Source of the DNA: Acidobacteriota bacterium
GTDB lineage: Bacteria; Acidobacteriota; Terriglobia; Acidiferrales; UBA7541
Direction of reading: 5' to 3'
DNA length: 64,000 nucleotides
Assembly: GCA_003223215.1 (NCBI GenBank)
Contig: QHYH01000091.1
Span: 60,696-124,695, forward strand
This document shows positions 1 to 64,000 of this stretch, one piece after another; positions within the stretch are counted from its first letter, which is position 1, and every line of letters starts with the position of its first letter. The notes under the pieces were generated by a model. The model was not told the origin of the DNA, ran no database searches, and saw nothing but the letters and a program-made list of their open reading frames with translations. A program made the position numbers and the translations under genes.

Positions 1-125
1 GTCCGCGGGCACTCCTGCTGCGCCCACGCCGTCGAAAATGCCGGCCGAAAAGTAGTGAGCAACCAAGAGCTCGGCCGATCAAGAATCGTTGCGAGTTGCA
101 GTTCATCTTCTCTAGGCCCTGGTCA

Positions 126-683
126 CTACTTCGGCCACAGCCACCCGAAGGTCCCGGCCGTCAGCAAGGAATACGCCAGTCCATCGAAAACCTCTTTGAT
201 CACCGTGCCCCACGGCATCCCCCTCCAGATCCCGTTGACCACTTGGCCCACCCCGTAGGCCATGAACGCCACCGCGCCTGCTACGCGAAACACCGCCAGA
301 TAAACGGTTCCGGAGGGAGTCGTGCGCCCTGTCAAGTACGCCGTGAAAATGGCAACGACGAGGCAATACACAAACCATGTCAGCAGGTATTTCGGCATAT
401 TAGGCGGGCCGCTCGGGAACACAATCATTGCCCCGACGGGTCCTTGCTTCTGCTTTTCCAAAATCTCCGGCGATTTCATTTCTTTGTGTGTGCAATAGGG
501 GAAAACATACATGCCGCGCGTCACTCCCGCCGAGCGCAGTGCGGCCGTTACCTTGTCTTCGTCCGGTAGTTTCTTGTAATCGCTGCGGTGATAGGGCAGC
601 ACCATGTGGATGATCGAACTGGCCACGAACACAATCACCGCCGACAACAGAATAGGAATCCACAGTGCGGTAAGCGCAACCAT
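126..683 (-). CDS. Hypothetical integral membrane protein (about 4 TM segments)
   Basis: ORF with several hydrophobic stretches; start moved to ATG 683 (MVALTALW), which has AAGGAGG upstream. Confidence 0.75.
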   Translation of the reverse strand: MVALTALWIPILLSAVIVFVASSIIHMVLPYHRSDYKKLPDEDKVTAALRSAGVTRGMYVFPYCTHKEMKSPEILEKQKQGPVGAMIVFPSGPPNMPKYLLTWFVYCLVVAIFTAYLTGRTTPSGTVYLAVFRVAGAVAFMAYGVGQVVNGIWRGMPWGTVIKEVFDGLAYSLLTAGTFGWLWPK

Positions 684-890
684 CAGCGGCCTCCTTGGTT
701 TCAGGAAGGGGATGTCTTCAGCACGCATGGTGACATGCCCCCATTTTTGCCCGCAGCCTACGCCTGTCCAAAGCTGCAGTCAACCGTTAGTATCGCGCCA
801 TTATCGCGCCATCTAAAATGTAACCAGAGGGGACAACGTCGCGCCATTTAAGATGTAACCCGAGACAAGGACGATTTTGGGAGGGTTCAT

Positions 891-2228
891 TTGGGGCGCA
901 AAGGGAAATGGGAGTATTTCCGAGTTATTTATGGGCGGTATTGCAAAGCAGATCGTAAGTCGAAACGGGAAATGCTGAACGAAGTTGCCTGACCACTGGG
1001 GTACCACCGAAAATACGCGATACGCATATTGAATGGTCCAGCACCTGGGAAGCGACCGGATCGTCCGGTCCGGAAGCGTGGGCTGAGCTATGGGCACGAA
1101 CTGTTGAGCGTGCTGACCAGCGTATGGGAGGCGGCCGGCTATCCCTGGTCGGTGCGATTGAAAGGGCTGCTGCCGGCCTGGATGCCCTGGATCCGCAAGC
1201 GCTTCAAGTTAAGCCCGAAGATCGAGAAACAACTGCTCTCGATCAGTCCGCGGCAGATGGACCGACGACTGGCGGTCCAGAAGAACCAACAGAGGCGGCG
1301 GATTTACGGGCGCACCAAGCCGGGCTATCTGCTGAAGCATCACATCCCGGTGAAGACCGATAGCTGGGACGTGAAGTCACCCGGCTTCACGGAAATTGAT
1401 CTGGTCTCGCATTCTGGGAATTCGGGCGAAGGAGAGTTCGGCTATTCGATGAACGTCACCGACATGCAAACGACCTGGACGGAGACACGGGCGCTGCTAG
1501 GGAAGGGGCAAACCGCTGTCCAGCAGGCCTTGTATGAGATCGCAGGGATGCTGCCTTTCCCGCTCTTGGGCTTGGACTCGGACAACGGATCGGAATTTAT
1601 CAGCTGGCATCTGAAGGCCTGGTGCGAACGGAAGCAGATCCAACTCACGCGAGGGCGTCCGTACAAGAAGGACGATAACGCGCATATCGAGCAAAAAAAC
1701 TGGACCCACGTACGGAAGCTACGGGGTTGGGAACGCTATGACACGCAAAACGCGGTCGATGCCATGAACGACCTGTACCGCCGAGAGCTGCGCTTATGGC
1801 TGAATCTGTACCTGCCCTCCGTGAAGCTGCTGAAGAAGATTCACGTGGGATCGAAGCTTCGACGCGTCTATGACGGTCCGAAGACCCCCTTCGAACGGGT
1901 GGTGGCATCGAAGCAAGGGGACGCAGCGCAACTGTCCATCCTGAAAGAACTGCGAAGATCTCTCGATCCGTTTCAGTTAGCAAAAACCATCGACAGGAAA
2001 CTCGAACGGATTTACGGCCTGGCGAACCGGCGGCTGAGTCCGAAAGCGCAGGAGAAACTCGAGTCCAACCAGGCACAAAGTGGCCGACGAAAAGGCTGTG
2101 GAAAAGACGCTCGCTTCGCGAGCTTGAAAATCCCTTCGGGATTCCCACTTCCCCACAGCCACAACAACAAGCACTCTCTGGTTACATATCAAATGGCGGG
2201 ACGTGGAGCGCTAGGGTTACATTCTTAG
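891..2228 (+). pseudogene. DDE integrase/transposase interrupted by an in-frame TGA at 990-992
   Basis: TTG 891 with GGAGGG upstream reads MGRKGKWEYF...; same frame as ORF 1029-2228, which has EIDLVSH, DSDNGSEF and HIEQKNW (D, D, E). Confidence 0.8.
2094..2160 (+). other. Multi-stem palindromic structure inside the IS right end
   Basis: GGCTGTGG...CCACAGCC outer stem enclosing the hairpins GCTCGC-TTC-GCGAGC and AATCCC-TTC-GGGATT. Confidence 0.7.
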
Positions 2229-2314
2229 ATGGCTTGACGGGCCGTTCAGCGTGAAGTCGCGAAGTCTGCCTCAGGAAGGGACCATTCCCCTGTTAGAATG
2301 GCCCGCGTCCGGGA

Positions 2315-3595
2315 ATGGCCTCTACGCCTTCCATCTCGGTTCGCCGGCAGCCCTCGCGGGCTATGCGGCGCGTGCTCGTCCTTCTCGCGCTCTCCGCGTT
2401 CATCAATTTCGTGGACCGCGGCAACCTGTCGGCGGCTGCTCCGCTGTTGAAAACCGAACTGGCGCTATCCGATCCGGGGCTCGGAATCCTACTCGCCGCA
2501 TTCTTCTGGAGCTACGCCTTATTTCAGATCGCATCCGGCTGGCTCGTGGATCATCTCGATGTCAAATGGATGCTGGCAGCCGGATTCTTCATCTGGTCGG
2601 TTGCTACCGCCGCGACGGGGCTCGTCGGCAGCTTCGCTCTTCTGCTCGCCGCACGCCTCGTTCTCGGAGCCGGCGAATCGGTCGTGTACCCTGCTTATTC
2701 CAAGATCCTCGCCCGCTATTTCCCGGAAGATCAGCGCGGTCTTGCCAATTCCATTATCCTCACCGGCTTTTATGCAGGACCGGCTTTCGGCCTGTTCTTT
2801 GGCGGCATCCTGATGGGCAGGTATGGCTGGCGTTCGTTTTTCCTGGTCCTCGGACTCCTCAGCTTGATCTGGCTCTTGCCGTGGCTGCAATGGATGCCCC
2901 GCCACCGCGACGAACACGCAACTTCCGGCAATCTTCGCGACAAACAGACTCCGGGAATCCTCGAGATCCTGAAACTGCGCTCCGCTTGGGGCACCTGTGC
3001 CGCCCTCGCTTGCCTGGACTATTTGTCTTATTTCTTCCTTACGTGGATGCCCACCTACCTGGTGCGTGGCCGGAATTTCTCCATGGACCAAATGGCGGCC
3101 GTCATGGGAGCGGCTTATGTTTTGTGCGCCCTTATCGTGGCCCTCTGTGGCTGGCTTTCCGATCGCTGGATTGTTTCCGGGGCAAGTCCGACTCTGGTGC
3201 GAAAGGGATTTACCAGCGTTGGAATGGCAGGCGCGGCAATCTTCGTGGTTCCCTGCGTTCTCGCTGGCCCGAAGCTCACTACGGTGATGGTGGTCTTGGT
3301 CGCTGCGTCGCTCGGCATGTGTTCCTCCAACGTTTGGGCCATTACTCAGACGCTGGCAGGACCGCGCGCCGCTGGCCGGTGGACGGGGATCGAGAACTTT
3401 GTTGGAAACCTGGGCGGGGCGGTGGCCCCGGCGCTGACCGGCTTTGTCTTGGGGCGCACGGGCCACTATTTCTGGGCCTTTGCCATCACCGCCGTAGTGT
3501 CTTTACTGGGCGCACTGTCCTGGGCGTTTTGGATCGGCCGCGTCGAGCCGGTGGTATGGGCATCGCAGGATCGCGGCGGGGCCACTCCTGGCTAG
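2315..3595 (+). CDS. MFS transporter (anion:cation symporter, ExuT/GudP-like)
   Basis: INFVDRGNLSAAAP motif, about 12 hydrophobic segments, GWLSDR loop motif. Confidence 0.9.
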   Translation: MASTPSISVRRQPSRAMRRVLVLLALSAFINFVDRGNLSAAAPLLKTELALSDPGLGILLAAFFWSYALFQIASGWLVDHLDVKWMLAAGFFIWSVATAATGLVGSFALLLAARLVLGAGESVVYPAYSKILARYFPEDQRGLANSIILTGFYAGPAFGLFFGGILMGRYGWRSFFLVLGLLSLIWLLPWLQWMPRHRDEHATSGNLRDKQTPGILEILKLRSAWGTCAALACLDYLSYFFLTWMPTYLVRGRNFSMDQMAAVMGAAYVLCALIVALCGWLSDRWIVSGASPTLVRKGFTSVGMAGAAIFVVPCVLAGPKLTTVMVVLVAASLGMCSSNVWAITQTLAGPRAAGRWTGIENFVGNLGGAVAPALTGFVLGRTGHYFWAFAITAVVSLLGALSWAFWIGRVEPVVWASQDRGGATPG

Positions 3596-3605
3596 GGGGA
3601 CTCAC

Positions 3606-5318
3606 ATGAAAATCGGGTTCGGGATTAGCCGCACAGCGGGGCGAATCGCTACATTCTGGCTTCTCTTGCGGCTTTTTGGCCCACTAGAAGTTCCCGCGCA
3701 ATCTTCGAACGCCGACTTGCTTCTTCTTAATGCCCACGTGGTGACCATGAACGAGAAGCAACCCTCCGCGCAGGCCATCGCTATCCGGGGCGGGCGCATC
3801 CTTTGGGTCGGCAACACTGAGGAAGCGGAGCGCCTCTATCCGCGGCCCGCTCACGCCATGGATCTTCACGGCGCAACGGTCCTGCCCGGCATCATCGACG
3901 CCCACGCCCACTTGATTAATCTCGGCCAGAGTCTTGTCCGGCTGAATCTCAAAGACATTCCCACGGAGAAAGAAATCATCGAGCGGGTCAAGCAGCGGGC
4001 CGCCTCGACCGCGCCCGACGAATGGATTCTCGGCTGGGGCTGGGATGAAGGCAAATGGGCCTCGCATTACCCGACCAAAGAAGCTCTGAGCGCGGCCACG
4101 CCTAACAATCCCGTGTTTCTCGTTGGCCTCCACACGTTTGCCGCGTGGGCCAATCAACGCGCCCTGGAACTCGCCGACATCGACAAAAACACCAAGGACC
4201 CGGAAAACGGAAAAATCCTACGCGACGAGAAAACCCGAGAGCCCACAGGCATCCTGCTCAACCGTGCCCAGGACCTAGTCGCGAGGCACATTCCGCCGAT
4301 GACCCTGGCCCAAACGAAGCGCGCCATGCAGCTCGCAGCCAGCGAGTGCGTCCGCAACGGCTTGACTTCCGTCGACGAAGCCAGAGTCACGCCTCTCATG
4401 GTCCAGGCATTTCACGAATTAGTACGGGACGGGCAGATGCCCCTGCGCGTTTATGCCATGCTCGATGGCGCGGACAAGGATCTTGTTGAACGGTGGCTCA
4501 AGCGCGGGCCGGAAATCGATCCACATCATCAACTGACCGTGCGTGCATTCAAGCTTTTTGCCGATGGCGCGCTCGGCTCGCGCGGTGCCGCGCTTCTCGA
4601 ACCGTATAGCGACGCTCCCCAAACCCAAGGCATCATGACCACGCCGGAGTCCGAGGTTTACAGTTTGACGCGCCGTGCTCTCGAGGCTGGCTTTCAACTT
4701 TGCACGCATGCCATCGGCGACGCTGCGAACCGCGCCGTGCTCAACGCCTACGAACAAGCGGAAAAGGAGGTGCCCAATGCGCATGATCCGCGTCTGCGCA
4801 TCGAGCACGCGCAAGTGCTCGCACCGGAGGATATTCCGCGCTTTGCGAAACTCGGCGTCATTGCTTCGATGCAGCCTACGCATTGCACTTCCGACATGGC
4901 CTGGGCAGAGCAGCGCCTCGGTCCGGAGCGCGTTAAGTACGCCTACGCCTGGCGCTCGGTGAAGGATTCCGGGGCGCACTTGCCGCTGAGTTCGGATTTT
5001 CCCGGCGAAACGCTCAACCCGTTCTATGGAATCTATGCAGCCATTACGCGACAGGACCCGCAGGGTAATCCGCCAGGCGGCTGGCATCCCGAGCAGAGGC
5101 TCACGCGCGAAGAAGCCCTGCGGGGTTACACCCTTGAGGCGGCTTATGGGGAGTTTCAAGAAAACAACAAGGGTTCGCTCGAAAAAGACAAACTGGCCGA
5201 TTTGACGGTCGTCTCGAAAGACATCACGAAAATCCCGCCAGCGGAGATTCTCTCCGTCCAGGTGCTGAAAACCTTCGTCGGCGGCAAAGTGGTCTACGAC
5301 CTAGGCGCCCATCAGTAA
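3606..5318 (+). CDS. Amidohydrolase-3 family (YtcJ-like) metal-dependent hydrolase with signal peptide
   Basis: PGIIDAHAH, KLFADGALGSRGAAL, THAIGD, RIEHAQ and SSDFP motifs. Confidence 0.9.
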   Translation: MKIGFGISRTAGRIATFWLLLRLFGPLEVPAQSSNADLLLLNAHVVTMNEKQPSAQAIAIRGGRILWVGNTEEAERLYPRPAHAMDLHGATVLPGIIDAHAHLINLGQSLVRLNLKDIPTEKEIIERVKQRAASTAPDEWILGWGWDEGKWASHYPTKEALSAATPNNPVFLVGLHTFAAWANQRALELADIDKNTKDPENGKILRDEKTREPTGILLNRAQDLVARHIPPMTLAQTKRAMQLAASECVRNGLTSVDEARVTPLMVQAFHELVRDGQMPLRVYAMLDGADKDLVERWLKRGPEIDPHHQLTVRAFKLFADGALGSRGAALLEPYSDAPQTQGIMTTPESEVYSLTRRALEAGFQLCTHAIGDAANRAVLNAYEQAEKEVPNAHDPRLRIEHAQVLAPEDIPRFAKLGVIASMQPTHCTSDMAWAEQRLGPERVKYAYAWRSVKDSGAHLPLSSDFPGETLNPFYGIYAAITRQDPQGNPPGGWHPEQRLTREEALRGYTLEAAYGEFQENNKGSLEKDKLADLTVVSKDITKIPPAEILSVQVLKTFVGGKVVYDLGAHQ

Positions 5319-5441
5319 GCGCAAAGAAAGTCAGCGGAAACATAACCGCGATGGATGTCGTGAATAAGCGGTTTGCTGGCGAGCAGTACGGAGTTTCGGT
5401 AAGATGTTCGAGAGAATCGGAGACGAAACGGGAGGAAAATC

Positions 5442-5915
5442 ATGAGCATTGCGGTAGGACAGACCGCGCCAGATTTCACGCTGCAAAATCAGGATAAGAA
5501 GGAAGTGAAGTTGTCGGACTTTGCGGGGAAAAGGAACGTGGTGTTGCTGTGGTATCCGCTAGACTGGAGCCCGGTTTGCACGAGCGAACACGCGTGCTTT
5601 GTGAATGACATGAAAAAGTTCGAGACGTTGGATGCGGAAGTGCTCGGAGTGAGCGTTGACAGCGTATGGTCGCACAAGGCGTTCGCGGACAAAATGGGCA
5701 TCAAGTATTCCTTGCTCGCGGATTTTCATCCCCGCGGCGCCATGAGCGAAAAGTACGGAGTGTACCTGGCCGACAAAGGAATCACCGGCAGAGCCATTGC
5801 CATCGTGAATAAAACGGGGAAAATCGCTTGGTTCAAGAATTACGACATCCCCGTAGTGCCCGACTTGAAAGAAGTCGCCGCCGCCCTGTCCCAAGTAAAA
5901 GCCGCCACCGCCTGA
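5442..5915 (+). CDS. Peroxiredoxin (AhpC/TSA, AhpE-like)
   Basis: APDFTL and YPLDWSPVCT peroxidatic Cys motif; GGAGG upstream. Confidence 0.9.
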   Translation: MSIAVGQTAPDFTLQNQDKKEVKLSDFAGKRNVVLLWYPLDWSPVCTSEHACFVNDMKKFETLDAEVLGVSVDSVWSHKAFADKMGIKYSLLADFHPRGAMSEKYGVYLADKGITGRAIAIVNKTGKIAWFKNYDIPVVPDLKEVAAALSQVKAATA

Positions 5916-5941
5916 GGGCCCAGCCAAGTCTCCCGCCAACT

Positions 5942-6217
5942 TCAAAGAATCGTCTGGATTTGGGCGTCAATGGAAACGTGCGTGGCGGAAAAGCCGTTGA
6001 TCGAGAATTTCCTGCCGCTGCCTTCGGTGAAGCGAAAAAAACGGCTGATGTGGTAATCCTCCTCGTAAGCCGAAAAAAGACGCTCGGTTTCGGCGGGCGA
6101 GAGAGCGAAGGCGGAAAGTGCGACCGGCCGGCCAAATTCACCGGCATGCAAACGGTAGGCGCGCACGAGTTCGCCGAGGGACATGAGGGGAGCGCGTCGG
6201 GCGGCTTCGGCGCTCAT
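5942..6217 (-). CDS. Small hypothetical protein
   Basis: ATG 6217 with GGAGA upstream; protein-like composition; directly downstream of pckG. Confidence 0.65.
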   Translation of the reverse strand: MSAEAARRAPLMSLGELVRAYRLHAGEFGRPVALSAFALSPAETERLFSAYEEDYHISRFFRFTEGSGRKFSINGFSATHVSIDAQIQTIL

Positions 6218-6314
6218 GGATTTCTCCTTGGCCGAGTCTACCTCGTGCAAAGTCTGAAAAAAAGGTCTGATAGGAAGCAACGGGGCCTGGCTGTTTTCCG
6301 AGCGGTCCGCAAAA

Positions 6315-8069
6315 CTAAGCGATGACGAGGTGCTGAAAACGCTTCGAGAGTTTCGCATGCTCTTCGCGAATCTCCCTGGGCAGGCGCGCGCCGAATTTCA
6401 TCAGGAACTGTTTCGCGTCTTCCAACTCCGTCTCCCAATCGGCGGTATTCACCCGGAGCAATTCGTTTAACGAGTCATCGGAAATCTTCATTCCGTCGAG
6501 CGTCAAACCACTCCTTGCCGGCACATAACCGATGGGCGTTTCCTGCGCCGCACCGCGGCCTTCCACGCGTTCCAGGATCCACTTCAGCACGCGCACGTTC
6601 TCGCCGTAGCCGGGCCACAAGAATTTTCCTTCGGCGCCTTTGCGGAACCAGTTCACGTGGAAAATCTTGGGCGGCTTCGGGATTTTCTTCCCCATCTCGA
6701 GCCAGTGTGTGAAATAGTCGGCCATGTTGTAACCGCAGAACGGCAGCATGGCCATCGGGTCGCGCCGCGTGATTCCCACGTCGCCCGTGGCCGCGGCGGT
6801 GGTTTCCGAGGCCATCGTCGCGCCGACGAACACGCCGTGCTGCCAGTCAAACGATTCGTAGACTAGGGGCGCGACGCGTGCGCGCCTGCCCCCAAAGATA
6901 AACGCGGAAATCGGCACGCCCTCGGGGGCTTCCCATTGGGGCGAGATGCTCGGCGACTGCTTGGCCGGAACGGTGTAGCGGGCATTCGGGTGGGCTGCCG
7001 GGCCCTTGGAGCGATCCCAGAGCTCACCTTTCCAGTTCGTGAGCCCCACGGGAGGTTCGCTGCCGATTCCTTCCCACCAAGGCGCTCGCTCGGCGGTCAT
7101 AGCCGTGTTGGTGAACAGAGTATTCTTGCGCAGCGCTCCCATAACATTTGGATTGGTCAACATGCCCGTGCCCGGCGCCACTCCGAAAAATCCCGCTTCT
7201 GGATTGATCGCGTGCAAATAGCCGTCCTCGGCGATTTTCATCCAGGCAATGTCGTCGCCCACGGTCCACACACGGTAGCCCTGATTCTCGAGCGCGGACA
7301 CCATCATGGCCAGGTTGGTTTTGCCACAAGCGCTGGGGAACGCTGCGCCCATATAGGTCACTTTTCCGCCAGGCGATTCAAGTCCCAGGATGAGCATGTG
7401 CTCCGCCATCCAGCCCTGCTCCCGGGCCATTACGCTCGCGATGCGCAGCGCAAAACACTTTTTCCCGAGCAAGGCGTTCCCGCCGTAGCCCGACCCGATG
7501 CTCCAAATCAGTTTTTCTTCCGGGAAGTGCACAATGTAACGCCGCATAGGATCGAGGTCGCCGAGCGAGTGCAGTCCGGGAACAAATTCGTGCGAAGAGC
7601 CGAGGCGGTCCATGGCCACTTGGCCCATGCGCGACATAATGCGCATGCTCGCCACAACGTACGGGCTATCCGTCGCTTCCACACCGACTTTGCTGATGGG
7701 CGAATTCACCGGCCCCATGGTGTACGGCACGACGTACATGGTGCGCCCGCGCATGGCGCCATCGAACAGTGCACCCACTTTGCGTTTTGCGGCGTCCGGA
7801 TCCATCCAGTTGTTCGTCGGCCCGGCTTCGTCTTTGTCGCGCGAGCAGATAAACGTCAAATGCTCGGTGCGTGCGACATCATTTACCGAGCTACGGTGCA
7901 GATGGCAGTTGGGGTAAGTCTTTTCGTTGAGTGTGAAGGTGTCTCCGGCGCGGAGCAACAGCTCGACCATGCGCCGGTATTCCGCTGCGGACCCGTCGCA
8001 ATACACGACGCGGTCCGGCTTGGTAAGCCGCGCTGCCTCCTCAACCCAGCTCTCGAGCGGAGTTGCCAC
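6315..8069 (-). CDS. pckG: Phosphoenolpyruvate carboxykinase (GTP)
   Basis: SGYGGNALLGKKC, AFPSACGKTN P-loop, VGDDIAW, INPEAGFFGVAPGT, DPMAMLPFCGYN. Confidence 0.97.
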   Translation of the reverse strand: MATPLESWVEEAARLTKPDRVVYCDGSAAEYRRMVELLLRAGDTFTLNEKTYPNCHLHRSSVNDVARTEHLTFICSRDKDEAGPTNNWMDPDAAKRKVGALFDGAMRGRTMYVVPYTMGPVNSPISKVGVEATDSPYVVASMRIMSRMGQVAMDRLGSSHEFVPGLHSLGDLDPMRRYIVHFPEEKLIWSIGSGYGGNALLGKKCFALRIASVMAREQGWMAEHMLILGLESPGGKVTYMGAAFPSACGKTNLAMMVSALENQGYRVWTVGDDIAWMKIAEDGYLHAINPEAGFFGVAPGTGMLTNPNVMGALRKNTLFTNTAMTAERAPWWEGIGSEPPVGLTNWKGELWDRSKGPAAHPNARYTVPAKQSPSISPQWEAPEGVPISAFIFGGRRARVAPLVYESFDWQHGVFVGATMASETTAAATGDVGITRRDPMAMLPFCGYNMADYFTHWLEMGKKIPKPPKIFHVNWFRKGAEGKFLWPGYGENVRVLKWILERVEGRGAAQETPIGYVPARSGLTLDGMKISDDSLNELLRVNTADWETELEDAKQFLMKFGARLPREIREEHAKLSKRFQHLVIA

Positions 8070-8404
8070 TTGCTCTCCCTGTCAGCAGACGCTTGGGCGC
8101 AAAGTCTCTGGCGCGGGGCCCGGAGCCTTTTGCGATACCTACGGCACCCAGCGTGAAACCCCTCGCAACGCGACGCCACGGAGCGAAATGGATTCGCCCA
8201 TGCCAACAGCCCTCTATGAGGCGGGAATTCACGGCCCGGGTTGGCAGGGCGCGATGATTCTACCCGAACACAGTCTATGTTACGGATTGCCTCCCACGCA
8301 ACTCGGGGCAAGTCAGGTGCTTGGAATCGGGTTGCGATTCGGTCGACCGGGGCATCTTGGCAGGCGAGTTGCTGTAGATTAGAGATGCTTTCCGGGAAAA
8401 GAAA

Positions 8405-9154
8405 TTGTGCAGCAAAAACGAATGCGATGGTCTGCGTGTGGTCCTGGTCAACACGCGGAACCCTTTGAACATCGGCGCGGCGGCGCGCGCGATGAGCAAC
8501 TTTGGCTTCTTGCACCTGCGTGTAGTGAACCCCTTCGAATTGGTCTTCCGTGAAGCGCGTTCCGCCGTGGGAGCGGCGCCGTTGCTTGCCCGAGCGGAGG
8601 AATTCAAGTCCTTGGCGGAGGCTGTAGCGGATTGCTCGCTGGTGGTCGGTACATCGGCCGTAGGCCGCCGCGACCCACAACACTTAGTGCGGGATTTGCG
8701 CGAGGGCGGACGCATGATCCAAAAGCGCCTCGGTCGAGACCGCGTAGCCTTGCTGTTCGGCTCGGAGAAGCGCGGGCTTTCGAACGAGGACCTGAGCCAT
8801 TGCCACTGGCTGCTGCGCGTCCCGACTCGTGAAGAGCACCGCTCGATGAATCTCGGCCAAGCGGTCGCCGTCTGTCTCTATGAACTGGCGCACGAAAGAA
8901 GATCTATTCCCGCCCGGGAAAAAGCGGTGCTGGCCACCGCAGGCGATCTTGAACGGCTCACCTCTGTTCTGCTTGGTGCCTTGCGTGCCAGCGGCTACTT
9001 GAAGCCCAAAGCAGGCAGCGAGAACAAATCGCGCGCGGCAGCGCCGGCTGAGGAAAAAATTCGCCGCTTGATTCGGCGGATGAGTCTATCGGCGCGAGAC
9101 GCCGAACTCCTCCTCGGGATGGTCCGGCAAATACTGTGGAAGATAAAAGCGTGA
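8405..9154 (+). CDS. trmJ: SpoU/TrmH-family tRNA methyltransferase (TrmJ-like)
   Basis: NIGAAARAMSNFG, LLFGSEKRGLSNEDL, SMNLGQAV. Confidence 0.88.
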   Translation: MCSKNECDGLRVVLVNTRNPLNIGAAARAMSNFGFLHLRVVNPFELVFREARSAVGAAPLLARAEEFKSLAEAVADCSLVVGTSAVGRRDPQHLVRDLREGGRMIQKRLGRDRVALLFGSEKRGLSNEDLSHCHWLLRVPTREEHRSMNLGQAVAVCLYELAHERRSIPAREKAVLATAGDLERLTSVLLGALRASGYLKPKAGSENKSRAAAPAEEKIRRLIRRMSLSARDAELLLGMVRQILWKIKA

Positions 9155-9172
9155 GGCGGCGACTGGGCACCT

Positions 9173-9194
9173 GGGGCGCAGCAGGCTGCGCCCC
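9173..9194. repeat. REP-like palindrome GGGGCGCAGC-AG-GCTGCGCCCC
   Basis: Perfect 10-bp inverted repeat just after the trmJ stop. Confidence 0.7.
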
Positions 9195-9563
9195 GTAGGG
9201 TCGAACTTGTTTCCCAGCGAATCGCACTTCCAGCCAGGCCGCCCGGTGACCGCCCACGGTCATTGGCGTAAGACTTCAATCGGCTTCGTCGGATCGTTGG
9301 GCGAATGGCAGGAAATCAGCACGGCCGGCGGCCAGGGCGGCTGAGGCGCAAAGGAGGAGAGATCTTTTGCGGGCGAGTGCGCATTTGATCGCTTTTCTCG
9401 GCCATCGTAGGCGGGCGGACGCGCACCCAGGGTTCACTGTTTGTCCAACTTTCCACAGACTTTTGGAGCCTTTGGACCGAGGAAAATGGTAAGGTTATCG
9501 GTGCCCAATCGTTTCAGCACCCGGGCCCCAGCGCCTTCAATCTTGTAGATCATCGGAGAGTTC

Positions 9564-10421
9564 ATGGAAACGAGCTTGACGCAGCGAGCGCCAGTGGCAC
9601 AACCGTGGCATAGGCCGTTCTGGAAACCGGTTCACGGCAAAGAAGGCGTTTTCACCTATCTGATCCTGATTCATGTGCTTTCACTCATCGGCCTGATCCT
9701 CTTTCCCCTTCCCAGCCTGAAGGTTCTTGGCCTGACCGTGCTGTCCACGGCATTGGGCGGTCTTGGCACAACCGTGTGTTATCACCGAATGCTGGCGCAC
9801 AAGACGCTCAGAACCCACCCGATCGTCGAGCAGTTCCTGATCTTCTGGGCCGTCTTCAACGGCTCGGGACATCCGGCCAGCTGGGTCGCTTATCATCGCC
9901 TTCACCATGCGGTCACCGACCAGCCCGCCGATATTTCGAGCCCGAAGCAAGGCGGCTTCTGGTGGGCGCATCTGCGCTGGCTGTACCAAACCGAGCCCGC
10001 GGACAAAAAGCGCTGGGCGCCCGAAATGACGGGCGGCATTTACAAAATCTGGTGTTGGGGGGAGACGCCGGTTATCCTGCTCTCGATTTTCATCGGACCG
10101 ATTCTCGGCTTTGGCTGGATGGGCTTTTTCTGGATGGGCGCGCTACGGCTAGTCTACTCGCTGCATCTGCAATGCCTGGTGAACAGCCTGACGCATCTTG
10201 GCGAAGCCGAAGAGGGAGGCGACTCGAGCGTCAACGTCTGGTGGCTTGGTCCCTTCCAACTGACCGCCTGGGGCGAGAACTGGCACAAGAATCATCACAC
10301 GCACGCGGGCTCCGCGCGCCTGGGACTGCGCTGGTACCAGACCGACATCGGCTGGTATTTTATCTGCTTGCTCGAAGCCGTGGGATTGGCTCACTCGGTC
10401 AAGCGGCCTCGCGTCTCCTAA
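9564..10421 (+). CDS. Fatty acid (acyl-CoA, delta-9-like) desaturase
   Basis: His boxes HRMLAH, HRLHH and HKNHH; WWAHLRW; TM segments. Confidence 0.92.
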   Translation: METSLTQRAPVAQPWHRPFWKPVHGKEGVFTYLILIHVLSLIGLILFPLPSLKVLGLTVLSTALGGLGTTVCYHRMLAHKTLRTHPIVEQFLIFWAVFNGSGHPASWVAYHRLHHAVTDQPADISSPKQGGFWWAHLRWLYQTEPADKKRWAPEMTGGIYKIWCWGETPVILLSIFIGPILGFGWMGFFWMGALRLVYSLHLQCLVNSLTHLGEAEEGGDSSVNVWWLGPFQLTAWGENWHKNHHTHAGSARLGLRWYQTDIGWYFICLLEAVGLAHSVKRPRVS

Positions 10422-10469
10422 CCATCCGCGCTGTTAAGGAGTGCAGCAGACTCCAATTGAGGTGGAGCT

Positions 10470-10916
10470 TTGGGAATTTGCAAGAAATTCTTGGCTGCTT
10501 TTGCGTGGTTGTTTCTCCTGGTGTCGGTACCCACGGCTGATCCACAGACTCCATCTGAGACGTGTAAGAGCGACGATGCAGCGAATATCGTCCAGATGGA
10601 CGAACGAAATGAGAGAGTTTTTGCGGTGACCAGCCTAGACAGGATCAACACCGTGGCCAAGGCGCGAAAGGTGTTGCTCTCGCTCCAGAAAACGCTGAAG
10701 CAGTGTCGACCAACGTGGGGAAACACCTGGTCGGTAAGTTTCTTCTCCGATCGCAAGTACGCGGGATACAAACACGATGACAACATGAAGCCCTTTGTCC
10801 GCGATGGAAGCTGGTCCCGGGCTTATCTGGGCGAGTACGAGCGCGTGGAAGGAAAACTCTCGCTTCACCCGGCGGACCCGAATAGGCTCAAGTTCCTGAA
10901 GGTTCCCTTGCGCTGA
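10470..10916 (+). CDS. Hypothetical secreted protein
   Basis: Signal-peptide-like N-terminus; no recognised family. Confidence 0.6.
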   Translation: MGICKKFLAAFAWLFLLVSVPTADPQTPSETCKSDDAANIVQMDERNERVFAVTSLDRINTVAKARKVLLSLQKTLKQCRPTWGNTWSVSFFSDRKYAGYKHDDNMKPFVRDGSWSRAYLGEYERVEGKLSLHPADPNRLKFLKVPLR

Positions 10917-10937
10917 CCGGGCACCGATGGGCGATTT

Positions 10938-11198
10938 ATGTATGCGCAAAAATTCAACGTGAATGTGGTCATTCAGGGCGAAACCAGGCCCTGCCCGCTC
11001 GAGTGGCTGGATCAATTCTGCATGCGCAACTTCACCAATTCCGCGGATTTCGACGATACCTTGCCAGTGGCCGATGGAAAGCTCGAAGCTAGCTTTCGCC
11101 TTACACCGGAACGCTTCGCGGAAGGACTAGCTGCCTGGTTGACCCGGCGCGGCAAGGGACAGGGCCAGCCGGTTGTGGTGAAGGTGACGCGGGCATAG
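10938..11198 (+). CDS. Small hypothetical protein
   Basis: Compact, protein-like 86-aa ORF following the previous gene. Confidence 0.7.
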   Translation: MYAQKFNVNVVIQGETRPCPLEWLDQFCMRNFTNSADFDDTLPVADGKLEASFRLTPERFAEGLAAWLTRRGKGQGQPVVVKVTRA

Positions 11199-11364
11199 CG
11201 CGGATGTTCCGCTTCGGCTGGTCTTTCCTCCTGAAGACTCCATCCCTCAAATTGGAACGATGTGAAGCGTGGCTTGCTGCCGAAGCGTTCGAATCGGCTC
11301 CCGGTCCTTCGCCTTCAATCAGGATCAGAGACCCTGTTGTTCCGAGCTGGATTCAGGGAGCGGC

Positions 11365-12279
11365 TTATTTCAGAATCGCGGTAGAGAGATTGCCGCCCGG
11401 GGCGGAGTCGCGCTTTTCGCCGCGCAGCGCCGCGCGAATCTGCGGCAAGGCCTGCAGGGCGGCCACCTCCCCGGCGGCAACCATGTCGGGCGTCCTGGTG
11501 AAATCGTCCCACACAAACTGCTTGACGTCCGGCTCGATGATGATATCCGCCTGTGCCCGCCAGGCGAAGTCCGCGTGCCGCTGCATGATATTGAAGGAGC
11601 GACTGAGAATATCCGTCAGCGTGCGGGGTTGCTCGATGTTTCCCGATTCCAGGTACACGGCAATGACGATGTCCGCACCCAGCAAGAGCACTCCTTCGAT
11701 GGGCACGGGAGCCGTCAGAAAGCCGTCCACCAGCGTGCGGTTCTCGTGCTGGATGGGCACGAACAGGCCAGGGTAGGCGCAGGATCCGCGAAGCGGAGGA
11801 ACAATATCGCCGTGCGAGTAATAGACGGTCACTCCATCAATAATGTCCGTGGTGGCGACGGCCAGGGGTGTCTGCAACTCTTCGAAAGTCCTGACCGGGG
11901 TGAATCGGGCGAGAAATTTTTCCATTCGCTGGTTCGTGGCCAGCCCGAGCCAGGAGGGAGTCCAGCGCCCAAAATCGGCAAAGGTTGTCACCGCGCCGAT
12001 TTTTTCCATTTCTTCGAGCGACGCTCCGCCGCAAAAAGCTGCGCCAATCAAAGCCCCGACGCTTGTGCCCGCCACGCAATCGATGGGAATGCCCGCTTCG
12101 CGCAGCACGCGCAGCACTCCGATGTGCGAGATGCCGCGGGCAAAGCCGCCCGCCAGCGCCACACCGACGCGCGGGCGCTCCGAGCGTTGCGGTTCGCCGC
12201 GATAGGCAAACGCGCGAATCTTGTCTTTCGCGGTTTTGATCCAGGCGAGTGGTCCCGAAGCTTTTTCTTCATCCGCCAT
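11365..12279 (-). CDS. Patatin-like phospholipase (RssA/NTE-like)
   Basis: LAGGFARG, GTSVG nucleophile elbow, LVDGF. Confidence 0.92.
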   Translation of the reverse strand: MADEEKASGPLAWIKTAKDKIRAFAYRGEPQRSERPRVGVALAGGFARGISHIGVLRVLREAGIPIDCVAGTSVGALIGAAFCGGASLEEMEKIGAVTTFADFGRWTPSWLGLATNQRMEKFLARFTPVRTFEELQTPLAVATTDIIDGVTVYYSHGDIVPPLRGSCAYPGLFVPIQHENRTLVDGFLTAPVPIEGVLLLGADIVIAVYLESGNIEQPRTLTDILSRSFNIMQRHADFAWRAQADIIIEPDVKQFVWDDFTRTPDMVAAGEVAALQALPQIRAALRGEKRDSAPGGNLSTAILK

Positions 12280-12384
12280 CCCCCTATTTTAGCGCGGTTG
12301 CGCCGCGCCATGCCCGTGTTTGACCGCTGCTTGCTGGTTTTGTAACCTGTCGTTCCGAGAGTTTTGCCGCAGAAAAGGCTGGCT

Positions 12385-14808
12385 ATGGAAAGACGCATCG
12401 AAAAAGCGGTGGTGCTGGGAGCAGGAACGATGGGTTCGCGGATCGCGGCGCATTTCGCGAACGCCGGACTGCCGTGCGTTTTGCTGGATATCGTGCCGGC
12501 CAATTTGCCCGCCGAGGCGCCACCCGCGGAACGCAACAAGATCGTGCGCGCCGGGCTGGGAGCCGCAAGAAAATCAAAGCCTGCCGCGTTTTTTACCCCG
12601 TCCCTGGCAGACAAGATTGCCATCGGAAATTTCGAAGACGACCTAGCCCGCTGCGCCGAGGCGGACTGGATTGTCGAGGCCGTTGCGGAGAACCTGGAAA
12701 TCAAGCGCAAGCTACTGGGGCGCGTGGCGCAGTTTCGCAAGCCCGGCGCGATCGTGACGACCAATACTTCGGGATTGCCCGTGCACTTGATTGCCGAAGG
12801 AATGAGCGAAGAGTTTCAGCAGCATTGGGCAGGCACGCACTTCTTCAATCCCCCGCGGTATTTGAAATTGGTCGAAGTGATTCCCGGGCCGAAAACTTCA
12901 CGCGAGGTCATCGAGACGCTCAACGAGTTTTGCGATCGTCGGCTCGGCAAAGGCGTGGTGATCGCGGAAGATACGCCCAATTTCATTGCCAATCGCATTG
13001 GCACGTTTTCGATGCTGAATGCCCTGAGACTGATGAACCGGCTACAGATGACGGTCGAAGAGGTGGACGCCTGCACCGGCCCGGCGGTGGGCTGGCCAAA
13101 ATCCGCGACGTTTCGAACAGCGGACATCGTCGGGCTCGACGTGCTCGTCCACGTGGTGAAAAACATTTACGAGACCGCGCCGAATGACGAGTCGCGCGAA
13201 ACCTACAAGGTGCCGGCACTGGTCGAAGAGATGGTCAAGCGCGGCTGGCTGGGCGACAAGACCGGACAGGGGTTTTATAAGAAGGTCCGCGGCGCAGCCG
13301 AAAAGGAAATTCTTGTGCTCGACCCGAACACCATGGAGTACCGGCCGCGGCAAAAGGCGAAATTCGCCTCGCTCGAGATGGGCAAAGCCATCGAAGACAC
13401 GCGCGAACGTCTGCGCGCCCTGGTTGGCCCGCTTCTCGACGGACAAAAGGGCGATAAGGCTCAGCAGTTCATTTGGGGCGGCCTTTCGGAGATGTGCCTC
13501 TACGCGGCACGCCGCGTGCCGGAAATATCGGACAACCTAGCCGACGTGGACCGTGCCATGCGCTGGGGCTTCGGCTGGGACCTCGGCCCCTTCGCAATGA
13601 TGGATGCGGTTGGAGTGAAAGCTTTCGCGGCGCAAGTGCAGAAAGAGGGCCGGGCGATTCCATCGGTGATTGAGAAAGTGCTTTCAAGCGGGCGCGAGGG
13701 GTTTTACGAATCGGAGAAAGGCACGACGACGGTTTTTGATATTTGTACAGGCGGCGTGAAGCAAGTCCAAGAGCCCGGAGGCATCATCATTCTGAAATCG
13801 TTGAAAGAAGCTGGGCGCGAAATCGAGAAGAACGCCGGGGCCAGTCTGATTGATCTTGGCGACGGCGTGGTTTGCTGCGAATTTCACGCCAAGATGAACT
13901 CGATCGGCGCGGACCTGATCGCCATGATGCATAAGGGGTTGAAGCGCCTGGAAACTGACTTTGACGCCATGGTGATTGCAAACCAGGCTGTGAATTTTTC
14001 GGTTGGGGCTAATCTCATGCTTGTGCTGGTCGCAGCCCAAGAACAAGAGTGGGACGAGCTGCACCTGGCGGTAAAGCAGTTTCAGAACGTCAACCTGGCC
14101 GTCAAATATGCGCCGAAGCCGGTGGTTGCCGCGCCGCAGGGCATGGCCCTCGGCGGCGGATGTGAGGTCAGCCTGCACGCTGCGAGAATTCAGGCGGCCG
14201 CCGAAGCGTATATGGGCCTGGTCGAAACCGGTGTCGGCCTGATCCCGGGTGGGGGCGGGAGCAAGGAGATGCTCATTCGCGCGAACGAGCACGCCTCCGG
14301 CGCTGAAGATTTGGACTTGTTTCATGCGCTGAAGCCGCTGTTCGAAGCGATCGCCATGGCCAAAGTCGGCACCAGCGCGGAAGAGTGCCGGGAGCTCGGC
14401 TATCTGCGGCGCGAGGACGGGGTTTCCATGAACCGCGATCGTTTGGTTGCCGACGCGAAGGAGGTGGCCTTGGCGTTGGCGCGCGGCGGTTACAAGCGGG
14501 GGGCGGCAAATTGGCAGGAAGGCGCCGAGACCACGCAAATCAAGGTGCTCGGCGAAGCATTCCTGGCCGGGGCAAAGCTGGCGATTCACATGATGGTGCG
14601 CGGAGGGTTTGCCTCGGAATACGACGCACATGTCGGCCGCAAGCTTGCGAACATCCTTGCCGGAGGACCGCTGACGGCGCCGCAGCTCGTCACCGAACAG
14701 TACCTCCTCGATCTCGAGCGCGAGGCCTTCGTTTCCCTCTGCGGCGAAAAGAAAACACAGGAGCGCATTGCCCACACCTTAAAGACCGGCAAGCCGCTGC
14801 GGAACTAA
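12385..14808 (+). CDS. fadN: 3-hydroxyacyl-CoA dehydrogenase / enoyl-CoA hydratase (FadN-type)
   Basis: VLGAGTMG Rossmann fold, TNTSGL, GTHFFNPPRYL; C-terminal crotonase ALGGGCE and ends GKPLRN. Confidence 0.93.
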   Translation: MERRIEKAVVLGAGTMGSRIAAHFANAGLPCVLLDIVPANLPAEAPPAERNKIVRAGLGAARKSKPAAFFTPSLADKIAIGNFEDDLARCAEADWIVEAVAENLEIKRKLLGRVAQFRKPGAIVTTNTSGLPVHLIAEGMSEEFQQHWAGTHFFNPPRYLKLVEVIPGPKTSREVIETLNEFCDRRLGKGVVIAEDTPNFIANRIGTFSMLNALRLMNRLQMTVEEVDACTGPAVGWPKSATFRTADIVGLDVLVHVVKNIYETAPNDESRETYKVPALVEEMVKRGWLGDKTGQGFYKKVRGAAEKEILVLDPNTMEYRPRQKAKFASLEMGKAIEDTRERLRALVGPLLDGQKGDKAQQFIWGGLSEMCLYAARRVPEISDNLADVDRAMRWGFGWDLGPFAMMDAVGVKAFAAQVQKEGRAIPSVIEKVLSSGREGFYESEKGTTTVFDICTGGVKQVQEPGGIIILKSLKEAGREIEKNAGASLIDLGDGVVCCEFHAKMNSIGADLIAMMHKGLKRLETDFDAMVIANQAVNFSVGANLMLVLVAAQEQEWDELHLAVKQFQNVNLAVKYAPKPVVAAPQGMALGGGCEVSLHAARIQAAAEAYMGLVETGVGLIPGGGGSKEMLIRANEHASGAEDLDLFHALKPLFEAIAMAKVGTSAEECRELGYLRREDGVSMNRDRLVADAKEVALALARGGYKRGAANWQEGAETTQIKVLGEAFLAGAKLAIHMMVRGGFASEYDAHVGRKLANILAGGPLTAPQLVTEQYLLDLEREAFVSLCGEKKTQERIAHTLKTGKPLRN

Positions 14809-14828
14809 CCAGGGCCGCAGCACAGCCT

Positions 14829-14857
14829 AATCATATAAAAACGTATTGAATATACAT
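14829..14857 (+). promoter_or_regulatory. AT-rich putative operator/promoter of the mod operon
   Basis: AATCATATAAAAACGTATTGAATATACAT in a high-GC context, with weak GTAT/ATAC symmetry, upstream of the regulator. Confidence 0.3.
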
Positions 14858-14897
14858 CTCCCGGAGAGCTATTCTGTACATTCTTCGGAGACGCTAC

Positions 14898-15305
14898 GTG
14901 CAGAAGCTGCTGGCGCCGCGTGAGGCGGCGAACATTCTCGGCATCAGCTATCCTACGCTCAAGCAATGGATTTACCACGGCAAAATCAAGTCAGTGAAGA
15001 CGCCCGGCGGGCACCACCGTGTTCCGGAGAGCGAAATCGACCGCCTGATTCCGATGAAATTCGAGCGGGGCGACCCGGCCGCGCGGCGACCGTATTTCCG
15101 TAGAATTAGCGGACGCAATCAGTTGATTGGCCGCGTGGTTGGACTGAAGTTCAGCGGGCTGCTCGCCCAGGTGACGCTGGCCATCGGCGAACAGCACATT
15201 ACTGCCCTCATCACCGCCGATGCCGCAAAAGAGTTGCGCCTGAAGCCGGGCGACCGCGCTGCGGCGCTCATCAAATCCACGGAGGTGATGATTCTGCGCG
15301 TGTGA
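14898..15305 (+). CDS. Excisionase/MerR-like HTH plus TOBE domain molybdate regulator
   Basis: LLAPREAANILGISYPTLKQWI HTH; RISGRNQLIGRV TOBE/Mop domain; first gene of the mod operon. Confidence 0.88.
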   Translation: MQKLLAPREAANILGISYPTLKQWIYHGKIKSVKTPGGHHRVPESEIDRLIPMKFERGDPAARRPYFRRISGRNQLIGRVVGLKFSGLLAQVTLAIGEQHITALITADAAKELRLKPGDRAAALIKSTEVMILRV

Positions 15306-15336
15306 CCGGACGACGGCAGCCCGGGATTGGTGACTC

Positions 15337-16140
15337 GTGATCGGCCATGGAAATCGAAGACCGTGCGCGGCGCTTACCTTGTGCGTGGCTCTTGGCGCGC
15401 TCCCTTGTTCCATCAGCCTTTTGCAGGCGCGAGCGCAGCGGGTGCGAGTTGCGGCGGCGGCAGACCTGAAATTCGCAATGGAGGAGTTAGGCAAGGACTT
15501 CGAAGAAAAGACAGGAACAAAAATAGACGTAAGCTACGGCTCCAGCGGAAATTTTTTCTCGCAACTTCAAAATGGAGCGCCCTTTGACCTGTTTTTTTCC
15601 GCCGATGTCGCCTACCCAAGGAAGCTGGAGGCTCAAGGATTCGTTGAGCCGGGAACACTCCGCGATTACGCGCTGGGGCGAATCGTGATTTGGATGCCCA
15701 ATGATTCCTCCGTGGATTTGGCAAAAGAGGGCTGGCATGCCTTGTTGGATCGAGCCGTACGGAAAATCGCCATCGCCAATCCGGAACTCGCACCCTATGG
15801 GCGAGCCGCCGCCTCGGCTTTGAAAAAGGCGGGAATTTACAACCAGGTGGAAGCGAAACTAGTCTATGGCGAAAACATTTCGCAAGCCGCGCAGTTTGTG
15901 CAATCGGGAAACGCCCAAGCCGGAATCATCGCTCTCTCTCTGGCGTTTTCTCCCGGAATGAAAGACGGAAAGGTGTGGGAAATTCCGCCGGAGATGCATC
16001 CGAGGATCGAGCAGGGGGCAGCTTTGCTGAAAAATGCGAGGAACCGTTCGGCAGCGCTGGCTTTTCTGAACTTTGTGAAGAGCGCCTCGGGCATAAAAAT
16101 CCTGGAGCAGCACGGATTCTCTGCTCCCGCAAGCAACTAG
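15337..16140 (+). CDS. modA: Molybdate ABC transporter substrate-binding protein
   Basis: AAAADLK, YGSSG, APFDLFFSAD, IANPELAPYGRAA, GENISQA. Confidence 0.95.
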   Translation: MIGHGNRRPCAALTLCVALGALPCSISLLQARAQRVRVAAAADLKFAMEELGKDFEEKTGTKIDVSYGSSGNFFSQLQNGAPFDLFFSADVAYPRKLEAQGFVEPGTLRDYALGRIVIWMPNDSSVDLAKEGWHALLDRAVRKIAIANPELAPYGRAAASALKKAGIYNQVEAKLVYGENISQAAQFVQSGNAQAGIIALSLAFSPGMKDGKVWEIPPEMHPRIEQGAALLKNARNRSAALAFLNFVKSASGIKILEQHGFSAPASN

Positions 16141-16197
16141 CCCAACAGGAAAAAGCCTGGCACGAAAGATCATGCCTCGGAAAACGGAGAAGCAAGA

Positions 16198-16878
16198 ATG
16201 AATTCGCTGGCCTTGTCATTCGAACTGGCCGCATGCGTGGCCGGGCTTTTGCTATTGATTGGCACGCCGGTGGCTTATTGGCTGGCTTATTCCCACTGGC
16301 GCGGTAAATTTTTGTTGGAATCCATCGTGGCTTTGCCGCTGGTCCTTCCTCCCACCGTCGTTGGATTCTACGCCTTGCTCGCCATGGGACCGCGCGGGCC
16401 GCTCGGGAAGATGTGGATGGCGCTGTTCGGCCATGGCCTGGCCTTCACGTTCGGCGGATTGGTCGTCGCCTCTGTCGTTTACAGCTTTCCTTTTGGCGTG
16501 CAGCCGCTGATCGCTTCCTTTGAAGCCGTGGACCGAAAACTGCTGGAAGCCTCCGCGGTTCTGGGATCGGGAAAATGGCAGACGTTTCTCCGCGTGATTC
16601 TGCCTTTGTCTTTGCCCGGCGTAGTCACGGCCGTGGTGCTCAGTTTCGCGCACACGCTTGGAGAATTTGGAGTGGTGCTGATGGTCGGCGGAGACCTTGC
16701 CGGGGCGACGCGCACCGCTTCCATCGACATTTACGACCGCGTCGAGACGCTCGAATATGGCGAAGCCAACCGGCTGGCGTTGCTTCTCCTGGCCATCGCG
16801 TTTGGCGTGCTCTGTCTGGTGTACGCCGTGAATCGCCGCGTGTGGACCCCGGCGTGGACACGATGGACCGCGAAGTAA
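16198..16878 (+). CDS. modB: Molybdate ABC transporter permease
   Basis: LPLVLPPTVVGF, FAHTLGEFG. Confidence 0.95.
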   Translation: MNSLALSFELAACVAGLLLLIGTPVAYWLAYSHWRGKFLLESIVALPLVLPPTVVGFYALLAMGPRGPLGKMWMALFGHGLAFTFGGLVVASVVYSFPFGVQPLIASFEAVDRKLLEASAVLGSGKWQTFLRVILPLSLPGVVTAVVLSFAHTLGEFGVVLMVGGDLAGATRTASIDIYDRVETLEYGEANRLALLLLAIAFGVLCLVYAVNRRVWTPAWTRWTAK

Positions 16879-17972
16879 ATTCCCTTCGGCTGGTTGCCTG
16901 CATTCAAAAGAAGCGGCGCGAAGACGCATCGTTTATTCTCGATGTCTCTCTCGACGCGCCGCCGGGAATCACCATCCTGTTCGGGCCCTCCGGCGCCGGA
17001 AAATCCACGTTGCTCGATTGCCTCTCGGGACTGCTGCGCCCGGATGCCGGCAAGATTGCGGTCTGTGAAAAGGTCTTGTTTGACTCCGCCCTAGGCATCG
17101 ACGTTCCTCCCCAAAAACGTCGCATCGCATACGTATTTCAGTCGCTGGCGTTGTTCCCCCATCTCACTGTCGAGCAAAACATCGCATACGGACTGCGGGA
17201 TATTCCCGATCAGGACCGGCGGAGGCGTATGGAAGAAATTCTGGAAGCCTTTGGCGTTGAAAACCTGCGGAAGCGGAAACCGGCGCAAATCTCCGGCGGC
17301 GAAAGGCAGCGCACTGCTCTGGCGCGATCGCTTGTCACCGAACCACGCTTGCTCTTGCTCGATGAGCCCCTGACCGGCCTGGACGCGGAACGCAAGGCCG
17401 CGATCGTGGAGGATTTGCGTGCCTGGAACGCCTCAAAGCGCATTCCCATCCTGTATGTGACCCACAACCGCGAGGAGGTAGACGCGCTTGGCGAACGCGT
17501 GATCGCTATCGATAAGGGCCGCGTGGTGGGCCACGGTGCGCCGATGGAGGTGCTGGATGCCCCGCGCCGGAAGCGGCTGGCGCAGGCCGCCGGTTTCGAG
17601 AATCTGCTGGACGCCACGGTTGTTGATCTTCGCGAGCAGGACGGCGTGATGCGCCTCAGGCTCGGCGAGAGCGCTTGCGAGATTGAGGTGCCGCTCGCGC
17701 ATGCGTCCGCCGGGGACCGCGTGCAGGTGGCCATTCGCGCCGGGGACATCCTGCTGGCATCGGAGGGTCCGCGCGGGTTGAGCGCGCGCAACGTCATCGA
17801 GGGGAGGATGGCTTCTCTCGAACAGCGAGGCACCCTGTGCATCGCCCGCGTCGATTGCGGGGTGACGTTTGTGGTGCACCTCACGCCTGGAGCGGTCCGT
17901 AGCCTCAAGCTAGCGGCCGAAAAGCCGGTGTGGTTGGTGCTGAAAACTCACTCGTGCTATCTCGTCGACTAA
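16863..17972 (+). CDS. modC: Molybdate ABC transporter ATP-binding protein
   Basis: GPSGAGKST, ISGGERQR, LLLDEP, C-terminal TOBE; start ATG 16863 overlaps the modB end. Confidence 0.93.
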   Translation: MDREVNSLRLVACIQKKRREDASFILDVSLDAPPGITILFGPSGAGKSTLLDCLSGLLRPDAGKIAVCEKVLFDSALGIDVPPQKRRIAYVFQSLALFPHLTVEQNIAYGLRDIPDQDRRRRMEEILEAFGVENLRKRKPAQISGGERQRTALARSLVTEPRLLLLDEPLTGLDAERKAAIVEDLRAWNASKRIPILYVTHNREEVDALGERVIAIDKGRVVGHGAPMEVLDAPRRKRLAQAAGFENLLDATVVDLREQDGVMRLRLGESACEIEVPLAHASAGDRVQVAIRAGDILLASEGPRGLSARNVIEGRMASLEQRGTLCIARVDCGVTFVVHLTPGAVRSLKLAAEKPVWLVLKTHSCYLVD

Positions 17973-18082
17973 CGAGGAGTCTCGGCAATCACGGCCACCA
18001 TGCCGCGCCCGGGCATGAGCAAATCCGGCATTGCAAGGTGAGCCGTTTTGGGTGGACGGATTGCCGGCGACTGCCGACTGCT

Positions 18083-18463
18083 TCAGAACTTCGGCTTGGA
18101 CGCGGCCGAGGCCATCTTGTTCGAACTAGCGGCGGAGAATTTGATCTCCTCTGCTTCCAGGTTTCCGTCTTTCGGCGTTGCGTGGATCACTACCGCGTCG
18201 CCGACCGCGAGGTCGGAGAGCTTCGCGGGCTTGTCTTCATTGGCATCCGGAGCGTCGCCTGGCTTGGTCCGCGTGTGCAGGATGTAAACGGTGGAGGCCA
18301 GGAGCTTCACCGCCACGGTCTTGCCCTCGGGCGTCCTGACCTGCAAGGAGCCGCCGTCGATCTTTTCTACCGTACCTTTGACATGCACTTTGTTCCCATG
18401 CGCGAAAGCCGCGCCACCCGCAAAGGCGAGCGCGAGCGTGAGCGTCAACCATTTCGCTTTCAT
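18083..18463 (-). CDS. Secreted OB-fold-like protein (DUF5666/CusF-like)
   Basis: Signal peptide ending AFA-H, then HGNKVHVKGTVEKI; GGAGA upstream of ATG 18463. Confidence 0.7.
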   Translation of the reverse strand: MKAKWLTLTLALAFAGGAAFAHGNKVHVKGTVEKIDGGSLQVRTPEGKTVAVKLLASTVYILHTRTKPGDAPDANEDKPAKLSDLAVGDAVVIHATPKDGNLEAEEIKFSAASSNKMASAASKPKF

Positions 18464-18503
18464 CGTTTTCTCCATGGTTCCCCTGGCGGTCGCCGTTACC
18501 GCC

Positions 18504-19145
18504 TCATTTCCGCCTACCAGGGTGAGATTCCGGCTTGGCCTTAGGCGTTGCTTCATTCAGGAATTCTTTTTCCTCTTCTTCCTCTGCGCGGTCTTCCGGT
18601 CCTTTTGGATTGTAGCGTTCCATCTCGAGCCGTTCCGCCTCGCTCAAATGACGGAGATGCCGGATGAAATGCACCAGCTTCCAACTGTCTTGTCCATTGC
18701 CGTGATTCCCAGCCCCGTTATGCTGGTTGCTGGAAAATGCCGGCATGCCGGTAAACCGCACTCCGTTCTCGATAATCCAGAACAGTTCGCCGTCGCTCAA
18801 GTTCTGCGTCGCCGGCAGCCGCAGATCGGGGGGTTTAGGATAAAGTCCCTCGCCGATTGGCGTGTCGCCGCTGCCGTCATTCCCGTGGCAAATCGCACAA
18901 TGATCGGCAAAGTGCAGCCGCGCTTCGCGCTGTATTTCCGGCGAATCCAACACGGGGTTCTCCATCAGGCGCGCATTTCCGGGGATTGCCAGGTGGCGCG
19001 CGTTACGTGCTACAAACGCTTCCAGGCGCGTCGGCGTCGCCTTGGCGCTCAAGCCATCGTGCAATACCGAGACGGCAATGGCAATCGCCAGAGCCATGCC
19101 GACCAGCACGAGGCCGATCAAGATCACGAGTGTGCTGCGTTTCAT
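18504..19145 (-). CDS. Membrane-anchored monoheme c-type cytochrome
   Basis: N-terminal TM, CAICH heme motif, SDGELFWIIENGVRFTGMP. Confidence 0.9.
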   Translation of the reverse strand: MKRSTLVILIGLVLVGMALAIAIAVSVLHDGLSAKATPTRLEAFVARNARHLAIPGNARLMENPVLDSPEIQREARLHFADHCAICHGNDGSGDTPIGEGLYPKPPDLRLPATQNLSDGELFWIIENGVRFTGMPAFSSNQHNGAGNHGNGQDSWKLVHFIRHLRHLSEAERLEMERYNPKGPEDRAEEEEEKEFLNEATPKAKPESHPGRRK

Positions 19146-19209
19146 AAGAAAAGAGCTGGTTAGAAGGGCGCGCTGTCGTTGCGGCCAAGGCCGCTTGGCC
19201 ACCCATTAC

Positions 19210-19424
19210 CAGGTGGGTCGTAAAACCTCGGCGTTTTTAGGCCGAGGATATAAGGCCCCTCTTTGTTTTCCTTCCGAACTGCTCTATATTTCTGTCCGAA
19301 CGACCTATGGGCGGGTCCTCCGCTGAAGTAGGGCGGTTGTGGGAGGAACCCACCGAAGCCATCTCGGGAAAACAAACCGAGAGGCCGTAGGAATCCTCGC
19401 CGCTTGCGGCGGGGAGGATGTCAA
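19210..19424 (+). mobile_element. Non-autonomous IS200/IS605 (IS608-like) mini-element, copy 1
   Basis: Preceded by TTAC; left hairpin CCTCGGCG-TTTTTA-GGCCGAGG; right end GAAT-CCTCGCCGCTTGCGGCGGGGAGG-ATGTCAA; no plausible coding ORF; second copy at 48035-48278. Confidence 0.9.
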
Positions 19425-19441
19425 AGATACAAACAGATCTT

Positions 19442-21061
19442 TCAGTGGTGGGCCGTAGCCGTAGCTGCCGCACCGCTCCAAAACTCGTAGCGGTCGCGGT
19501 GCGCTTGCGGGAGGGCCTGAATTTGTTCCGCAAAATGCATCATCATGGGATCCGCTCCACCGTCATAGACCGGCCATTTCGCCAGGCCCGGCCCGTTCGG
19601 GTCTCCCGCCTTTGTAAAATTCGCCCAATACGAAGCCATGGCATCGGAAATCTTGAAGTCCGCACTCTCCCAGGGGTTCGGCTGTGACTTCAGCGTGCCA
19701 AAGACATATTCAATCTCGCAGGCATGCCGGGCGCCGAGCTCCTTCGGAGAGATTCCATTAACCTTGGTATCCGGCGCGACCGGCGGAGTGCGGTCAAACA
19801 CGTAGCCGTAGACCGGCGCCTGCCCGGTTTTATTCTGCATTTCCAGCCATGCCCACGTGATGTATACGATAAACAGGTCGCTTGCCAGGTCGATCGCCGA
19901 CTTGTGCGCTTCTTCATCGTTGCTGGCGGGATACAGCTTCAGGATCTCCGCCGATCGGTCGTCAAACCGCGCGCGCAGTTGTTGCGGAAAAGTATGCGCG
20001 GTCGGCTTTTCTTTCGCGTAGACCACCGCCCAGCTTGCTTCCTCGGCGTTCCAACCTGCCAGCAGCGGCACGTGGGCCTGCCCGCCTTCCACAAAAATCG
20101 CGGCTACCTCTTTCGGCAGCACATAGCCGTCCACACTTGGCCAGAACTGTAACGAGCGGTCCTTTTGCGCCGCGTTCAGAAGGTCTTCCGCACCCTTCGC
20201 GTGCAGTGCCGCGAGGTCGTTCGCGCCAAGGGCTTCCGCAAATTTCGCGCCGGTCTTTTCCGTTTCGCCGAGCGTCGGCATCGCCGACCCCGCTGGCGGG
20301 CGCCCAAAGAAAGCGCCGCTCTCTCCTATCGCCAGACGAAACAATCCCTTGGCGAGCGGCGAGGCCATCAGGGCGCTGACCGAGAGCGATCCTGCCGACT
20401 CGCCCGCGATGGTCACTTTTTCCGGGTCGCCTCCAAAGGCGGCGATATTTTGCTTCACCCAGCGCAAGCCCGCGATCTGGTCCATCAGACCGTAATTTCC
20501 TGATGCATGGACGCCCGATTCTTTGGTCAACTCCGGGTGAGAAAAAAACCCGAGTACGCCCAGCCGGTAATTGAGGCTGACAACGATGATCCCTTTCTTC
20601 GCGAAATTCTCGCCGTCATAGCGCGGCTCGGAGCTCGATCCGGCCTGAAATCCGCCGCCGTAAAACCACACCATTACCGCGAGGCGGTCCTCGGCCGATT
20701 TTGCCGCCGTCCAGACATTCAGGTACAAGCAATCCTCGCTCATGGGCTTGTCCGCCCGGTCGCGGAAAATCATGTCTGAAAAAACTGGTGCCTGCATGCA
20801 GCGCGGCCCGAATCCACCGGCCTTCAGAACGCCCTTCCAGGGCCTAACGGGTTGCGGCGCCTTCCAGCGCAATTCTCCGATGGGCGGCGCAGCAAAAGGA
20901 ATCCCGCGAAAGGCGCGGACTGCTGGCGAGGCCGCCCTCACGCCCTCCACGATTCCGCTGGTCGTCTTCACCTGGTCATCCGCAAACGTGGCCCCCGCGA
21001 ACGGCATCAGCAGCAATCCAGCCAACGCCGCCATGCGCGCTCGGCCCTTACCTCGCGTCAT
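19442..21061 (-). CDS. Type-B carboxylesterase (pNB esterase-like)
   Basis: FRGIPFAAPPIGELRW, SEDCLYLNVW, YGGGF, GESAG, HACEIEYVFG; signal peptide. Confidence 0.93.
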   Translation of the reverse strand: MTRGKGRARMAALAGLLLMPFAGATFADDQVKTTSGIVEGVRAASPAVRAFRGIPFAAPPIGELRWKAPQPVRPWKGVLKAGGFGPRCMQAPVFSDMIFRDRADKPMSEDCLYLNVWTAAKSAEDRLAVMVWFYGGGFQAGSSSEPRYDGENFAKKGIIVVSLNYRLGVLGFFSHPELTKESGVHASGNYGLMDQIAGLRWVKQNIAAFGGDPEKVTIAGESAGSLSVSALMASPLAKGLFRLAIGESGAFFGRPPAGSAMPTLGETEKTGAKFAEALGANDLAALHAKGAEDLLNAAQKDRSLQFWPSVDGYVLPKEVAAIFVEGGQAHVPLLAGWNAEEASWAVVYAKEKPTAHTFPQQLRARFDDRSAEILKLYPASNDEEAHKSAIDLASDLFIVYITWAWLEMQNKTGQAPVYGYVFDRTPPVAPDTKVNGISPKELGARHACEIEYVFGTLKSQPNPWESADFKISDAMASYWANFTKAGDPNGPGLAKWPVYDGGADPMMMHFAEQIQALPQAHRDRYEFWSGAAATATAHH

Positions 21062-21282
21062 TTCCCCTCCTGGCCTGGTCGCCTATCATAACCGGGATCC
21101 GCCGGTTTTCCCGCTCGATCTTGCGAAGCAGCGGCAAAGGAAGTCGACCCGCGCCACCTACTCCGACGAAGGCGGACAGAAATGTCGCGGGATTTCGATT
21201 GTTGCCTGCGCTTTGATAGGATGGCCCCATACACAAAAGAGGAGACGGAAAGGACGACCTGCCGTCCCGGGCCAAGCCAAAG

Positions 21283-21288
21283 TAGAAT
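21283..21288 (+). promoter_or_regulatory. -10 hexamer TAGAAT, 6 nt before the cofH GTG (possible leaderless transcript)
   Basis: TAGAAT-GAGACC-GTG with no Shine-Dalgarno. Confidence 0.5.
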
Positions 21289-21294
21289 GAGACC

Positions 21295-22548
21295 GTGTTC
21301 CCACGTGTGAGCAACGAAGCGATGACGAAGAGAAGCCTTTCGAGAGCTCTTGCCCAGTGCGCCCCCGGCGCGCGCGATCCTCTTGAGTCGGTTTTGCAAG
21401 GCAAAGAGCTCTCCTTCGAGCAGGGCTTGCGCCTGGCAAAGGTCGAAGGCGCTGACCTCGAAGCTCTGGTAGCCGTCGCGGATTATCTGCGCTCGGAGAC
21501 CGTTGGTGAAACCATCACCTACGTCGTCAATCGCAACATCAACTTCACCAATGTCTGCTTCGTCGGATGCAGTTTTTGCGGCTTTGGCCGCGGACCGCAA
21601 GCCTCCGATGCCTACTCGCTTTCTTTTGAGGAGGTCGTACGCCGCGCCCGCGAAGCCTGGGATCGTGGCGCCACCGAAGTCTGCATTCAAGGCGGCCTGC
21701 CCCGCGACCTCGACGGATTCTTTTATCGCGACCTGTTGCGCGCCATCAAACGGACCCTTCCCGCCATGCACGTCCACGCTTTTTCGCCGATGGAAATCGA
21801 CTATGGTGTGTTGAAGACGGGCTTGCCGCTCGGCGCTTACCTGCAAATGATGAAAGACGAGGGGCTTGGGAGCATTCCCGGCACGGCCGCGGAAATTCTG
21901 GACGACCGCATCCGCCAGCAGCTCAGCCCCAACAAGCTACCGGTCGCTCGCTGGGTCGAAATCATCACCATGGCTCACGAACTCGGCATCCCTACGACTT
22001 CGACGATGATGTACGGCCACGTCGAAGAGCCAGCCGACTGGGTGCGCCATCTTCTGTTGTTACGCTCGATTCAGAAACGTACCGCCGGATTTACCGAGTT
22101 CGTTCCGCTTGGTTTCATCCATCAGAACACCCGCCTCTACAAACATGGCGGAGCACGGCCGGGGGCAGCGCGCGACGAGCACCTGCGCGTTCATGCGCTT
22201 TCTCGTGTCCTTTTGCACGGCGCAATTTGCCATGTTCAAGTCTCCTGGGTAAAGCTGGGAATCGAGACTTCCCTTGCCTGCTTGGAGGCCGGCGCCAACG
22301 ATTTCGGCGGAACGCTGATGGAAGAAAACATCTCCAAAGCTGCCGGAGCCACATTTGGCGAGTACGTTTCACCGGAGGAATTTCGCGCACACATTCGCAA
22401 GATTGGCCGTGTTCCCGCGGAGCGTTCCACAACCTACAAAGTTCGCCGGGCGTTCGAGCGGCGCGAAGAGGATCCGTCATCGGCTTTGCCGGCGCTGCGC
22501 CTAGCGCGGTCCGAAAACCACCCAGGCTACACGAAAGGCGCATACTAG
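21295..22548 (+). CDS. cofH: FO synthase subunit CofH (radical SAM)
   Basis: YVVNRNINFTNVCFVGCSFC, GTAAEILDD, STMMYGHVE, EFVPLGF, QVSWVK, NDFGGTLMEENIS; adjacent to cofC. Confidence 0.88.
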   Translation: MFPRVSNEAMTKRSLSRALAQCAPGARDPLESVLQGKELSFEQGLRLAKVEGADLEALVAVADYLRSETVGETITYVVNRNINFTNVCFVGCSFCGFGRGPQASDAYSLSFEEVVRRAREAWDRGATEVCIQGGLPRDLDGFFYRDLLRAIKRTLPAMHVHAFSPMEIDYGVLKTGLPLGAYLQMMKDEGLGSIPGTAAEILDDRIRQQLSPNKLPVARWVEIITMAHELGIPTTSTMMYGHVEEPADWVRHLLLLRSIQKRTAGFTEFVPLGFIHQNTRLYKHGGARPGAARDEHLRVHALSRVLLHGAICHVQVSWVKLGIETSLACLEAGANDFGGTLMEENISKAAGATFGEYVSPEEFRAHIRKIGRVPAERSTTYKVRRAFERREEDPSSALPALRLARSENHPGYTKGAY

Positions 22549-22556
22549 GCGGCTCC

Positions 22557-23255
22557 ATGCGCGCGCTCCTTTTGCCCGTGAAAGACTTGCGAAACGCGAA
22601 GAAACGTTTGGAAAGCGTGCTCACACCGGAGCAAAGACTGGGACTGGCCCACGCCATGCTTACCGACACGACTCGAGCCGTGCGAGACGTTTGCCGCGCG
22701 GAGAAGATTTTTGTGATCACCAATTATCGGCCGGCCATGGAAATTGCCGAGGAAAACGGCTGGGAGATTCTGCGCGAAGACCGCCAGATTTCCGAAAGCG
22801 ATTCCGTGGATGCCGCGTCCAGAAGGTGTGCACAGCGCGGAGTTCGTTCGCTGCTGCGCCTGCCGCTCGATCTGCCCCTACTCCAGCCGAGCGACATCGA
22901 TGAACTGCTGGCCATCGAATACCCGCCGCCGGCCATGGCTATCGTGCCCTCGCGCGACGGGACCGGCACCAATGCCTTGTTACGCACGCCCCCTACGCTG
23001 TTTCCCTCCCATTTTGGAGCGGGCAGTTTCGCAAAGCATCTAGCGGAGGCTAAACAAGCGAGCGCACAGATTGTCCTTCGCCGCAATTTTCGTCTTGAAA
23101 TGGATGTGGACGACGAATCCGATTTGCACGCCTTGTTGGAATACGATCTCAGCGCGACCGCAACGGGCCGCTGGCTGTGCGAAGCTGGTTTGGATGTGAA
23201 GTTCCGAAGCGGCAGGAAAAGAGAAACCAAGGTTGCTGCCGGAAACCATCTCTAG
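22557..23255 (+). CDS. cofC: 2-phospho-L-lactate/PEP guanylyltransferase
   Basis: LLPVKDLRNAKKRL, DLPLL, PSRDGTGTNALL, FGAGSFAKH, MDVDDESDL. Confidence 0.9.
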   Translation: MRALLLPVKDLRNAKKRLESVLTPEQRLGLAHAMLTDTTRAVRDVCRAEKIFVITNYRPAMEIAEENGWEILREDRQISESDSVDAASRRCAQRGVRSLLRLPLDLPLLQPSDIDELLAIEYPPPAMAIVPSRDGTGTNALLRTPPTLFPSHFGAGSFAKHLAEAKQASAQIVLRRNFRLEMDVDDESDLHALLEYDLSATATGRWLCEAGLDVKFRSGRKRETKVAAGNHL

Positions 23256-23261
23256 AGCGCG

Positions 23262-23939
23262 ATGAAGAAGAAGGTTTATTCCAGGCTTGACGAAGTCGTA
23301 GCCGATGTCCCCGACGGCGCGCGCATTATGTTTGGCGGATTCGGCGGCGCAGGTTTCCCGAACAATCTAATACAGGCCCTGGTGCGCAAAGGCGTCAAAA
23401 ACATCACCGCCATCAGCAATAATTGCGGCACACACGACGGCGAGCTTGGCCTGATGTTCAAGAACAACCAGATCAAGCACGTGATTGCGTCCTTCCCGGG
23501 TCCCCACGCCAGTCATTTTCAGGAGCGCTTCGCCGCCAAGGAGGTAACACTCGAACTGGTGCCGCAAGGGATTCTTTGCGAACGCATGCGCGCCGCGGGC
23601 GCGGGGCTGCAAGGCTTTTACACCACTGTCGGTGTCGGCACAGAAGTCGCCGACGGCAAGGAAGAGCGTGTGCTCGAAGGCAAGCGCTGCATTTTGGAAA
23701 TGCCCATCCGTGCGGACTACGCTTTCATCAAAGCGCAAAAGGCCGATGCGTTGGGCAATTTGACCTATCGGCTCGCGGCGCGGAACTTCAATCCCATCAT
23801 GGCTATGGCCGCGAGAACCACAATTGCCGAAGTCGAAGAACTTGTTCCCGTGGGTTCAATCGAGCCGGAGCATGTGGTGACTCCTGCGATTTTTGTGCAC
23901 CGCATCGTGCAGGCGAAAGGACTCCACTATGCCGGCTGA
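23262..23939 (+). CDS. 3-oxoacid CoA-transferase subunit A (ScoA/PcaI/AtoD family)
   Basis: GGFGGAGFP, ISNNCG, PQGILCERMRAAGAG, ARNFNPIMAMAA. Confidence 0.92.
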   Translation: MKKKVYSRLDEVVADVPDGARIMFGGFGGAGFPNNLIQALVRKGVKNITAISNNCGTHDGELGLMFKNNQIKHVIASFPGPHASHFQERFAAKEVTLELVPQGILCERMRAAGAGLQGFYTTVGVGTEVADGKEERVLEGKRCILEMPIRADYAFIKAQKADALGNLTYRLAARNFNPIMAMAARTTIAEVEELVPVGSIEPEHVVTPAIFVHRIVQAKGLHYAG

Positions 23940-24633
23940 AACCGTTCGGGAAAAAGCTTTGTTGGAGAAACCGCGGCTGACCCGGGAACAAATCGCCGGG
24001 CGCGCCGCGCTCGAATTGCCGGACGGCGCTTACGTCAATCTCGGCTGGGGCATTCCCAACCTCATCGCTAACTATCTCCCCGGGGAAATCACCGTTTACT
24101 TCCACAGCGAAAATGGAATCTTGGGAATGGGGCGCCGCGCGAAGCCAGGCGAGGAAGATTACGACCTCGTGGACGCCATGAAAATCCCGGTGACGCTGAT
24201 TCCCGGCGCTTCCTTTTTCCATCAGGCCGACGCGCACTTGATGACCCGCGGCGGCCATCTCGACGTCGCGGTGCTTGGCGGCTTTCAGGTCTCGGAAAAG
24301 GGCGACCTGGCCAACTGGAAGATTCCAGGCGCAAAAGGCTCCGGCGGCATAGGCGGGGCCATGGACATTTCTGCCGGCGCAAAAAAATTGATTGTTTGCA
24401 TGGAGCATGTCACCAAAGACGGCGCGCCGAAAATTGTCAAGAAGTGTACCTATCCGCTGACCGGTCTCGAATGCGTGGACACCGTCATCACGGATCTCGC
24501 GGTTGTTGACGTCAGCCCCGAGGGCCTGGTCCTGCGCGAAGTTGCACCCGGCTGGCGACCGCAGGATGTGCAGAAACTGACGGGAGCCCCGTTGATGACC
24601 AAAGGACGCGTTCCCGAAATCCGTTTGCCATGA
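23929..24633 (+). CDS. 3-oxoacid CoA-transferase subunit B
   Basis: VNLGWGIP, SENG (catalytic Glu), GDLANW, GIGGAMD, CTYPLTG. Confidence 0.92.
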   Translation: MPAETVREKALLEKPRLTREQIAGRAALELPDGAYVNLGWGIPNLIANYLPGEITVYFHSENGILGMGRRAKPGEEDYDLVDAMKIPVTLIPGASFFHQADAHLMTRGGHLDVAVLGGFQVSEKGDLANWKIPGAKGSGGIGGAMDISAGAKKLIVCMEHVTKDGAPKIVKKCTYPLTGLECVDTVITDLAVVDVSPEGLVLREVAPGWRPQDVQKLTGAPLMTKGRVPEIRLP

Positions 24634-24663
24634 GTTTTGCACGGCCTTTTTTGGGAGGAAGCA

Positions 24664-25062
24664 ATGAGCGCAGTCATTCCAGAAAAATATGCCGACCTTT
24701 TTGAAAAACAGGCTTTCGGCAATCTCAGCACGCTGATGAAGGACGGCAGCCCGCAAGTGACGCCGGTATGGGTGGATTTCGACGGAAAGCACGTTCGCGT
24801 CAATTCCGCCAAGGGCCGCGTCAAGGACAAAAACGTCCGGCGCGATCCCCGCGTGGCCATCGCGCTACAGGATCCCGCGAATCCCTACCGCTACCTCGAA
24901 GTCCGCGGACGCGTCGTGGAAATCACGGAAAAAGGCGCGGACGACCATATCAATAAGCTCTCACAAAAATATCTTGGGAAGCCGGTCTACCCGTTCCGGC
25001 AGCCCGGCGAAGTTCGCGTCATGTACAAAATCGAGCCGCAAAAAATTAGCTCCATGGGCTAG
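24664..25062 (+). CDS. PPOX-class probable F420-dependent oxidoreductase (split barrel)
   Basis: DGSPQVTPVW, KDKNVRRDPRVAI, RYLEVRG. Confidence 0.88.
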   Translation: MSAVIPEKYADLFEKQAFGNLSTLMKDGSPQVTPVWVDFDGKHVRVNSAKGRVKDKNVRRDPRVAIALQDPANPYRYLEVRGRVVEITEKGADDHINKLSQKYLGKPVYPFRQPGEVRVMYKIEPQKISSMG

Positions 25063-25169
25063 GCTTATCGCAAAATGGGACCGGAAGATCCCGGGCGTAA
25101 ACGCGGTTTCCCCTTTGCAGATTTCGAATTTCTGCTTTCACCTGGAACGGAAGACTTACGGCCCTCGCC

Positions 25170-25820
25170 TCAGAGCCGCGCAGCGACACGCGCGGCAATG
25201 CGTCCATCCGGCGGTCGAAAGACGAGAGCGAGGCTATCCATCAGGGATACGCCTGCGCTCGGGACCACGAACTGATACGACCACTCGTAGCGCGCGGGTA
25301 AATCCGCGGCAAGCGAAGCGGCGTAAGGCTGGATGCGGTCCACGCGGGAGTTGACTTCCCTCACGCCCTTTACCGGACTCAAATCCACGCCGTGCTTCCA
25401 ATAAAGCGAAAGCCGCAGCTCCTCGATCATTTTGCCCGTCAAGTACGGGCGCGTACCCACTTGCTGGACTCCGGCAGGACAAAGCTGGTCCCGGATCGAA
25501 AAGGAAACCGTGACGGAATCGGGAAACTTCGTTACCGTTTCGTTGCCGCGCTGGAAAACCGTCGATTGATCGGTGTCGATGCGCTTGAGCCCGTTGAAGA
25601 AATCGCCCGAGCTCATCTGGCCGTGGACACGAAAACACACCCCGTTCGGAAGCGAGCCATCCGTTTCGAAAAAAACGCCTCCGTCATAATTCCAGACGTT
25701 TCTGCCTTTGTCGGTCTTTTCGTTGTGTTTGTGTTTGGCCTGCTCGGCGGAAGCGCCAGGAGTCATGTTCAGGAAAAACAGCAACGCGAGCGCGATCGGC
25801 TTGTAACGAACGGACTGCAT
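25170..25820 (-). CDS. Hypothetical secreted protein
   Basis: Signal peptide; no recognised family. Confidence 0.7.
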   Translation of the reverse strand: MQSVRYKPIALALLFFLNMTPGASAEQAKHKHNEKTDKGRNVWNYDGGVFFETDGSLPNGVCFRVHGQMSSGDFFNGLKRIDTDQSTVFQRGNETVTKFPDSVTVSFSIRDQLCPAGVQQVGTRPYLTGKMIEELRLSLYWKHGVDLSPVKGVREVNSRVDRIQPYAASLAADLPARYEWSYQFVVPSAGVSLMDSLALVFRPPDGRIAARVAARL

Positions 25821-25890
25821 GCACGTGGCTCTTCACAACAAATGGTAGGGGCGTGATCTATCGCGCCACCGCACACTACTCTCGACACTT

Positions 25891-26838
25891 CTAATCTAAC
25901 CCTTTTGCCGGCTCCGCGAGAAGGAACTTGAAACCCTGAAACGTGTGGATAGCCTTCCCCGTCCCTTCCGCCTCAACATCGCCTTTCCCAGCGCGCACCG
26001 CCAAGATCGCATCCACTAGTTTCGGCAGCACCGCCGGATCCGCCACAGGTATGTTGTGCGCGCCTAGCACCATTTTCACTTGCGGCGCGAGCGCCGCGAG
26101 ACGCTTGACCGATGCAACGTACGCATCCATATCGGTTTCGGGGCGGTACAGCCAGATCGGCGCGGGATAGTAGGTATCGCCGGTGAAGAGCAAGCCGTTG
26201 GCACGGTCGATCAGGGCAATGGAATCCGGGGTATGGCCGGGCGCGGCGACGATTTCCACGGTTCGCGCCCCCAGATTGACTTTGAAGCCGTCGTGGACAA
26301 AGTGGAAGATCTTCCACTGCTTCGTCGCATAGGTTTTCGGGTTAAATCCGGCCGGCAGCTTCCCACAAATTTGTCCCGACGCGATTTCCGCTTGCGCATC
26401 CGCAGGCGAGCCTCGCGCGTTCTTGCGTGTAAAATCCGTGTCCATCGCGAACACATAGGTAAATTCCCAGTTTCCGCCCACGTGATCGTTGTGCGTGTGC
26501 GAATTGAGCACGACCACAGGCTTGGCCGTCAATTGGTTGGTCACTTTACTAATGCTGCCGATGCCCATGCCGGTGTCGAAAAGGACCGCCTGTTTCGTCC
26601 CCAGGATGAGGTAGGAAATAGTTTCTTCAGCCTGGTGCGGCTCGTAGATCGCGAACGTCCCGGGAGCCACTTTGTACACTTCAAACCACGGATCGCTGAC
26701 GGGAACGCGCATAAGCGTTCGGTATTCCGGCCGCGGGAGCGCCTTGCACCAGTCCGGAATTGCCTTGGTCTGCGCTGCCAGCGAGGCAGGCACCGCACAA
26801 AGCAGCGACAGCCTAGCGAGTCGGTTGCAAAAGCTCAC
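25891..26838 (-). CDS. Secreted MBL-fold metallo-hydrolase
   Basis: HTHNDH, PGHT, TGD motifs; GTG 26838 with GGGGG upstream. Confidence 0.88.
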   Translation of the reverse strand: MSFCNRLARLSLLCAVPASLAAQTKAIPDWCKALPRPEYRTLMRVPVSDPWFEVYKVAPGTFAIYEPHQAEETISYLILGTKQAVLFDTGMGIGSISKVTNQLTAKPVVVLNSHTHNDHVGGNWEFTYVFAMDTDFTRKNARGSPADAQAEIASGQICGKLPAGFNPKTYATKQWKIFHFVHDGFKVNLGARTVEIVAAPGHTPDSIALIDRANGLLFTGDTYYPAPIWLYRPETDMDAYVASVKRLAALAPQVKMVLGAHNIPVADPAVLPKLVDAILAVRAGKGDVEAEGTGKAIHTFQGFKFLLAEPAKGLD

Positions 26839-26931
26839 GATTCCCCCTTGGTTGTGACTGGTCGGACCGTGCTGGGCCTTTTTTATTATGGTATAGCGTG
26901 GGGCGCATGCGAACAAATTCTCTTGTCCAGT

Positions 26932-28835
26932 TCACTTACCGTCAACCGAAAAAGCCAGAAGCACGTTTCCTGGGGCCGCTCCCAAAAAAGCGTATCCCGA
27001 GTTGACAAACAGCGTTCCTCCTACGATGACCGCTCCCGGGCCATCGAGCGCGCCGCCATGCGCCTTCACCCCATTCGCGGTTTTGAAATCCTTGGCGGTG
27101 GCCACATCCCAAAGGATGTGGCCATCCTCGGCGGAGTACGCCCGCAAGTGTCCGTCCAGTCCGCCGGAAAAGACCACGCCGGGAATGGCGGTCACCGCGG
27201 CCGATTGTGCTGGACTGCATCCGGGGCTGTCTCCACAGCCCGGATGCGGTGTCTGCCAGGCAATCTCGCCGGTGTCCAGCTTCAGCGCGAAAAGGCCGCC
27301 GCCAATCTTCGGATCCAATTGCGCCGCGAAGCCCAAGGCCGTATCGCGCGCTCCCGGCGTTCCCGGAGGCACGGGGTTCATGGCTACGTCCGACAGGGCC
27401 ACGTACACGTTCTTTTCGTCCGCTGCGGATCCCCATTGCACCCCGCCAGCCGGTCCGCCGCGGCCGACGCGCCGCTGCCAGAGCACCGCACCCTGCTGGT
27501 CCGGGTCCAAAGCGTAGACCACTCCGGATTTCTGGCCGGCAATCAACGCACGGCGCCCCTTACCCAGTTCCACCAGAATTGCTGAAGAGCCAAAATCAAA
27601 ATCGGGTCCATTCGCCTCGGGGCAGTTCGCGCGCATCTCCGCCGGCGCTCCGCAATTCACGTTGTACGCATCGCCTTTGGTCATTTGCTGCGACCATTTC
27701 AGTTTTCCCGTTTCCAGATCAAACGCGAGAAAAGAGTCCGAGGTCGGCGCCGCGGGGTCCGAATAGCTGTCGCCCGTTGTCACGTAGAGCGTTCGGCTCT
27801 TCAAGTCCGCGGTTGGCGAAGACCACACTCCCGCTCCCGAGGGCCCCCACAGTTGCACACCGACTTTGCTCTTGCGTATGGGCCTGGGTTCTTCCGCAAC
27901 GGTATAGCTTTTCCAGAGAACTTTTCCTGTGGCCGCTGCGAGCGCAGCAATGCTCCCGCGAAATTTGCAGCATTCGTACGTGGGATTCCCGGCAAACACT
28001 TCTTCCATCGAGGAAGTAGGAACATATAGTCTACCTTCGGCCAGCGCAGGGGCTCCGGTAATCACCGCCCCCGGAAATTCTTCGACATGCGTCTTCCACA
28101 GAAGCTTCCCGTCACAGCGTCCACGGCATAAGCGTTCGCGTGCTGGTCGCCGAAGTACGCCGCCCAGCCGCTGCCGTTCTGTCCCAGGCTGACCGCTGTC
28201 CGCACCGGGCCATCCGTGTCAAACGCCCAGTAGATGCAAGCAGTCTCCGCACTGAGCGAATAGACTCTTCGTTCAGAGCTCCCAACAAAGACGCGCCCTC
28301 CCGCCACCGTGGCCTGTGCCTGGGCGCGCAAGACGCCGGGAAAACCGAAGGCCCACTTCAGCTTGAGTTTCGGCACTTGCTCGGCCGTGAGTTGCGCCAT
28401 CTCTGCGGGCTGAAAACGGTGTTGCCCGAGGTCCACGCCCCAGCCGTTCCAGTGCGGCTTCGCGAGCGGATCCGCAAAGGCGCGTTCTCGATCCGCGGCG
28501 CAGAAAGCGGCTGCGGGGATTTGCTCCTTCACCAACTGCCTTCCCGTAAGAAATTCAGCCAGGTCGGCGATTTGCGCCGTTGACAATCCCAGTCCTTCGA
28601 CGGCCATGCTTCCGCCCAGCAAAGCAAGCCGGACGTTCTCCGGCGACATCTGCTGCAGCCGAGCGCGGTTTGGCGCGCGGGGCGCCGCACCTTCGTGGCA
28701 GGCGGCGCAGCGCTGCTTGTAGAGCGCTTCACCGGCCCGGTTTGCTTCCTGCTGCTGGGCTTTGGCTCGACCGCTAACGATGGCCGCAAAAACAATGAGA
28801 AAGCTCAGCCGTGGGACTTTCGGAAAGACTTTCAT
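26932..28835 (-). pseudogene. Cytochrome c plus PQQ beta-propeller dehydrogenase (polyvinyl-alcohol dehydrogenase-like), 1-nt frameshift near 28107
   Basis: CAACH in 28062-28835; adding one A restores DAVTGKLLWKTHVEEFPGAVITGAP, joining ORF 26932-28065 (W-motif repeats, DFDFGS). Confidence 0.85.
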
Positions 28836-28842
28836 GGCAGCT

Positions 28843-29871
28843 TTACCTCCCCGAGGACACGAAGATCGCTTTGGGGATCATCATGTGCACGCCTTTGTTG
28901 CCGTCGACCAGCTCGGTGATGTGCAGATCCGCTGCTACGCTCACTAGCATGTACGCATCGTCGCGCGAAAGATGTTTCTCACTCACCAGGAAGTCGATCA
29001 TTTCTCGCACCGCCAACGTTGCGCACGCGTTCAGGTTGTCGTTGAGGCCCATGGTGATGTAGTGCGTGGGCGTTTCCGCGCGCGGCCACTTGAAATGCAT
29101 GTCCTTGCGGACCATGAACTGAAACGTGCCGATGAGCGAAGTTTCAAGCGCGGTGATGTCCACTTCGCCGTCGCCCTGGCCCGCGTGCCCATCGCCCACT
29201 TCAAACAGCGCTCCGGGGACGTGCACCGGAATGTACAGCGTCGATCCCGCCACAAGGTCCTTATTGTCGAGATTGCCCGCGATAATCCACGGCGGCGCGC
29301 TATTCCACCGGCCCACGCCCTCTGGCGGCGCGTCGCCCATGCTGCCGAAAAACGGATGCAGCGAGATCTCGATCCCCGGGGCGAATTTCCCGACCATGCG
29401 CTTTTCGTCGAGCGCAATGATCTTGATTTTCGAATAAGGATAATCGTCCGGCAGGTATCCGCGGCCCGGCCCAAAGGCGTTGTAGGCGTAGGGAATCGCC
29501 AGCTTGACCGCCAGGATTCTCACTTCCAGCACGTCGCCCGGCTGCGCGTCTTCAATGTAGATGGGCCCGGTGAGGATGTGCCCGCCGGGGCCCTTGTCTT
29601 TCACTTGGTCGGTGATGTCGCGCAGCGATTGCTCGACTTGATCGGGCGGCACACCGGCTTCTTCCAGCCGCTGCGGGCTGTTGGTGATGAGCGTCTGTAT
29701 TTCCACCGTGTCGCCCGATTTGATGCGCAGCACGGGAGGCGTCTTCGCATCGTAGTAGCCCCACGCTACGGTCTTCGGCGTCGGCTTCAACGTGTACGCT
29801 GCTTGAGCTTGCGCTCGCCGGGCAACCAGTGGCAAGGCAAAGCAAATTCCGAGCAAAGCAATGCGGCGCAT
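28843..29871 (-). CDS. Acetamidase/formamidase family protein
   Basis: GHILTGPIYIE, GNLDNK, VGDGHAGQGDGEV, AIETS-like motif. Confidence 0.92.
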   Translation of the reverse strand: MRRIALLGICFALPLVARRAQAQAAYTLKPTPKTVAWGYYDAKTPPVLRIKSGDTVEIQTLITNSPQRLEEAGVPPDQVEQSLRDITDQVKDKGPGGHILTGPIYIEDAQPGDVLEVRILAVKLAIPYAYNAFGPGRGYLPDDYPYSKIKIIALDEKRMVGKFAPGIEISLHPFFGSMGDAPPEGVGRWNSAPPWIIAGNLDNKDLVAGSTLYIPVHVPGALFEVGDGHAGQGDGEVDITALETSLIGTFQFMVRKDMHFKWPRAETPTHYITMGLNDNLNACATLAVREMIDFLVSEKHLSRDDAYMLVSVAADLHITELVDGNKGVHMMIPKAIFVSSGR

Positions 29872-29934
29872 GCTGATCCTCCGAGATCGACAAAGTGGCA
29901 GGTTGAGGAATCGTGCGCCGCAACAAACGAAAAA

Positions 29935-30876
29935 TCAAGCGGCCCCTTGTGCCGGAGCTTGCGGGACGAAGCGATGATGCCAGACTTGCGCGGCGCCGAT
30001 CAGATTGGCATCATCACCGAGCGAAGCCAAGGCGAGCTCGGTCTTCTCAAACGGAACGAAGCGGCAGCCCTGCGCAATGACTTTGCGAAGGTCTTCCAGG
30101 CGCATGCTCTTCATGATGCTCCCGCCCAGGACAATCCGTTCCGGCACAAACAGATTGATCAGGTTGGCCAGGCCCAGGCCGAGATAATACGTTTCGCGCG
30201 CGACGGCTTCGCACGCTAACGGATGTCCTTGTCGAGCGCACTGGAAAATCTCTTTTGCGGTCAGGGCTCTTGCCTGTGGATCAGCCGCTTGCGCCTTGGC
30301 ATTAAACCAGGCAGCCAGCGCGGGCCCGGTCGCCAGCGCTTCCCAGCAGCCGCGGAACCCGCACGTACACTGCGGGCCGGAGGCGTCGATCACGTGATGG
30401 CCGACTTCGGGATGCGCTTTATCCGCGCCGCGATAAAGCCGGCCCTCGAGAATAATTCCGCCGCCAATCCCCGTGCCCACGGTGACGTAAATCAGCCGCG
30501 ACTTCCCTTTTCCCGCGCCCCAGGCAGCTTCTCCCAGCGCCGCGGCGTCGCCGTCGTTTTCGAGCGCCACGCGGACGCCGAACTCGCGCGCCAAATCGTT
30601 CACCGGATTCGAGCCTTTCCATCCAGGGAGAAAGTCCACGTCGCCAAATTCGCCGGTGAAGGGATAAACCCAGCCGGTCGAGCCGATGCCGATGCCGGAA
30701 AGTTCGGTGTCGGCCTGTTCTGCCGCTTCGCCGAGCATGCGCACGATGTGGCTGAGCCCGTCGCGATACGAGCGGGCTTTTTCCGTCGGCGTTTCCCGTT
30801 TCGCGAGGACTTTGCCGGCATCGTTCACGATGCCCGCGGCAATCTTCGTCCCTCCGATGTCCACCGCCCCAATCAT
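29935..30876 (-). CDS. ROK family sugar kinase
   Basis: DIGGTK, ENDGDAAALGE, VGTGIGGG, EVGH, CTCGFRGCWE. Confidence 0.93.
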   Translation of the reverse strand: MIGAVDIGGTKIAAGIVNDAGKVLAKRETPTEKARSYRDGLSHIVRMLGEAAEQADTELSGIGIGSTGWVYPFTGEFGDVDFLPGWKGSNPVNDLAREFGVRVALENDGDAAALGEAAWGAGKGKSRLIYVTVGTGIGGGIILEGRLYRGADKAHPEVGHHVIDASGPQCTCGFRGCWEALATGPALAAWFNAKAQAADPQARALTAKEIFQCARQGHPLACEAVARETYYLGLGLANLINLFVPERIVLGGSIMKSMRLEDLRKVIAQGCRFVPFEKTELALASLGDDANLIGAAQVWHHRFVPQAPAQGAA

Positions 30877-30945
30877 TTCTTCTCCTTTGTCCTTCCGAGC
30901 GTAGCGAGGTATGCCCTTTCTGCTGCCATCTTTAACTCTTGAAGC

Positions 30946-32262
30946 TTAAACTCTTGGACCTCTTTTCCGTGTCCTCTGTGACCTTTCCTGTTCATTTTTC
31001 CCCGCTTCTTGCGGCAGCAATCCGCCCTGGTCTTCCACGATGTACGAAGAAAGACGGAAGGAATCGCAATCCACTCCGGAAAGGCGCGCCAGCCGCTCCG
31101 CCGCGAGCTGCGCCGGAATAATGTCAATCAGAAATTGCCACTCGGCGGGAATCGCGGGCAGCTGAAACACCAGATCGCCGGCATCGTCGGGAAGTTTCTG
31201 ACCGATCAGCATGACGCGCGCGCCGAGCTTCCGCAGGTCGCGTGCGACGGCCAGATCCGGTTCGCGCATGAGTGCGCCGTCGATCCATACACCGAAGCGA
31301 ACACCTTCGCCGACGATTTCCTGCGGGCCATGCCGGAACGCCCCGGTGCCCATGGCCGTTGCTGGCGTTTTGACACCTTCTTCCCAAATCAGTCGCGATT
31401 CATAGGCGCTGCCGAGACTGGGGCCGCGCGCCAGAAAGTAAGTGGTGCTGTGCGGCGCAAGCCAAATCGAGGCGGCAACCTGCTCCTGCCAGCGGGGAAT
31501 GGCGCGTCCAGCTTCGGCGATCGTTCTCGAAAGCGACTCCGCGAGCTCCCCATCCCCAGGAGGCCGTCCCTGGCGTTCGCGCTGAGCTTCGCAGGCCTCC
31601 GGCGGACTCTGGAGTCCTCCACGATACTCGGAGGAAGCCATTTGGAGTGCGGCAGCTTGCTGCCGTTTTTCTTTGTTGTGCGCCTCGCTCAATGGCAATG
31701 GAGGTTCCCTTGTTCCCGCTTCGCCGGACGGTGGCTCCTCAACAGAGCCGTTCCCTTCCTGAATCACTCGGTGCGCCAGCATCCCGGCCGCCAATGCCAG
31801 TGTCGTGTAGGTGTTCACGGAAATCGCGTGATCAAAAGCGACGGGAACGACGATGGCGATGTGCGCCTCTTTGGCCAGCGTCCCTTCGGGGGCATTGGTA
31901 ATGCCGATGACATTCACTCCGGCCCGGCGCGCTTTGGCGGCCAACTGCACAATTTCCGTGCTCTTGCCGCTGCGCGAAATCAGGATCATCGCGGAGTCTT
32001 TGGGAAAGGTCGCGAAGGTCAGCAGCTCGGCGGCGTCCGCGAAGTATACGGGATAAGCGCGACGATGAAAGAGCACGCTGACGTTCAATGCGGCGTGCCA
32101 ACTGCTGCCGATTCCCGTCAAGTAGACATGCCGCGCGGTGCGAATCGCCGCGGTCGCCGCATCAACGGCACCTCGCCCGGCCTCATTTCGTCCCGTCAGA
32201 ATCTCGATGGTCCGCTGCAATTCCTCCGGCTGCCTCAATATGTCTTGCAGAAAATGCGTCAT
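30946..32262 (-). CDS. Double SIS-domain sugar isomerase (GlmS-C/AgaS-like) with an in-frame repeat-derived insertion
   Basis: GIGSS, ISRSGKS, GITN, FRHGPQE; about 70 extra aa at 31552-31756. Confidence 0.85.
   Translation of the reverse strand: MTHFLQDILRQPEELQRTIEILTGRNEAGRGAVDAATAAIRTARHVYLTGIGSSWHAALNVSVLFHRRAYPVYFADAAELLTFATFPKDSAMILISRSGKSTEIVQLAAKARRAGVNVIGITNAPEGTLAKEAHIAIVVPVAFDHAISVNTYTTLALAAGMLAHRVIQEGNGSVEEPPSGEAGTREPPLPLSEAHNKEKRQQAAALQMASSEYRGGLQSPPEACEAQRERQGRPPGDGELAESLSRTIAEAGRAIPRWQEQVAASIWLAPHSTTYFLARGPSLGSAYESRLIWEEGVKTPATAMGTGAFRHGPQEIVGEGVRFGVWIDGALMREPDLAVARDLRKLGARVMLIGQKLPDDAGDLVFQLPAIPAEWQFLIDIIPAQLAAERLARLSGVDCDSFRLSSYIVEDQGGLLPQEAGKNEQERSQRTRKRGPRV
30966..30980. 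repeat. Short TCCGTGTCCTCTGTG repeat-like motif in the SIS 3' end
   Basis: Resembles CACAGAG-N-CACAGAG type dispersed repeats; encodes a low-complexity tail. Confidence 0.35.
31601..31668. repeat. Two REP-like palindromes inside the SIS coding sequence
   Basis: GGCGGACTC-TG-GAGTCCTCC (31601-31620) and TGGAGTG-CGGCAGC-TT-GCTGCCG (31643-31668). Confidence 0.75.
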
Positions 32263-32440
32263 GAGGAGCTAGTCTTCAGGTTAAGAATCCCATGCGAACC
32301 GAGAAGGGACCGGATCGAGTCCGATTTCGTCGTAGCACCACGGCCTGCTTCGCTATATCTCACATTCATTGCCGCGCCGATCCGCTCCCGGAACTCCCTA
32401 GCCTTCCATCGAACCTCGCCATACGCACCGCGGGTTCCGC

Positions 32441-33856
32441 TCATGGATGCGTCATGTCCTCGGGCTTGACCAGGGCTTCGAATTCGGCGGCGGTGACGAA
32501 GCCGAGCTTGACGGCGGCCTCGCGCAGGCTGATGTGCTCCTTGTGCGCGGTTTTGGCGACTTTGGCGGCGTTGTCGTAGCCGATCTTGGGAGCGAGCGCG
32601 GTGACGAGCATCAGCGAGTTGTGGACGTAGCGGTCGATGGTTTCGCGATTGGCGTGTATGCCGCGGACGCAATGCTCGACAAAGCTGTTGCAGGCGTCGG
32701 CGAGCAGCTCGACGGAGTGCAGATAGTTGAAAATCATCACCGGCTTGAACACGTTGAGCTCGAAATTGCCCTGCGAGCCGGCGAAACCGATGGCCGCGTC
32801 ATTGCCCATCACCTGCACGGCCACCATCGTGAGCGCTTCAGACTGCGTGGGATTCACCTTGCCGGGCATGATCGACGATCCCGGCTCGTTCTCGGGAAGC
32901 GTGAGCTCGCCCAGGCCGCAGCGCGGGCCGGAGGCGAGCCAGCGAATGTCGTTGGCGATTTTCAGGAGCGAAGCGGCGAGCGTTTTCAGCGCGCCCGAGG
33001 CAAACACGATTTCATCGTGCGCGGAGAGCGCGGCGAACTTGTTGGGATGCGAGCGGAACGGCAAGCCGGTCAGTTCGGAGATTTTACGCGCGGCACGCTC
33101 GGCGAATTCCGGATGGGCGTTTAGGCCAGTCCCCACCGCGGTGCCGCCAATCGCGAGATCGTAGAGCCCGTCGAGAGCGACAGCCACGCGGCCGCCGTCG
33201 CGGTCGAGCAGGCTGACGTAGCCGGAAAATTCCTGCCCCATCGTGAGCGGCGTGGCGTCCTGCAAATGCGTGCGGCCGATCTTGACTATGCCGGCGAAGG
33301 CCTTGGCTTTGCTATCGAGCGCGCCAGAGAGGGCCTTCACCGCAGGAAGCAGCCGCCGAGCCGTCTCCGTCGCCGCGGCGATGTGCATGGCCGCGGGAAA
33401 CGTGTCGTTCGAGGACTGCGACATGTTCACGTCGTCATTCGGGTGGACGGGCTTCTTGCTGCCCATCACCCCGCCCGCGATCTCGATCGCGCGGTTCGAG
33501 ATCACTTCGTTGACGTTCATGTTCGTCTGCGTGCCGCTGCCGGTCTGCCAGATGCGCAAGGGGAAATGCGCGTTGAGCTTGCCGGAGATGACTTCGTCGG
33601 CGGCTTGCACGATGAGTTGAGCCTTTTCGCGGGGGAGTTTTCCCAAGTCCTGGTTCACCAACGCGCAGGCCTTCTTGAGGATGCCGAAGGCGTGAATCAG
33701 CTCGGGCGGCATAGTGTCCTTGCCAATAGCGAAGTGAATAAGCGAGCGGGCGGTTTGCGCGCCGTAATAGCGGTCGGCGGGGACTTCGATCTGTCCCATG
33801 GAGTCGGACTCGGTGCGAGTCGGGCCTTTGGTGGGGGCTTTTGCAGCTTCAGACAT
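32441..33856 (-). CDS. fumC: Class II fumarate hydratase
   Basis: [32 protein letters not shown] signature. Confidence 0.97.
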
Positions 33857-34425
33857 GGCTGGCTCCTCGATGGTTTCTGCTCCTGAGTGTAGCAGGCCAG
33901 CAAAAGGGATGTAAGGAAGCCAAGAGGTAAGAAGGTGGGTTTTTCACCCATCACGCCTTTCTCGAGACGTCGACATGCGCGCGGTAGTTGGCCTGGGTGA
34001 TTTTGGACGCCGCTTCTTGATGGCGTTCATGCCGGAGCGGCCGGATGGGGAGAAGACTTTATTGCGGCAGTACGCGCACCCGGAACTCCCAGGATTCGCG
34101 CAATGAACGATGCCTGACCCTGGACCTGCTCGGGCGCTAGGCGTCACAGCTTCGGGTTACCGACGATGCCGCCATGGGCAAAAAGCAGGCTCCGAAACGG
34201 AAGGCGACGGGCGCGAAACCTGGCTGCGCAAGATTCGCAGCGCCAGGGAAGAATTCCGCCGACGGCCAGCAGGTAATCAACGGCGGTATGGCGATCCGAA
34301 CGCCGGAATCGGGGGCCGCCACAGGCCGGGCCAGCGAGTTCGGCGCGGATCTTAACGCGCCCGTGCTCATGGAAAGAGTCAGAGCTTATGCGGGGCACGA
34401 TACAATAAAATCCCAAGGAGTAAAT

Positions 34426-34836
34426 ATGCCCGACTACACGGCAGAACACGCGCGCGCCGGAATCGACGCGAAATTGCCAGCGCTGGAAACCTGGCCGAAC
34501 CAGTTCCTGCGCTACGTCATCACGACGCGATTCCCGGAGTATTCCTCGGTTTGCCCAAAGACCGGAATGCCCGATTACGGCACGCTTACGATCCAGTACA
34601 TGCCCAAGAGGGAGTGCCTCGAACTAAAAGCCCTGAAAATGTACTTGCTGGCATACCGCAACCTGGGCATCTTTTACGAAAACGCGGTGAACCGGATTCT
34701 GCGCGACGTCGTGGCGGCGGTACACCCGGAGTGGTGCGTGGTGCGCGGGGAATTCACCCCGCGAGGCGGATTGACGACGACGGTCTTCGCGCGCTGGCCC
34801 GCGCTGAAAGATACCCTGAGGTCTTCGAAACGGTGA
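34426..34836 (+). CDS. queF: NADPH-dependent preQ0 reductase (unimodular)
   Basis: CPKTGMPDY, ELKALKMY, FYENAVNRI, RGG; AAGGAG upstream of ATG 34426. Confidence 0.92.
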   Translation: MPDYTAEHARAGIDAKLPALETWPNQFLRYVITTRFPEYSSVCPKTGMPDYGTLTIQYMPKRECLELKALKMYLLAYRNLGIFYENAVNRILRDVVAAVHPEWCVVRGEFTPRGGLTTTVFARWPALKDTLRSSKR

Positions 34837-34975
34837 CTTCGCGAGGAGCGTAAATACCCGTGCGGGCCGCAGGGCGCAGCGCGCAGGGGAGAGAAGATGG
34901 ACAGAAGGCTTTTTGCAGGCCATAATTTGCTATTGGGGCCATTACCAGGGGTAATACCATCACAGAGAGGGAAGA

Positions 34976-35881
34976 ATGAGCATTTCTCCAAATATACCAA
35001 GCGCGCATGAATCCTACGGATACGAGTCTGCCGGTACGCCGAGGTGGATATCCGTATTGTTCGGGTTGATGATTGCCGGGCTGGCCGTGGTCGTCTATTT
35101 CGGCTATACGACGCAGGCGCGCCTGAGCGATGACCTGTTGAAACAGCGGGACCAAGGCAAGATTTTGAGCGTGCAATTGGACCAGGCCAACTCGCGCATC
35201 GCGGACCTGAAAAGCCAGGTGGAAATCACCACGCAAAGAATGGGTTTGACGCAATCGGAACTTGCGAAGGCCAAGAGCCGGGCGGAAGACATTCGCAAAG
35301 AGCAGCAAGCCTCAGACCAGGAGCTCACTACCCAGATCAAGGCGAGCCAGGAACAGATTGGCGCGGTGGCAAGCGAAGTCGGGGGCGCGAAGAAGGACCT
35401 GGAAGCGACCAAGACGGACCTGGAGGCCACCAAAGGGAAGCTGGACCGCAGCATGGGCGACATGAACGTGATGAGCGGGTTGATCGCCCACAACCGCGAT
35501 GACCTCGAGGAGCTGAGGCGCCGCGGCGACCGCAACTACTACGAATTCACGGTACAGAAATCCAAACACGCGCAGCGCGTCGGGCCGGTTCAGGTTACCT
35601 TGATCAAGACGGATCCCAAGAAATCCAAGTACACCATCAACGTCATCGCTGACGACAAAAACATCGAAAAGAAAGACAAAACCTCGGGCGAGCCTGTGCA
35701 ATTTTATGTGAAGGGCAGCGCGCGGATGGCGCCTTACGAAATCGTGGTCTTTGAGGTGGGCAGGAGCCAGATTACGGGATACCTCGCCACGCCCAAGGAC
35801 TCCGGGACGCCAGCGCCCGCAGCCGCGCCAGCTCCCGCGGCGGCGGCCGCGCCAACCGCGCCTTCCGCGGACAAGCCGTAA
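34976..35881 (+). CDS. Membrane-anchored coiled-coil hypothetical protein with Ala/Pro tail
   Basis: One TM, long heptad-rich region, globular C-terminus. Confidence 0.8.
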   Translation: MSISPNIPSAHESYGYESAGTPRWISVLFGLMIAGLAVVVYFGYTTQARLSDDLLKQRDQGKILSVQLDQANSRIADLKSQVEITTQRMGLTQSELAKAKSRAEDIRKEQQASDQELTTQIKASQEQIGAVASEVGGAKKDLEATKTDLEATKGKLDRSMGDMNVMSGLIAHNRDDLEELRRRGDRNYYEFTVQKSKHAQRVGPVQVTLIKTDPKKSKYTINVIADDKNIEKKDKTSGEPVQFYVKGSARMAPYEIVVFEVGRSQITGYLATPKDSGTPAPAAAPAPAAAAAPTAPSADKP

Positions 35882-36034
35882 ACGAAGCCGTAAACGGCCT
35901 TTGCGTTCGAACCGTTGTCTACCGGCCCTGTTCTGCGTTCTCCGAAACAATGCGCGGGACAGGGCTTCTGCCTTTTTCGAAGGCCGATTCGCATCGAACG
36001 GAAACGAGAAGCCGGATCGCCTAGACGCTTGACA

Positions 36035-37030
36035 ATGAAGCCGTATTGCCTCTTGGTCCCCACCTTATTTCTCGCTGTCGCGCTGGGCTGCTGCTTTGCC
36101 GCGGCTGCCGAGGAACGGCAGCAAGAGCAGGCGCCAAAGATTCAGGTAACCGTGGACCGCGTCAATGTGGGTGTGATTGTAACGGGCAGAGACGGAAACT
36201 TTGTCGACGGCCTGCGGCGCGAGGATTTCCGCGTCTTCGATAACGGTGTGGACCAGCCCATCACGGATTTTCTTTCCGTGATAGAGCCCGCGCAAGTCCT
36301 GCTCTTCATCGAATCTGGCCCGGCCGTGGTCTTTTTGGGCAGAGATCACCTTCACGCTGCGGACCAGCTACTCAACAACCTGGCGAGCGACGATCGTGTT
36401 GCGATCGCGAGCTATTCGAAGGACCCGGAGCTGCTGGTCGACTTCACCGCGAATAAAATGGCTACGCGGTTCGCATTACAAAACTTGAACTTCATGCTGG
36501 GGTTCGCCGAGCTGGACCTGTCGGCGAGCCTCGCATCGGCCATCGATTGGCTTGGCGCGTCGCGCGGGAAAAAGACGATCGTGGTTTTGTCCACGGGTGT
36601 GGACAGTACCCCGGCGGGAAAATGGGAGGCCATCCGGCAAAAGCTGGAGACTTCCGATGTTCGCATTCTGGCGGTTTCGCTTTCCGGGGATTTTCGCAAA
36701 CCCCTCAAGCACAGGGTTCGTAATCGGGAGGAAAAGCAAGATCGCACCTTGCTAAAGCAGGGTTTTGCCGCCGCCGACCAATCGCTGCGCGAACTTACTC
36801 GCATTACCGGCGGGCGCGTCTATTTCCCGGAGAGTCCGGGGGATTTTGACCGCGCTTACGCGGAGATTGCCCAGCTGATTCGCCACGAATACAGTCTCGC
36901 GTTTGCGCCGCCCGCCCACGATGGGCAGATTCACGCGATTACCGTAAAGGTGAAAGCATTCGATCAAAGAGTGGACCACCGGCAGGCGTACCTTGCGCCG
37001 GCGCCTGCTCCCGCCGCATCGGAGAAATAG
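36035..37030 (+). CDS. VWA domain protein (Acidobacterial VWFA-related type)
   Basis: Signal peptide, GLRREDFRVFDNG, TGGRVYFP, YSLAFAP. Confidence 0.85.
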   Translation: MKPYCLLVPTLFLAVALGCCFAAAAEERQQEQAPKIQVTVDRVNVGVIVTGRDGNFVDGLRREDFRVFDNGVDQPITDFLSVIEPAQVLLFIESGPAVVFLGRDHLHAADQLLNNLASDDRVAIASYSKDPELLVDFTANKMATRFALQNLNFMLGFAELDLSASLASAIDWLGASRGKKTIVVLSTGVDSTPAGKWEAIRQKLETSDVRILAVSLSGDFRKPLKHRVRNREEKQDRTLLKQGFAAADQSLRELTRITGGRVYFPESPGDFDRAYAEIAQLIRHEYSLAFAPPAHDGQIHAITVKVKAFDQRVDHRQAYLAPAPAPAASEK

Positions 37031-37097
37031 CTTTGGCCGGCTCGAGGGCACTCGACGGAGGGATTTACCGGGAACTCGCTTGTGGCGTTCGCGCCGA

Positions 37098-39548
37098 CTA
37101 TTCGAATTCCTTCAGAGTCTTGGCCATCTTGCGCAGGCGTTCATCTACCAGCGCGAAAACGGTTCCCGCTTCAAATTTGCCCGCGCCATTCCTGCTTCCC
37201 GCGGAAACACTGGTGAGGGTTTCGATCCCCTGCTCGAGTTTGGCCACCGGCCAGACGTGAAATTTTCCCGAAGCCACCGCGTCCAGCACATCTTCGCGCA
37301 GCATCAAATCTTCGACGTTCGCTTCGGGAATCATCACGCCCTGGGTGCCGGTGAGGCCTTTGATGCGGCAGACGTCAAAGTAGCCTTCGATCTTTTCGTT
37401 CACGCCGCCAATCGCCTGAATGTCCCCCTGCTGATTGATCGATCCGGTCACCGCAATGTCCTGCCGCAGCGGCAGTCCGGAAAGCGCGGAGACCAGAGCG
37501 TAAATCTCCGTGGAGCTGGCGCTGTCGCCATCCACGCCCGCATACGACTGCTCGAAACAGATGCTGGCGGCCAGCGAAAGCGGCTTGTCTTGTGCGAATT
37601 GGCTCCGCAAGTATCCGGCGATGATTTGCACGCCCTTGTCATGAAAGCGCCCGCTCAAGTTGGCCTCGCGCTCGACGTTGATCAGCCCCGCTTTTCCCAA
37701 GGCGGCGGTGGCAGTGATGCGCACCGGTTTGCCGAACGAATACCCGCCAATTTCGAGCATGCTCAAGCCGTTCACCTGGCCGACGCGGGCGCCCGAAACA
37801 TCCACGAGCAGCGTTCCTTCCTCGATCATCTCGCGGATGCGCGTCTCGATGAGGTTGTGTCTTTCGATCTTTGAGGACAAAGCGCCGTGCACATGGGATG
37901 CCCGGACCACGGATTCCTTGGCGCCGGCCGCATTGTAGTGTGCTTCGCGTGCCAGATCGGCGATGTCGATGAAGCGCGCGGTGACTTTGTTCCTGCGGCC
38001 GGCCTGGCGCACTCCGTATTCGAGCATGGCGGCGAACGCACCGCGGTCGAACGGGAAGAGGTTCTCTTTCTCCGAGAGCGCGCGCAGCCGCCCGGCATAC
38101 TCGGCAATGACGCCGTCGCTCATAGCCATCTCTTCGTCGAACTCCACGCGCACTTTAAAAATCTTCCGAAAGTCCTCTTCATATTCGTAGAGCAGCTCGT
38201 AGAGCTGGCGGTCGCCGATGAGGATGACCTTGACATTGATGTCGACGGCTTCCGGCTTGAGCGCGCTTCCGCCGAAGGGGTAAAAAATTTCCTGCGGCTG
38301 AATCTCCAGCCGGTTGTGATTCAGCGTGCGCTTCAGGGCGCGCCACACGCCGGGTTCCGACAGAGCCTCCAACGCGTACATGATCAGGAAACCGCCATCG
38401 GCGCGAAGCAGCGAACCACCCCGCAGGTCCATGAAATCGCTGCTCCAGCCGCCGCGCGCATCATAGGCGCGCTGAATGGTGCCAAAAAGATTTGCGTAGG
38501 TCGGTGTGGTCTCGAAGATTACCGGAGAACTTTCTTCATGATTGTGCGCGAGGATGACGTTGACGCCGTACACGCGAAACGGATCGCGTTCCGGTCCGCC
38601 CTGGGTCTTCGCCAAACCATCGGCCGATTCTTCCTCTTGCTCGCTTTCGCCCTCGCGCTCCTTGAAGGGATTCAGATTGTCCAGCAAGTGATGCCGCACC
38701 TCTTCGAGATATTCCGCAACGCTCGAGCCGGGATATTTTTCCTTTAGCTCTTCGATGACGCCATCCACCAGAACGGAAGCAGCTTCCTGTTCCAGGTAGC
38801 TGAGCTCGCTGGCGAGTTCGCGCGAAAGCGTGAGCGTCTTGCGGTAGACCACTGTGAATTCCTGGCGGAATTGTTCGTACTTGCGCTCGATTTCCTCCGC
38901 CACGGTCGCGTCGAGTTTGCCCTCGTGGACCATCTTGGAGATGTCCTCGATCGGCACCATCTGCCCTTCAAGCACCGGGAAGATTTCCGGCAGGGCCACG
39001 GCGCCGACTTGCATGTGTCCAAGGGCAAACTGGTCGCGGGCGATGCGCCGCGTGAAATCGTCCATCAATTCCTTTTCGCGTACCGTGAAGCGCTCGACGA
39101 TCCTCCCCTTTTGCCGCTGAAACGGTTCGCCTTCGAAAACCTGAGGAATGCGGCGGCGCAAGAAATCGATTCCCGCTTGCATGTCTTTTTTGAACGAATC
39201 GGCCTGCCCGCGCGGAAGGGTGAGCAGCCGAGGCCGGTCCGGCAGCTTGAAATTGTTGACGTAACAGCGGTCTAGCGACTCCTTGGTCTGCGGATGGAGC
39301 TCTTCAATCATGCGGGCGATGGTGCTGCCGCGGCTGGTGCCCGCCAAGCCGCAAACAAATACGTTGTAGCCGGGCGCGGAAAGCTCCACGCCCATTTTCA
39401 ACGCGCGCAAGGCACGCTCCTGCCCGATAAACCCTTCGCGGGGATCCGCCTGCGCGGTCGTTTCGAATGGAATCCGCGAAAGCTCACACTTCCAGCGCAA
39501 TTTTGCCGGAGGAAGCTCAACGGGCTTCGGTGCGGGCTTCGTGGCCAT
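37098..39548 (-). CDS. Lon-type AAA protease (AAA_32 plus Lon_C, LonB/LonC-like)
   Basis: FIGQERA, GSLLRADGGFL, DGDSAS (Ser) and GGVNEKIEG (Lys) dyad. Confidence 0.92.
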   Translation of the reverse strand: MATKPAPKPVELPPAKLRWKCELSRIPFETTAQADPREGFIGQERALRALKMGVELSAPGYNVFVCGLAGTSRGSTIARMIEELHPQTKESLDRCYVNNFKLPDRPRLLTLPRGQADSFKKDMQAGIDFLRRRIPQVFEGEPFQRQKGRIVERFTVREKELMDDFTRRIARDQFALGHMQVGAVALPEIFPVLEGQMVPIEDISKMVHEGKLDATVAEEIERKYEQFRQEFTVVYRKTLTLSRELASELSYLEQEAASVLVDGVIEELKEKYPGSSVAEYLEEVRHHLLDNLNPFKEREGESEQEEESADGLAKTQGGPERDPFRVYGVNVILAHNHEESSPVIFETTPTYANLFGTIQRAYDARGGWSSDFMDLRGGSLLRADGGFLIMYALEALSEPGVWRALKRTLNHNRLEIQPQEIFYPFGGSALKPEAVDINVKVILIGDRQLYELLYEYEEDFRKIFKVRVEFDEEMAMSDGVIAEYAGRLRALSEKENLFPFDRGAFAAMLEYGVRQAGRRNKVTARFIDIADLAREAHYNAAGAKESVVRASHVHGALSSKIERHNLIETRIREMIEEGTLLVDVSGARVGQVNGLSMLEIGGYSFGKPVRITATAALGKAGLINVEREANLSGRFHDKGVQIIAGYLRSQFAQDKPLSLAASICFEQSYAGVDGDSASSTEIYALVSALSGLPLRQDIAVTGSINQQGDIQAIGGVNEKIEGYFDVCRIKGLTGTQGVMIPEANVEDLMLREDVLDAVASGKFHVWPVAKLEQGIETLTSVSAGSRNGAGKFEAGTVFALVDERLRKMAKTLKEFE

Positions 39549-39615
39549 GAAATCCTTTCGAGCGCGTTACTCTAGCACACTCACGCCAGGCACCAACTGT
39601 CGGACAGAACCGTTG

Positions 39616-40689
39616 TTACCCAGCGGTTATCGCAGGACCCTCCGCGCTTTCCTGGTAGACACTCAGAACACCCGCAGCCATGGCCACCAGGATTGGCCCC
39701 AGCACCAGGCCCAGCATTCCAAACAGGTGTACCCCGCCCAGGACGCTGATGAAGATCACAAGACCGCTCAATTCCGTACGACCACCCAGCAACACTGGCC
39801 GGAGGAGGTTGTCCGCGATGGTCGAGATTCCCGCGCAGATGGCCAGGAGCACAATCGCGCGCCACCAATGTCCGGTAAATCCGAGCCAAAGTGAGGCGGG
39901 GACAAAAATCAGGCCGGAGCCGATGACCGGCAAAAGGGAAAAGAAGGCCATCGCCACGCCCCAGAAAACCGGCGCCGGCAGTCCCACAATCGCAAAGCCC
40001 AGGCCGCCGAGAGCTCCTTGAACGGCCGCGACCACCAGGCTGGTGGCGACGCTGGCGGAGATCAGTTCGCGGATCTGAACGATCATGGCGTCCTGATGTT
40101 GTACGGCATCAAACGGCATAATGCTGCGCACGGCGGGAAGGATTTTTCCGGCGTCGCGGAAGAAATAGAACATCGCAAAAATCATCACGAACAGGTCAAA
40201 AACAAATGCGGCGATGTTTTTCAGAATGGTCCCAAGCCGTTCGGCCAAAAAGCCTACCTGCTTCTCAATCCCCTGTTCCAGAGTTTCGAAGATATTCGCG
40301 TTGGCGTCCATCCCCGGAATGCGGTTGGCCAGCCAGGACCAGCCCTTGGCAATCAAAGGCGCGTGTTGCTCGACCAGGGAATGCTGCACGCCCCGCGAAA
40401 TCGCAACCGCTTGGCGCACAAACAGAGTGGTTAACAGGATGGCAGGTGCGATCAGGAGAATGGTGACCGCGAAAGTGCTGATCGCCGAGGCGCGAGTCGC
40501 GGAGAGACGTTTGGCAAGCCGCTTATGCATGGGATAAAAGAAAGTCACGAGAACGGCCGCCCACGCCAGCGCTTTCAGAAAGGGTTCGGCGATCCGAAAG
40601 ACCAGGTAGATCAATAGCAGCAATACGCCATAGGAGACAACCACCGTGAGACGGCTCGTGGTAGCATTCGTTGAAGGGGCGGCATTCAT
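39616..40689 (-). CDS. AI-2E family transporter
   Basis: Multiple TM segments; QGALGG, DNLLRP, GLVLGP. Confidence 0.9.
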   Translation of the reverse strand: MNAAPSTNATTSRLTVVVSYGVLLLLIYLVFRIAEPFLKALAWAAVLVTFFYPMHKRLAKRLSATRASAISTFAVTILLIAPAILLTTLFVRQAVAISRGVQHSLVEQHAPLIAKGWSWLANRIPGMDANANIFETLEQGIEKQVGFLAERLGTILKNIAAFVFDLFVMIFAMFYFFRDAGKILPAVRSIMPFDAVQHQDAMIVQIRELISASVATSLVVAAVQGALGGLGFAIVGLPAPVFWGVAMAFFSLLPVIGSGLIFVPASLWLGFTGHWWRAIVLLAICAGISTIADNLLRPVLLGGRTELSGLVIFISVLGGVHLFGMLGLVLGPILVAMAAGVLSVYQESAEGPAITAG

Positions 40690-40698
40690 AGTCGTACA

Positions 40699-40723
40699 AT
40701 AATCTTTACAGCTATAATCTTTA
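40699..40723. promoter_or_regulatory. ATAATCTTTA direct repeat in a divergent promoter, overlapping TATAAT
   Basis: Exact 10-mer at 40699-40708 and 40714-40723. Confidence 0.45.
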
Positions 40724-40822
40724 TAGGTCGAGCGGGCACGCGCTGTTTCGTGTTCCGGCTGGCTTCAGAGCCTTTCTATTCCGCTCCACCAGGTCACGGG
40801 CAGGTCATCCGTCAAACTTGGC

Positions 40823-42067
40823 ATGTCAACAAAGCCCATTACGCTGAGTGCCCAACAGATTCGCCTCCTTGCTGTACTTGCTTTGATCAATTTTGTCAAC
40901 TTTGCGGCGCGGCAGGCTGTCGTTCCGCTCATCCCGCTGCTGCGTGATCATCTGCACGCCAGCGACGCGCAACTTGGGGACTTACAAACCTGGCTCCTTG
41001 TGGTCCTGGCGATCGCCAGTATCCCATTTGGCTTTCTCGCCGACCGCTTCAGCCGGAAAACCATTATTGCCGTCGGGATTGTTTGCTGGAGCGTGGCCTC
41101 GTTCGCGGGCGGCCTGTTCTCCACAATCCCTCTTTTCCTGTTCGCCCGCGCCATGGTCGGGTTGGGGGAAGCGGCCTATGCCCCCGCGGCGCAATCGATG
41201 ATTTCCGGCGCTTTTCCCGAGGAGCGCCGCGCCTTTGCCCAAGCGGTATTTGCGGCCGGAATGTTGCTCGGCGGAGCCTCGGGCTTGGCACTGGGCGGGA
41301 TCATCGGCCCGCGCTATGGCTGGCAGGCGGCTCTTTTTGTGGTTGCGGTTCTCGGAATCTTTCCCGGCTTGGCGCTAGTGAGGCTCGAAGATCCACCCCG
41401 GGGGCCACGCTCGGAAGTCGTGCCCATGCTGCGGCTACTGAGCGTCCCCGCGTTTGTTTCGCTGATTGCGGCGGGCATCTGCATCACTTTCTCCACTGTT
41501 TCTCTGATTTCCTGGGGAGTGGACTTCGCGGTGAACTACAAGGACTTCAGCCTGCGCGAAGCCTCTGTCTCCCTTGCGATGATTACTCTGTTTGCTTTGC
41601 TGTTGGGAGTTCTTGCCGGTGGCTATGTCGCGGATCGCTTACAAAGATCGTTTACCTACGGGCGCATCATCGCCATTGCCGCCGCATTGCTTCTCTCGGC
41701 GCCATTTCTTCTGCTGGCCATCCAGTCAGAGGAAAAATCAACGGTTCTGGTGGGATTCTTCGTCGCCAGCTTTTTTATGTCCTGGTATCACGGGCCGGTG
41801 ACCGCGGTCTTGCACGATATGATGCCCCGCCGCGCGCATGCCACCTCCGTAGGCATGTACATGTTCGCCACGCAATTGCTGGGCGGACTGGGCCCGCACG
41901 TGGTGGGTAGAATCTCCGACCAGCACGACCTGCAAGTCGGCTTGCAAATCGCCGTGGCCGTGATGGTTTGCGGCGCCCTGCTCATGTTTCTGGTGATTCA
42001 CTTTATTCGACGCGACGGCATTCGCCATCCCATCCTGGAAGCGTTTCACGCGGAACCCGGCGACTAA
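40823..42067 (+). CDS. MFS transporter (spinster-like)
   Basis: GFLADRFSRK, GLGEAAYAPAA, about 12 TM segments. Confidence 0.9.
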   Translation: MSTKPITLSAQQIRLLAVLALINFVNFAARQAVVPLIPLLRDHLHASDAQLGDLQTWLLVVLAIASIPFGFLADRFSRKTIIAVGIVCWSVASFAGGLFSTIPLFLFARAMVGLGEAAYAPAAQSMISGAFPEERRAFAQAVFAAGMLLGGASGLALGGIIGPRYGWQAALFVVAVLGIFPGLALVRLEDPPRGPRSEVVPMLRLLSVPAFVSLIAAGICITFSTVSLISWGVDFAVNYKDFSLREASVSLAMITLFALLLGVLAGGYVADRLQRSFTYGRIIAIAAALLLSAPFLLLAIQSEEKSTVLVGFFVASFFMSWYHGPVTAVLHDMMPRRAHATSVGMYMFATQLLGGLGPHVVGRISDQHDLQVGLQIAVAVMVCGALLMFLVIHFIRRDGIRHPILEAFHAEPGD

Positions 42068-42115
42068 GGAGCGGCTCAGGAGAAGGCGGGCGAGAGGTTT
42101 CGGATCCTGCCTTGC

Positions 42116-42156
42116 CATGTGGGCCGTAAAGCCTCGGCGTTTTTAGGCCGAGGATA
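42116..42156 (+). mobile_element. Solo left end of the IS608-like mini-element
   Basis: CATGTGGGCCGTAAAGCCTCGGCGTTTTTAGGCCGAGGATA nearly matches the left ends at 19210 and 48278; no right end follows. Confidence 0.85.
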
Positions 42157-42163
42157 TGGACGG

Positions 42164-42502
42164 CTACTTAATGCCGATCAGGTCGATGAGGCGAAGGACT
42201 TCGCTATCCGGGACGTCGTAGAGACGGCGTAGGTCGTCTTCTTCGAGGCGCTCGCGCAAGTACTCGGCGGCCACAAAGCTGGCTTCGCGATCGGTCAGGT
42301 CTCGCTGGGCCTTATCGCGGAATTTAACGAAAGCGGTGTGCGCCAGCCCAACGACATGTGCTTCGCCGTCAACGAAAAACTTTGTGTCGATGGTATCCGC
42401 GTGCCGCGTGGCAATGCCGTTCCACATGTGCGAGAAGCGGCACTGGTAGGTCTGCCCGCTCAGTTTGGAGGTCACTTCGAACGGGCCAATGAACTGGCTC
42501 AT
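42164..42502 (-). CDS. Small hypothetical protein
   Basis: ATG 42502 with GGAG upstream; protein-like composition. Confidence 0.7.
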   Translation of the reverse strand: MSQFIGPFEVTSKLSGQTYQCRFSHMWNGIATRHADTIDTKFFVDGEAHVVGLAHTAFVKFRDKAQRDLTDREASFVAAEYLRERLEEDDLRRLYDVPDSEVLRLIDLIGIK

Positions 42503-42613
42503 CGCTCCGGCATTCGCTAATACGGGCCGTGTGCTCACGCTTTCTCCTTGCAAAGGTTCTCGAGTTCCCGTTGCGAGCTCGCCATCGGAGGAACTCGTCT
42601 AAATTCGCGTGGG

Positions 42614-43822
42614 TTACCGGCTCACCGCCGCTGCCGTTTCTGCATGGGTATAGCTTTCGACGGCCGCGCCGACGCCCGCGCCGCTTGAAACCCGGAACCC
42701 CTGATCGATCAGGCACTTCTCGAGCGCCGCGAGGACCAGCAGCACGTTGGGCTTCTGGCTCGAGTAGCCCATCAGGCCAATGCGCCAGATTTTCCCTTTG
42801 ATCGGCCCGAAGCCTCCGGCGATTTCGATATTGAACTCGTCCAAGAGCTGATTCCGTAGCTTGCCGTCGTCCACGCCGCCCGGAATCATCACGGCTGTGA
42901 CTGTGGGCAAACGGTCTGACGGCTTTTCGACCAGCAGCTTGAGCCCCATCGCTTGCAAACCCGCGATGAGCGCCAGCTGATTCACGCGATGCCGCTCCCA
43001 GCGCGTTTCCAAACCCTCTTCGACGACCAGACGCATCGCTTCGCGCAATGCAAAAATCAGCGAAATGGGAGGAGTGTGGTGATAGAGCCGGTCCTTGCCC
43101 CAATAATTCATCGCCGTGGTCAGGTCGAAATACCAGCTTTGCACTTTGCTTTTGCGTTTGCGAAAAACTTCTTCGGCTGTGGAGCTCACGGTAATGGGCG
43201 ACATTCCCGGAGGCGCGCTGATGGCTTTTTGCGAGCCGCTGAAACAGACATCCACCCGCTCGCGATCCACGTCGAGCGGCACGGCGGCGAGCGACGCCAC
43301 GGTATCCACCACAAGCAGAGCTCCCAGTTCGTCGGCCACTTTTCGAAACCCGTCGATCGTCGTGAGCACACCGGTGGACGTCTCGCCTTGGGCCAGACCT
43401 ATCATCTTGATCTTTTTGCCCTTGCCGGTCCTGCGGATGTCGTCGGGATCCACCGGCTTGCCATTCGGTGCTTCGACTTTGGTCACCCGGGATGAAGCGC
43501 GCATGGCAATCTCGTACATGCGTTCGGAAAACATGCCGTTTACGGCGACGACGGCTTCATCGCCTTCTTCGAGCACGTTGACCACCGACGCCTCGATGCC
43601 ACCCGAGCCGGAAGCCGACAGCGGCATGGTGATGCGGTTTTCCGTCTGAAAAATCTGGCGCAGCAGGATCTGCGTTTCCTCCATGCACCCCTTGAACCAG
43701 GGGTCCATGTGGCCGACTAGGGGCGTCGCGAGGGCGCGGTACACCCGCGGGTCGACCGAAGACGGCCCCGGGGTCAACATCAGCCGTACCGGGGGATTGA
43801 GTTCTCCAATCTGTTGGGTCAT
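42614..43822 (-). CDS. Class V aminotransferase (alanine/serine-glyoxylate aminotransferase)
   Basis: LMLTPGPS, GSGGIEA, ETSTGV, DTVAS, SQKAISAPPG (PLP Lys). Confidence 0.92.
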   Translation of the reverse strand: MTQQIGELNPPVRLMLTPGPSSVDPRVYRALATPLVGHMDPWFKGCMEETQILLRQIFQTENRITMPLSASGSGGIEASVVNVLEEGDEAVVAVNGMFSERMYEIAMRASSRVTKVEAPNGKPVDPDDIRRTGKGKKIKMIGLAQGETSTGVLTTIDGFRKVADELGALLVVDTVASLAAVPLDVDRERVDVCFSGSQKAISAPPGMSPITVSSTAEEVFRKRKSKVQSWYFDLTTAMNYWGKDRLYHHTPPISLIFALREAMRLVVEEGLETRWERHRVNQLALIAGLQAMGLKLLVEKPSDRLPTVTAVMIPGGVDDGKLRNQLLDEFNIEIAGGFGPIKGKIWRIGLMGYSSQKPNVLLVLAALEKCLIDQGFRVSSGAGVGAAVESYTHAETAAAVSR

Positions 43823-44017
43823 AGGATTTGCCCTTCTTATGTTTGCTGCTTAATTCCCGCGGATAAGGAGCGAACCGCCCACATGTTTTGCCACAGGGGA
43901 CTTGCTTACCGTGGCGGACCACCAATTTTCGCGCAATCCCTCGTAGCTGCGCAACCGACAATTTGGCCCCAACGCGAGCGCGCCCGCAAGGGCCTGGCGC
44001 CCTCCTAAAGGCTTAGC

Positions 44018-46069
44018 TCAGCCGAGGGTCGCGCGCCAGGCCCTGAGCACTTCGGCAACGGTCCAAGCCTGGGCAATGCATCCTCGGGGGGTGAAAGGAG
44101 CGTCTCCATCGAAAATTTCGCCGAGTGTCCCCAGGCCATAGGATGAAATTTGCCTGCCTAACGGTTCGAGGAAGCTTAACGCCGCTTTGCGGTCGCCGTA
44201 AACGCGCAAGTGCGCCAGCGCAAAGGGTCCCAATAGCCAGCCCCAAACGGTTCCCTGATGGTAGGCGCCGTCGCGCTCGCGCGGGCCGCCGCCATAATGC
44301 CCCTGGTATCCAGGCTCGCCTTGCGCCAGACTGCGCAGGCCGTGCGAGGTCAGCAGGCGGCCGGCGCAAATATCCACAACGGCTTTTTGCTGCTCCCGAG
44401 AAAGAGGACTCTCCGGCAACGACACGGCAAAAATTTGATTGGGACGAAAGGAGGCGTCGCTGCCGATGCGGGGATCGTCGATCACGTCGTAACAGCAATG
44501 GGCTCCCGAGTTCCAGAATTTTGTGAAGTTCTTCCTGACCACCTCTGCCATTTTTTGGAAAGGCTCCGCGGATTTGCCGGTGACCGGCGCCAGCTTGGCC
44601 ATGGTTTTGAGCGCGTTGTACCACAGCGCATTGATTTCAACGGGTTTGCCGATTCGCGGAGTTACCACCCAATCGCCGACTTTCGCATCCATCCAGGTGA
44701 GCTGCACCCCCTCCTCGCCGGCGTAAAGAAGACCATCGGCCGCATCCACGTGAATGTGATATCGAGTGCCATGGAGATGGGCGCTCGTGATTTGCGTCAG
44801 GACCGGGTATAGCTTCAAGATCCCTTCCGCATCTTGGGTTGCCTCGAAGTATTGCCGCACGGCCTCGAAATACCACAGGGCGGCGTCCGCAGTGTTGTAT
44901 TGCGGTACGCCGCCTGCGTCTGGAAAATTGTTGGGCAACATTCCACCATCGACGTAACGGGCGAGGGCAAAAAGAATTTCTCGGGCGATTTCCGGGCGGC
45001 GGGTTGCGAGCGTCAGACCGGGCAACGCAATCATGGTGTCACGGCCCCAATCGCCAAACCAGTGATAACCCGCAATGACAGACCTTCCCTCCGACTCAGC
45101 GGGCAAAGGTCGCTTCACGATGAACTGGTCGGCGGCAAGAATCAGTTGGCGAATCCAGGCAGGCGCAACCGCGGCGGCAACGGCGTCGTTCTCCATCCAC
45201 TTGGAATAAAACCCTCGTTCGTGCTTTACCTGCTCGCTCAGGGTCCGAGCTCCGTCCAGCTCCGCCTGCGGGTCAGTCGTAAAAACAAGTGTCACGCTTT
45301 GGCTTCGAGCGAGTTCGACGCTGGCGGCAGCGGCAAACAGGTAGTCTTCCCGATCGTCGAGCCCGCGAGCGGTCTCCTGCGGCAAAAGAAAGTTGCGGTA
45401 CCAGTCATGTCTTGGTTCAAATCTTGCCGTGGCGCTCAGAAGGCAGAAAGGCGTCGCACCATCAAACGCGGTGATTCGTATTCCATGCCCGACGGACTCG
45501 ACGCGCATGAGCCAATCGCCAGCGTGGGTGCGGGAATGAAAGTCGCGGTAATTGACCAGCGCTTTCACGGCGAGACGAAAGGGGCCGTTCCCGCGGAGCA
45601 GCGAATATTGGACGTAGGTGGTGTTCTCGCCCTGCTGCATCCAGATGCGCTTTTCGAGCAGCGCGTCGGCAAGCGCAAACCGCCACACCGGAATGCTGCC
45701 TTCCAGGCGGAAACTCTCGATGTTGAGATAACCTTGGGGTTCGACGGCGCCGCTCAACCAACGATTTGTAGCGAGCGCGAACTCTGAGCCATCGTAGCCG
45801 ACCGTCTCCTCCAACTTCGCGACCAATTGCGTTCGACCAACGGGTGGATGGAGGGCCGCGACCAACACGCCATGATAGCAACGCGTCACGTCGCCACTGA
45901 CGGTTCCCGAGGCATAGCCGCCGATTCCGTTGGTGACCAGCCATTCCCGCTGTTCGGCGATTTCGAGAGAGCCGCAGACCTCGCGGCCGAATTCGACGGC
46001 AGCGTGCGACTCAGGAGCGGCCGATTCTTGTTCGGTAGACGGGTTCGCCCTTTTCTCCGTTGTCGCCAT
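44018..46069 (-). CDS. Glycogen debranching enzyme (amylo-alpha-1,6-glucosidase)
   Basis: EWLVTNGIGGYAS, AGYHWFGDWGRDT, LTWMDAK, GKPVEINALW, YHQGTVW, QAWTVAE. Confidence 0.93.
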   Translation of the reverse strand: MATTEKRANPSTEQESAAPESHAAVEFGREVCGSLEIAEQREWLVTNGIGGYASGTVSGDVTRCYHGVLVAALHPPVGRTQLVAKLEETVGYDGSEFALATNRWLSGAVEPQGYLNIESFRLEGSIPVWRFALADALLEKRIWMQQGENTTYVQYSLLRGNGPFRLAVKALVNYRDFHSRTHAGDWLMRVESVGHGIRITAFDGATPFCLLSATARFEPRHDWYRNFLLPQETARGLDDREDYLFAAAASVELARSQSVTLVFTTDPQAELDGARTLSEQVKHERGFYSKWMENDAVAAAVAPAWIRQLILAADQFIVKRPLPAESEGRSVIAGYHWFGDWGRDTMIALPGLTLATRRPEIAREILFALARYVDGGMLPNNFPDAGGVPQYNTADAALWYFEAVRQYFEATQDAEGILKLYPVLTQITSAHLHGTRYHIHVDAADGLLYAGEEGVQLTWMDAKVGDWVVTPRIGKPVEINALWYNALKTMAKLAPVTGKSAEPFQKMAEVVRKNFTKFWNSGAHCCYDVIDDPRIGSDASFRPNQIFAVSLPESPLSREQQKAVVDICAGRLLTSHGLRSLAQGEPGYQGHYGGGPRERDGAYHQGTVWGWLLGPFALAHLRVYGDRKAALSFLEPLGRQISSYGLGTLGEIFDGDAPFTPRGCIAQAWTVAEVLRAWRATLG

Positions 46070-46140
46070 CTTCAAACCGATTCCATTTTAGTCTTGTACA
46101 GCAATTCCGCTTTCCGTTTATTGCCGAACTCACTTATCGC

Positions 46141-46169
46141 TTGACAACGGCAATTTAACAAAGTATCTG
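46141..46169 (+). promoter_or_regulatory. Putative sigma70 promoter of the lctP-glc operon
   Basis: TTGACA-N17-TATCTG; weak -10. Confidence 0.4.
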
Positions 46170-46293
46170 GAGCGCACGAAACGCAAGGCTATTTAGCTGG
46201 GTTACAGGGTTCAGGACGCTCCTTTCGGTGGAATCGCGCCGACCTTTGTTCCCGATCCCGGATCGAAACGCATCACTTCATGGAGGCGTCGTT

Positions 46294-48003
46294 GTGACTT
46301 GGACACAAGTTTACGACCCGGTGGGGCATTGGTGGCTTTCCACGATCATCGCGGCTCTCCCCATCCTGGTGCTTCTGGGACTCCTTGCCGGCCTTCGCTT
46401 GAAACCGCACATTTGTGCCGTTGCCGGCGCGGCAACCGCAGTCCTTGTCGCCATTCTCGCCTTTAAGATGCCAGCCCTCCTGGCTGTTTCCAGCTTCTTC
46501 TACGGCTCGGCTTTTGGTTTCCTCAAAATCGTTTGGATTGTCATCGCCGCCGTCTTCCTCTATGACATATCCGTCGAGACTGGCCAGTTCGAGATCATGA
46601 AGCAATCGGTCGCGGCCATTACCCCCGATCGCCGCTTGCAGGTTCTCCTGGTCGCTTTCTGTTTCGGCGCCTTCATCGAAGGCTCCGCGGGATTCGGCGC
46701 GCCCGTGGCCATCGCCGGCGCGTTCATGATCGGACTCGGCTTCAAACCCTTTCAAGCTGCTGCGCTGAACCTGATCGCCAACACTGCTCCGGTAGCCTGG
46801 GGCTCGATCGGCATCCCCGTCCATACGCTCGCGGCGGTCACGGCGCTTAACGAGAGCGACCTCAGCGCCATGATCGGCCGCATCCTTCCCATCACTGCTG
46901 TCACGGTTGCCTTCTGGCTGGTCCGCACCATGGTCAGTTGGAGGGAAACCTGGGAGGTCTTTCCCGCCATCCTCGTTGTCGGCGGATCCTTTGCGACCAC
47001 CCAATGGTTCTGGGCCAATTACCGGGACAGCAATCTCGTGGATATCATCGCCGCCGTCGTTTCCCTGCTCGCCGCGCTGCTTTTTCTCCGCGTCTGGCAA
47101 CCCAAGAGAATCTGGCGCTTTGCCGACGAACCATCCATCAGCGCGGCCGAAGCCCGGGATTCCGTCAAGCACTTCACCACCCGCCAAATTGCCAGGGCCT
47201 GGATGCCCTTTGCCGTCTTGTCGCTCATCGTTCTTGTTTGGGGATTGCCCAGCTTCAAGCTGGCCATGAACCGCGCCACAACTCCCGCCTTCCGAGTCGT
47301 CATGGCGGACGGAAAAGCTCGTCCTGGCCCACCGGGATGGGACTGGCCCTACCTTCACAACAAAGTGCTTCGAACGACTCCGGTCGTGCCGAAACCCACC
47401 GCCGAAGGTGCGCGCTTTGACTTCAATTGGCTCACCGCCACGGGAACCGGGTGCTTCATCGCCGCTCTGCTTACCGGATTTATTCTTGGCCTCAGGCCAA
47501 AGAGACTGCTTTACATTTTCTTCCGAACTTTCGTCCGTCTGCGCTTTGCCATCATGGCCATGACCTGCATGCTGGGCCTTGGTTTCATCACGCGATACTC
47601 GGGCATGGACGCGGTCCTTGGTCTGGCCTTCACACGCACGGGGTGGTTCTTTCCCTTCTTTGGCACTTACATCGGCTGGCTTGGCGTCGCCCTGACCGGC
47701 AGCGATACCTCTTCCAATGCGCTGTTCGGTGGTCTGCAAAAAATCACCGCGCAACAGCTCCATTTGAGCCCCATTCTCATGTGCGGCGCGAACAGCGCCG
47801 GTGGCGTTATGGGCAAGATGATCGATGCGCAATCGATTTGCATCGCTACCGCGGCGACCAATCAGGTTGGCAACGAAGGCGCCATCTTCCGCTTCGTTTT
47901 CTGGCACTCCGTGGCGCTTGCAGCCATCGTCGGAGTCATCGTGATGGTGTACGCCTACGTGTTGCCGCAGTTCATACCCAGCGGATTGAACTTCATTCGC
48001 TGA
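46294..48003 (+). CDS. lctP: L-lactate/glycolate permease
   Basis: FIEGSAGFGAP, ANTAPVAWG, TGSDTSSNALF, GKMIDAQS; GTG 46294 after GGAGG. Confidence 0.93.
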   Translation: MTWTQVYDPVGHWWLSTIIAALPILVLLGLLAGLRLKPHICAVAGAATAVLVAILAFKMPALLAVSSFFYGSAFGFLKIVWIVIAAVFLYDISVETGQFEIMKQSVAAITPDRRLQVLLVAFCFGAFIEGSAGFGAPVAIAGAFMIGLGFKPFQAAALNLIANTAPVAWGSIGIPVHTLAAVTALNESDLSAMIGRILPITAVTVAFWLVRTMVSWRETWEVFPAILVVGGSFATTQWFWANYRDSNLVDIIAAVVSLLAALLFLRVWQPKRIWRFADEPSISAAEARDSVKHFTTRQIARAWMPFAVLSLIVLVWGLPSFKLAMNRATTPAFRVVMADGKARPGPPGWDWPYLHNKVLRTTPVVPKPTAEGARFDFNWLTATGTGCFIAALLTGFILGLRPKRLLYIFFRTFVRLRFAIMAMTCMLGLGFITRYSGMDAVLGLAFTRTGWFFPFFGTYIGWLGVALTGSDTSSNALFGGLQKITAQQLHLSPILMCGANSAGGVMGKMIDAQSICIATAATNQVGNEGAIFRFVFWHSVALAAIVGVIVMVYAYVLPQFIPSGLNFIR

Positions 48004-48034
48004 TGGGGCAAGCTTGTTCCGGTGGAGACAGCCC

Positions 48035-48278
48035 GTGAACATCCTCCCCGCCGCAAGCGGCGAGGATTCCTACGGCCTCTCGGTTTGTTTTTCCGAGATG
48101 GCTTCGGTGGGTTCCTCCACAACCGCCCTACTTCAGCGGAGGACCACGAAGAGGCTTTACTTTTGGGCTGCCCGCCCATAGGTGGTGCGGACAGAAGAAA
48201 TAGAGAGCAGTTCGGAAGCAAAGAAAGAGGGGCCTTCTATCCTCGGCCTAAAAACGCCGAGGCTTTGCGGCCCACCTG
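48035..48278 (-). mobile_element. Non-autonomous IS200/IS605 (IS608-like) mini-element, copy 2
   Basis: On the minus strand TTAC|CAGGTGGG...AAAG-hairpin...GAAT-hairpin-ATGTTCAC; close match to copy 1 with about 29 nt extra internally. Confidence 0.9.
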
Positions 48279-48292
48279 GTAAGTTCCTGCTT

Positions 48293-49741
48293 ATGGACCT
48301 TCGCATCCTCAACGAATTCCGCTCGATCGTCGGCAACGGTGGCCTCATCTGCTCGCCTGAGGAACTGCACACCTACGAATGCGACGGCCTTACGAATTTC
48401 CGCGTACTGCCCCGCGCGGTCTTGCTTCCGTCTTCGACCGCGCAAGTTCAGTCCATAGTGCGTCTGTGCCATCGCGAAAGAATTCCTTTCGTCGCACGCG
48501 GTTCGGGCACGGGCCTTAGTGGCGGTGCCTTGCCTGTCGCAAACGGCATTGTCCTCAGCCTGGCGCGCATGAATCGCATCCGCGAGGTGGACATTCCGAA
48601 TGCGCGTGTTGTCGTCGAGCCGGGAGTCATCAACCTGGACGTCACCGGGCGCGTCCAGTCCCAGGATTATTTCTACGCACCCGATCCTTCTTCGCAATCG
48701 GTTTGCAGCATTGGCGGCAACGTCGCGGAAAACGCCGGCGGCGCGCATTGCCTCAAATACGGCTTCACCACCACGCATGTCCTCGGCCTGGAAGTCGTTC
48801 TTCCCGACGGCTCGCTCGTCCATCTCGGCGGGAAAACGCTCGATACGCCCGGCTATGACCTTGTCGGCGTTTTTGTCGGCTCCGAAGGCACCCTCGGCGT
48901 GGCCACGAAAATCATTCTGCGCATCGTCAAGCGCCCCGAATGCGTTCGCGCGCTGCTGGCTGCGTTTCCGACCACCAACGAGGCGGGCGCGGCTGTCAGC
49001 GGCATCATCGCCGCGGGGATGCTGCCCGCCGCCATCGAAATGATGGACAAGCTCGCGATTCAGGCCGCGGAAGCCGCTGTCCACGCGAACTATCCCGATT
49101 GCGGCGGGCTGCTTCTGGTCGAACTCGACGGCCCACTTGGCGAAGTCGAAGCGCTCATGACCCAGGTCGATGAAATTTGCCGTTCAAACGGTGCTTGGGA
49201 AATTCGCGTCGCGCAATCCGAAGCCGAGCGCGCGCTCGTCTGGAAAGGCCGCAAAGCTGCTTTTGCCGCGGTTGGCCGGATCTCTCCGAACTACATTGTT
49301 CAGGACGGCGTAATTCCCCGCACCGCTCTTCCCCAGGTGATGGGCGAAATCGCACGGCTCAGCCGAGAAAACGGCTTGCGCGTTGCCAACGTTTTTCACG
49401 CTGGCGACGGCAATCTCCATCCGCTGGTTCTGTACGATCGCCGAATCCACGGGCAGGAAGACGCCGCCCTCGCGCTCTCCTTCAAGATTCTGGAAGTCTG
49501 TATCGCCGCCGGCGGCTCCATCACCGGCGAGCACGGGGTCGGCGAAGAGAAAAAATGCATGATGTCCAAAATGTTTGCCGAGCCCGATCTCGCCACCATG
49601 CAGCGGGTCCGCTGCGCCTTCGATCCCTTGCAACTCTCGAATCCTACGAAAGTTTTCCCCACGCCGCGTCTCTGTGGCGAGAAGCCCGGCGAATATCTGC
49701 CCCACCCCGTCGAATCCGCGGGTCTCGCGGAGCGCTCTTAG
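48293..49741 (+). CDS. glcD: Glycolate oxidase FAD-linked subunit
   Basis: RGSGTGLSGG, APDPSSQ, GNVAENAGGAHCLKYG, HAGDGNLHP, GEHGVG. Confidence 0.93.
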   Translation: MDLRILNEFRSIVGNGGLICSPEELHTYECDGLTNFRVLPRAVLLPSSTAQVQSIVRLCHRERIPFVARGSGTGLSGGALPVANGIVLSLARMNRIREVDIPNARVVVEPGVINLDVTGRVQSQDYFYAPDPSSQSVCSIGGNVAENAGGAHCLKYGFTTTHVLGLEVVLPDGSLVHLGGKTLDTPGYDLVGVFVGSEGTLGVATKIILRIVKRPECVRALLAAFPTTNEAGAAVSGIIAAGMLPAAIEMMDKLAIQAAEAAVHANYPDCGGLLLVELDGPLGEVEALMTQVDEICRSNGAWEIRVAQSEAERALVWKGRKAAFAAVGRISPNYIVQDGVIPRTALPQVMGEIARLSRENGLRVANVFHAGDGNLHPLVLYDRRIHGQEDAALALSFKILEVCIAAGGSITGEHGVGEEKKCMMSKMFAEPDLATMQRVRCAFDPLQLSNPTKVFPTPRLCGEKPGEYLPHPVESAGLAERS

Positions 49742-49743
49742 TC

Positions 49744-49770
49744 TGGAAGTGCGGCGGCTTGACGCCGCTT
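49744..49770. repeat. REP-like palindrome TGGAAGTGCGGCGGCTTGACGCCGCTT
   Basis: Variant of the 31643 repeat, lying between glcD and glcE. Confidence 0.7.
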
Positions 49771-49803
49771 AGGCGGTGTAAGCTATCAGCGCGATCGACA
49801 GAC

Positions 49804-51120
49804 ATGACCCCCATCTCCGCCACGCTTCAAAACAACCTCCGCGCCGTCCTCAGCGCCGATCAAATCCGCCCCGCCTCTCCGGCGGACTCGATTTGCGGGG
49901 TTCAGCCGCAATTCCTGATCGAACCTGCCACCGAACAACAACTGGCTACCGCGCTTCGCCTCGCCGATGAATCCCAACTTGCCGTTATCCCGCGCGGCGG
50001 CGCCAGCAAACTCGGCTGGGGCAATGCGCCGTCGCGCGCCGATTTACTTCTTTCCACAGCGCGCCTGAGCCGCATCGTCGAACACGCCTGGGGCGACCTC
50101 ACCGTCACGGTGGAAGCAGGCTGCACGATCGAGACTTTGCAGCAAACGCTCGCCGAGCACGGCCAGCGCCTTGCCATCGATCCGCTGTGGCCGGAGAAAG
50201 CCACCGTTGGCGGCGTGCTTTCCAGCAACGACAGCGGCGCGCTGCGACTCCGCTTTGGAGCGCTGCGCGACCTCATCATCGGCGTCACGATAGCTCTTGC
50301 TGACGGCACGCTCGCCTCCAGCGGCGGCAAAGTCGTCAAGAATGTTGCGGGCTACGATCTTCCAAAACTCGTCACCGGCGCGCTCGGCACGCTTGGCGTC
50401 ATCACCCGCGCAGTCTTTCGCCTGCATCCCCTGCCGCGCCATAGCCGTTCGTTCACCATTTCCGTCAGCAATCCTCGGGAAGCACAGCAAATCATTCTTG
50501 CCATCCAGGATTCCAAACTTGCTCATGTTGCGCTTCAATCGCAGTTCTCGGCCGAAGCTTTGCCGGTGATCGACATTCTCTTCGAAGGCACGGAAGCTGG
50601 CCTCGATGCGCAAGCAAGCCAGTTACGCGGGTTCTGTAAGTCCGCAAAAAGCTCCCTGGCTCAGGTTCACCCCGAGCCGCGAACGGTCACGAACGCGAAA
50701 GCCTCGTCTTCTCCGAGCCCATGGAATGCCCGGGAAGACCTCTGGTCGTTCTCCAACCCGGCGGAAAACGCCATCGCCAAAATCAGCGTGCTCCCCGCCG
50801 ATCTCGCGCGCACCGTCGAACTCATTCGCACCGTCGCCGAGCCCTCGCGAGTCAACTGGAAACTCCTTCTGTATGCAACGGGTCTCGGCTGGCTGCGCGG
50901 GGAAGGCCCTGCCGGCAATTTGCACCGCGCGCTGACGACACTGCGTGCGGAGCTCGAGAAAATGGGCGGCTCTCTCGCCGTGCTTCATCGTCCGGCGAAC
51001 ATGCAGGCTTTCGACGCCTGGGGCTCCCCAGGCGATTCCCTGCCTCTCCTGAAAGCCGTCAAGACCCGCCTCGACCCCTGGAGCACGCTGAATCCCGGGC
51101 GCTTTGTCGGCGGCATCTGA
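49804..51120 (+). CDS. glcE: Glycolate oxidase FAD-binding subunit
   Basis: TVEAG, GKVVKNVAGYDLPKL, LNPGR; follows glcD. Confidence 0.9.
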   Translation: MTPISATLQNNLRAVLSADQIRPASPADSICGVQPQFLIEPATEQQLATALRLADESQLAVIPRGGASKLGWGNAPSRADLLLSTARLSRIVEHAWGDLTVTVEAGCTIETLQQTLAEHGQRLAIDPLWPEKATVGGVLSSNDSGALRLRFGALRDLIIGVTIALADGTLASSGGKVVKNVAGYDLPKLVTGALGTLGVITRAVFRLHPLPRHSRSFTISVSNPREAQQIILAIQDSKLAHVALQSQFSAEALPVIDILFEGTEAGLDAQASQLRGFCKSAKSSLAQVHPEPRTVTNAKASSSPSPWNAREDLWSFSNPAENAIAKISVLPADLARTVELIRTVAEPSRVNWKLLLYATGLGWLRGEGPAGNLHRALTTLRAELEKMGGSLAVLHRPANMQAFDAWGSPGDSLPLLKAVKTRLDPWSTLNPGRFVGGI

Positions 51121-51197
51121 AGCCGCCACGTTTTAGGCCATGATTTGACTTGGCATCTACCGCCACATAACATGGCACTTTCTCAAAAGCCCACGGC

Positions 51198-54171
51198 ATG
51201 ATCGGCACACTTGTCTCGAACTACCGGATTCTTGAAAAACTGGGCGGCGGGGGGATGGGTGTCGTCTATAAGGCGGAAGACACGCGTCTGGGACGCTTTG
51301 TTGCGCTCAAATTTCTTCCTGAAGAATTAGCCAAAGATCCTTTGGTGCTCGAGCGCTTTCAGCGCGAAGCCCGCGCCGCCTCTTCGCTGAATCACCCGAG
51401 TATTTGCACCATTTATGACATCGGCGAATCCGCCGGCCGCAATTTTCTCGTCATGGAGTATCTCGAAGGCCACACCCTTCGTGATCGCATCGCGGGCCGC
51501 CCTCTCCCGCTGGACTTGCTTCTGGACCTGGGGGGCCAGGTGGCCGACGCGCTGGACGCCGCGCACGCCAAAAGCATCGTCCACCGCGACATCAAGCCAG
51601 CCAATATTTTTGTGACCGCCCGCAGCCAAGCCAAGATTCTCGACTTCGGTCTCGCCAAGATCGGTCCGCGCGCTGCGTCCCCCGTTTCCGCAATGACGAC
51701 TGCGTCGGACGCCACTGTTCTCGACGACCATCTCACCAGTCCAGGCACGGCGGTCGGCACGATCGCTTACATGTCACCGGAACAGGTTCGCGGCGAGGAA
51801 CTCGATGCCCGCACGGATCTGTTTTCCTGCGGGGTGGTTCTTTATGAAATGGCGACCGGCAATCAGCCCTTTCCCGGCGCAACCTCTGGCGTGATCTTCG
51901 ACGGAATCCTCAATCGCCAACCCGTCGAGCCGCTCCGGCTCAACCCCATACTGCCCGTGGAGCTTGAGCGCATCTTGAACAAGGCGCTCGAAAAAGACCG
52001 CACGCTGCGTTACCAGACAGCTTCGGACTTGCGCGCCGACCTCCAGCGACAACAGCGAGATTCCAATTCCGGGAAAGCCCGGGCGTGGCAGGCAACTTCC
52101 GTAGCTACGGCCGCCGCCAGACAATCGGAGGCTCCTTCACCGCCACTTCCGGGGCAAAGCGGGAGCAGGAAAAGACCTTTTCGCTCATCGAGAGACAAAA
52201 AGATTGCGGGCGTATGCGCGGGCTTGGCCGATTATTGGGACACCGATGCCACGCTCATCCGAGTGCTCTGGCTCGTCGTGGGCCTTACTACAGGGATCGG
52301 CCTTCTCGCTTACCCGTTTCTCTGGATGGTTTTGCCCCTCGCGCCAGCCGAAGGGGTTCCGTCTTCGGCAACTGCAGCGGGAACAGTGCGATCGCAGGCC
52401 GAAAAGGCAAAAACCAAATCACTGGGCATAAAAAACCCGAGCGTCGCGATCCCGGTCTTGGTTGTGGCCGCTTTACTCGCAGCGGTCCTTTACTTCTGGC
52501 CTCGCGGCCGGCCGCGCACTGATTTCTCGTCCATCCGCATGCAGCGAATCACCACGACCGGCCAAGCCGTTTCTGCGGCAGTCTCTTTCGATGGCCGCTA
52601 TGTCGCCTATTGCCAGGACAACAATGGAAAGAAAAGCCTCTGGCTTCGCCAGCTGGCCTCGACCAATAGCGTTCAACTTCTCCCTTCGGCCCCGCGCCCC
52701 ATGCTCATCCCAGAATTCACCCCGGACGGGGGCTTCATTGATTATCTCGAAAGAGTGAATCCCACCGACAAATCCCTTTACCAGATTCCCGTGCTGGGGG
52801 GGCACGCCGCGCAAGCTGGTGGACCACGTTGATAGTCTCGTTACGTTCTCTCCCGACGGGAGCCAAATGGCTTTTGTCCGCAACGATGGTGTCAAAGGCG
52901 AATCTTCCCTCATCCTCGCCGATCCTTCTGGCGCTCATGAAACCCATCTGGCTACCCGCCGCATCGGCAATGACATCGGTCCTTTTGACCTTCCTTCCTG
53001 GGCGCCGGACGGCAGGACCATTACCGTTTCGGTTGCCGACCCCGCCTCCGACGGCCTGTACATCCATCTGTTGAATGTCTCCGTCCGCGACGGTTCCGCC
53101 ACGTCTTTTTCGCCGGTCCATTGGAGGAGCTTAAACGACACTCGCTGGCTTCCCGACGGCAGCGGCATGCTTATCGCCGCTCAGGAAAGAAGCGGCGCTC
53201 CCCAGCAAATCTATTGGAATGCGGAAGGCAGCGGGGAAGTACGCAAGATCACCGGTGACGTGAACAGTTACTTATCTCTCAGCGTGGGCTCCGATTCCCG
53301 CTCTTTCCTGGCCGTCCAGAGCGACATCAACGTCAATGTCTGGGTTGGTCCCGGGAACGACCCCGATGCCGCCGTGCAAGTCACCTCCGGAAGAATGGAC
53401 GGCATCGGCGGTCTCGCTTGGACCACCGACGGCCGCATTGTCTATCAAGGAAACGTCGGGGACAGCTATCAAATCTGGATGGTCAATGCCGACGGCTCCG
53501 CGGCCCACCAAGTGACCAACGACCGCTACTTCCACACCCATCCCGCGGTCTGCGAATCAGGCCACTCCATTGTTTTTGAATCCGACCCCACGGGCCTTCA
53601 GCACCTCTTCAAGACAGACCTCGACGGCAACAATCTCACGCAAATCACCAGCGGCGCTGGCGAAGGCAGCCCTAGCTGCCGCATGCAATCCGGCGATGTT
53701 GTCTTTTCCGGAACTGACCCCAACCGGCACACCCTGCTCTACAAGATGGAGCTGGGCGGAGCTTCGCCGGTCGCGCTTTCCGATCGGTTGCTTGTCAGCA
53801 AGCCGGTTTATTCTCCCGACGGAACCTGCATTTTGGCCGCCCTTATGGATCCGAAGACCGGGACCGTCAAAGGCTCGCTTGTTCCCGCTTCGGGCGGCGC
53901 CCCGCGCTACTCCCGCGATATTCCATCCACTCTGGATCCCATGGGAGTCGTCGGCTGGATGGCCGACGGAGGGAGCTTTGCCGCGCTCGATGACCGCAGC
54001 GGGATCCGCAATCTCTGGACCTTTCCCTTTGACGGCAGCCCGGGCAAACAAATCACGCATTTTCAGCGGTCGGAAATCCACGGCTTTGCCTGGTCTCCGG
54101 ACGGGAAGCGCATTGCCCTCTCGCGCGGTCCCATCGAACAGAACGTGGTGCTTATCAAAACCGGTTCTTAG
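51198..54171 (+). pseudogene. Ser/Thr protein kinase-PspC-TM-TolB/PD40 beta-propeller fusion with a +1 frameshift in a G7 run (52796-52802)
   Basis: [30 protein letters not shown]; PspC-like [18 protein letters not shown]; removing one G gives [14 protein letters not shown], joining ORF 52819-54171 (SPDG repeats). Confidence 0.88.
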
Positions 54172-54567
54172 CCTCGCGAGCTCATGCGTTTCGGCTTTGC
54201 CCCGGCACGCCCGGATAGCGAAGGATCCTGACCCGCATTCATCCTGCTTGCGGGCTCGCTGCCCATCCCGAACTCGCCAAGAGCTACAGCGGCTGGCCGA
54301 GAATGCTCGGCTGGCTGTGACCAACCCGTGACCGGAGGTTGGTTGGCTTGAGCGGGTTTGCGATCGTCGCAAGTTTCGCCGAGTTCCAGGAAGGCTTGCA
54401 TCCCGCCGGCGAGGAATCGCAACTGGACGCGCCCGTGCCGGGCTCTTCACCCCTGGGATTAGACCTTCATAGCCCGAGCGTTGCGCAGTTGACGGTCGCG
54501 CAAACCATTGCCTCATTGTCGTTCCTTCGGGTACCTTCGGAGTTGGCAACTGGCTTCAAATCTCGCG

Positions 54568-55887
54568 ATGGCCACCACGCCAAACTCGCTTCCTTCCGCT
54601 TTTGACGCGCAGCATCCGCCGGCGGCGGACATTGTCGACAAGTGCGTGCACTGCGGCTTCTGTCTTCCTGTCTGCCCGACTTACCTCCTTTGGGGACAGG
54701 AAATGGATTCGCCGCGCGGCCGCATCTACCTCGTGAAGCTCGCCGGGGAAGGAGCGGCCGAGATCAACTCCAAATGGGTGAGTCACTTCGATAGCTGCCT
54801 CGGCTGCATGGCCTGCATGACGGCGTGCCCTTCGGGCGTGGACTACGGCAAACTGATCGAGGCCACCCGCGCGCAGATCGAGCGAAACTTCACACGGCCT
54901 TCCGGCGAGAAACGTCATCGCCATTTCCTGTTCGAGACGTTTACCCGGCCGGATCGCCTCGATCGCTTGCGCGCGCCGCTCCTCGCCTATCAAAAATCCG
55001 GCCTGCAAGCTCTGGCTCGCGGACTCGGTCTCGTCAGGCTGCTCCCGAAGAAATGGCGGACGATGGAGGCGCTGCTTCCAAGACTTACGCCTCAGGAAGC
55101 GGTTTTGGAAGTCACGCCTGCCGTCGGCACGAAACGCCGGCGCGTCGGCCTGCTTCTCGGTTGCGTGCAGCGCGTATTTTTCTCGCAGGTCAATGCCGCC
55201 ACGGCACGCGTCCTCGCTCGAGAGGGCTGCGAGGTGGTCGCTCCACAAACGCAAGCTTGCTGTGGGGCCTTGCTTGTGCATGCGGGAGAAGAGGCTGCTG
55301 CCATCGACCTCGCCAAGAAGACGATGGATGCCTTCGAGCAGGCCAACGTTGAAACGATTGTGACGAATGCCGCCGGATGCGGCTCCAACGTGAAGGAATA
55401 CGGCCACCTGCTTCGCGATGACCCGCAATATGCCGAACGCGCGCAAAGATTTGCCGCGAAGTGCAGGGACATCAGCGAAGTCTTAACGGAGCTCGAGCCG
55501 CGCTCGAAGCGTCATCCACTGAAGCTGCGCGTCGCGTTTCACGATTCTTGCCATTTGCAGCACGCGCAAGGGGTACACTCGCAGCCCCGAGCTTTGCTTT
55601 CCAGCATTCCCGGCCTCGAACTCGAGGAGATTGCGGAATCGGCGATCTGCTGCGGTTCCGCGGGAATCTACAATCTCGTGCAGCCCGACGCTGCGCGATC
55701 GCTCGGCGACCGCAAAGCCGAACTCGTTTCTCAACTTGGCGCCGACGTGGTCGCTACCGGCAATCCCGGCTGCATGCTCCAGCTGCAGTCGGCCCTCTCG
55801 CGCCGTCATCTGAAGACGCCCGTTGTCCACTCGATTCAGCTTCTCGACGCTTCCTTGCGCGCCCAGTCATTCGATTCCTTCCGATAG
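54568..55887 (+). CDS. glcF: Glycolate oxidase iron-sulfur subunit
   Basis: CVHCGFCLPVC, CLGCMAC..C, CCG domains, HDSCHLQH, CCGSAGIYN. Confidence 0.93.
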   Translation: MATTPNSLPSAFDAQHPPAADIVDKCVHCGFCLPVCPTYLLWGQEMDSPRGRIYLVKLAGEGAAEINSKWVSHFDSCLGCMACMTACPSGVDYGKLIEATRAQIERNFTRPSGEKRHRHFLFETFTRPDRLDRLRAPLLAYQKSGLQALARGLGLVRLLPKKWRTMEALLPRLTPQEAVLEVTPAVGTKRRRVGLLLGCVQRVFFSQVNAATARVLAREGCEVVAPQTQACCGALLVHAGEEAAAIDLAKKTMDAFEQANVETIVTNAAGCGSNVKEYGHLLRDDPQYAERAQRFAAKCRDISEVLTELEPRSKRHPLKLRVAFHDSCHLQHAQGVHSQPRALLSSIPGLELEEIAESAICCGSAGIYNLVQPDAARSLGDRKAELVSQLGADVVATGNPGCMLQLQSALSRRHLKTPVVHSIQLLDASLRAQSFDSFR

Positions 55888-56052
55888 ACCTCACCTGCCG
55901 CATGCCCTTCGACGACAAGGCGGAAGGCACACCTCGAAATCGGAAAAATCAGCGAGAAGACCCGCGCGCGTAAAGACTAGCAAGACCCAGCGCATCGTCC
56001 GCCAACATTTCTGAAGGAAGTTCTCGAATCGCCAGAAGCCGGTGATCGCGGT

Positions 56053-57144
56053 TCATTCGAACGGGACGCCGGTCTTCTTTGAAATATCCCGCAGCTCTTC
56101 GACGACAGGCAGAATCAGCGGGACACCCTCTTTTCGCCGCGCCTGGTCCGCCTCCCGTTCAGGATCGCCCGGAATCAAAGGGCCATGCGTGCCCGGTGCG
56201 GGCTTCGTTCGGCGAAACACGCGAATGTACTCGTCCACCTGGCGCTTGAACTCGTCGGCGTCAATGAAACCGTCAATGCGCATCGCGCCGAAAAAATGAC
56301 CGATTCCCTTCCCCACGCTGCGCTTGGGGATCTCCTGTCGCAGCGCAAAGGGAGGCGTGAACGGGCCCCAGTTCGCGCCGCTCAACGGCCCACAAAGAAT
56401 GTCCACCATCATCGCCAACGCATACCCTTTGTGGCCCCCGCGCTCGCGTTCCGAACCCAGCGGGAGCATCGCCCCGCCGTCGATCATCTGGTTTGGATTC
56501 GTGGTGCTGCGTCCTTCGCGATCAATGGCCCAGCCTTCGGGAACGGGCTCGCCTCGCCGACGTGCAATTTCTATCTTTCCGTACGCCGTCGCGCTGGTAG
56601 CCATGTCAATCACAATCGGAGGCTCGGCTTTGCCCGGAAACGCAATGGCGATGGGGTTTGTTCCGAGCATGCGTTCGGCGCCCCACAGCGGCACGACGAT
56701 CTTCGTCGAGTTGGTCATCGCCCAGCCAATCAGATCGCGCTCGAGTGCTTGGAGCACATAGTATCCGGCGATTCCGAAATGGTTTGTGTTGCACACGCCG
56801 ACCCAGCCGGAGCCGCATTTTTCCGCCATGTCCATGGCGATGCGATTCGCTTGCGGGCCAACCACGAGGCCAAGACCGTTGTCGCCGTCAACCGCCGCGG
56901 TACTCGGCGTCGAACGCACAATTTTGATTTTTGGTTTGGGATTAATGTGGCCTTCGCTCAGCATTCCGAAATAGCTGTACATCCGCGCCACACCGTGGGA
57001 ATCGACGCCGCGCAGATCAGCGCATGCAAGCACGTCGGCAGCCTGCGTCGCATCGGCTTTTGGCACGCCGCAATGGAGAAACACGCGGATGCAAAATTCG
57101 CGCAATTTCTCAATGGGAAAAACCTTCGATGCGACTTCGGTCAT
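56053..57144 (-). CDS. Ldh_2 family (type 2 malate/L-lactate/ureidoglycolate) dehydrogenase
   Basis: DLRGVDSHGV, DGDNGLG, NHFGIAG, GTNPIAIA, GHKGYAL; GGAGA upstream of ATG 57144. Confidence 0.92.
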   Translation of the reverse strand: MTEVASKVFPIEKLREFCIRVFLHCGVPKADATQAADVLACADLRGVDSHGVARMYSYFGMLSEGHINPKPKIKIVRSTPSTAAVDGDNGLGLVVGPQANRIAMDMAEKCGSGWVGVCNTNHFGIAGYYVLQALERDLIGWAMTNSTKIVVPLWGAERMLGTNPIAIAFPGKAEPPIVIDMATSATAYGKIEIARRRGEPVPEGWAIDREGRSTTNPNQMIDGGAMLPLGSERERGGHKGYALAMMVDILCGPLSGANWGPFTPPFALRQEIPKRSVGKGIGHFFGAMRIDGFIDADEFKRQVDEYIRVFRRTKPAPGTHGPLIPGDPEREADQARRKEGVPLILPVVEELRDISKKTGVPFE

Positions 57145-57164
57145 ATTTTCTCCGACGTGCGGCG

Positions 57165-58475
57165 TTAGGCGGGCAAGCATTCTCCGCGAGTTTCCGCGCC
57201 GAAAGGAACGAGCAGCAAGCCGACCGCAAAGGCGATCGAGGTCATGGCGACAGGAGCTCCCAGCGAGCCGTAGCGTTCGACGCCGGCGCCCACGAGAAAT
57301 GTTATCCCGGCGCCTGCAAAACGCGCGAGCGAGGTAGAAAAGGCAAATGCGCTGGCGCGGCACTCCGTAGGATACTGCTCCGGCAGCCAGAGCGTGTACA
57401 CGGCGAAATTGGCGCCGCCCAACCCGAGAAAGAAAAGACAGACAAAAAACCACGGAAGCGCGGCTGCTCCGAGATAGAAAACCTTTCCGAACGTCAGCGC
57501 AATGGACGCAAGCATCAGCGCGAAATAAACCCCCAGCGCGCCGCGGCGCCCGGCTTTTTCCGCGAGCCACGGCATCACCAGGCAGCCAAGAATCGTCGCG
57601 CAGGAAACCAGCATCGCCGCGTGCGAAGCCAGCCGCGCTGCCGGTGGTCCTATTTTCCCGGCCGCTTCCGCCAGCGTCGTCACCGCGGCGGGCACATAGA
57701 CCGTTCCCGCCCACAAACCGCAAATCGATGCGAGCATATACAAGGAATTCAGAACCGTTCGGCGGCGCAGCGTGTTCGAGAAAAGGGCGGAAAATGGCCT
57801 CCAGATTTTCCCGGAGCGAACCACGCCTTCCTTTTGTCTCCACCTCTCCGGCTCCGTCACGCCATGCCGCACCCAGGCGAGCAAAAGCGCCGGCAGTCCG
57901 CCGACCGCAAACATCGTGCGCCAGCCGAAGTGACTCCCTATGACGTAATTCGCCAACGATGCAAAAAAGGTCCCAACGTAGTATCCCGTGTGCATCAACC
58001 CGGCGCCAGCCAGCCGCCGCGGTTCGGGCCATTCTTCGGCGACGAAGGTTCCGCCCATAGCCCACTCGCCGCCGATGCCAATCCCGGCAAGCAGCCGCAG
58101 AACGGCAAGCTGCCAGACGCCCGTGACGAGCGCGCTGAGAAACGTGAAAACGGAATACCACACGATCGTCAGCATGAGCGTGCGAACGCGCCCGAACTTA
58201 TCGCCAATCGGGCCCCACAAAAAGGCCATTCCCCAGCCGAACAAGAACAGCGCGAATAGCAATCCGCCGTAGAAGCCGACGTTTCCTTTGGTCGGAGCAA
58301 TTCCGGAGCGCGGAAGAAGTTCCCGCAGCGAAGGCAGCAGGACAAGCGCGTAGATGAACGAATCCATGCCGTCCAGCGCCCAGCCTCCCCAGGATGCCCA
58401 AAATCCGCGAATCTGATTTCGCGTAAGCGGGACCAGCGTCGATTTTGGATTGGACGGAAGCTCCGCAACACTCAT
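57165..58475 (-). CDS. MFS transporter (SHS/NanT-like)
   Basis: GWALDGMD, GDKFGR, GIGIGGEW. Confidence 0.9.
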   Translation of the reverse strand: MSVAELPSNPKSTLVPLTRNQIRGFWASWGGWALDGMDSFIYALVLLPSLRELLPRSGIAPTKGNVGFYGGLLFALFLFGWGMAFLWGPIGDKFGRVRTLMLTIVWYSVFTFLSALVTGVWQLAVLRLLAGIGIGGEWAMGGTFVAEEWPEPRRLAGAGLMHTGYYVGTFFASLANYVIGSHFGWRTMFAVGGLPALLLAWVRHGVTEPERWRQKEGVVRSGKIWRPFSALFSNTLRRRTVLNSLYMLASICGLWAGTVYVPAAVTTLAEAAGKIGPPAARLASHAAMLVSCATILGCLVMPWLAEKAGRRGALGVYFALMLASIALTFGKVFYLGAAALPWFFVCLFFLGLGGANFAVYTLWLPEQYPTECRASAFAFSTSLARFAGAGITFLVGAGVERYGSLGAPVAMTSIAFAVGLLLVPFGAETRGECLPA

Positions 58476-58527
58476 GGCAGCGGGGACTATACCATGCGTC
58501 GCTTCTGACCCGTGCCCGGTAAGCCTG

Positions 58528-59295
58528 CTAGCGGTAGCCGCGCCGGAAAAAATAAACGGTCATGGCCGTGCCAACAAGAATGACGAAAGCTTTGATCCAG
58601 GACTGCGGCAGTTTCTGCGCATAATGCGCGGTGGAATAACCGCCGAGAACCGACCCGAAAATCATTACGATGGCCTGTGGCCAGAAAATGGCCTTGCTCG
58701 CAATAAAGGTTACCGTGGCCACGCCGTTGATCACACCCCCGAGTATGACTTTCAGCTTGTTCATGGCGTGGATGTCGGTCATGCCAAGCGCTGAAAGCAT
58801 CGCCAGGTTCATGATGCCGATTCCTCCGCCGAAATAGCCGCCGTAGACGGCCACCAGGAGTTCGAAGAGCGAAGCGAAGATCACTGCCCCGCTGCCCGCC
58901 TCGGGCGAGATGCCCTCGGAAATGCGTCCGGTGAGATGCTTGCCGAACGCAAAGAGCAAGGTGGCGCCCAAAAGCAGCCACGGAATCACCCGCAGGAAAG
59001 TCCGGGCAGGCGTGTGAATAAGGAGAATCGCCCCCGAGAGCCCGCCGGCCAAACTGGTGATCCCGAGAGGAATCAGAACGCGCCTCGGAATATCCAGCTT
59101 TTGGGGATAGGCGCCGCCGCTCGCCGTGGTTCCTACCCACAAAGAGAGCGTGTTGGTCGCATTGGCAGGAATCACGGGAACGCCGGTAAACAGAAGCGCG
59201 GGAAAAGCAATAAAGCTCCCGCCCCCGGCCACGGCATTCATGCCGCCTCCGAGGGCGCCGGCAAAAAACAGAAAGATCGCACCCTCTGGGTTCAA
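58528..59295 (-). CDS. TauE/SafE (TSUP) family exporter
   Basis: NAVAGGGSFI, YGGYFGGGIG. Confidence 0.9.
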   Translation of the reverse strand: MNPEGAIFLFFAGALGGGMNAVAGGGSFIAFPALLFTGVPVIPANATNTLSLWVGTTASGGAYPQKLDIPRRVLIPLGITSLAGGLSGAILLIHTPARTFLRVIPWLLLGATLLFAFGKHLTGRISEGISPEAGSGAVIFASLFELLVAVYGGYFGGGIGIMNLAMLSALGMTDIHAMNKLKVILGGVINGVATVTFIASKAIFWPQAIVMIFGSVLGGYSTAHYAQKLPQSWIKAFVILVGTAMTVYFFRRGYR

Positions 59296-59552
59296 GCAGA
59301 GGTTGTATCATGATTTCAGTCAGGCTGCTGTCAAAAATCGACGATCGCACTTCGTCGGTGAAAGCGCCCTTCCACTCAAGTCCGGTCGAAAGTCTTTGGC
59401 GACCTTTCTCCCGCCTTCCTGGCCTTGCACGTTAGCTCGTCGGCATGGCCCACAAAATCCCAGCGCCAGGAGAGCCATATGATGATTCGGTACGCGCGCA
59501 GGAGCGGGATTGTACACGTGAAGGAGCACGGGCTTATCTCCTCGGAATGACC

Positions 59553-59909
59553 TCAGCTTTCGACGAAGGATTTTAGTCTTGCGAGCGTCTCGTCCCACTG
59601 CTCGGAAACGAAATCGAGGTAGTCCTTAACCTCGGCAATAGGTTCAGGGTCGAACGCAAATCGGCTCTCGCGGCCGGCTCGAACGCTGCGCACGATTCTT
59701 GCGTCCTCCAACACTCGAAGGTGCTTGGTGATGGCCTGACGGGTCAGCTGCGAACCCTCGGTCAGTTGAGAGATCGAACTAGGCTGCCCCTTGGCAAGCT
59801 TTGCAACCAGCGTCAACCGCGTCTCATCGCCGAGAGCGGCAAAGACCCGTGCATAGCTACACCGCCTTCGAGAAGTCCGTCTAAGAGTTTTTCGCAAGAT
59901 AGGCCTCAA
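59553..59909 (-). CDS. ArsR/SmtB family transcriptional regulator
   Basis: FAALGDETRL, TRQAITKHLRVLE; start uncertain. Confidence 0.88.
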   Translation of the reverse strand: MRPILRKTLRRTSRRRCSYARVFAALGDETRLTLVAKLAKGQPSSISQLTEGSQLTRQAITKHLRVLEDARIVRSVRAGRESRFAFDPEPIAEVKDYLDFVSEQWDETLARLKSFVES

Positions 59910-60345
59910 CGTTTTTTATTTGCTCGGCCCAGCCGCCCTCGTTTCTGCGAAATGCCTCAAGCCGGCGATCCGCAGGCAGCTTGTCAAAGCCGGATTCCGT
60001 CACGGTCAGCACCGTGCCATTGGCGGTTTTCTCCAGCCGGAATTCAACGAGCGTGCTGGGCTCCTTGGAGTAATCCGGCGGATAATCCGCCTTTTCGTGG
60101 GACTTGGGATGCGGCCAAGTGAAGGAAAACAACCGCTGTGGCTCCATCTTCTCGACCACGGCCTCCCACTTCACGTGCTCGTACCCCGGATAAGTCATCT
60201 GACCGCGCGAGACCTCGCCCAGAACAAAAGGGCCGTCCAATTTCACGCGAAACCATTCGCCAAACTCGCGGTAATCGGTGAGGGCGCGCCAGACGCGGGA
60301 AAGCGGGGCCTTGAGTTCGATCCGTTTTTCGATGCGGTCGCTCAT
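59881..60345 (-). CDS. SRPBCC/AHSA1-like (START superfamily) protein
   Basis: RVWRALTD, FSFTW, LTVTESGF, NEGGW; GGAGG upstream. Confidence 0.9.
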   Translation of the reverse strand: MSDRIEKRIELKAPLSRVWRALTDYREFGEWFRVKLDGPFVLGEVSRGQMTYPGYEHVKWEAVVEKMEPQRLFSFTWPHPKSHEKADYPPDYSKEPSTLVEFRLEKTANGTVLTVTESGFDKLPADRRLEAFRRNEGGWAEQIKNVEAYLAKNS

Positions 60346-60348
60346 ATT

Positions 60349-60368
60349 ATGCAACCTCCTGGTTACAT
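60349..60368. promoter_or_regulatory. Inverted-repeat operator ATGCAACC-TCCT-GGTTACAT
   Basis: 8-bp near-perfect palindrome overlapping the RBS of the SRPBCC-ArsR operon. Confidence 0.7.
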
Positions 60369-60545
60369 AATATCTGCTCGCCGAGATAAAAGCAACCTTT
60401 TGGTTGCGCTTTTTTGCGGCGGTGGGACGGCTTCGCTGCGATTGACGAGCGCGGCCGCGCGGTAGCATCATTTTTCGTGAACCCGAGCCGGACCGTCCCG
60501 CGTCGTTGCGTTAAAACAAATCGATCTACCAAGGGAGCCGCTACC

Positions 60546-62681
60546 GTGGCCACACCGCGTCAGAAACTACCGGCAAAACAAATCACCAAAGACCATAAGG
60601 GCAGACCCAAGGTCAGTGAAGCGCAGATCGCGGTGCACTGGAAAGAAGAAGGCTATTACCGCCCGCCCGCGAAGTTTATTGGCCAGGCCAACCTGCACGA
60701 TCCCGACTTCGTGGCTAAGTTCGACGAGAAATACTTCCCGGAGTGCTTCCGCCACTACGCCGAACTGCTCGACTGGGACCAGTATTGGCACACCACGCTC
60801 GACGCCGATCATCCTCCCTTTTGGCAATGGTTCGTTGGCGGAAAACTGAACGCCTGCTACAACTGCGTGGACCGGCACCTCGCCAAATACAAAAACAAGG
60901 CGGCCATCATTTTCGTTCCCGAACCTCCCGGCGAAGCCCACGTGGTGGTCACCTATCAGGAGCTGTACAAGCGCGTGAATGAGACCGCGGCGCTGCTGCG
61001 CGATTTCGCTGGGCTGAAAACGGGCGACCGCGTGACGATTCACATGCCCATGATTCCCGAGCTGCCCATCACCATGCTGGCTTGCGCGCGGCTCGGTGTC
61101 GTGCATTCGGTCGTTTTTGGCGGATTTAGCGGCGAGGCTTGCGGGTTGCGCGCCGCGGATTCCAGCAGTCGCGTGCTCATCTACGCGGACGGCTACTGGC
61201 GCAATGGAAAGTGGGTGGATCACAAGGCCGCCGCGGATATCGCCGTGCAAACGGCAACAAAAGAAGGCCAGGAAATCGACAAAGTCCTGGTCTGGAAGCG
61301 CTATCCCGGTAGATACAGCTCAGAAACGCCAATGGTCATGGAGCGCGATTATTTCATTGACGACGTTCTAAAGGACTACCGAGGTCATACGGTAGAGCCT
61401 GCTTCGCAGGATTCAGAAGCCCCGCTATTTCTCATGTACACCAGCGGCACGACGGGAAAACCAAAAGGGTGCCAACATCGCACCGGCGGTTATCTGGCAT
61501 ACGTAACGGGAACGGCAAAGTATTACCAGGACATTCATCCGGAAGACGTCTACTGGTGCATGGCGGATATCGGCTGGATCACCGGGCACTCTTACATCGT
61601 CTACGGACCGCTCGCGCTCGCGGCAACCAGCGTTCTCTATGAGGGCGTGCCGCAATTCCCGGACGTCGGCCGGCCGTGGCGCATCGCCGAAAGGCTCGAC
61701 GTTAACATTTTTCACACTTCGCCGACGGCCATTCGCATGCTACGCAAAGCCGGCGCGGACGAACCGAAGAAATACAACTACCACTTCAAGCACATGACCA
61801 CGGTTGGTGAGCCCATCGAGCCGGAAGTCTGGCAGTGGTATTACGAAGTCGTCGGCAAAGGGGAAGCGGTAATCGTCGATACTTGGTGGCAAACGGAAAC
61901 CGGCGGCTTCCTTTGCTCCACCAAACCTGCCCTCGACCCCATGAAGCCCGGCAGCGCCGGTCCCCCGGCGCTCGGAATTTATCCGGTGATTTGGGATGAG
62001 GAAGGAAACGAGGTTAAGCCGGGCTCCCACACGGCGGGAAATATCTGCATTCGCAATCCCTGGCCGGGAATTATGCAGACGATTTGGGGCGATCCGCAGC
62101 GGTTCGTGAATCAATACTACAAAAAGTACACCAAGAATCTGCACAGCAAGGATTGGCGCGATTGGCCGTATTACGCCGCAGACGGCGCGGTGCTTCCCGC
62201 GGACGGCTACTATCGCATCCTCGGCCGCGTCGATGACGTGATCAACGTGGCCGGCCATCGTCTTGGTACCAAGGAAGTCGAGTCCGCTTGCCTCACCGTA
62301 CCCGAAGTTGCCGAAGCCGCCGTCGTTCCCGCAGTGGACGAAGTGAAAGGCCGCGTCCCGGTCGTTTACATTTCACTGAAGCCCGGGTTCCTCCCTAAGA
62401 AAGCCATCCAGGAAAAGGTGACTTCCACCATCGAAACCATGATCGGCAAGATTGCTCGTCCGAAGACGATCCACATGGTGCCGGACATGCCGAAGACCCG
62501 GTCTGGCAAGATCATGCGGCGCGTGCTGGCAGCGATTTCCAACCACATGGACACCGGCGACATCACCACCCTTGCAAATCCCGACATCGTCGAGCAGATT
62601 CGCGAAATGGTCCAAGGCCGCGCCGCCGTGAAGCTCCAGGAAGGCCCGGAAGACATCAAGCGCTTCGGCCAGGAAACCTAA
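60546..62681 (+). CDS. acs: Acetyl-CoA synthetase (AMP-forming)
   Basis: YTSGTTGKPKG, DIGWITGHSY, VGEPI, DTWWQTETG, GRVDDVINVAGHRLG, PKTRSGKIMRR. Confidence 0.96.
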   Translation: MATPRQKLPAKQITKDHKGRPKVSEAQIAVHWKEEGYYRPPAKFIGQANLHDPDFVAKFDEKYFPECFRHYAELLDWDQYWHTTLDADHPPFWQWFVGGKLNACYNCVDRHLAKYKNKAAIIFVPEPPGEAHVVVTYQELYKRVNETAALLRDFAGLKTGDRVTIHMPMIPELPITMLACARLGVVHSVVFGGFSGEACGLRAADSSSRVLIYADGYWRNGKWVDHKAAADIAVQTATKEGQEIDKVLVWKRYPGRYSSETPMVMERDYFIDDVLKDYRGHTVEPASQDSEAPLFLMYTSGTTGKPKGCQHRTGGYLAYVTGTAKYYQDIHPEDVYWCMADIGWITGHSYIVYGPLALAATSVLYEGVPQFPDVGRPWRIAERLDVNIFHTSPTAIRMLRKAGADEPKKYNYHFKHMTTVGEPIEPEVWQWYYEVVGKGEAVIVDTWWQTETGGFLCSTKPALDPMKPGSAGPPALGIYPVIWDEEGNEVKPGSHTAGNICIRNPWPGIMQTIWGDPQRFVNQYYKKYTKNLHSKDWRDWPYYAADGAVLPADGYYRILGRVDDVINVAGHRLGTKEVESACLTVPEVAEAAVVPAVDEVKGRVPVVYISLKPGFLPKKAIQEKVTSTIETMIGKIARPKTIHMVPDMPKTRSGKIMRRVLAAISNHMDTGDITTLANPDIVEQIREMVQGRAAVKLQEGPEDIKRFGQET

Positions 62682-62929
62682 AGCAATGGCAGTCCCCGGG
62701 GCGCCGTGTCCTTAGCCGTAAGTCGTGTTTTTTCATTTACTTGTAAAGCGACGCCTCTTGTCACCACCGCGGCGGAGCGCTGTTTAGGCCCTTCACCCCG
62801 CCGGCCACGAGTCGTGAAATGGTCTAGTACCTCCGTACTTCTCAGCGTTGAATCGTTTTTGTATCGGGAGTCCTATTGTTCGCTGAACGCTTCCCCGGAT
62901 ACACTTGAAAATCGGTCAGGAGGATTATC

Positions 62930-63262
62930 TTGACGGGTTCTGAACGCCGCACCACGCAACGTTTCACCATGCGGCTGCCATTAACGGTTCGCTGGACGAC
63001 TGGCGCGGCCGTCGGTGAAACCAGCACCGAATCGCGCGATGTGAGCTCTCGCGGGGTTTACTTCTATCTTTCCAAGGACGTCAAAGAAGGCTCCCCGGTG
63101 GAGATTGTCCTGACCTTGCCGAACGAGATCACCATGGCTGGTCCGGTGCGCGTCCGCTGTCTTGGGCGCGTGCAGCGTACCGAGCCGCGGAATGAGGGCG
63201 CCGTGGGCGTGGTTGCCGCGATCGAGCGGTATGAATTCCTCCGCGGCGACGAGGACAAATAG
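62930..63262 (+). CDS. Stand-alone PilZ domain protein
   Basis: ERRTTQRF (RxxxR) and DVSSRG (DxSxxG); GGAGG upstream of TTG. Confidence 0.88.
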   Translation: MTGSERRTTQRFTMRLPLTVRWTTGAAVGETSTESRDVSSRGVYFYLSKDVKEGSPVEIVLTLPNEITMAGPVRVRCLGRVQRTEPRNEGAVGVVAAIERYEFLRGDEDK

Positions 63263-63416
63263 GTTTCTCTGCTGCGCGAGGCCGCAACCCCCACGGCCCC
63301 TGCGCACGATCCGTTAGCCGAAAGTCTGCAGAATCCATTTGCCGACTTTGCATCTGGCTGCGGCTTAAGAAATTCTCCGGGTTTCTTGCTCGCACACTGC
63401 GGAGGCGGGCAGGATC

Positions 63417-63464
63417 AGCCGGGGTGCCTTGGCCCCTCAGCGAAGCGCCCCGGCTCAGTTTTTT
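63417..63464 (+). terminator. GC-rich hairpin followed by a T run (possible terminator)
   Basis: AGCCGGGGTGC...GCGCCCCGGCT then CAGTTTTTT; long loop, about 150 nt after the PilZ stop. Confidence 0.35.
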
Positions 63465-63564
63465 CTGACCGGCCCTCCTTTCCGCATCTCCCGGACTCAG
63501 GAAGCCGCGTCGCGATTCCCCGAGGCTATCCTGGTCACGGGGGTGGGCAATCCCGACCGCCCCC

Positions 63565-63593
63565 TTGACTTGGATCACCTTCGCCCTTAGCGT
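63565..63593 (+). promoter_or_regulatory. Sigma70-like promoter ending 7 nt before ATG 63601
   Basis: TTGACT-N17-TAGCGT-N7-ATG, no Shine-Dalgarno. Confidence 0.55.
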
Positions 63594-63600
63594 CGAATAG

Positions 63601-63951
63601 ATGCGCCTTGGGCGGCCAATTCTCGTTGCATTCGTCGCGACCGCGCTCGCGGCTTATGTTCTCGATTGCTCAGGCACGACCACTCCCGCCGAAGCCATGA
63701 AATGCTGCCAGTCCATGCCTTGCTCCTCGTCCGGCCACAGCCAGGAATGCTGCGAGACGATGCCGCAGATGCATGCGCCGTTTGTTCAATCGCCCTCCGC
63801 TCACGGATTTTCATTCACACCTGATTTGATTGCAGTGCTTTCCATCTTTCAACAAGCCCTCCGTGCAGGCTCCGCCGTTTCCCGACTCGCGGCGAGCTGC
63901 CACGGGCCGCCCCGCGCTAGTCCCCCAACTTCCACACCCATCCGAATCTAG
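63601..63951 (+). CDS. Small secreted/membrane Cys-rich protein
   Basis: Hydrophobic N-terminus; AMKCC..MPC...HSQECC; C-terminal HGPP motif. Confidence 0.65.
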   Translation: MRLGRPILVAFVATALAAYVLDCSGTTTPAEAMKCCQSMPCSSSGHSQECCETMPQMHAPFVQSPSAHGFSFTPDLIAVLSIFQQALRAGSAVSRLAASCHGPPRASPPTSTPIRI

Positions 63952-64000
63952 GCCACCTCTGGCACGCCACGCTCGACGACAAGCATTCTTGTCTCTGGAC

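Follow-up and report, generated by a model that had tools for sequence, protein, structure and literature searches.

Positions 19210–19424 of the window (the whole 64-kb stretch of Acidobacteriota DNA that was analysed) are occupied by a discrete mobile element that belongs to a dispersed, high-copy family with varied flanks. This element, copy 1, appears to be a gene-less derivative of an IS605-type transposon that would be moved in trans by TnpA and whose right part would supply a scaffold RNA for TnpB homing, copy 1 itself being a degraded member; we put the probability of this reading at about three in four. A first-pass annotation of the bare sequence had described a coding-free IS608-like mini-transposon, a PATE-like unit with an omega-RNA-type right end. 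That description is borne out by the published IS608 tetranucleotides together with a precise insertion and no duplication, by ends shared with tnpA/tnpB elements, as befits a non-autonomous IS200/IS605 derivative, and by a covariance model of the scaffold (R1) that matches TnpB-linked right ends from end to end, with strong covariation.

Architecture of copy 1

The motifs named in the first-pass annotation (TTAC, AAAA plus hairpin, TATATT, GAAT plus hairpin, and TCAA) all lie at the positions it gave. The features of the window are as follows.

19206–19209, plus strand: TTAC, left cleavage and target site, outside the element; the upstream flanks of other copies also end in TTAC, which stands at most left junctions
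19210–19424, plus strand: copy 1, non-autonomous IS200/IS605 element (PATE/MITE) of 215 nt, without a protein-coding gene
19222–19225, plus strand: left DNA guide tetranucleotide AAAA (AAAG in most family members), identified by guide/target covariation
19226–19247, plus strand: left subterminal hairpin CCTCGGC-GTTTTTAG-GCCGAGG, a perfect 7 bp, with compensatory variants in other copies
19285–19290, plus strand: TATATT, candidate −10 box of a putative internal promoter for the scaffold
19302–19424, plus strand: omega-RNA-type scaffold of 123 nt, supported by model R1 (125 bits), RNAalifold, covariation and a fold z of −4.1
19314–19315, plus strand: site of a 27-nt deletion by comparison with the family, seen in alignments and as the point where contigs from other copies, DNA and RNA alike, part from copy 1
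19358–19385, plus strand: variable hairpin GCC-A-TCTCGG...CCGAGA-GGC (helices 5 and 6), the part richest in covariation
19391–19394, plus strand: right DNA guide tetranucleotide GAAT, the same as IS608 GR
19395–19417, plus strand: right subterminal hairpin CCTCGCCGCTTGCGGCGGGGAGG (helix 7), with a sub-threshold Rfam HgcC match
19421–19424, plus strand: TCAA, right cleavage site and final four bases of the element; the flanks of other copies diverge at 19424/19425
19425–19444, plus strand: flank AGATACAAACAGATCTTTCA, the would-be guide if the scaffold transcript runs on, as expected from TnpB/omega-RNA biology
42112–42157, plus strand: solo left-end fragment of 46 nt, TTGC followed by CATGTGGGCCGTAAAG, a hairpin and GGATAT, where similarity ends
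48036–48278, minus strand: copy 2, full-length, 243 nt, with an intact scaffold matched by R1 and ending in GTTCA rather than GTCAA

The element starts with the bases CAGGTGGG at 19210, directly 3' of the TTAC at 19206–19209; for a cognate TnpB this TTAC would double as the TAM. The left hairpin (19226–19247) is the predicted recognition structure for TnpA in single-stranded DNA, and elsewhere in the family it takes the compensatory forms CCTCGCC/GGCGGCG and CCCCGGC/GCCGGGG. The right hairpin, 3' of GAAT, has the arms CCTCGCCGC...GGCGGGGAGG, after which copy 1 closes with ATGTCAA. The flank at 19425–19444 overlaps the stop codon of an esterase gene on the opposite strand and, joined to TTAC, constitutes the reconstructed empty site. 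The subterminal palindromes differ between left and right and lie on the same strand; terminal inverted repeats are absent.

The 27-nt deletion has cost copy 1 the 3' arm of hairpin 1 together with a conserved linker, GCAGCCCAAAAGTAAAGCCTCTTCGTG, both of which are retained in copy 2 and in nearly all relatives; at 19314/19315 the DNA and RNA contigs of other copies run on as ...GTAAAGCCTCTTCGT. Despite this loss, copy 1 keeps the closing helix, the variable hairpin and the right-end hairpin.

Insertion site and empty sites

Copy 1 sits between two minus-strand genes, a carboxylesterase (stop codon 19442–19444) and a cytochrome c (start 19147), 17 nt from the esterase stop and 62 nt from the cytochrome c start. 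Its junctions, 19209/19210 and 19424/19425, are exact: many contigs with unrelated flanks from four soil DNA metagenomes break at these points, and their upstream loose ends finish in TTAC.

The esterase–cytochrome c synteny is kept in relatives named Candidatus Acidoferrum or Acidobacteriota, some with and some without the element. Contigs with a 97% identical esterase (L124–L127) contain it, and it is absent from L131 (esterase 92% identical), L132 (88%), and L133 and L128 (about 85–87%). These last four carry the uninterrupted site that the first-pass annotation had suggested looking for, and they align without gaps to the window minus exactly the 215 bases 19210–19424. With the element taken out, the window reads GATCTGTTTGTATCT-GTAA-TGGGTGGCCAAGCGG across the joint, and L131 reads GATCTGTTTGTATTT-TTAA-TCGGTGGCCAAGCGG. 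The gapless empty sites indicate precise insertion 3' of the tetranucleotide without duplication, and the flanking TTAC and AGAT are indeed not repeated, leaving no target-site duplication at copy 1. No joint skipping 19210–19424 was found in the four DNA metagenomes that hold the window, empty sites being confined to the more distant relatives.

A dispersed family of gene-less copies

Within the window, further matches to the 24-nt left end and to the 34-nt right end occur at up to 3 mismatches, where 100 shuffles led to an expectation of 0. Copy 2 lies 14 nt from the ATG of a glcD-like gene. In four soil DNA metagenomes the flanks of copy 1 are covered 5–25x and words from the element 220–2200x, which corresponds to about 55–80 copies per genome-equivalent.

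An exact 26-mer from the right end matches 3 contigs only among 185,579 species genomes, all of them Acidobacteria MAGs, in which the copies are gene-less and about 240 nt long. A looser right-end pattern, GTAGGAATCC plus hairpin plus GGAGGATGTCAA, matches more than 120 metagenome contigs that fall into two groups. The first consists of about 20 distinct loci with gene-less copies of the same subfamily as those of the window; among these copies the spacer adjoining the scaffold varies freely. The second consists of many loci in which the right end directly follows an ORF of 400–450 aa.

Parent elements and partner genes

The four of these ORFs that were scanned with Pfam encode TnpB: all four contain OrfB_IS605 and Cas12f1-like_TNB, with HTH_OrfB_IS605 in three of them. 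A Y1 transposase gene is divergent from tnpB at at least 12 of the TnpB loci, and a Y1 TnpA adjoins the same right end in L118 (Y1 motifs DHVHLLV and SPSYFAGSCGG), L031, L035 and other loci. This divergent arrangement of tnpA and tnpB in the related full-length elements is presumably the IS605/ISDra2 layout and not that of IS608. Elements with tnpB only, of 1.2–1.4 kb (L020 and L080), have the left end TTAC|CA...AAAG-hairpin, as in the mini-elements. In the Acidobacteria MAG GCA_003225635.1 (L134) a TnpB is followed by the matching right end, and the left-end-like sequence of that locus is close to that of one branch of the mini-elements.

Partner genes with matching ends, for which the first-pass annotation had suggested a search, occur in the metagenome loci and, as TnpB, in the Acidobacteria MAG, and not within the window: tblastn with 27 candidate ORFs beside related right ends, about 20 TnpB, and one Y1 TnpA found no tnpA or tnpB in the 64 kb. 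The sole tblastn trace there is a 17-aa echo of the TnpB C-terminus inside both copies. Contigs resembling L038 were present in the same runs as the window at depths of about 3, 5, 13 and 4, against 5, 9, 11 and 16–25 for the window, and the two patterns do not track each other. L036, L111 and L083 were considered as parents and rejected, their long upstream ORFs being host genes and the elements themselves gene-less copies. On the evidence of the shared ends, the family is a non-autonomous PATE/MITE derived from IS605-type elements with tnpA and tnpB.

A short, GC-rich, hairpin-bearing intergenic repeat in high copy number might equally call to mind a REP or REPIN, mobilized by a RAYT (REP-associated tyrosine transposase). 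Such repeats are likewise high-copy hairpin sequences moved in trans by a HUH Y1 enzyme, as is predicted here. The present elements, however, form no inverted REP doublet. They have one left and one right end of distinct sequence, with hairpins on the same strand, TTAC/TCAA sites and guide tetranucleotides 5' of the hairpins, and the same ends flank elements with tnpA and tnpB, not RAYT. This end architecture already contradicts a REP/REPIN origin, which is barely tenable.

Guide and target tetranucleotides

The cleavage sites and guides of IS608 are CL TTAC, GL AAAG, CR TCAA and GR GAAT (PMC5934647), and the consensus signals of the present family are identical. In the relatives, whether full-length or gene-less, the tetranucleotide found at the left junction changes together with the four bases that precede the left hairpin on its 5' side, and five combinations occur.

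Left guide AAAA, target TTAT: L118, L031, L071
Left guide AAAT, target TTAA: L090, L013
Left guide CAAA, target TGAT: L106, L015
Left guide AAAG, target TTAC: L035, L080, L020 and most gene-less copies
Left guide CAAG, target TGAC: the gene-less branch L029, L036, L111, L116

As judged from these sequences, the covariation is the DNA-guide rule of the IS200/IS605 family, displayed here by natural variation. Copy 1 breaks this rule in having an AAAA guide at a TTAC site, and its left-end cleavage should therefore suffer. Both of its changes, AAAA and the 27-nt deletion, are also found in L124, the 97% relative, so that copy 1 looks like an old, fixed insertion. It is probably a fixed and degraded member of the family that would be impaired for excision. 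With a guide/target mismatch and a deletion in its scaffold, copy 1 may have lost its mobility and may serve poorly as a guide RNA, and homing may not apply to it.

Structure and covariation of the scaffold

RNAalifold was used to derive a consensus from a MAFFT-based alignment of 18 distinct gene-less copies, spanning GACCTAT to TCAA. This consensus has 34 pairs, 12 of them with compensatory changes, and consists of a closing long-range helix (CCUAU/GUAGG), three short hairpins, the long variable hairpin and the right-end hairpin. In one example of compensation GGGC/GCCC is replaced by CGCC/GGCG or GGCC/GGCC. Single copies also fold better than their own shuffles (z = −4.1 for copy 1 and −3.0 for copy 2).

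The covariance model R1 was built from the gene-less alignment. In the window it matches the two copies only, copy 1 at 125 bits and copy 2, whose sequence was the first used in training, at 168 bits. Elsewhere, R1 positions 1–150 match the 3' ends of the Pfam-confirmed TnpB genes of L048, L113 and L010, and also match at ORFs judged by eye to be TnpB-like in L038, L015, L013 and L090. The scores at TnpB-linked ends are 68 bits for L038, 64 for L015, 61 for L013, 61 for L090 and 59 for L113. None of the TnpB-linked elements found has the mini-element's own scaffold subfamily, the best of these R1 scores (68 bits) standing against the range set by the two window copies.

A second alignment (A3), of 70 matched sequences, has 87.9% of paired cells, compared with 67.4% in shuffles (0/500 reach the observed value) and 44–51% with slid partners; A3 was fitted to the model, by which its pairing figures are somewhat inflated, and the MAFFT-based RNAalifold result agrees with it in direction. 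In the 70 sequences 25 pairs change on both sides, and five of the seven helices are 92–97% paired. The variable hairpin (helices 5 and 6) is 92–96% paired with every pair changed on both sides, and the right-end hairpin (helix 7) is 95% paired with 6 pairs changed on both sides. The structural covariation among copies on which the first-pass annotation had made its proposal depend is thus present in both alignments. Its two internal hairpins fared differently: both exist in copy 1, and CTCGG/CCGAG covaries, whereas GTGGG/CCCAC, with only 47% of cells paired across the family, was rejected as a conserved helix. The covariation supports the view that the right part of the element is an omega-RNA-type scaffold, which would stem from the tnpB 3'-end and right-end region of the parent.

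The internal helices could instead act in DNA, by folding the single-stranded transposition intermediate or by binding TnpA, and not as a guide-RNA scaffold. IS608 transposition, however, is not known to need more than short subterminal ends. In the parents the same region lies in or after tnpB, where omega-RNAs are encoded, and on the sense strand G-U cells number 197 against 81 A-C cells, an excess that favours an RNA of that strand. Both subterminal hairpins are certainly DNA signals and single-stranded DNA hairpins are used in IS200/IS605 transposition (PMC5934647, PMC10055086); as an account of the internal helices, a role in DNA is nevertheless very improbable.

Transcription

The RNA data are assembled contigs of a multi-copy sequence, without strand or true ends, and DNA carry-over into them is possible. 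Within these bounds, metatranscriptome X28 covers the right end at a depth of 110–185, the scaffold at 15–45 and the left end at 0–10, whereas in DNA runs both ends are covered about equally. In X26 an RNA contig of 155 nt coincides with the scaffold (48039–48183), and some RNA contigs cover whole copies with their flanks. Reading the ends of the scaffold off the RNA contig ends was rejected, since multi-copy contigs break where copies diverge.

A strict sigma-70 and terminator scan found neither a promoter nor a terminator at 19100–19500. Of 20 distinct copies, 10 keep a TANNNT box inside the otherwise variable spacer, with its first base 17–25 nt ahead of the scaffold; 6 of 2000 shuffles reach this frequency, and TATATT is the form of the box in copy 1. 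The internal −10 sequence of the first-pass annotation accordingly belongs to a box of fixed position that half of the copies share, and finds no counterpart in the strict promoter scan. Together these data suggest, and do not prove, that family members are transcribed.

The state of the window copies raises the question of whether the family arose in a burst and consists of dead deletion derivatives, its right part conserved through recent common descent and having neither an RNA function nor a TnpB partnership. Copy 1 combines the guide/target mismatch with the 27-nt deletion, both fixed in the lineage; copy 2 has the non-canonical end GTTCA; and there is a solo left-end fragment in a window without tnpA or tnpB. 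Common descent alone, however, sits poorly with helices kept by compensatory changes at 12 pairs in 18 gene-less copies from many metagenomes, with a scaffold that is conserved beside a freely varying spacer, and with the enrichment of the right part over the left end in metatranscriptomes. An inert relic is on balance unlikely as a description of the family.

Proposed mechanism

The preferred reading, a gene-less IS605-type derivative with a homing scaffold, would begin with an IS605-type element, its Y1 tnpA divergent from tnpB, that lost both genes. The remnant would comprise the left end and, beyond a short spacer, the final ~150 nt, made up of the 3' end of the parent tnpB plus the right end. 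A Y1 TnpA of the TTAC/AAAG type may then excise and insert copies in trans by way of both hairpins in single-stranded DNA. The scaffold would be transcribed, possibly from the internal −10-like box, with the transcript reading into the flank. A TnpB encoded elsewhere would load this RNA and, after excision, cut the scarless vacated site (TTAC plus flank), and recombination following the cut would restore the copy. Meers et al. (PMC10055086) have shown such a homing role for TnpB. It would account for the ~100 nt of structure, dispensable for transposition, that gene-less copies maintain by compensatory changes.

The first-pass annotation had gone further in picturing a dispersed, self-reprogramming guide library for a TnpB, or for a nuclease-dead TnpB-like regulator, acting beyond the vacated site. 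About 55–80 copies per genome-equivalent, each with a different flank, would provide such a library with guides; copies adjoin the starts or ends of genes (cytochrome c, esterase, glcD-like); and domesticated TnpB regulators have been described (PMC10705468). Each guide, however, matches only its own flank, where the element separates the TAM from the target, and no TnpB, dead or otherwise, was seen in the window. As long as a copy occupies its site, the genome offers its guide no target next to a TAM, so that the supposed library is more plausibly a set of self-policing homing guides. The idea goes beyond the evidence and deserves very little credence; the match of each guide to its own vacated site fits homing, which is the likelier role, and the library stays speculative.

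A wider form of the homing scheme can also be imagined, in which the mini-elements are the main carriers of guide RNA in these Acidobacteria, far outnumber tnpB genes, and evolve a scaffold subfamily and promoter of their own; 50–100 loci would then supply guides in trans to a small number of TnpB or TnpB-derived proteins. This is quite unlikely. If true, the function could exceed self-homing, for example by cutting alleles free of the mini-element that arrive by recombination, or by regulating adjacent genes.

Comparison with known systems

With IS608 (ISHp608) of Helicobacter pylori the family shares the four signals, a guide 5' of each subterminal hairpin and insertion 3' of the target without duplication. 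It differs in lacking tnpA and tnpB, in its length of 215–243 nt against ~1.8 kb and in its Acidobacterium host, and there is no similarity beyond the motifs.

PATEs, including the omega-RNA PATE-like elements of Geobacillus stearothermophilus, are gene-less fusions of a left and a right end, as here, and the known ones are reported to be transcribed or to encode TnpB-dependent omega-RNAs. Thus PATEs encoding omega-RNAs for TnpB in trans were described by Meers et al. 2023 (PMC10055086), and the PATE-derived RNA VNG_R0052 is transcribed in Halobacterium salinarum (Gomes-Filho et al. 2015, PMC4615843). As omega-RNAs encoded by PATEs and used in trans are already published, the central idea of the present finding is not new. 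The present elements belong to another phylum and another sequence family, with a covarying scaffold of ~150 nt, a candidate promoter inside the element and a copy number that is very high. What is new is the family: its occurrence in Acidobacteria, its own scaffold subfamily, its high copy number and its candidate internal promoter.

The omega-RNAs (reRNA) of ISDra2 and ISGst TnpB likewise lie at the right end, overlap the 3' end of the parent tnpB and form a structured scaffold; a flank-derived guide 3' of the scaffold and a TAM that equals the transposon target site are further common points, both predicted here. The present scaffold, unlike those, belongs to a mini-element without an adjacent tnpB.

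A right-end tetraloop motif ties PATE-derived RNA and IS1341-type right ends to Rfam HgcC (PMC4615843). Similarly, the right-end hairpin followed by GGAGGAxGUCA resembles the 3' part of HgcC (RF00062), here grouped with the sotRNAs of IS1341-type tnpB. HgcC, however, is an archaeal family, and copy 1 (22.9 bits) and the similarly weak TnpB-linked relatives score 23–32 bits, below the gathering score of 50; for copy 2 no HgcC match appears at E-values up to 1. Rfam at gathering thresholds gave no match in the whole window; permissive mode gave sub-threshold HgcC and SscA matches only, so the scaffold is not a member of a curated family.

Current understanding is unchanged by these results. They provide a well-bounded natural case in which selection retains a guide-RNA scaffold in an IS200/IS605 element without genes, and they support the published view of TnpA, TnpB and omega-RNA as modular parts that work in trans, extending it to the Acidobacteria, an abundant and poorly studied phylum of soil. 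The five left-guide/target pairs and the roughly 20 scaffold variants are a resource for studies of TnpB–RNA recognition. In soil MAGs repeats of this kind break up assemblies and can pass for small-RNA genes, and the covariance model can be used to annotate them.

Copy 1 and its orthologue

The gene-less copy 1 was inserted between an esterase and a cytochrome c gene, just downstream of a short inverted repeat:

19179–19200, inverted repeat GGCCAAGGCC/GCTTGGCC

This repeat is kept in relatives with an empty site (L131, L132 and L128), and it may serve as a terminator or regulatory hairpin native to this esterase–cytochrome c interval. In L124, a relative that carries the element beside an esterase gene 97% identical to that of the window, the omega-RNA-type right part (4138–4260) differs from window 19302–19424 by two substitutions, located in or adjoining hairpin 2 (GAAGTAGGGCGG versus GAAGCAGGACGG). 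One of these changes a U-G pair to U-A, so that pairing is retained.

Copy 2 and a solo left end

The left end of copy 2, the full-length family member on the minus strand, adjoins a gene for a glcD-like FAD-oxidase, and the copy finishes in GTTCA instead of GTCAA. The positions are:

48036–48295, copy 2 and adjoining gene start
48279–48282, minus strand, TTAC at copy 2

The ATG of the glcD-like gene (MDLRILNEF...) is at 48293, only 10 nt past TTAC and 14 nt from copy 2; the promoter and 5′ leader of the gene must lie inside the element or past it. A lone left end is also found, where two convergent genes are separated by 96 nt:

42112–42157, solo left-end fragment: TTGC, then CATGTGGGCCGTAAAG, a hairpin and GGATAT

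It has no right part and is probably the leftover of a deleted copy.

Related loci

The pairing of left guide and target is broken in opposite directions at the left junctions of L053/L076 and L088, two related gene-less copies, with guide CAAG at TTAC in one and AAAG at TGAC in the other. Either these exceptions arose by mutation after insertion or the boundaries were misjudged.

L134, from an Acidobacteria MAG (GCA_003225635.1), contains a TnpB gene that is named ‘cytosine methyltransferase’ in the source record. Upstream of it, within 1100–1500, a left-end-like sequence carries a degraded hairpin and is accompanied by an apparent, decayed remnant of tnpA. The L134 element is a tnpB element becoming non-autonomous. 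At L046, a metagenome locus, one family member lies directly 3′ not of tnpB but of a putative IS110-type transposase gene, a call made by eye on C-terminal sequence only; this arrangement suggests unrelated mobile elements inserted nested or side by side.

Follow-up and report, generated by a model that had tools for sequence, protein, structure and literature searches.

Predicted coenzyme F420 biosynthesis genes at three loci in a genome of soil Terriglobia (Acidobacteriota)

The window, the whole 64,000-nucleotide stretch of DNA that was analysed, is very likely one of three loci that jointly encode a complete, split "Cof"-type F420 pathway in soil Terriglobia (Acidobacteriota). This reading draws directly on the identities of the genes, on the completeness of their set, and on their synteny, phylogeny, and co-occurrence. 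A low-potential hydride carrier, F420 takes part in methanogenesis, in the synthesis of antibiotics, and in the reduction of xenobiotics, and to our knowledge its production has been demonstrated only in Actinobacteria, Chloroflexi, and a few Proteobacteria.

The window operon

Five genes on the + strand, in the order cofH-cofC-scoA-scoB-FDOR, occupy positions 21295-25062, and their tight spacing in the map of open reading frames suggests that they are co-transcribed. The first, cofH (21295-22548, +), is assigned to the radical SAM subunit of FO synthase; its product is 417 aa from GTG 21295, with an alternative start at ATG 21322. A gap of 8 nt separates it from cofC (22557-23255, +), which encodes an fbiD-type guanylyltransferase of 232 aa, and a further gap of 6 nt leads to scoA (23262-23939, +), for subunit A of a 3-oxoacid CoA-transferase (scoA/pcaI family; TIGR02429, 283.8 bits, cut-off 128.5). 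Reading of the junction sequence gives an 11-nt overlap between scoA and scoB (23929-24633, +), the gene for subunit B (scoB/pcaJ family; TIGR02428, 282.2 bits, cut-off 243.55). Finally, 30 nt containing a GGGAGGA ribosome-binding site lie between scoB and ATG 24664 of the gene for an FDOR-B1-like PPOX-class reductase of 132 aa (24664-25062, +; the longest open frame begins at TTG 24637). Family calls are matches above curated NCBIfam cut-offs, which all F420 calls pass, and the matches of the F420 genes in the window have E-values of 1e-34 to 1e-146, so that chance is excluded. The tightly spaced cofH, cofC, and F420-type PPOX oxidoreductase of the original prediction are thus all present. 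The scoA and scoB genes, which lie between cofC and the reductase gene, did not figure in that description.

Upstream of cofH, a divergent carboxylesterase gene (19442-21061, -) is recognised by its match to Pfam COesterase, and the intergenic region (21062-21294) is where the operon promoter would presumably lie. A sigma-70 consensus scan of 21062-21294 returned nothing convincing, and in a promoter and terminator consensus scan of the region the number of sites was no higher than in shuffled sequence.

The two CoA-transferase genes are treated as passengers in the operon, because ScoA homologues (45-54% identity), which provide a negative control, are equally frequent among relatives with and without CofH and show no association, because a second scoAB pair lies on contig C116, and because a related operon, cofH-cofC-FDOR at locus L010, lacks scoAB. 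A functional link between scoAB and F420 was rejected on the same grounds.

Predicted pathway and linker chemistry

From family membership, we infer enzyme activities, F420 production, and the linker precursor as follows. CofH, together with CofG (encoded on contig C163), would convert tyrosine and 5-amino-6-ribitylaminouracil into the deazaflavin FO (7,8-didemethyl-8-hydroxy-5-deazariboflavin). CofC would then use GTP to activate a three-carbon phospho-acid, 2-phospho-L-lactate or PEP rather than 3-phosphoglycerate; CofD (contig C215) would move the activated moiety onto FO; and the single-domain CofE (also C215) would add gamma-glutamates. In addition, Fno (C163) would transfer hydride from NADPH onto the cofactor, the reductase at the end of the operon would use up F420H2 on some substrate, and an F420-type luciferase-like oxidoreductase encoded elsewhere in the genome is probably another user of the cofactor.

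The window CofC scores 139.9 bits on TIGR03552 (cut-off 105) and matches Pfam CofC, and its partner CofD/FbiA is encoded in the genome, on C215. When CofC is aligned to PDB entries 7P97, 6BWG/6BWH, and 2I5E, K9, D105, S157, and a DVD motif fall on K17, D116, S166, and D188/D190 of the Mtb enzyme, which are involved in substrate and Mg binding; these residues are kept in 33-34 of 34 relatives. Furthermore, in the alignments to 7P97 and 6BWG, G154 occupies the column of Mtb G163 and Mrhiz S162, and T136 that of Mrhiz H145. Since the column of Gly154 is diagnostic for 3-phosphoglycerate, CofC is predicted to be of the 2-phospholactate/PEP type, not the 3-phosphoglycerate type, and the product to be classical F420, not 3PG-F420. 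If PEP were the substrate, a reductase would be missing; if 2-phospholactate, a source would be needed.

The mycobacterial Fbi enzymes (FbiC, FbiD, FbiA, FbiB) and the stand-alone FbiE of Thermomicrobium are homologous in FO synthesis, guanylylation, transfer, and glutamylation. Unlike the mycobacterial system, however, this genome has no FbiC fusion, two-domain FbiB, or FbiE homologue: its best match to TIGR03553 (FbiB C-terminal domain/FbiE) reaches 25.6 bits (cut-off 249.55). The same model finds nothing above cut-off among 401 Acidobacteriota genomes, and a weak stand-alone NTR (50-56 bits) is consistently present in family f70 alone. The step that gives rise to the lactyl linker is consequently left without an assigned gene, a situation shared with archaea and Proteobacteria. 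For want of a dehydro-F420-0 reductase, it might be supposed that the cofactor made by this organism is not the classical one but 3PG-F420, the product of Mycetohabitans, or a stable dehydro-F420. It would be in keeping with this that the best PDB sequence match of the window CofC is the 3-PG enzyme of Mycetohabitans (7P97, E 7.6e-16) and that CofC assays cannot tell the use of 2-PL from that of PEP (PMC8764529). Nevertheless, such a cofactor is unlikely. The 3PG-F420 pathway of Mycetohabitans rhizoxinica / sp. B3 is similar in its Gram-negative host, its single-domain CofE, and in needing no reductase, but its CofC has Ser162 and His145 where Gly154 and Thr136 are found here, and of 34 related CofC sequences, 32 have glycine in the diagnostic column; the 3PG-F420 route was rejected on this residue. 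Dehydro-F420, moreover, has been described as less stable, and classical F420 has been reported from archaea and Proteobacteria having the same gene set.

Classical F420 remains the predicted product, and a close parallel is the "Cof" pathway of archaea and Proteobacteria (Methanocaldococcus jannaschii, Paracoccus denitrificans, Oligotropha carboxidovorans). There, as here, CofG and CofH are separate, CofE is without a nitroreductase domain, CofC has glycine at the position diagnostic for 3-PG, and a 2-phospholactate source or dehydro-F420-0 reductase ("CofB"/"CofX") is unassigned. These systems differ in phylum and in gene order, and the proteobacterial loci L043 and L079 are without FDOR. 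There is a slight chance that a split-barrel flavoprotein travelling with the cof genes could reduce dehydro-F420-0 ("CofX") or supply reduced flavin for that step. Candidates could be the FDOR-B1-like reductase at the operon end or an HpaC-like flavin reductase, whose gene directly follows cofD on C215 and stands beside cofG in many Terriglobales. The flavin reductase is missing from 3 of 10 CofH-positive genomes of the same class. A complementarity test of whether FDOR could stand in for the dehydro-F420-0 reductase was unsupportive, 12 CofH-positive genomes (families f36 and f49) having neither FDOR nor NTR.

Gene loci and the identity of CofH

As had been stated in the original prediction, the window contains no cofG, cofD, or cofE, and in a profile search their sole matches in the genome were on other contigs. 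The cofG gene (C163:42342-43517, -; TIGR03550, 466 bits, cut-off 213) lies convergently, tail to tail, with fno (225.6 bits, cut-off 149.8), and cofD (C215:301270-302217, -; TIGR01819, 325.7 bits, cut-off 257.45) adjoins cofE (283.6 bits, cut-off 180.65), whose product is a single-domain protein of 271 aa. CofG and CofH are encoded apart from each other, each on its own contig. All five biosynthetic genes and fno are open, essentially of full model length, and above curated equivalog cut-offs. The F420 gene set therefore lacks no member; it belongs to the split "Cof" type and is spread over three loci. The finding of cofG on C163 and of cofE-cofD on C215 removes the objection that cofG and cofD might be lacking, and the complete set lends support to the earlier suggestion that this lineage makes or uses F420. 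Of the proposal that the pathway is "split or non-canonical," the first part holds, since there are three loci, but the gene content needs no non-canonical reading.

Comparison with related loci suggests how this arrangement arose. The order cofH-cofC-scoA-scoB-FDOR, together with two downstream genes, recurs at L009; at L012 and L013, fno-cofE-cofG-cofH-cofD-cofC-scoA-scoB form one block; and about 20 Terriglobales loci have cofG-cofD-cofC-cofE-cofH-fno. FDOR adjoins cof genes at L009, L010, L047, L060, and L064. The nearest CofH homologues and the syntenic loci belong to Terriglobia/Acidoferrales MAGs, in agreement with the original assignment to a "probable Acidobacterium." Because the genes form one contiguous cluster in relatives that are 66-68% identical, their scattering is secondary.

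Such scattering could also mean that the whole pathway is non-functional in this organism, the genes being what is left of a broken-up cluster, or the contigs with cofG and with cofD/cofE coming from another organism, in which case the window operon would at most salvage or be silent. It would fit this idea that the cluster contiguous in L012 and L013 is broken into three loci here, that the genome is a draft of 279 contigs with an estimated contamination of 1.96%, and that a reference genome of the same family is without CofH. It is nonetheless quite improbable, given that each of the six genes has an open frame covering its model in full. Furthermore, cofH-cofC also lies apart from cofG in L009-L011; this split, common to loci at 74-78% identity, must consequently be old and maintained. 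The similarity to L012/L013 is 58-69% for CofG, CofD, and CofE and 66-68% for CofH, and the genome's CofG is sister to that of L012 (100/99, IQ-TREE). The GC content of the three contigs is near-identical (0.585-0.590), and the mini-transposon found in the window recurs on C163 in a copy of 99% identity; it should be noted that what links C215 to the same organism is solely its GC content and the fact that its CofD and CofE are consistently similar to those of L012/L013.

The window radical SAM protein is, by family assignment, CofH and neither MqnC nor MqnE. It scores 487.7 bits on TIGR03551 (cut-off 374.1) and 445.6 bits on NF005609 (cut-off 426), matches Pfam Radical_SAM (70.2 bits) and CofH_C (80.8 bits), and has the radical SAM motif CxxxCxxC as CFVGCSFC in its translation. 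An IQ-TREE phylogeny of CofH against MqnC and MqnE, a comparison proposed with the original prediction, places it within the CofH clade (82/89), in an Acidobacteriota CofH subclade (98/99). MqnE (100/100), MqnC (95/88), and CofG (100/100) form clades of their own, the first two containing the genome's own MqnE and MqnC; four rows (L094, L103, L106, and L107) are wrong-frame longest ORFs whose spurious long-branch group is to be disregarded, the other clades being unaffected. The chance that 21295-22548 instead encodes MqnC or MqnE of the futalosine pathway to menaquinone, with the operon unrelated to deazaflavin synthesis, is negligible: although the three enzymes are close paralogues, and most Acidobacteriota genomes have only Mqn-type paralogues that reach ~330-350 bits on the CofH model, the window protein stays below the cut-offs for MqnC (347.7 against 428.1) and MqnE (308.3 against 434.55) while exceeding that for CofH, bona fide MqnE (C232; 517 bits, cut-off 434) and MqnC (C279; 462 bits, cut-off 428) are other genes, and these scores, the separate paralogues, and the tree rule out the Mqn identity, as is also argued by cofC directly after cofH and by the position of the relatives' cofH inside complete cof clusters.

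F420-using enzymes and distribution in the phylum

The window reductase scores 117.4 bits on TIGR03618 (cut-off 79.05), and among solved structures it is closest to 3F7E (E 1.8e-21), which according to a review is MSMEG_3380, an FDOR-B1; Rv1155 matches with E 4.8e-07. It is predicted to be an FDOR-B1-like, split beta-barrel, F420H2-dependent enzyme; mycobacterial FDOR-B1 enzymes, including this nearest solved relative, use F420H2, and their physiological substrates are unknown even in mycobacteria. In 38 related genomes (36 of the same class, 1 of the same order, and 1 of the same family), FDOR orthologues are found in all 10 that are CofH-positive and in none of the 28 that are CofH-negative, and a TIGR03842 LLM in 7/10 and 0/28, respectively. 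In the sample of the phylum, the link between FDOR and CofH is imperfect (20/41 CofH-positive versus 6/360 CofH-negative genomes). The F420 enzyme repertoire of the genome is very small, with one FDOR, one Fno, and one or two F420-type LLMs.

CofH occurs in about 10% of the Acidobacteriota genomes sampled, and since it is missing from reference genomes of the same family and the same order, the trait is patchy. F420 biosynthesis genes in Acidobacteria genomes have already been published (Ney et al. 2017 as summarised in Grinter & Greening 2021, PMC8498797). Those clusters, predicted in Acidobacteria and other soil bacteria from genomes only, are alike in cofG, cofH, cofC, cofD, cofE, and fno, in having FDOR nearby, and in phylum (PMC8498797); the Acidobacteria genes form one cluster, whereas here there are three loci, and the window operon includes two unrelated CoA-transferase genes. 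The observation is correct but ordinary, such gene sets having been reported for the phylum, and its value is confirmatory, leaving current understanding unchanged while supplying candidates for biochemical work.

The locus offers a clean genomic case for the capacity to make F420 in an abundant soil phylum, and the organism joins those whose lactyl linker has no established source. In Terriglobia with the pathway, the conserved F420 enzymes are very few: Fno and a single FDOR-B1, often accompanied by one TIGR03842 LLM and one flavin-reductase-like protein. This small set narrows the search for the role of F420 in Terriglobia.

The operon at 21295-25062 and the identity of CofH

Five tightly packed genes, all on the + strand, were found by ORF mapping at window positions 21295-25062; their junctions are, in order, gaps of 8 and 6 nt, an overlap of 11 nt, and a gap of 30 nt. 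The first, cofH (21295-22548), specifies a radical SAM protein of 417 aa, with scores of 487.7 bits on TIGR03551, the CofH equivalog domain model (cut-off 374.1), and of 445.6 bits on NF005609 (cut-off 426). It is followed by cofC (22557-23255; TIGR03552, 139.9 bits, cut-off 105), by scoA (23262-23939; 283.8 bits) and scoB (23929-24633; 282.2 bits) for the A and B subunits of a 3-oxoacid CoA-transferase, and by the gene for a PPOX-class F420-dependent oxidoreductase (FDOR) ending at 25062 (TIGR03618, 117.4 bits, cut-off 79.05). The true FDOR start is probably the ATG at 24664, giving 132 aa; GGGAGGA lies in the 30-nt spacer just 5' of this codon. Thus, the tight array of cofH, cofC, and a PPOX-class oxidoreductase described in the original prediction is present, with all three genes above curated cut-offs, although the CoA-transferase pair had been left out. 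A second scoA/scoB pair, about 48% identical to that of the operon, lies elsewhere in the genome (contig C116:118642-121077, - strand). The operon's neighbors have no relation to F420: a divergent carboxylesterase gene lies upstream, and a convergent gene for a secreted protein and one for a metallo-beta-lactamase-fold protein lie downstream. Farther on, at 26932-28835 (- strand), a gene for a PQQ-dependent dehydrogenase whose N-terminal domain is cytochrome c is divided between two abutting ORFs, 28835..28062 (cytochrome c and PQQ profile positions 1-137) and 28065..26932 (profile positions 187-299 and beyond), apparently through a frameshift or other break.

Assignment of the radical SAM gene to MqnC or MqnE, its menaquinone paralogues, is effectively ruled out. 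On those models, the window protein falls below the cut-offs (MqnC, 347.7 vs 428.1; MqnE, 308.3 vs 434.55), and the genome has a separate MqnE (C232:14360-15517; 517 bits, cut-off 434.55) and MqnC (C279:49968-51002; 462 bits, cut-off 428.1). Furthermore, a maximum-likelihood tree of the genome's three paralogues, its CofG, the paralogues of related genomes, and CofH/CofG of named loci (four wrong-frame ORF rows being disregarded) recovered MqnE (100/100), MqnC (95/88), CofG (100/100), and CofH (82/89) groups. It placed the window protein not with MqnC/MqnE but in an Acidobacteriota CofH subclade (98/99), beside loci L009-L013 (100/98), as the original call of CofH had required.

A gene set scattered over three loci

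The remaining genes were sought in the source assembly (8.8 Mb, 279 contigs, estimated completeness 97.65%). On contig C163, cofG (42342-43517, - strand; 466 bits, cut-off 213) lies tail-to-tail with fno/npdG, encoding an NADPH-dependent F420 reductase (225.6 bits, cut-off 149.8). On contig C215, cofE (271 aa, single domain; 283.6 bits, cut-off 180.65) and cofD (325.7 bits, cut-off 257.45) are adjacent on the - strand, together spanning 301270-303101, and 1 nt after cofD is a gene for an HpaC-like flavin reductase (300741-301268, - strand; Pfam Flavin_Reduct, 134 bits). As judged from sequence, then, this soil Terriglobia genome holds a complete, split-type F420 gene set scattered over three loci. 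The absence of cofG and cofD that would have told against the original prediction was not seen, and of its "split or non-canonical" pathway, the split stands, while the gene set itself is complete.

The three contigs probably come from one organism, given the matching GC contents of C37 (which holds the window at 60696-124695), C163, and C215 (0.585, 0.590, and 0.589), a partial 111-nt copy at C163:24873-24983, 99% identical, of the IS605-type mini-transposon at window 19210-19424, the sister position of the genome's CofG to that of locus L012 (100/99), and the like similarity of CofD and CofE (58-63%) and of CofH (66-68%) to L012/L013. This gene-less mini-transposon has 31 blastn matches on 24 contigs, and its C163 copy directly adjoins the gene for a Mer-like luciferase-like oxidoreductase (LLM). 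It should be noted that the 8.8-Mb genome compares with 3.7 Mb for the same-family and 2.7 Mb for the same-order reference, both without cofH; either the genome is exceptional in size for the lineage or the bin is composite.

A search of 185,579 species genomes for CofH homologues has placed the nearest ones (66-78% identity) exclusively in Acidobacteriota MAGs of Terriglobia and Ca. Acidoferrales/Acidiferrales. L009 (CofH 77%) has the full order cofH-cofC-scoA-scoB-FDOR and both downstream genes, as in the window, and L010 has cofH-cofC-FDOR, lacking the CoA-transferase pair. The separation of cofH-cofC from cofG is derived, since contiguous clusters occur in L012 and L013 (fno-cofE-cofG-cofH-cofD-cofC-scoA-scoB) and in about 20 Terriglobales loci (cofG-cofD-cofC-cofE-cofH-fno); because it is common to L009-L011, it is also old and no assembly artefact. 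The L009 contig, DATHIB010000148.1, is labelled Candidatus Limnocylindria (Chloroflexota) but is probably mislabelled or misbinned: it shares seven syntenic genes with the window (58-88% identity between the proteins), and its CofH falls among Acidobacteriota sequences. Four Methylomirabilota/Rokubacteria loci carry a + strand ORF of about 170-194 aa between cofH and cofD (L049:7580-8164, L054:7676-8182, L063:7570-8154, L077:7588-8160); neither of the two that were scanned, L049 and L054, matched Pfam.

The form of the cofactor and the linker step

In Mycetohabitans CofC, Ser162, aided by His145, is diagnostic for 3-phosphoglycerate acceptance (Hasan et al., PMC8764529). Aligned with 7P97 and 6BWG, the CofC of the window instead has Gly154 and Thr136 in these columns and retains K9, D105, S157, and the DVD motif; of 34 related CofC sequences, 32 have Gly in the Ser162 column. 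Both substitutions argue against a 3PG-F420 route, and Gly154 leads to the prediction of classical F420. A CofC homologue of one Terriglobia MAG (L086:8784-9437, - strand) has Ser at the diagnostic column, where the other 32 aligned have Gly, and may be an Acidobacteriota enzyme that makes 3PG-F420 or tolerates 3-PG.

The source genome yielded no homologue of the FbiB C-terminal domain/FbiE (best TIGR03553 match 25.6 bits, cut-off 249.55), and 0 of 401 Acidobacteriota genomes exceeded that cut-off. Consequently, the genome is in a position like that of archaea, where the linker step is left as two alternatives: 2-phospholactate via "CofB", or PEP plus a reductase, "CofX", acting on dehydro-F420-0 (PMC6450877, PMC8498797). 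With the known dehydro-F420-0 reductase absent from the TIGR03553 search, the FDOR or the flavin-reductase-like protein, whose genes travel with cof genes, might be thought to supply this activity. If so, FbiB C-terminal/FbiE-type nitroreductases would be expected exactly in CofH-positive genomes without FDOR. However, a consistent, weak stand-alone match (50-56 bits) occurs only in family f70, which has FbiC-type fusions; families f36 and f49 have CofH and neither protein; and the flavin reductase is missing from 3 of 10 CofH-positive same-class genomes. There is thus little support for this idea.

Predicted F420-using enzymes and distribution in the phylum

The F420 enzyme set of the source genome is very small, with the window gene as its single FDOR and with a single Fno. 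Its six luciferase-like proteins include one TIGR03842 F420-dependent LLM (418.7 bits, cut-off 295.45) and the Mer-like protein, which best matches F420-type LLM models, all under cut-off; the rest are FMN-type or without assignment. The window FDOR is closest to 3F7E (E 1.8e-21), which is MSMEG_3380, an FDOR-B1 enzyme; in mycobacteria, no physiological substrate of FDOR-B1 is known (Grinter and Greening, PMC8498797).

Co-occurrence with CofH was followed in 38 related genomes (36 of the same class and one each of the same order and the same family). FDOR (58-71% identity to the source protein) is present in 10/10 CofH-positive and 0/28 CofH-negative genomes, and the TIGR03842 LLM (67-70%) and the flavin reductase (45-51%) are each present in 7/10 and 0/28. 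ScoA, the control (45-54%), occurs in CofH-positive and CofH-negative relatives alike, and scoA/scoB are consequently passengers in the operon. Of the seven genomes carrying both, five have the flavin reductase gene within 4-7 kb of cofH, and its orthologues border cofG, on one strand or the other, in ten Terriglobales loci (L015, L018, L020-L022, L025, L027, L031, L033, and L034, at about 1300-2260). Across the phylum, the FDOR link is weaker than in the 38 relatives (20/41 CofH-positive vs 6/360 CofH-negative genomes). An FDOR orthologue, 60-66% identical to the window protein, also occurs in six genomes in which no CofH passes the cut-off (G015, G016, G050, G210, G251, and G291); these organisms may obtain FO or F420 by salvage or pair FDOR with another cofactor.

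According to a review, multiple Acidobacteria genomes encode F420 biosynthesis, and experimental work on the role of F420 is lacking outside Actinobacteria; its figures show FDOR and Fno genes beside cof genes in predicted producers (Grinter and Greening, PMC8498797). A literature search turned up no paper on F420 chemistry in Acidobacteriota. The original identification of F420 genes is correct on the sequence evidence, and gene sets of this kind were already known for the phylum; F420 production and a one-transcript operon are predicted from the genes. CofH is above cut-off in 41 of 401 sampled Acidobacteriota species genomes, ten of them among the 36 same-class genomes that the phylum search listed, and in neither the same-family nor the same-order reference genome. 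Thus, the CofH trait is widespread but patchy in the phylum.

Follow-up and report, generated by a model that had tools for sequence, protein, structure and literature searches.

The stretch that fills most of the spacer between an lctP-like and a glcD-like gene in a soil Acidobacterium is a non-autonomous IS200/IS605 mini-element (PATE), derived by internal deletion from an element that carried tnpA and tnpB. This copy, hereafter copy 2, is 244 nt long and lies on the reverse strand at positions 48035-48278 of the window, the 64,000-nt stretch of DNA that was analysed (contig C37 of an 8.8-Mb, 97.7%-complete assembly of 279 contigs). Judged by alignment and covariation, its right half is a homologue of omega-RNA scaffolds, and copy 2 itself is probably a stranded, immobile fossil in the operon spacer. 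We are highly confident in the explanation as a whole, namely an IS200/IS605 PATE that originated in a single deletion, was inserted in trans and is now stranded.

Copy 2 lies 31 nt past the lctP stop codon and 14 nt ahead of the glcD ATG, and takes up 244 of the 289 nt of the spacer. The coordinates, the reverse-strand orientation, the preceding TTAC and the distance to glcD given in an earlier note were all confirmed (Table 1). In seven same-genus genomes, lctP is directly followed by glcD across a 40-75-nt spacer with no insert, and glcD has the same start codon (ATG 48293 in the window, conserved in the alignment with the seven relatives). Copy 2 is therefore an insertion in this species. 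Because no base-perfect empty site (TTAC plus guide) was found in the other species, whose spacers are too diverged, it is the gene architecture from which the insertion is deduced. Both junctions of copy 2 were present in four soil metagenomes; the skipping joint of an allele lacking copy 2 was not seen in these four metagenomes, the contigs of which drop rare variants. The glcD frame is open upstream into copy 2 as far as a GTG at 48182 (a 519-aa ORF; region 48182-48292), so a false 37-aa N-terminal extension of glcD is likely in automatic annotation.

Table 1. Features of copy 2, its neighbours and the related autonomous element (window positions unless a locus name is given)
Feature	Position	Strand	Remarks
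lctP-like L-lactate permease gene	46228..48003	+	Pfam Lactate_perm, E 1.3e-158; stop codon 48001-48003
GlcD-like FAD-linked oxidase gene	48293..49741	+	Pfam FAD_binding_4 and FAD-oxidase_C
TTAC target / transposon-adjacent motif	48279..48282	-	directly 5' of the left end, read from sequence
Left end (LE)	48231..48278	-	alignable with both the LE of the G017 element and the C20 LE/tnpA relic
First 16 nt of LE, ending AAAG	48263-48278	-	
LE subterminal hairpin CCTCGGC-GTTTTTAG-GCCGAGG	48241-48262	-	
T-rich middle	48184..48230	-	3' part corresponds to the end of the parental tnpA in antisense
Omega-RNA-type scaffold	48035..48183	-	six helices; derived from tnpB 3' end and right end
27-nt segment earlier called 'extra'	48146..48172	-	spans part of helix 1 (loop, 3' half) and the 5' strand of helix 2
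Right-end (RE) subterminal hairpin TCCTCGCCGC-TTGC-GGCGGGGAGGA	48042..48066	-	helix 6: 9 pairs, 6 compensatory
Right terminus TGTTCAC	48035..48041	-	family consensus TGTCAA
Flank, would-be omega-RNA guide GGGCTGTCTCCACCGGAACA	48015..48034	-	20 nt, assigned by position only
Copy 1 of the same family	19210..19424	+	27-nt scaffold deletion
Solo LE fragment of the same family	42111..42157	+	TTGC (not TTAC) ahead; truncated after GGATAT, directly behind the hairpin
Autonomous G017 element	L175:1435-3148		TTAC LE, reversed 164-aa Y1 tnpA, 391-aa tnpB, omega-RNA, GGAGGATGTCAA

Read on the reverse strand, the left end starts at 48278 with CAGGTGGGCCGCAAAG right after TTAC, and its hairpin is followed by ATAGAAGGCC (family consensus GGATATAAGGCC). 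Subterminal hairpins are present at both ends and there are no terminal inverted repeats; across subfamilies the hairpins show compensatory changes, and the LE hairpin in particular is preserved by such changes in subfamilies B and C. Of all parts of the element, the T-rich middle varies most (diversity 0.10 vs 0.035 in the scaffold). The right half is rich in GC and structured, and all six scaffold helices are intact in copy 2. The RE hairpin would serve a double function, as the structure recognised by TnpA and as the last stem of the omega-RNA. The only ORFs over the 244 nt are chance ones; their frames hold remnants of the tnpA and tnpB ends, and there is no transposase gene.

Two peculiarities had been ascribed to copy 2 in the earlier note. 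The about 29 nt regarded as extra proved to be the canonical state, since about 20 other copies have them: in a 20-copy alignment the 27-nt segment is found in all other full copies and is deleted in copy 1, and the net length difference between the two copies is 29 nt (244 vs 215). The right end was reported as TTCAC rather than GTCAA. The sequence is as stated, with copy 2 reading ...GGAGGATGTTCAC and finishing at 48035; the idea of a different design did not hold, as the terminus differs from the consensus by a 1-nt T insertion (also found in three other copies) and a terminal A>C change. TTCAC thus looks like a mutated right cleavage site, with TCAA as its consensus form. A mutated TCAC site occurs in 3 of the about 21 subfamily A copies (window 48035, C52:76953 and C104:36350), a recurrence that could reflect longer survival of copies that are no longer excisable.

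The putative guide is antisense to the operon; it falls within the lctP-glcD spacer, and 11 nt separate its end from the lctP stop codon. It matches only itself in the genome, and no second TTAC-flanked target was found in the genome for it or for the guides of the other copies. The GAC just 5' of helix 1 might pair over a long range with the GUC of the terminal GTCAA (columns 5-7 with 165-167 of the scaffold alignment, about 48181-48183 with 48037-48040 in the window), which would close the whole scaffold in the mini-elements. Because these positions never vary, the alignment neither supports nor refutes the pairing.

Copy 2 belongs to a large family. BLAST and nhmmer searches of the assembly gave 44 BLAST matches, including about 21 full-length copies that are 88-95% identical (subfamily A), and all flanks are unrelated. 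Subfamilies B and C add some 12 full-length, divergent copies, and about 12 fragments have only an LE or only an RE. TTAC stands directly ahead of 18 of the 20 close copies with no target-site duplication, and the TCAA terminus is present in 27 of the 32 scaffold-bearing copies (consensus right end GTCAA). Within the window, copies 1 and 2 form an inverted repeat with arms 92-100% complementary (copy 1 arm, 19206-19421). Elsewhere, a subfamily B copy (-) and a subfamily A copy (+) stand head to head at C104:80816-81308 with their left ends about 22 nt apart, and a subfamily B copy at C139:1-95 is truncated by another repeat that is also present on C125, C166 and C213.

A DNA search with the scaffold among 40 relatives returned only two weak matches (70% identity). 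One, in G019, has no tnpB upstream; the other led to the parent element. It sits at the 3' end of a 391-aa ORF in G017, a same-genus genome, and the HTH_OrfB_IS605, OrfB_IS605 and Cas12f1-like TNB Pfam domains identify this ORF as TnpB. The left end of the G017 element reads TTAC followed by CCGGTGGGGCCGTAAAG, the hairpin and GGGATATAAGACC, its terminus reads ...GGGGAGGATGTCAA and ends in TCAA, and its 164-aa tnpA ORF carries HUH-type motifs. Both of its ends align with the mini-element. In addition, the middle of the mini-element corresponds to the first bases after the G017 LE, that is, the antisense tnpA 3' end, and the right half starts immediately 5' to the first helix of the scaffold. 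A coding remnant was also recognised by translation (...EEPTEAIS... in the mini-element vs ...QEPTEGIPA at the end of G017 TnpB). The homology of both ends with this element, the TTAC at 18/20 copies and the lack of target duplication bear out the earlier proposal of TnpA-mediated transposition, here of an IS200/IS605-type mini-element.

The deletion junction AAGACCTA(T/G)GG is common to subfamilies A, B and C, and the same junction was found in gene-less copies of eight other genomes, namely Acidobacteria MAGs and a Candidatus Limnocylindria MAG. The simplest reading of a junction shared by all three subfamilies and by other genomes is a single old deletion lineage. Gene-less derivatives with the same scaffold and unrelated left parts were observed in other phyla, at L061 and L127 (Coxiellaceae MAG) and at L071, L103 and L108 (gammaproteobacterial genomes), so tnpB loss with retention of the scaffold has apparently been repeated.

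Taken together with the anatomy, the following course of events is proposed. An internal deletion in an IS605-type element (TTAC, LE, reversed tnpA, tnpB, omega-RNA and an RE ending in TCAA) would have founded the lineage once, leaving the LE, some 40 nt from the 3' part of tnpA, and the complete scaffold of about 150 nt with the RE. A Y1 TnpA acting in trans would then have inserted copy 2 as single-stranded DNA 3' of the bottom-strand TTAC in the lctP-glcD spacer; the copy number and the ends suggest that mobilisation proceeded via a single-stranded circle. A transcript of the reverse strand would be an omega-RNA whose 3' guide is the right flank of copy 2 itself. With a cognate TnpB in trans, this RNA would guide a cut at the emptied site (TTAC + GGGCTGTC...), by which the element would be restored after excision, the expected target together with the adjacent motif being TTAC + GGGCTGTCTCCACCGG. 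At present, with the right site mutated and cognate tnpA and tnpB preserved as fragments, copy 2 would be left immobile in the spacer. The data show that copy 2 belongs to this family, where it originated, that its scaffold is homologous and covaries, that divergence is uneven, that the element is an insertion relative to other species and that family members are transcribed; mobilisation in trans, guide use, present immobility and any effect of copy 2 on lctP or glcD are inferences.

The scaffold was further characterised with a pattern built from its conserved blocks, which retrieved more than 115 loci in public genomes. At 34 of these, a near-full TnpB ORF (40-73% identical to G017 TnpB) terminates within the scaffold motif; the hosts belong to Acidobacteriota, Proteobacteria, Chlamydiota and others. 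The scaffold aligns with the G017 tnpB 3' end and with 28 TnpB-linked loci. RNAalifold, applied to 27 sequences (copy 2, other mini-elements and TnpB-linked loci), predicted six helices with compensatory changes in 21 of 30 pairs. Paired cells reached 94.9%, compared with 76% in column shuffles (0/500 reached the observed value) and 41-51% in slid controls. Among the gene-less mini-elements alone (13 sequences from 9 genomes with the shared junction), 17 of 35 pairs were compensatory. Moreover, the sense strand of copy 2 folds better than its shuffles (z = -3.0), whereas the operon-sense (+) strand is not clearly better (z = -1.7; 11/200 shuffles). The Rfam scan of the window at gathering thresholds gave no match; a permissive scan yielded only HgcC (RF00062), which was rejected at 12.2 bits against a threshold of 50 (E = 2.5, 48024-48146) and was confined to the RE hairpin region.

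Divergence along the element is uneven. In the 18 subfamily A copies compared, nucleotide diversity was 0.11 in the LE, 0.10 in the middle and 0.035 in the scaffold; private substitutions per site amounted to 0.44, 0.46 and 0.16, and shared variants per site to 0.21, 0.21 and 0.02, respectively. The scaffold differed significantly from the LE plus middle for both private substitutions and shared variants (Fisher, p = 2e-6 in each case), being 3-4 times less diverged than the left half with singletons depleted about 3-fold. Uniform divergence, named in the earlier note as the pattern that would speak against better conservation of the right-end scaffold, was not seen, so that claim stands. By a tally of counts, the scaffold differs from the consensus by 3.3% in LE-less fragments vs 1.7% in full copies. 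This unevenness is consistent with constraint on the scaffold; it could also come from gene conversion, from composition-dependent mutation, given that the left half is AT- and homopolymer-rich, or from alignment noise next to indels.

No intact cognate tnpB was found in the assembly, where the best tblastn matches to G017 TnpB are 31-32% identical and belong to other clades. A closer match occurs only on C269 (about 28100-28350) as a 54-aa relic, 82% identical, which is fused by a deletion to an RE hairpin ending GGAGGAGGTCAA. Cognate TnpA is likewise present only as relics, namely a 50-aa piece on C20 (90% identical) and smaller pieces. At C20:25664-25870, TTAC and an LE adjoin the last 50 codons of the cognate tnpA, and Pfam Y1_Tnp matches this relic. 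C116 and C195 encode intact TnpAs with 35-39% identity, and C116 and C190 bear LE-like CCGTAGAGCC-hairpin-GGATATAA motifs. The TnpB and TnpA Pfam matches on other contigs were considered as an autonomous parent in the genome itself and set aside, as they represent other clades at 31-39% identity.

Contig ends with tnpB or tnpA mark places where multi-copy IS elements interrupted the assembly. Such IS605-family genes of other clades were observed at the ends of C25, C42, C189, C190, C257 and C277, and a k-mer overlap walk from the tnpB-contig ends to the RE-bearing contigs gave no link. Because the assembly is fragmented and several tnpB contigs end inside tnpB, the absence of the cognate genes is likely, not proven, and the genome could still encode an intact cognate tnpA or tnpB that the assembly does not contain. 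The left halves are about 6% off the consensus, so no transposition burst has occurred recently. With the cognate genes reduced to wrecks and the right site mutated, copy 2 would be stranded and immobile.

RNA of family members was seen in soil metatranscriptomes. In four metatranscriptomes from one of the soil-metagenome studies, contigs cover family copies and reach into unique flanking sequence for copy 1 and for those on C248, C80, C104 and C226. For several copies, these directionless, low-depth contigs span the scaffold and 34-324 nt of the RE-side flank, and one contig crosses the junction between the LE of copy 2 and glcD. Otherwise, 7 kb of neighbouring genes were almost silent in these metatranscriptomes. 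The RNA contigs have a depth of 2-6 words and are directionless, some of them are chimeras of several copies, and part of the signal may stem from DNA carry-over. No intrinsic terminator or sigma-70-like promoter was predicted inside copy 2 on either strand. Guide use and an uncoupling of lctP from glcD by the hairpins, the latter proposed in the earlier note, are so far unsupported; on identity and conservation the note is largely right.

Gene-less IS200/IS605 elements with omega-RNA have already been described, and this family is a further example. PATEs are gene-less IS200/IS605 derivatives known from Haloquadratum (PMC3119063) and Geobacillus stearothermophilus (Meers et al. 2023, PMC10055086), where they 'often encode omega-RNAs' that need TnpB in trans (PMC10055086). 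Like them, the elements described here are a few hundred nucleotides long with LE and RE hairpins, occur in multiple copies, are presumably mobilised in trans and carry an omega-RNA-type scaffold without tnpB. They differ in host group, here a soil Acidobacterium, and in IS clade. Unlike in the described PATEs, the assembly retains nothing but relics of cognate tnpA and tnpB, one deletion junction is found across at least nine genomes and at least two phyla, and the mini-elements show compensatory changes among themselves.

The likeness to IS608 (ISHp608) of Helicobacter pylori rests on the rules of the ends. IS608 inserts 3' of TTAC, has TCAA as its right cleavage site and AAAG as its left guide sequence, and mutating TCAA abolishes the transpososome complex (PMC3201880). 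The family shares TTAC, TCAA and the AAAG 5' of the left hairpin foot, as well as imperfect palindromes close to either terminus and the lack of a target duplication. Meanwhile, the left cleavage site lies 16 nt from the hairpin here vs 19 nt in IS608, the right one about 7 nt vs 10 nt, the parental gene order is IS605-like with divergent tnpA and tnpB, unlike IS608, and copy 2 ends in TTCAC instead of TCAA. RNAs termed sotRNAs are known at tnpB 3' ends, and earlier work has connected both HgcC and RNAs derived from PATEs with transcripts of the tnpB 3' end (PMC4615843). As in ISDra2-type omega-RNAs and sotRNAs, a structured region overlaps the tnpB 3' end and reaches the RE, the flank takes the position of the guide, and the last stem is the RE hairpin, with a UUCA/UUUA loop there in many relatives. 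Unlike the ISDra2-type omega-RNA, the scaffold stands alone without tnpB; it matches no Rfam family.

Several other explanations were weighed. The element is short, intergenic, rich in hairpins, high in copy number and devoid of ORFs, as would be expected of a REP/REPIN-like or other host repeat whose likeness to IS608 ends is coincidental. However, its ends and interior align with an autonomous tnpA/tnpB element of the same genus, its right half aligns with more than 30 tnpB 3' ends, and the EEPTEAIS remnant matches the QEPTEGIPA end of TnpB; we regard this explanation as hardly credible. Active homing in trans deserves more consideration. In this case the omega-RNA would still work, a TnpB elsewhere in the cell (an unassembled one, or one of the distant TnpBs on C25, C195 or C42) would re-cut the emptied site, and copy-by-copy selection would keep the element. 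Since each guide helps only its own copy, survivorship per copy would explain scaffold conservation, which is 3-4 times that of the left half even for private substitutions; the greater divergence of LE-less solo scaffolds, the family RNA in metatranscriptomes and the precedent of PATE omega-RNAs acted on in trans (Meers et al., PMC10055086) point in the same direction. Against this stand the lack of any TnpB more than 32% identical to the cognate type in a 97.7%-complete assembly, apart from the 54-aa relic, the equally fragmentary cognate TnpA, left halves about 6% off the consensus with no sign of recent movement, and the mutated right cleavage site of copy 2. On balance, active homing is unlikely.

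Alternatively, copy 2 might have been exapted as a regulator, with its structured RNA blocking or terminating lctP read-through, with the insertion providing a start for glcD transcription, or with a reverse-strand transcript acting as an antisense RNA to the lctP 3' end. The spacer, about 45 nt before the insertion, now measures 289 nt and has a strong fold (-117 kcal/mol), the glcD 5' end and its junction with the LE are represented among the RNA contigs and lctP is not, and a PATE-derived RNA with a phenotype has been reported in Halobacterium (PMC4615843). Nevertheless, no sigma-70 promoter or intrinsic terminator is predicted inside the element on either strand, the fold of the + strand does not clearly surpass that of its shuffles, and the missing lctP reads carry little weight because the RNA contigs are directionless and only 2-6 words deep. 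With about 35 other copies at unrelated sites, nothing singles out copy 2, and exaptation seems improbable to us. A bolder conjecture is that the orphan scaffolds are still under purifying selection without cognate TnpB, through a distant TnpB-like protein or a role in host regulation, with reverse-strand antisense RNA at the lctP-glcD junction tuning lactate and glycolate utilisation; we consider this quite improbable. A PATE of single-deletion origin, inserted in trans and now stranded, is the explanation that we prefer.

A high-copy repeat in a soil Acidobacterium is thereby explained, which is of value for annotation. The family also offers a clean case of an omega-RNA-only transposon lineage whose fold was held by compensatory changes while it spread across genomes. 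Additionally, it defines an omega-RNA clade with a TTAC TAM and a ...GGAGGATGTCAA boundary, the more than 30 TnpB partners of which could be mined for genome-editing scaffolds. Beyond previously described PATEs, the added interest is modest and lies in a lineage that is old, widely spread, conserved in fold and orphaned in this genome, and which may therefore serve as a testable case for the fate of guide-RNA mini-elements after the loss of their nuclease and transposase.

Follow-up and report, generated by a model that had tools for sequence, protein, structure and literature searches.

Probable frameshift inactivation of a Hanks-type kinase–PspC–propeller gene in a lineage of uncultured soil Acidobacteria

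Introduction

Mycobacterium tuberculosis PknD is a receptor kinase of the kinase-TM-NHL beta-propeller type, with one six-bladed NHL propeller and no PspC. Apart from PspA, no Psp component is as widespread as PspC, and both its stress sensing and its topology are still debated. Surveys of the Psp systems find it standing alone or fused to histidine kinases, HAAS, Toastrack, zinc-ribbon (ZnR) or LiaI-LiaF-TM domains (PMC11237479, PMC9239133), the ZnR-PspC architecture having been noted by Ravi et al. (PMC11237479). Kinase-linked forms, as far as they are summarised in PMC9239133 and PMC11237479, comprise actinobacterial PspC/LiaI-LiaF-TM–HISKIN fusions and the three-component envelope-stress system of C. 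glutamicum. No fusion of PspC to a Ser/Thr kinase appears in these two large surveys, and text searches of the literature returned nothing relevant.

The window analysed here is a 64-kb stretch of acidobacterial DNA. A first-pass annotation had proposed that it encodes a Ser/Thr kinase joined to a PspC domain and a propeller, adding that PspC is usually stand-alone or fused to histidine kinases and that the architecture was not known to be characterised; both remarks agree with the surveys and searches just cited. Our reading is that the window probably holds a receptor-type Hanks kinase gene inactivated by a lineage-specific frameshift; its intact orthologues run kinase–linker–PspC–linker–TM–tandem propellers.

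Domain architecture of the frame-corrected protein

Deleting one G from the span 51198-54171 yields an uninterrupted protein of 990 aa (Table 1), collinear with P0001, an intact protein from metagenomes, and 98% identical to it. The first-pass annotation had treated this span as a single gene, which holds for the corrected sequence; the window itself carries two ORFs. All the parts it had named were recovered from the corrected protein, namely a Hanks kinase (Pkinase, 156 bits), PspC (72 bits), a second hydrophobic helix at about residues 416-434 and PD40/TolB-like propeller repeats over the C-terminal ~545 aa.

The kinase domain matches PF00069 over positions 1-253 of the 263 in the profile, with 156.4 bits in the corrected protein (threshold 31.7) and 158 bits on the uncorrected ORF1. 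Its motifs can be read directly in the window sequence (GxGxxG at G16/G18/G21, K38, E57, H129-R130-D131, N136, D149-F150-G151 and S193-P194-E195), T180/T188 lie in the activation loop, and the catalytic residues are invariant or nearly so across 105 homologues. With the AF2 model of P0001 as query, Foldseek retrieved PknB, PknA and Stk1 from the PDB (TM-score (target) 0.78-0.87, E 5e-20), the kinase matching PknB/PknA at TM-scores of 0.79-0.86 and 35-38% identity. Profile, residues and modelled fold thus all class it as a Hanks-type Ser/Thr kinase, with phosphotransfer activity predicted. No HisKA or HATPase_c match was found in the 990-aa protein among the Pfam and NCBIfam profiles. The structure matches of the full P0001 model in Foldseek were confined to the kinase, with no solved structure for the PspC segment.

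The peptide that the first-pass annotation had singled out as PspC, and placed at about 52170-52345, is K325-P380 of the frame-0 ORF (nt 52170-52337). The segment does score as PspC, with 73.2 bits in the uncorrected 544-aa ORF and 72.0 bits in the corrected protein against a GA of 25 for PF04024, over profile positions 1-57 of 58. It consists of a basic N-flank, a short amphipathic helix (336-347), a conserved Arg355 and a hydrophobic stretch of 29 residues, which AF2 splits at G366 into helices 351-365 and 367-378, with G362, G366 and G368 inside; among 45 orthologues the Arg is nearly invariant and the mid-stretch Gly/Pro are conserved. A cryptic helix followed by a hydrophobic helix around a conserved Arg is the pattern described by Ravi et al. 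2024 (PMC11237479), and Gly within the hydrophobic helix that of Jovanovic et al. 2010. Linker 1, before the domain, is modelled with pLDDT <50 at residues 290-325 and shows 67% identity among orthologues, and linker 2, after it, places 2-4 Lys/Arg immediately ahead of TM2. The remainder of the protein, which probably forms two propellers in tandem, scores 53 bits as PD40 (cut-off 20.9) and is matched by sequence by TolB chains at E about 6e-9. Homology to paralogues with a single TM suggests that this region is periplasmic.

Table 1. Features of the kinase locus and its neighbours, in window coordinates
Feature	Position	Strand	Basis or remark
Lactate permease	46228-48003	+	Pfam; conserved upstream neighbour
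GlcD-like FAD oxidase	48182-49741	+	Pfam; conserved upstream neighbour
GlcE-like FAD-binding subunit	about 49798-51120	+	Pfam; conserved upstream neighbour
Promoter-like site, TTGACT-17-TAACAT	51145..51173	+	Within the 77 bp that separate the glcE-like gene from the kinase ATG; weak
ORF1, 544 aa (kinase, linkers, PspC, TM, first ~95 aa of propeller region)	51198..52832	+	Reading frame, Pfam
Hanks-type Ser/Thr kinase domain, residues 9-273	51222..52016	+	Pfam Pkinase, catalytic motifs, Foldseek
Linker 1, residues 274-324	52017..52169	+	Ala/Ser/Pro-rich, predicted disordered from about residue 290
PspC domain, residues 325-381	52170..52340	+	PF04024, AF2 secondary structure, motif conservation, dN/dS
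Linker 2, residues 382-415	52341..52442	+	Variable, disordered, Ser/Thr/Ala/Pro-rich
TM2, residues about 416-434	52443..52499	+	Paralogue alignment, AF2 helix 417-433, KD hydropathy peak
PD40/TolB-like beta-propeller region, residues 441-990	52518..54171	+	PD40, DPPIV_N, TolB-like repeats; frame 0 up to the G run, +1 from 52804
G7 homopolymer	52796..52802	+	One G more than the G6 of the closest intact relative, giving a +1 frameshift
ORF2, GTG start, 450 aa (mechanical call)	52819-54171	+	Reading frame
GlcF-like Fe-S/CCG subunit	54508..55887	+	Pfam; downstream of kinase

The frameshift and the fate of the window copy

The first-pass annotation had handled the frame break as something to be corrected. 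It is instead a real, lineage-wide frameshift of single origin, and the window copy is probably non-functional. With the extra G the frame is lost after residue 534, and ORF1 ends in 9 out-of-frame residues (HAAQAGGPR) before its stop; for the downstream half, JGI and NCBI annotate a 434-aa gene with its ATG at 52867. Indel errors classically arise at homopolymers, and a sequencing or assembly error in an otherwise intact gene was considered as the cause of the break. That explanation was rejected, its probability being virtually negligible here. The same G7 is found in the window and in four independent assemblies, made at different centres and from different samples (JGI 3300012206 and 3300012359; ENA ERZ27286564 and ERZ28573699). 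It recurs unchanged in four Logan run assemblies at 7-22x word depth, and at least 20 soil runs contain all sampled 31-mers. One exact 544-aa form is encoded on 63 contigs (GenBank entry OLB32029.1, adjoining OLB32030.1), and identical or near-identical 544-aa products recur in many assemblies. Moreover, G7 travels with five diagnostic substitutions, the ancestral haplotype being common to all 8 of the 8 intact close relatives. Antisense and alternative-frame ORFs over the locus were also considered as genes; none has a Pfam match, and they were set aside as spurious high-GC ORFs.

The consequences of the frameshift were assessed from the substitutions on the window branch, which comprise 14 non-synonymous and 2 synonymous changes (p=5e-6 vs the family baseline). 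Unpolarised flanking genes show 18:22 (Fisher p=0.006); against flanking genes polarised on the same branch, with 7N:6S, the non-synonymous excess is only suggestive (Fisher p=0.09), and very short branches generally inflate dN/dS. L186V, F211C, R877C, L903R and P937R are at positions conserved in 34-44 of 44 orthologues. Slippage from G6 to G7 thus cuts the protein after residue 534, and the changes that the lineage has gathered since then, in the first half of the protein as in the second, are for the most part non-synonymous; a young pseudogene is accordingly the most likely state of the window copy.

A different reading is that G7 marks a functional split or truncated gene, producing a propeller-less, PspC-only kinase of 544 aa that ends in its TM and a short periplasmic stub, with the downstream ORF either silent or made separately. 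In soil metagenomes the allele is abundant and widely distributed, both ORFs stay open in every G7 contig with no second frameshift or stop over 1.35 kb, and the window's own kinase motifs are intact, all as a functional truncation would predict. We nevertheless consider it improbable: half of the derived non-synonymous changes (7/14) lie in the kinase/PspC half that such a product would retain, including F211C at a position conserved in 104 of 105 sequences; the commonest G7 haplotype carries G18E in the GxGxxG loop that binds ATP; and a propeller made from an internal ATG or GTG would be without an export signal.

Still less probable, to the point of being scarcely credible, is that the full-length receptor continues to be made, either by +1 ribosomal or transcriptional slippage on G7 or through a phase-variable switch. 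A tRNA-Gly on GGG would re-pair perfectly one base on within G7 and restore the orthologous LGGTPRK exactly, and the downstream frame remains open. But a G6 run is found in the nearest relative alone, other orthologues having it broken up (GGA GGC, GGC GGA), so that there is no conserved slippery site, and programmed frameshifting was rejected on this ground. Phase variation was likewise rejected, since among the assembled sequences those with G6 and those with G7 fall into two distinct haplotype groups, which argues against frequent change. The G6 contigs from RNA-labelled runs differ at ~3% of other positions and belong to another strain, and the relaxed substitution pattern on the window branch also speaks against a protein that is still produced. 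Hence a young pseudogene is the reading retained here.

Intact orthologues and the origin of the PspC cassette

Intact orthologues of ~990 aa with PF04024 form about 45 full-length clusters at 90% identity, plus fragments. Eight GTDB species genomes carry the fusion, all of them Ca. Acidoferrum, Terriglobia or gp2 MAGs, and the family occurs only in a few uncultured Acidobacteria from soil. In an exhaustive search of representative proteins, no other kinase was present among the best 150 of 12,586 PspC-matching proteins, save a fragment of the same family; the long proteins among these 150 were multi-PspC, LiaI-LiaF-TM, Toastrack or TM2 proteins. Within the 64-kb window there is no second PspC gene or kinase paralogue. 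To judge by dN/dS in 11 intact coding sequences, the orthologues evolve under purifying selection (0.15 overall; kinase 0.07, PspC 0.27, linker 2 0.50, propeller 0.16). Two RNA-labelled soil runs hold G6 contigs across the frameshift site at ~97% identity, from another strain; RNA-labelled contigs hint that intact orthologues are transcribed, and are silent on the G7 strain.

Kinase-TM-propeller proteins lacking PspC, of ~912 aa, make up most of the matches listed, and 8000 of the 8000 scored candidates had E<=1e-10, which bears out the first-pass remark that such proteins are common in Acidobacteria. When aligned with these paralogues, PspC and the tail that follows it appear as a clean insertion of ~85 aa in the cytoplasmic juxtamembrane linker, and a sister protein, P0048, lacks exactly this cassette; in both, the single TM is collinear with TM2, as are the residues that follow. 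The cassette is 58-65% identical over 72-90 aa to local ZnR-PspC proteins, in a match that spans the basic N-flank, the PspC domain and a short tail, the free proteins having the homologue of the first ~17 residues of linker 2 in their C-terminal tail (LPLAPAGVIPTSATAAS is one side of this tail pairing). ZnR-PspC proteins are the likely donor. As the alignments show, an ordinary acidobacterial kinase-TM-propeller gene gained a PspC domain with its C-terminal tail, probably from a resident zinc-ribbon-PspC gene, the zinc ribbon being left out.

Membrane topology

The hydrophobic stretch of PspC, broken at the conserved Gly/Pro, appears to enter and leave the membrane on the cytoplasmic side, in which case TM2 would still carry the propeller to the periplasm. 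The first-pass annotation had raised the possibility that the extra membrane segment flips the propeller: the stretch of the intact orthologues would then be a single membrane-spanning helix, linker 2 would be periplasmic, and TM2 would return the propellers to the cytoplasm. There are just two clear hydropathy peaks, the cryptic helix 336-347 has three Asp and is too short for a bilayer, Arg residues follow TM2, and older models and one PhoA fusion gave E. coli PspC a periplasmic C-terminus (PMC3068692), all in line with such a flip. Even so it is unlikely, because in the PspC-less paralogues and P0048, whose propeller must be outside, the counterpart of TM2 is the ancestral single TM, PspC having been inserted upstream of it. 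Basic residues follow the TM in the PspC-less paralogues too, and two propeller cysteines (C785 and C827) are invariant in 105 of 105 sequences, with or without PspC. Moreover, the AF2 helix is broken mid-stretch, and in tandem arrays of 2-5 PspC domains per protein each unit keeps the same basic N-flank. These arrays fit with both PspC ends lying on one side of the membrane, as does published work, in which an N-in/C-in PspC is preferred on the strength of TOPCONS and PspA-binding data (PMC3068692) and the conserved Arg lies, according to Ravi et al., between two TM segments (PMC11237479). Positive-inside charge counts around TM2 do not discriminate between the two topologies.

Genomic neighbourhood and possible signalling role

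The glcE-like gene directly precedes the kinase gene in all 13 of the orthologue loci examined, and a glcF-like gene lies downstream in some of them (L001, L006, L011, L012 and L013), as in the window, so that the kinase gene sits between glcDE and glcF. The evidence for the promoter-like site ahead of it is weak, one such site having been found vs 0.7 expected by chance. Pfam searches of about 10 kb around the kinase revealed no pspA, pspB or pspF and no response regulator gene, the neighbours being concerned with transport and lactate/glycolate oxidation; nor is there a pspA, pspB or pspF near the free ZnR-PspC gene. Hence a link to the Psp response is unsupported by context, and the first-pass proposal of an envelope-stress sensor wired directly to Ser/Thr phosphorylation stays where it began, as a conjecture.

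For the intact orthologues, we would expect the kinase to be switched on as PknB and PknD are, through dimerisation and autophosphorylation of the activation loop. This step might be biased from two sides: the periplasmic propellers could bind a ligand, and the PspC hairpin, beside the TM helix, could read either the state of the inner membrane or a PspC-type partner. It is possible, though we hold it only tentatively and think the contrary more likely, that the hairpin is a true regulatory input, making the protein a one-piece sensor of the envelope or of membrane energy that bypasses both PspA/PspF and two-component signalling and is perhaps tied to the lactate/glycolate-oxidation operon within which its gene always lies. 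Since the cassette lies between a cytoplasmic kinase and an ancestral outward-going TM, the fusion would on that same tentative reading be natural evidence that both PspC ends are cytoplasmic, which, if true, would bear on the long-debated topology of PspC. Where the cassette sits constrains the topology in a way that lends itself to a simple test, and the family supplies natural controls in the cassette-less P0048 and in the lineage whose propeller is cut off by the frameshift. A conserved Ser/Thr-kinase fusion would put the PspC membrane module into a third signalling chemistry.

Comparison with known systems

The resemblance to the actinobacterial sensor histidine kinases with a PspC input is functional and architectural only. 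In both, PspC forms one polypeptide with a signalling kinase of the membrane, in a PspA-free context, and is presumed to be a membrane-proximal input module. In the acidobacterial protein, however, the kinase is of the Hanks Ser/Thr type, without HisKA/HATPase, PspC is C-terminal to it and precedes a further TM rather than forming an N-terminal input, and there is a large periplasmic tandem propeller, with no response regulator gene nearby. With the proteobacterial PspC of the E. coli/Yersinia PspABC-PspF system it shares the basic N-flank, the conserved Arg and a hydrophobic helix with functionally important Gly (PMC3068692); unlike that protein, it scores far below the specific models (43.8 bits vs a cut-off of 104 for TIGR02978, 29.8 vs 136 for PRK10697), has a disordered Ser/Thr/Ala/Pro linker after the domain in place of a C-terminal leucine-zipper/PspA-binding region, and is encoded with no pspA, pspB or pspF nearby. 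The ZnR-PspC proteins of Acidobacteria (~110 aa; P0131, P0164 and P0153) are stand-alone, with an N-terminal zinc ribbon and a different genomic context. TolB has only the repeat type in common with it: the score against TIGR02800 is 109.9 bits in 4 partial stretches, vs a cut-off of 343, and that class requires an N-terminal TolA-binding domain and a single six-bladed propeller.

The intact orthologue has its parts in the order of PknD, itself a receptor Ser/Thr kinase: a cytoplasmic RD kinase comes first, then a membrane anchor, then a beta-propeller, which its paralogues predict to be extracytoplasmic. Unlike PknD, it has PD40/TolB-type repeats, probably in two propellers, and PspC in addition. 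Also close to it are the PspC-less acidobacterial kinase-TM-PD40 proteins (~912 aa, P0062-P0120), for which no functional characterisation was found in the literature searched. They are collinear with it and 44-48% identical over kinase, TM and propellers, P0048 being 78% identical over the same parts, and they and P0048 share its invariant catalytic residues and both its propeller cysteines, without the ~85-aa cassette. The kinase–PspC–propeller protein, a fusion not described in the literature searched, is thus a variant on a known kinase-TM-propeller theme.

Domain architecture and the frame break

The first-pass annotation described 51198-54171 (+) as one gene for a Ser/Thr kinase fused to PspC and a TolB-like propeller; the domains stand, but ORF calling on the window divides the span into two ORFs (Table). 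By three-frame translation, frame 0 reads ...LYQIPVLGG at the join and then HAAQAGGPR-stop, and frame +1 continues past it as [19 protein letters not shown]. Seven consecutive Gs (G7) cause the break, and with one G removed an uninterrupted protein of 990 aa is obtained. Profile scores of this frame-corrected protein bear out the kinase, PspC and PD40-type domains, and the PspC match is unchanged on the uncorrected ORF1. Since the domain scores, the PspC peptide quoted in the annotation and all of the kinase catalytic residues (invariant across 105 homologues) are present, the original observation is confirmed. No family matches were found for antisense or off-frame ORFs overlapping the gene.

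Table. Features of the kinase gene and its surroundings (residue numbers and scores are those of the frame-corrected protein)
Feature	Position	Strand	Details
ORF1	51198-52832	+	544 aa, frame 0
ORF2	52819-54171	+	450 aa, frame +1
Seven-G run	52796-52802		sole G7 run of the 64-kb window
Pkinase	residues 9-273		156 bits
PspC (PF04024)	residues 325-381		72 bits vs gathering score 25; profile 1-57 of 58
Quoted PspC peptide	K325-P380, nt 52170-52337
PD40	C-terminal region		53 bits
DPPIV_N	C-terminal region		43 bits
TolB model	C-terminal region		partial matches only
glc-like gene cluster	46228-55887
Glycogen-debranching enzyme gene	44018-46075	-	GDE_N + GDE_C, 685 aa
Repeat, lctP/glcD intergenic copy	48039-48145		~108 bp
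Repeat, second copy	19314-19421		opposite strand to the first

Orthologues and origin of the PspC insertion

A protein search returned 45 full-length clusters at 90% identity (961-1003 aa, mostly 986-1003), which share 71-98% identity with the corrected query and without exception contain PF04024, together with fragments of the same kinase-PspC-propeller family; ranked below were kinase-propeller proteins of about 912 aa without PspC, 44-48% identical over the full alignment. Two peptide patterns specific to the family, scanned against 185,579 species genomes, gave eight loci, all in MAGs that bear the label Candidatus Acidoferrum, Terriglobia or Acidobacteria gp2. For 11 intact coding sequences, dN/dS, estimated at dS of about 1, was 0.07 in the kinase, 0.27 in PspC, 0.50 in the linker after it, 0.35 in the TM and 0.16 in the propeller region; at 0.27, the PspC segment is therefore maintained by selection.

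Aligned against the PspC-less paralogues, PspC and the ~25 residues after it stand out as a single clean insertion within the linker that joins the kinase to the lone TM. The fusion's second hydrophobic helix aligns with the ancestral TM of these paralogues, and past it the sequence ([14 protein letters not shown]...) runs collinear into the propeller. The nearest free PspC proteins are zinc-ribbon-PspC proteins of ~110 aa from the same bacteria, which match the fusion at 58-65% identity across 72-90 residues, a match that takes in the short tail past the hydrophobic stretch. The simplest history would be that PspC and its tail were captured from a zinc-ribbon-PspC gene, the zinc ribbon being left behind. 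One sister protein (P0048, 906 aa, on an 83-kb JGI contig, 78% identical) is without exactly this PspC-plus-tail cassette, and its position inside the PspC-bearing clade, in a neighbour-joining tree made with the cassette columns left out and carrying no support values, suggests secondary loss. Either the deletion in P0048 arose naturally or its sequence is misassembled.

Reality of the frameshift and probable decay of the window copy

The frame break had been taken as a mere thing to correct; it is genuine and characterises a lineage. Four independent assemblies, produced by two centres, carry G7 as well, four soil runs have Logan assemblies with zero differences from the window across the site at 7-22x, and all sampled 31-mers are present in at least 20 soil runs. 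One exact 544-aa form is found on 63 contigs, and GenBank holds this form as two adjacent hypothetical proteins (OLB32029.1 and OLB32030.1, "Acidobacteria bacterium 13_2_20CM_58_27"). The closest intact relative, locus L001, has six Gs (G6) and is 99.1% identical over 10.2 kb. Because one haplotype is common to all 8 of 8 intact close relatives and another to all frameshifted forms, G7 arose once, and nothing seen here points to phase variation. The same Gly-Gly is written GGA GGC or GGC GGA in other orthologues; thus, there is no conserved slippery site. Two transcriptomic-labelled soil runs (X26 and X27) contain contigs over 51000-54400 that share ~97% identity with the gene and have G6 at the site; these samples therefore contained a related strain whose gene is intact, a weak hint that it is expressed.

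The window and L001 differ at 32 codons; polarised by four outgroups, these differences place 14 non-synonymous and 2 synonymous changes on the window branch, evenly split between both halves, and 6 and 4 on the intact branch. The 14:2 ratio is very unlikely under the family's long-term dN/dS of 0.15 (p=5e-6) and differs significantly from the unpolarised flanking genes (18:22, p=0.006); the contrast is only suggestive once the flanks, too, are polarised on that branch (7:6, p=0.09). Common to all G7 forms are L186V, F211C, R877C, L903R and P937R, at sites conserved in 34-44 of 44 orthologues (F211 in 104 of 105 sequences). A further change, G18E, replaces the second glycine in the GxGxxG ATP loop of the kinase in many frameshifted haplotypes, among them the most frequent one, found on 63 contigs (P0390, P0398, P0400, P0056, P0058 and P0059 in the G7 lineage). 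As judged from these substitutions, the window copy is probably a young pseudogene. The main rival notion is that the G7 allele encodes a functional truncated kinase; the window copy itself still has Gly at position 18 beside its intact catalytic residues.

Membrane topology

The AlphaFold2 model of P0001 (an intact protein 98% identical to the corrected one; 105 sequences, mean pLDDT 77.8) has a confident kinase, a PspC segment at pLDDT ~75 with helices 336-347, 351-365 and 367-378, disordered linkers at 290-325 and 384-416, a helix at 417-433 and a confident all-beta region, 446-988, with strands enough for two propellers. Foldseek matched only the kinase (PknB/PknA, TM-score 0.79-0.86), the PspC segment having no match among solved structures; sequence comparison makes the beta region a remote relative of TolB propellers (E 6e-9).

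A propeller flipped by the extra membrane segment had been considered, but the second helix is the ancestral TM by alignment, and we prefer propeller-out. The PspC hydrophobic stretch is 29 residues long and broken at a conserved Gly/Pro. In one published description, PspC consists of a cryptic TM and a TM that flank a conserved Arg (PMC11237479); topology predictions for it include N-in/C-in, its mid-helix Gly is functionally essential and its C-terminal part binds PspA (PMC3068692), all of which fits a hairpin or a two-pass unit. Repeated units also bear on the question: tandem proteins of 2-5 PspC units with the same basic N-flank per unit are abundant among the best PspC matches (P0134, P0142, P0241-P0389; P0275, of 1129 aa, has two TM2 and five PspC domains), which is easier to explain if each unit begins and ends on the same membrane side. 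Charge counts around the TM did not discriminate between topologies. Given the TM homology, two propeller cysteines invariant in 105 of 105 sequences, the Gly/Pro break, the published work and the tandem units, we consider it quite likely that the kinase is inside, followed by a PspC hairpin, an inside linker, the TM and an outside propeller.

Genomic context

The kinase gene lies between GlcE-like and GlcF-like genes, splitting glcDE from glcF; lactate permease and GlcD-like genes come before this group, and Ldh_2 and an MFS transporter on the opposite strand come after it. In 13 of 13 orthologue loci examined, the immediate upstream neighbour of the kinase gene is the glcE-like gene, in the same orientation, and a glcF-like gene lies downstream in a subset of them (not in L007, L009 or L014-L018); since the clade is narrow, this order may be inherited rather than reflect functional coupling. 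No psp, FHA-domain or phosphatase genes were seen near the kinase gene, nor was pspA adjacent to the free zinc-ribbon-PspC gene, and the one weak promoter-like site 5' of the ATG is at chance level.

In orthologue locus L016 (4023-5140, gp2 MAG QHYL01000130), the glcE-like gene matches as two adjacent pieces with a few-base overlap, suggesting a frameshift or an assembly indel. In the window, the glycogen-debranching enzyme gene separates the aminotransferase and lactate permease genes; L007 and L009, which are syntenic but more distant, lack it at this place. The two repeat copies, ~29 kb apart and 98% identical, are not tRNA, there being no tRNA in the whole window, and could belong to a small repeat element of intergenic DNA.

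Possible signalling and comparison with known PspC fusions

The RD kinase, with its activation-loop threonines, would be switched on by dimerisation, as PknB and PknD are. Ligand input would come from the presumably periplasmic propellers, and the putative PspC hairpin, tethered beside the TM helix, could be a second input that reports inner-membrane state or binds another PspC-type protein. The fusion would then be a kind of PspC-coupled signalling kinase, of moderate significance given its narrow distribution, the broken window copy and the putative nature of its function. Some members already carry both PspC and TolB labels from automated pipelines, so the domains were already visible to databases. 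Nothing relevant to PspC with a Ser/Thr kinase emerged from a full-text literature search, and no description of the acidobacterial kinase-propeller family was found in the literature searched, in keeping with the annotation's view of the architecture as uncharacterised; independent PspC-Ser/Thr-kinase fusions may occur elsewhere. PspC was expected to be usually stand-alone or histidine-kinase-fused, and two comprehensive Psp surveys agree, giving HISKIN, HAAS, Toastrack, ZnR, LiaI-LiaF-TM, PspB and PspA as fusion partners and no Ser/Thr kinase (PMC11237479, PMC9239133). Among described systems, the PspC-histidine-kinase fusion of Actinobacteria comes nearest (PMC9239133, PMC11237479).
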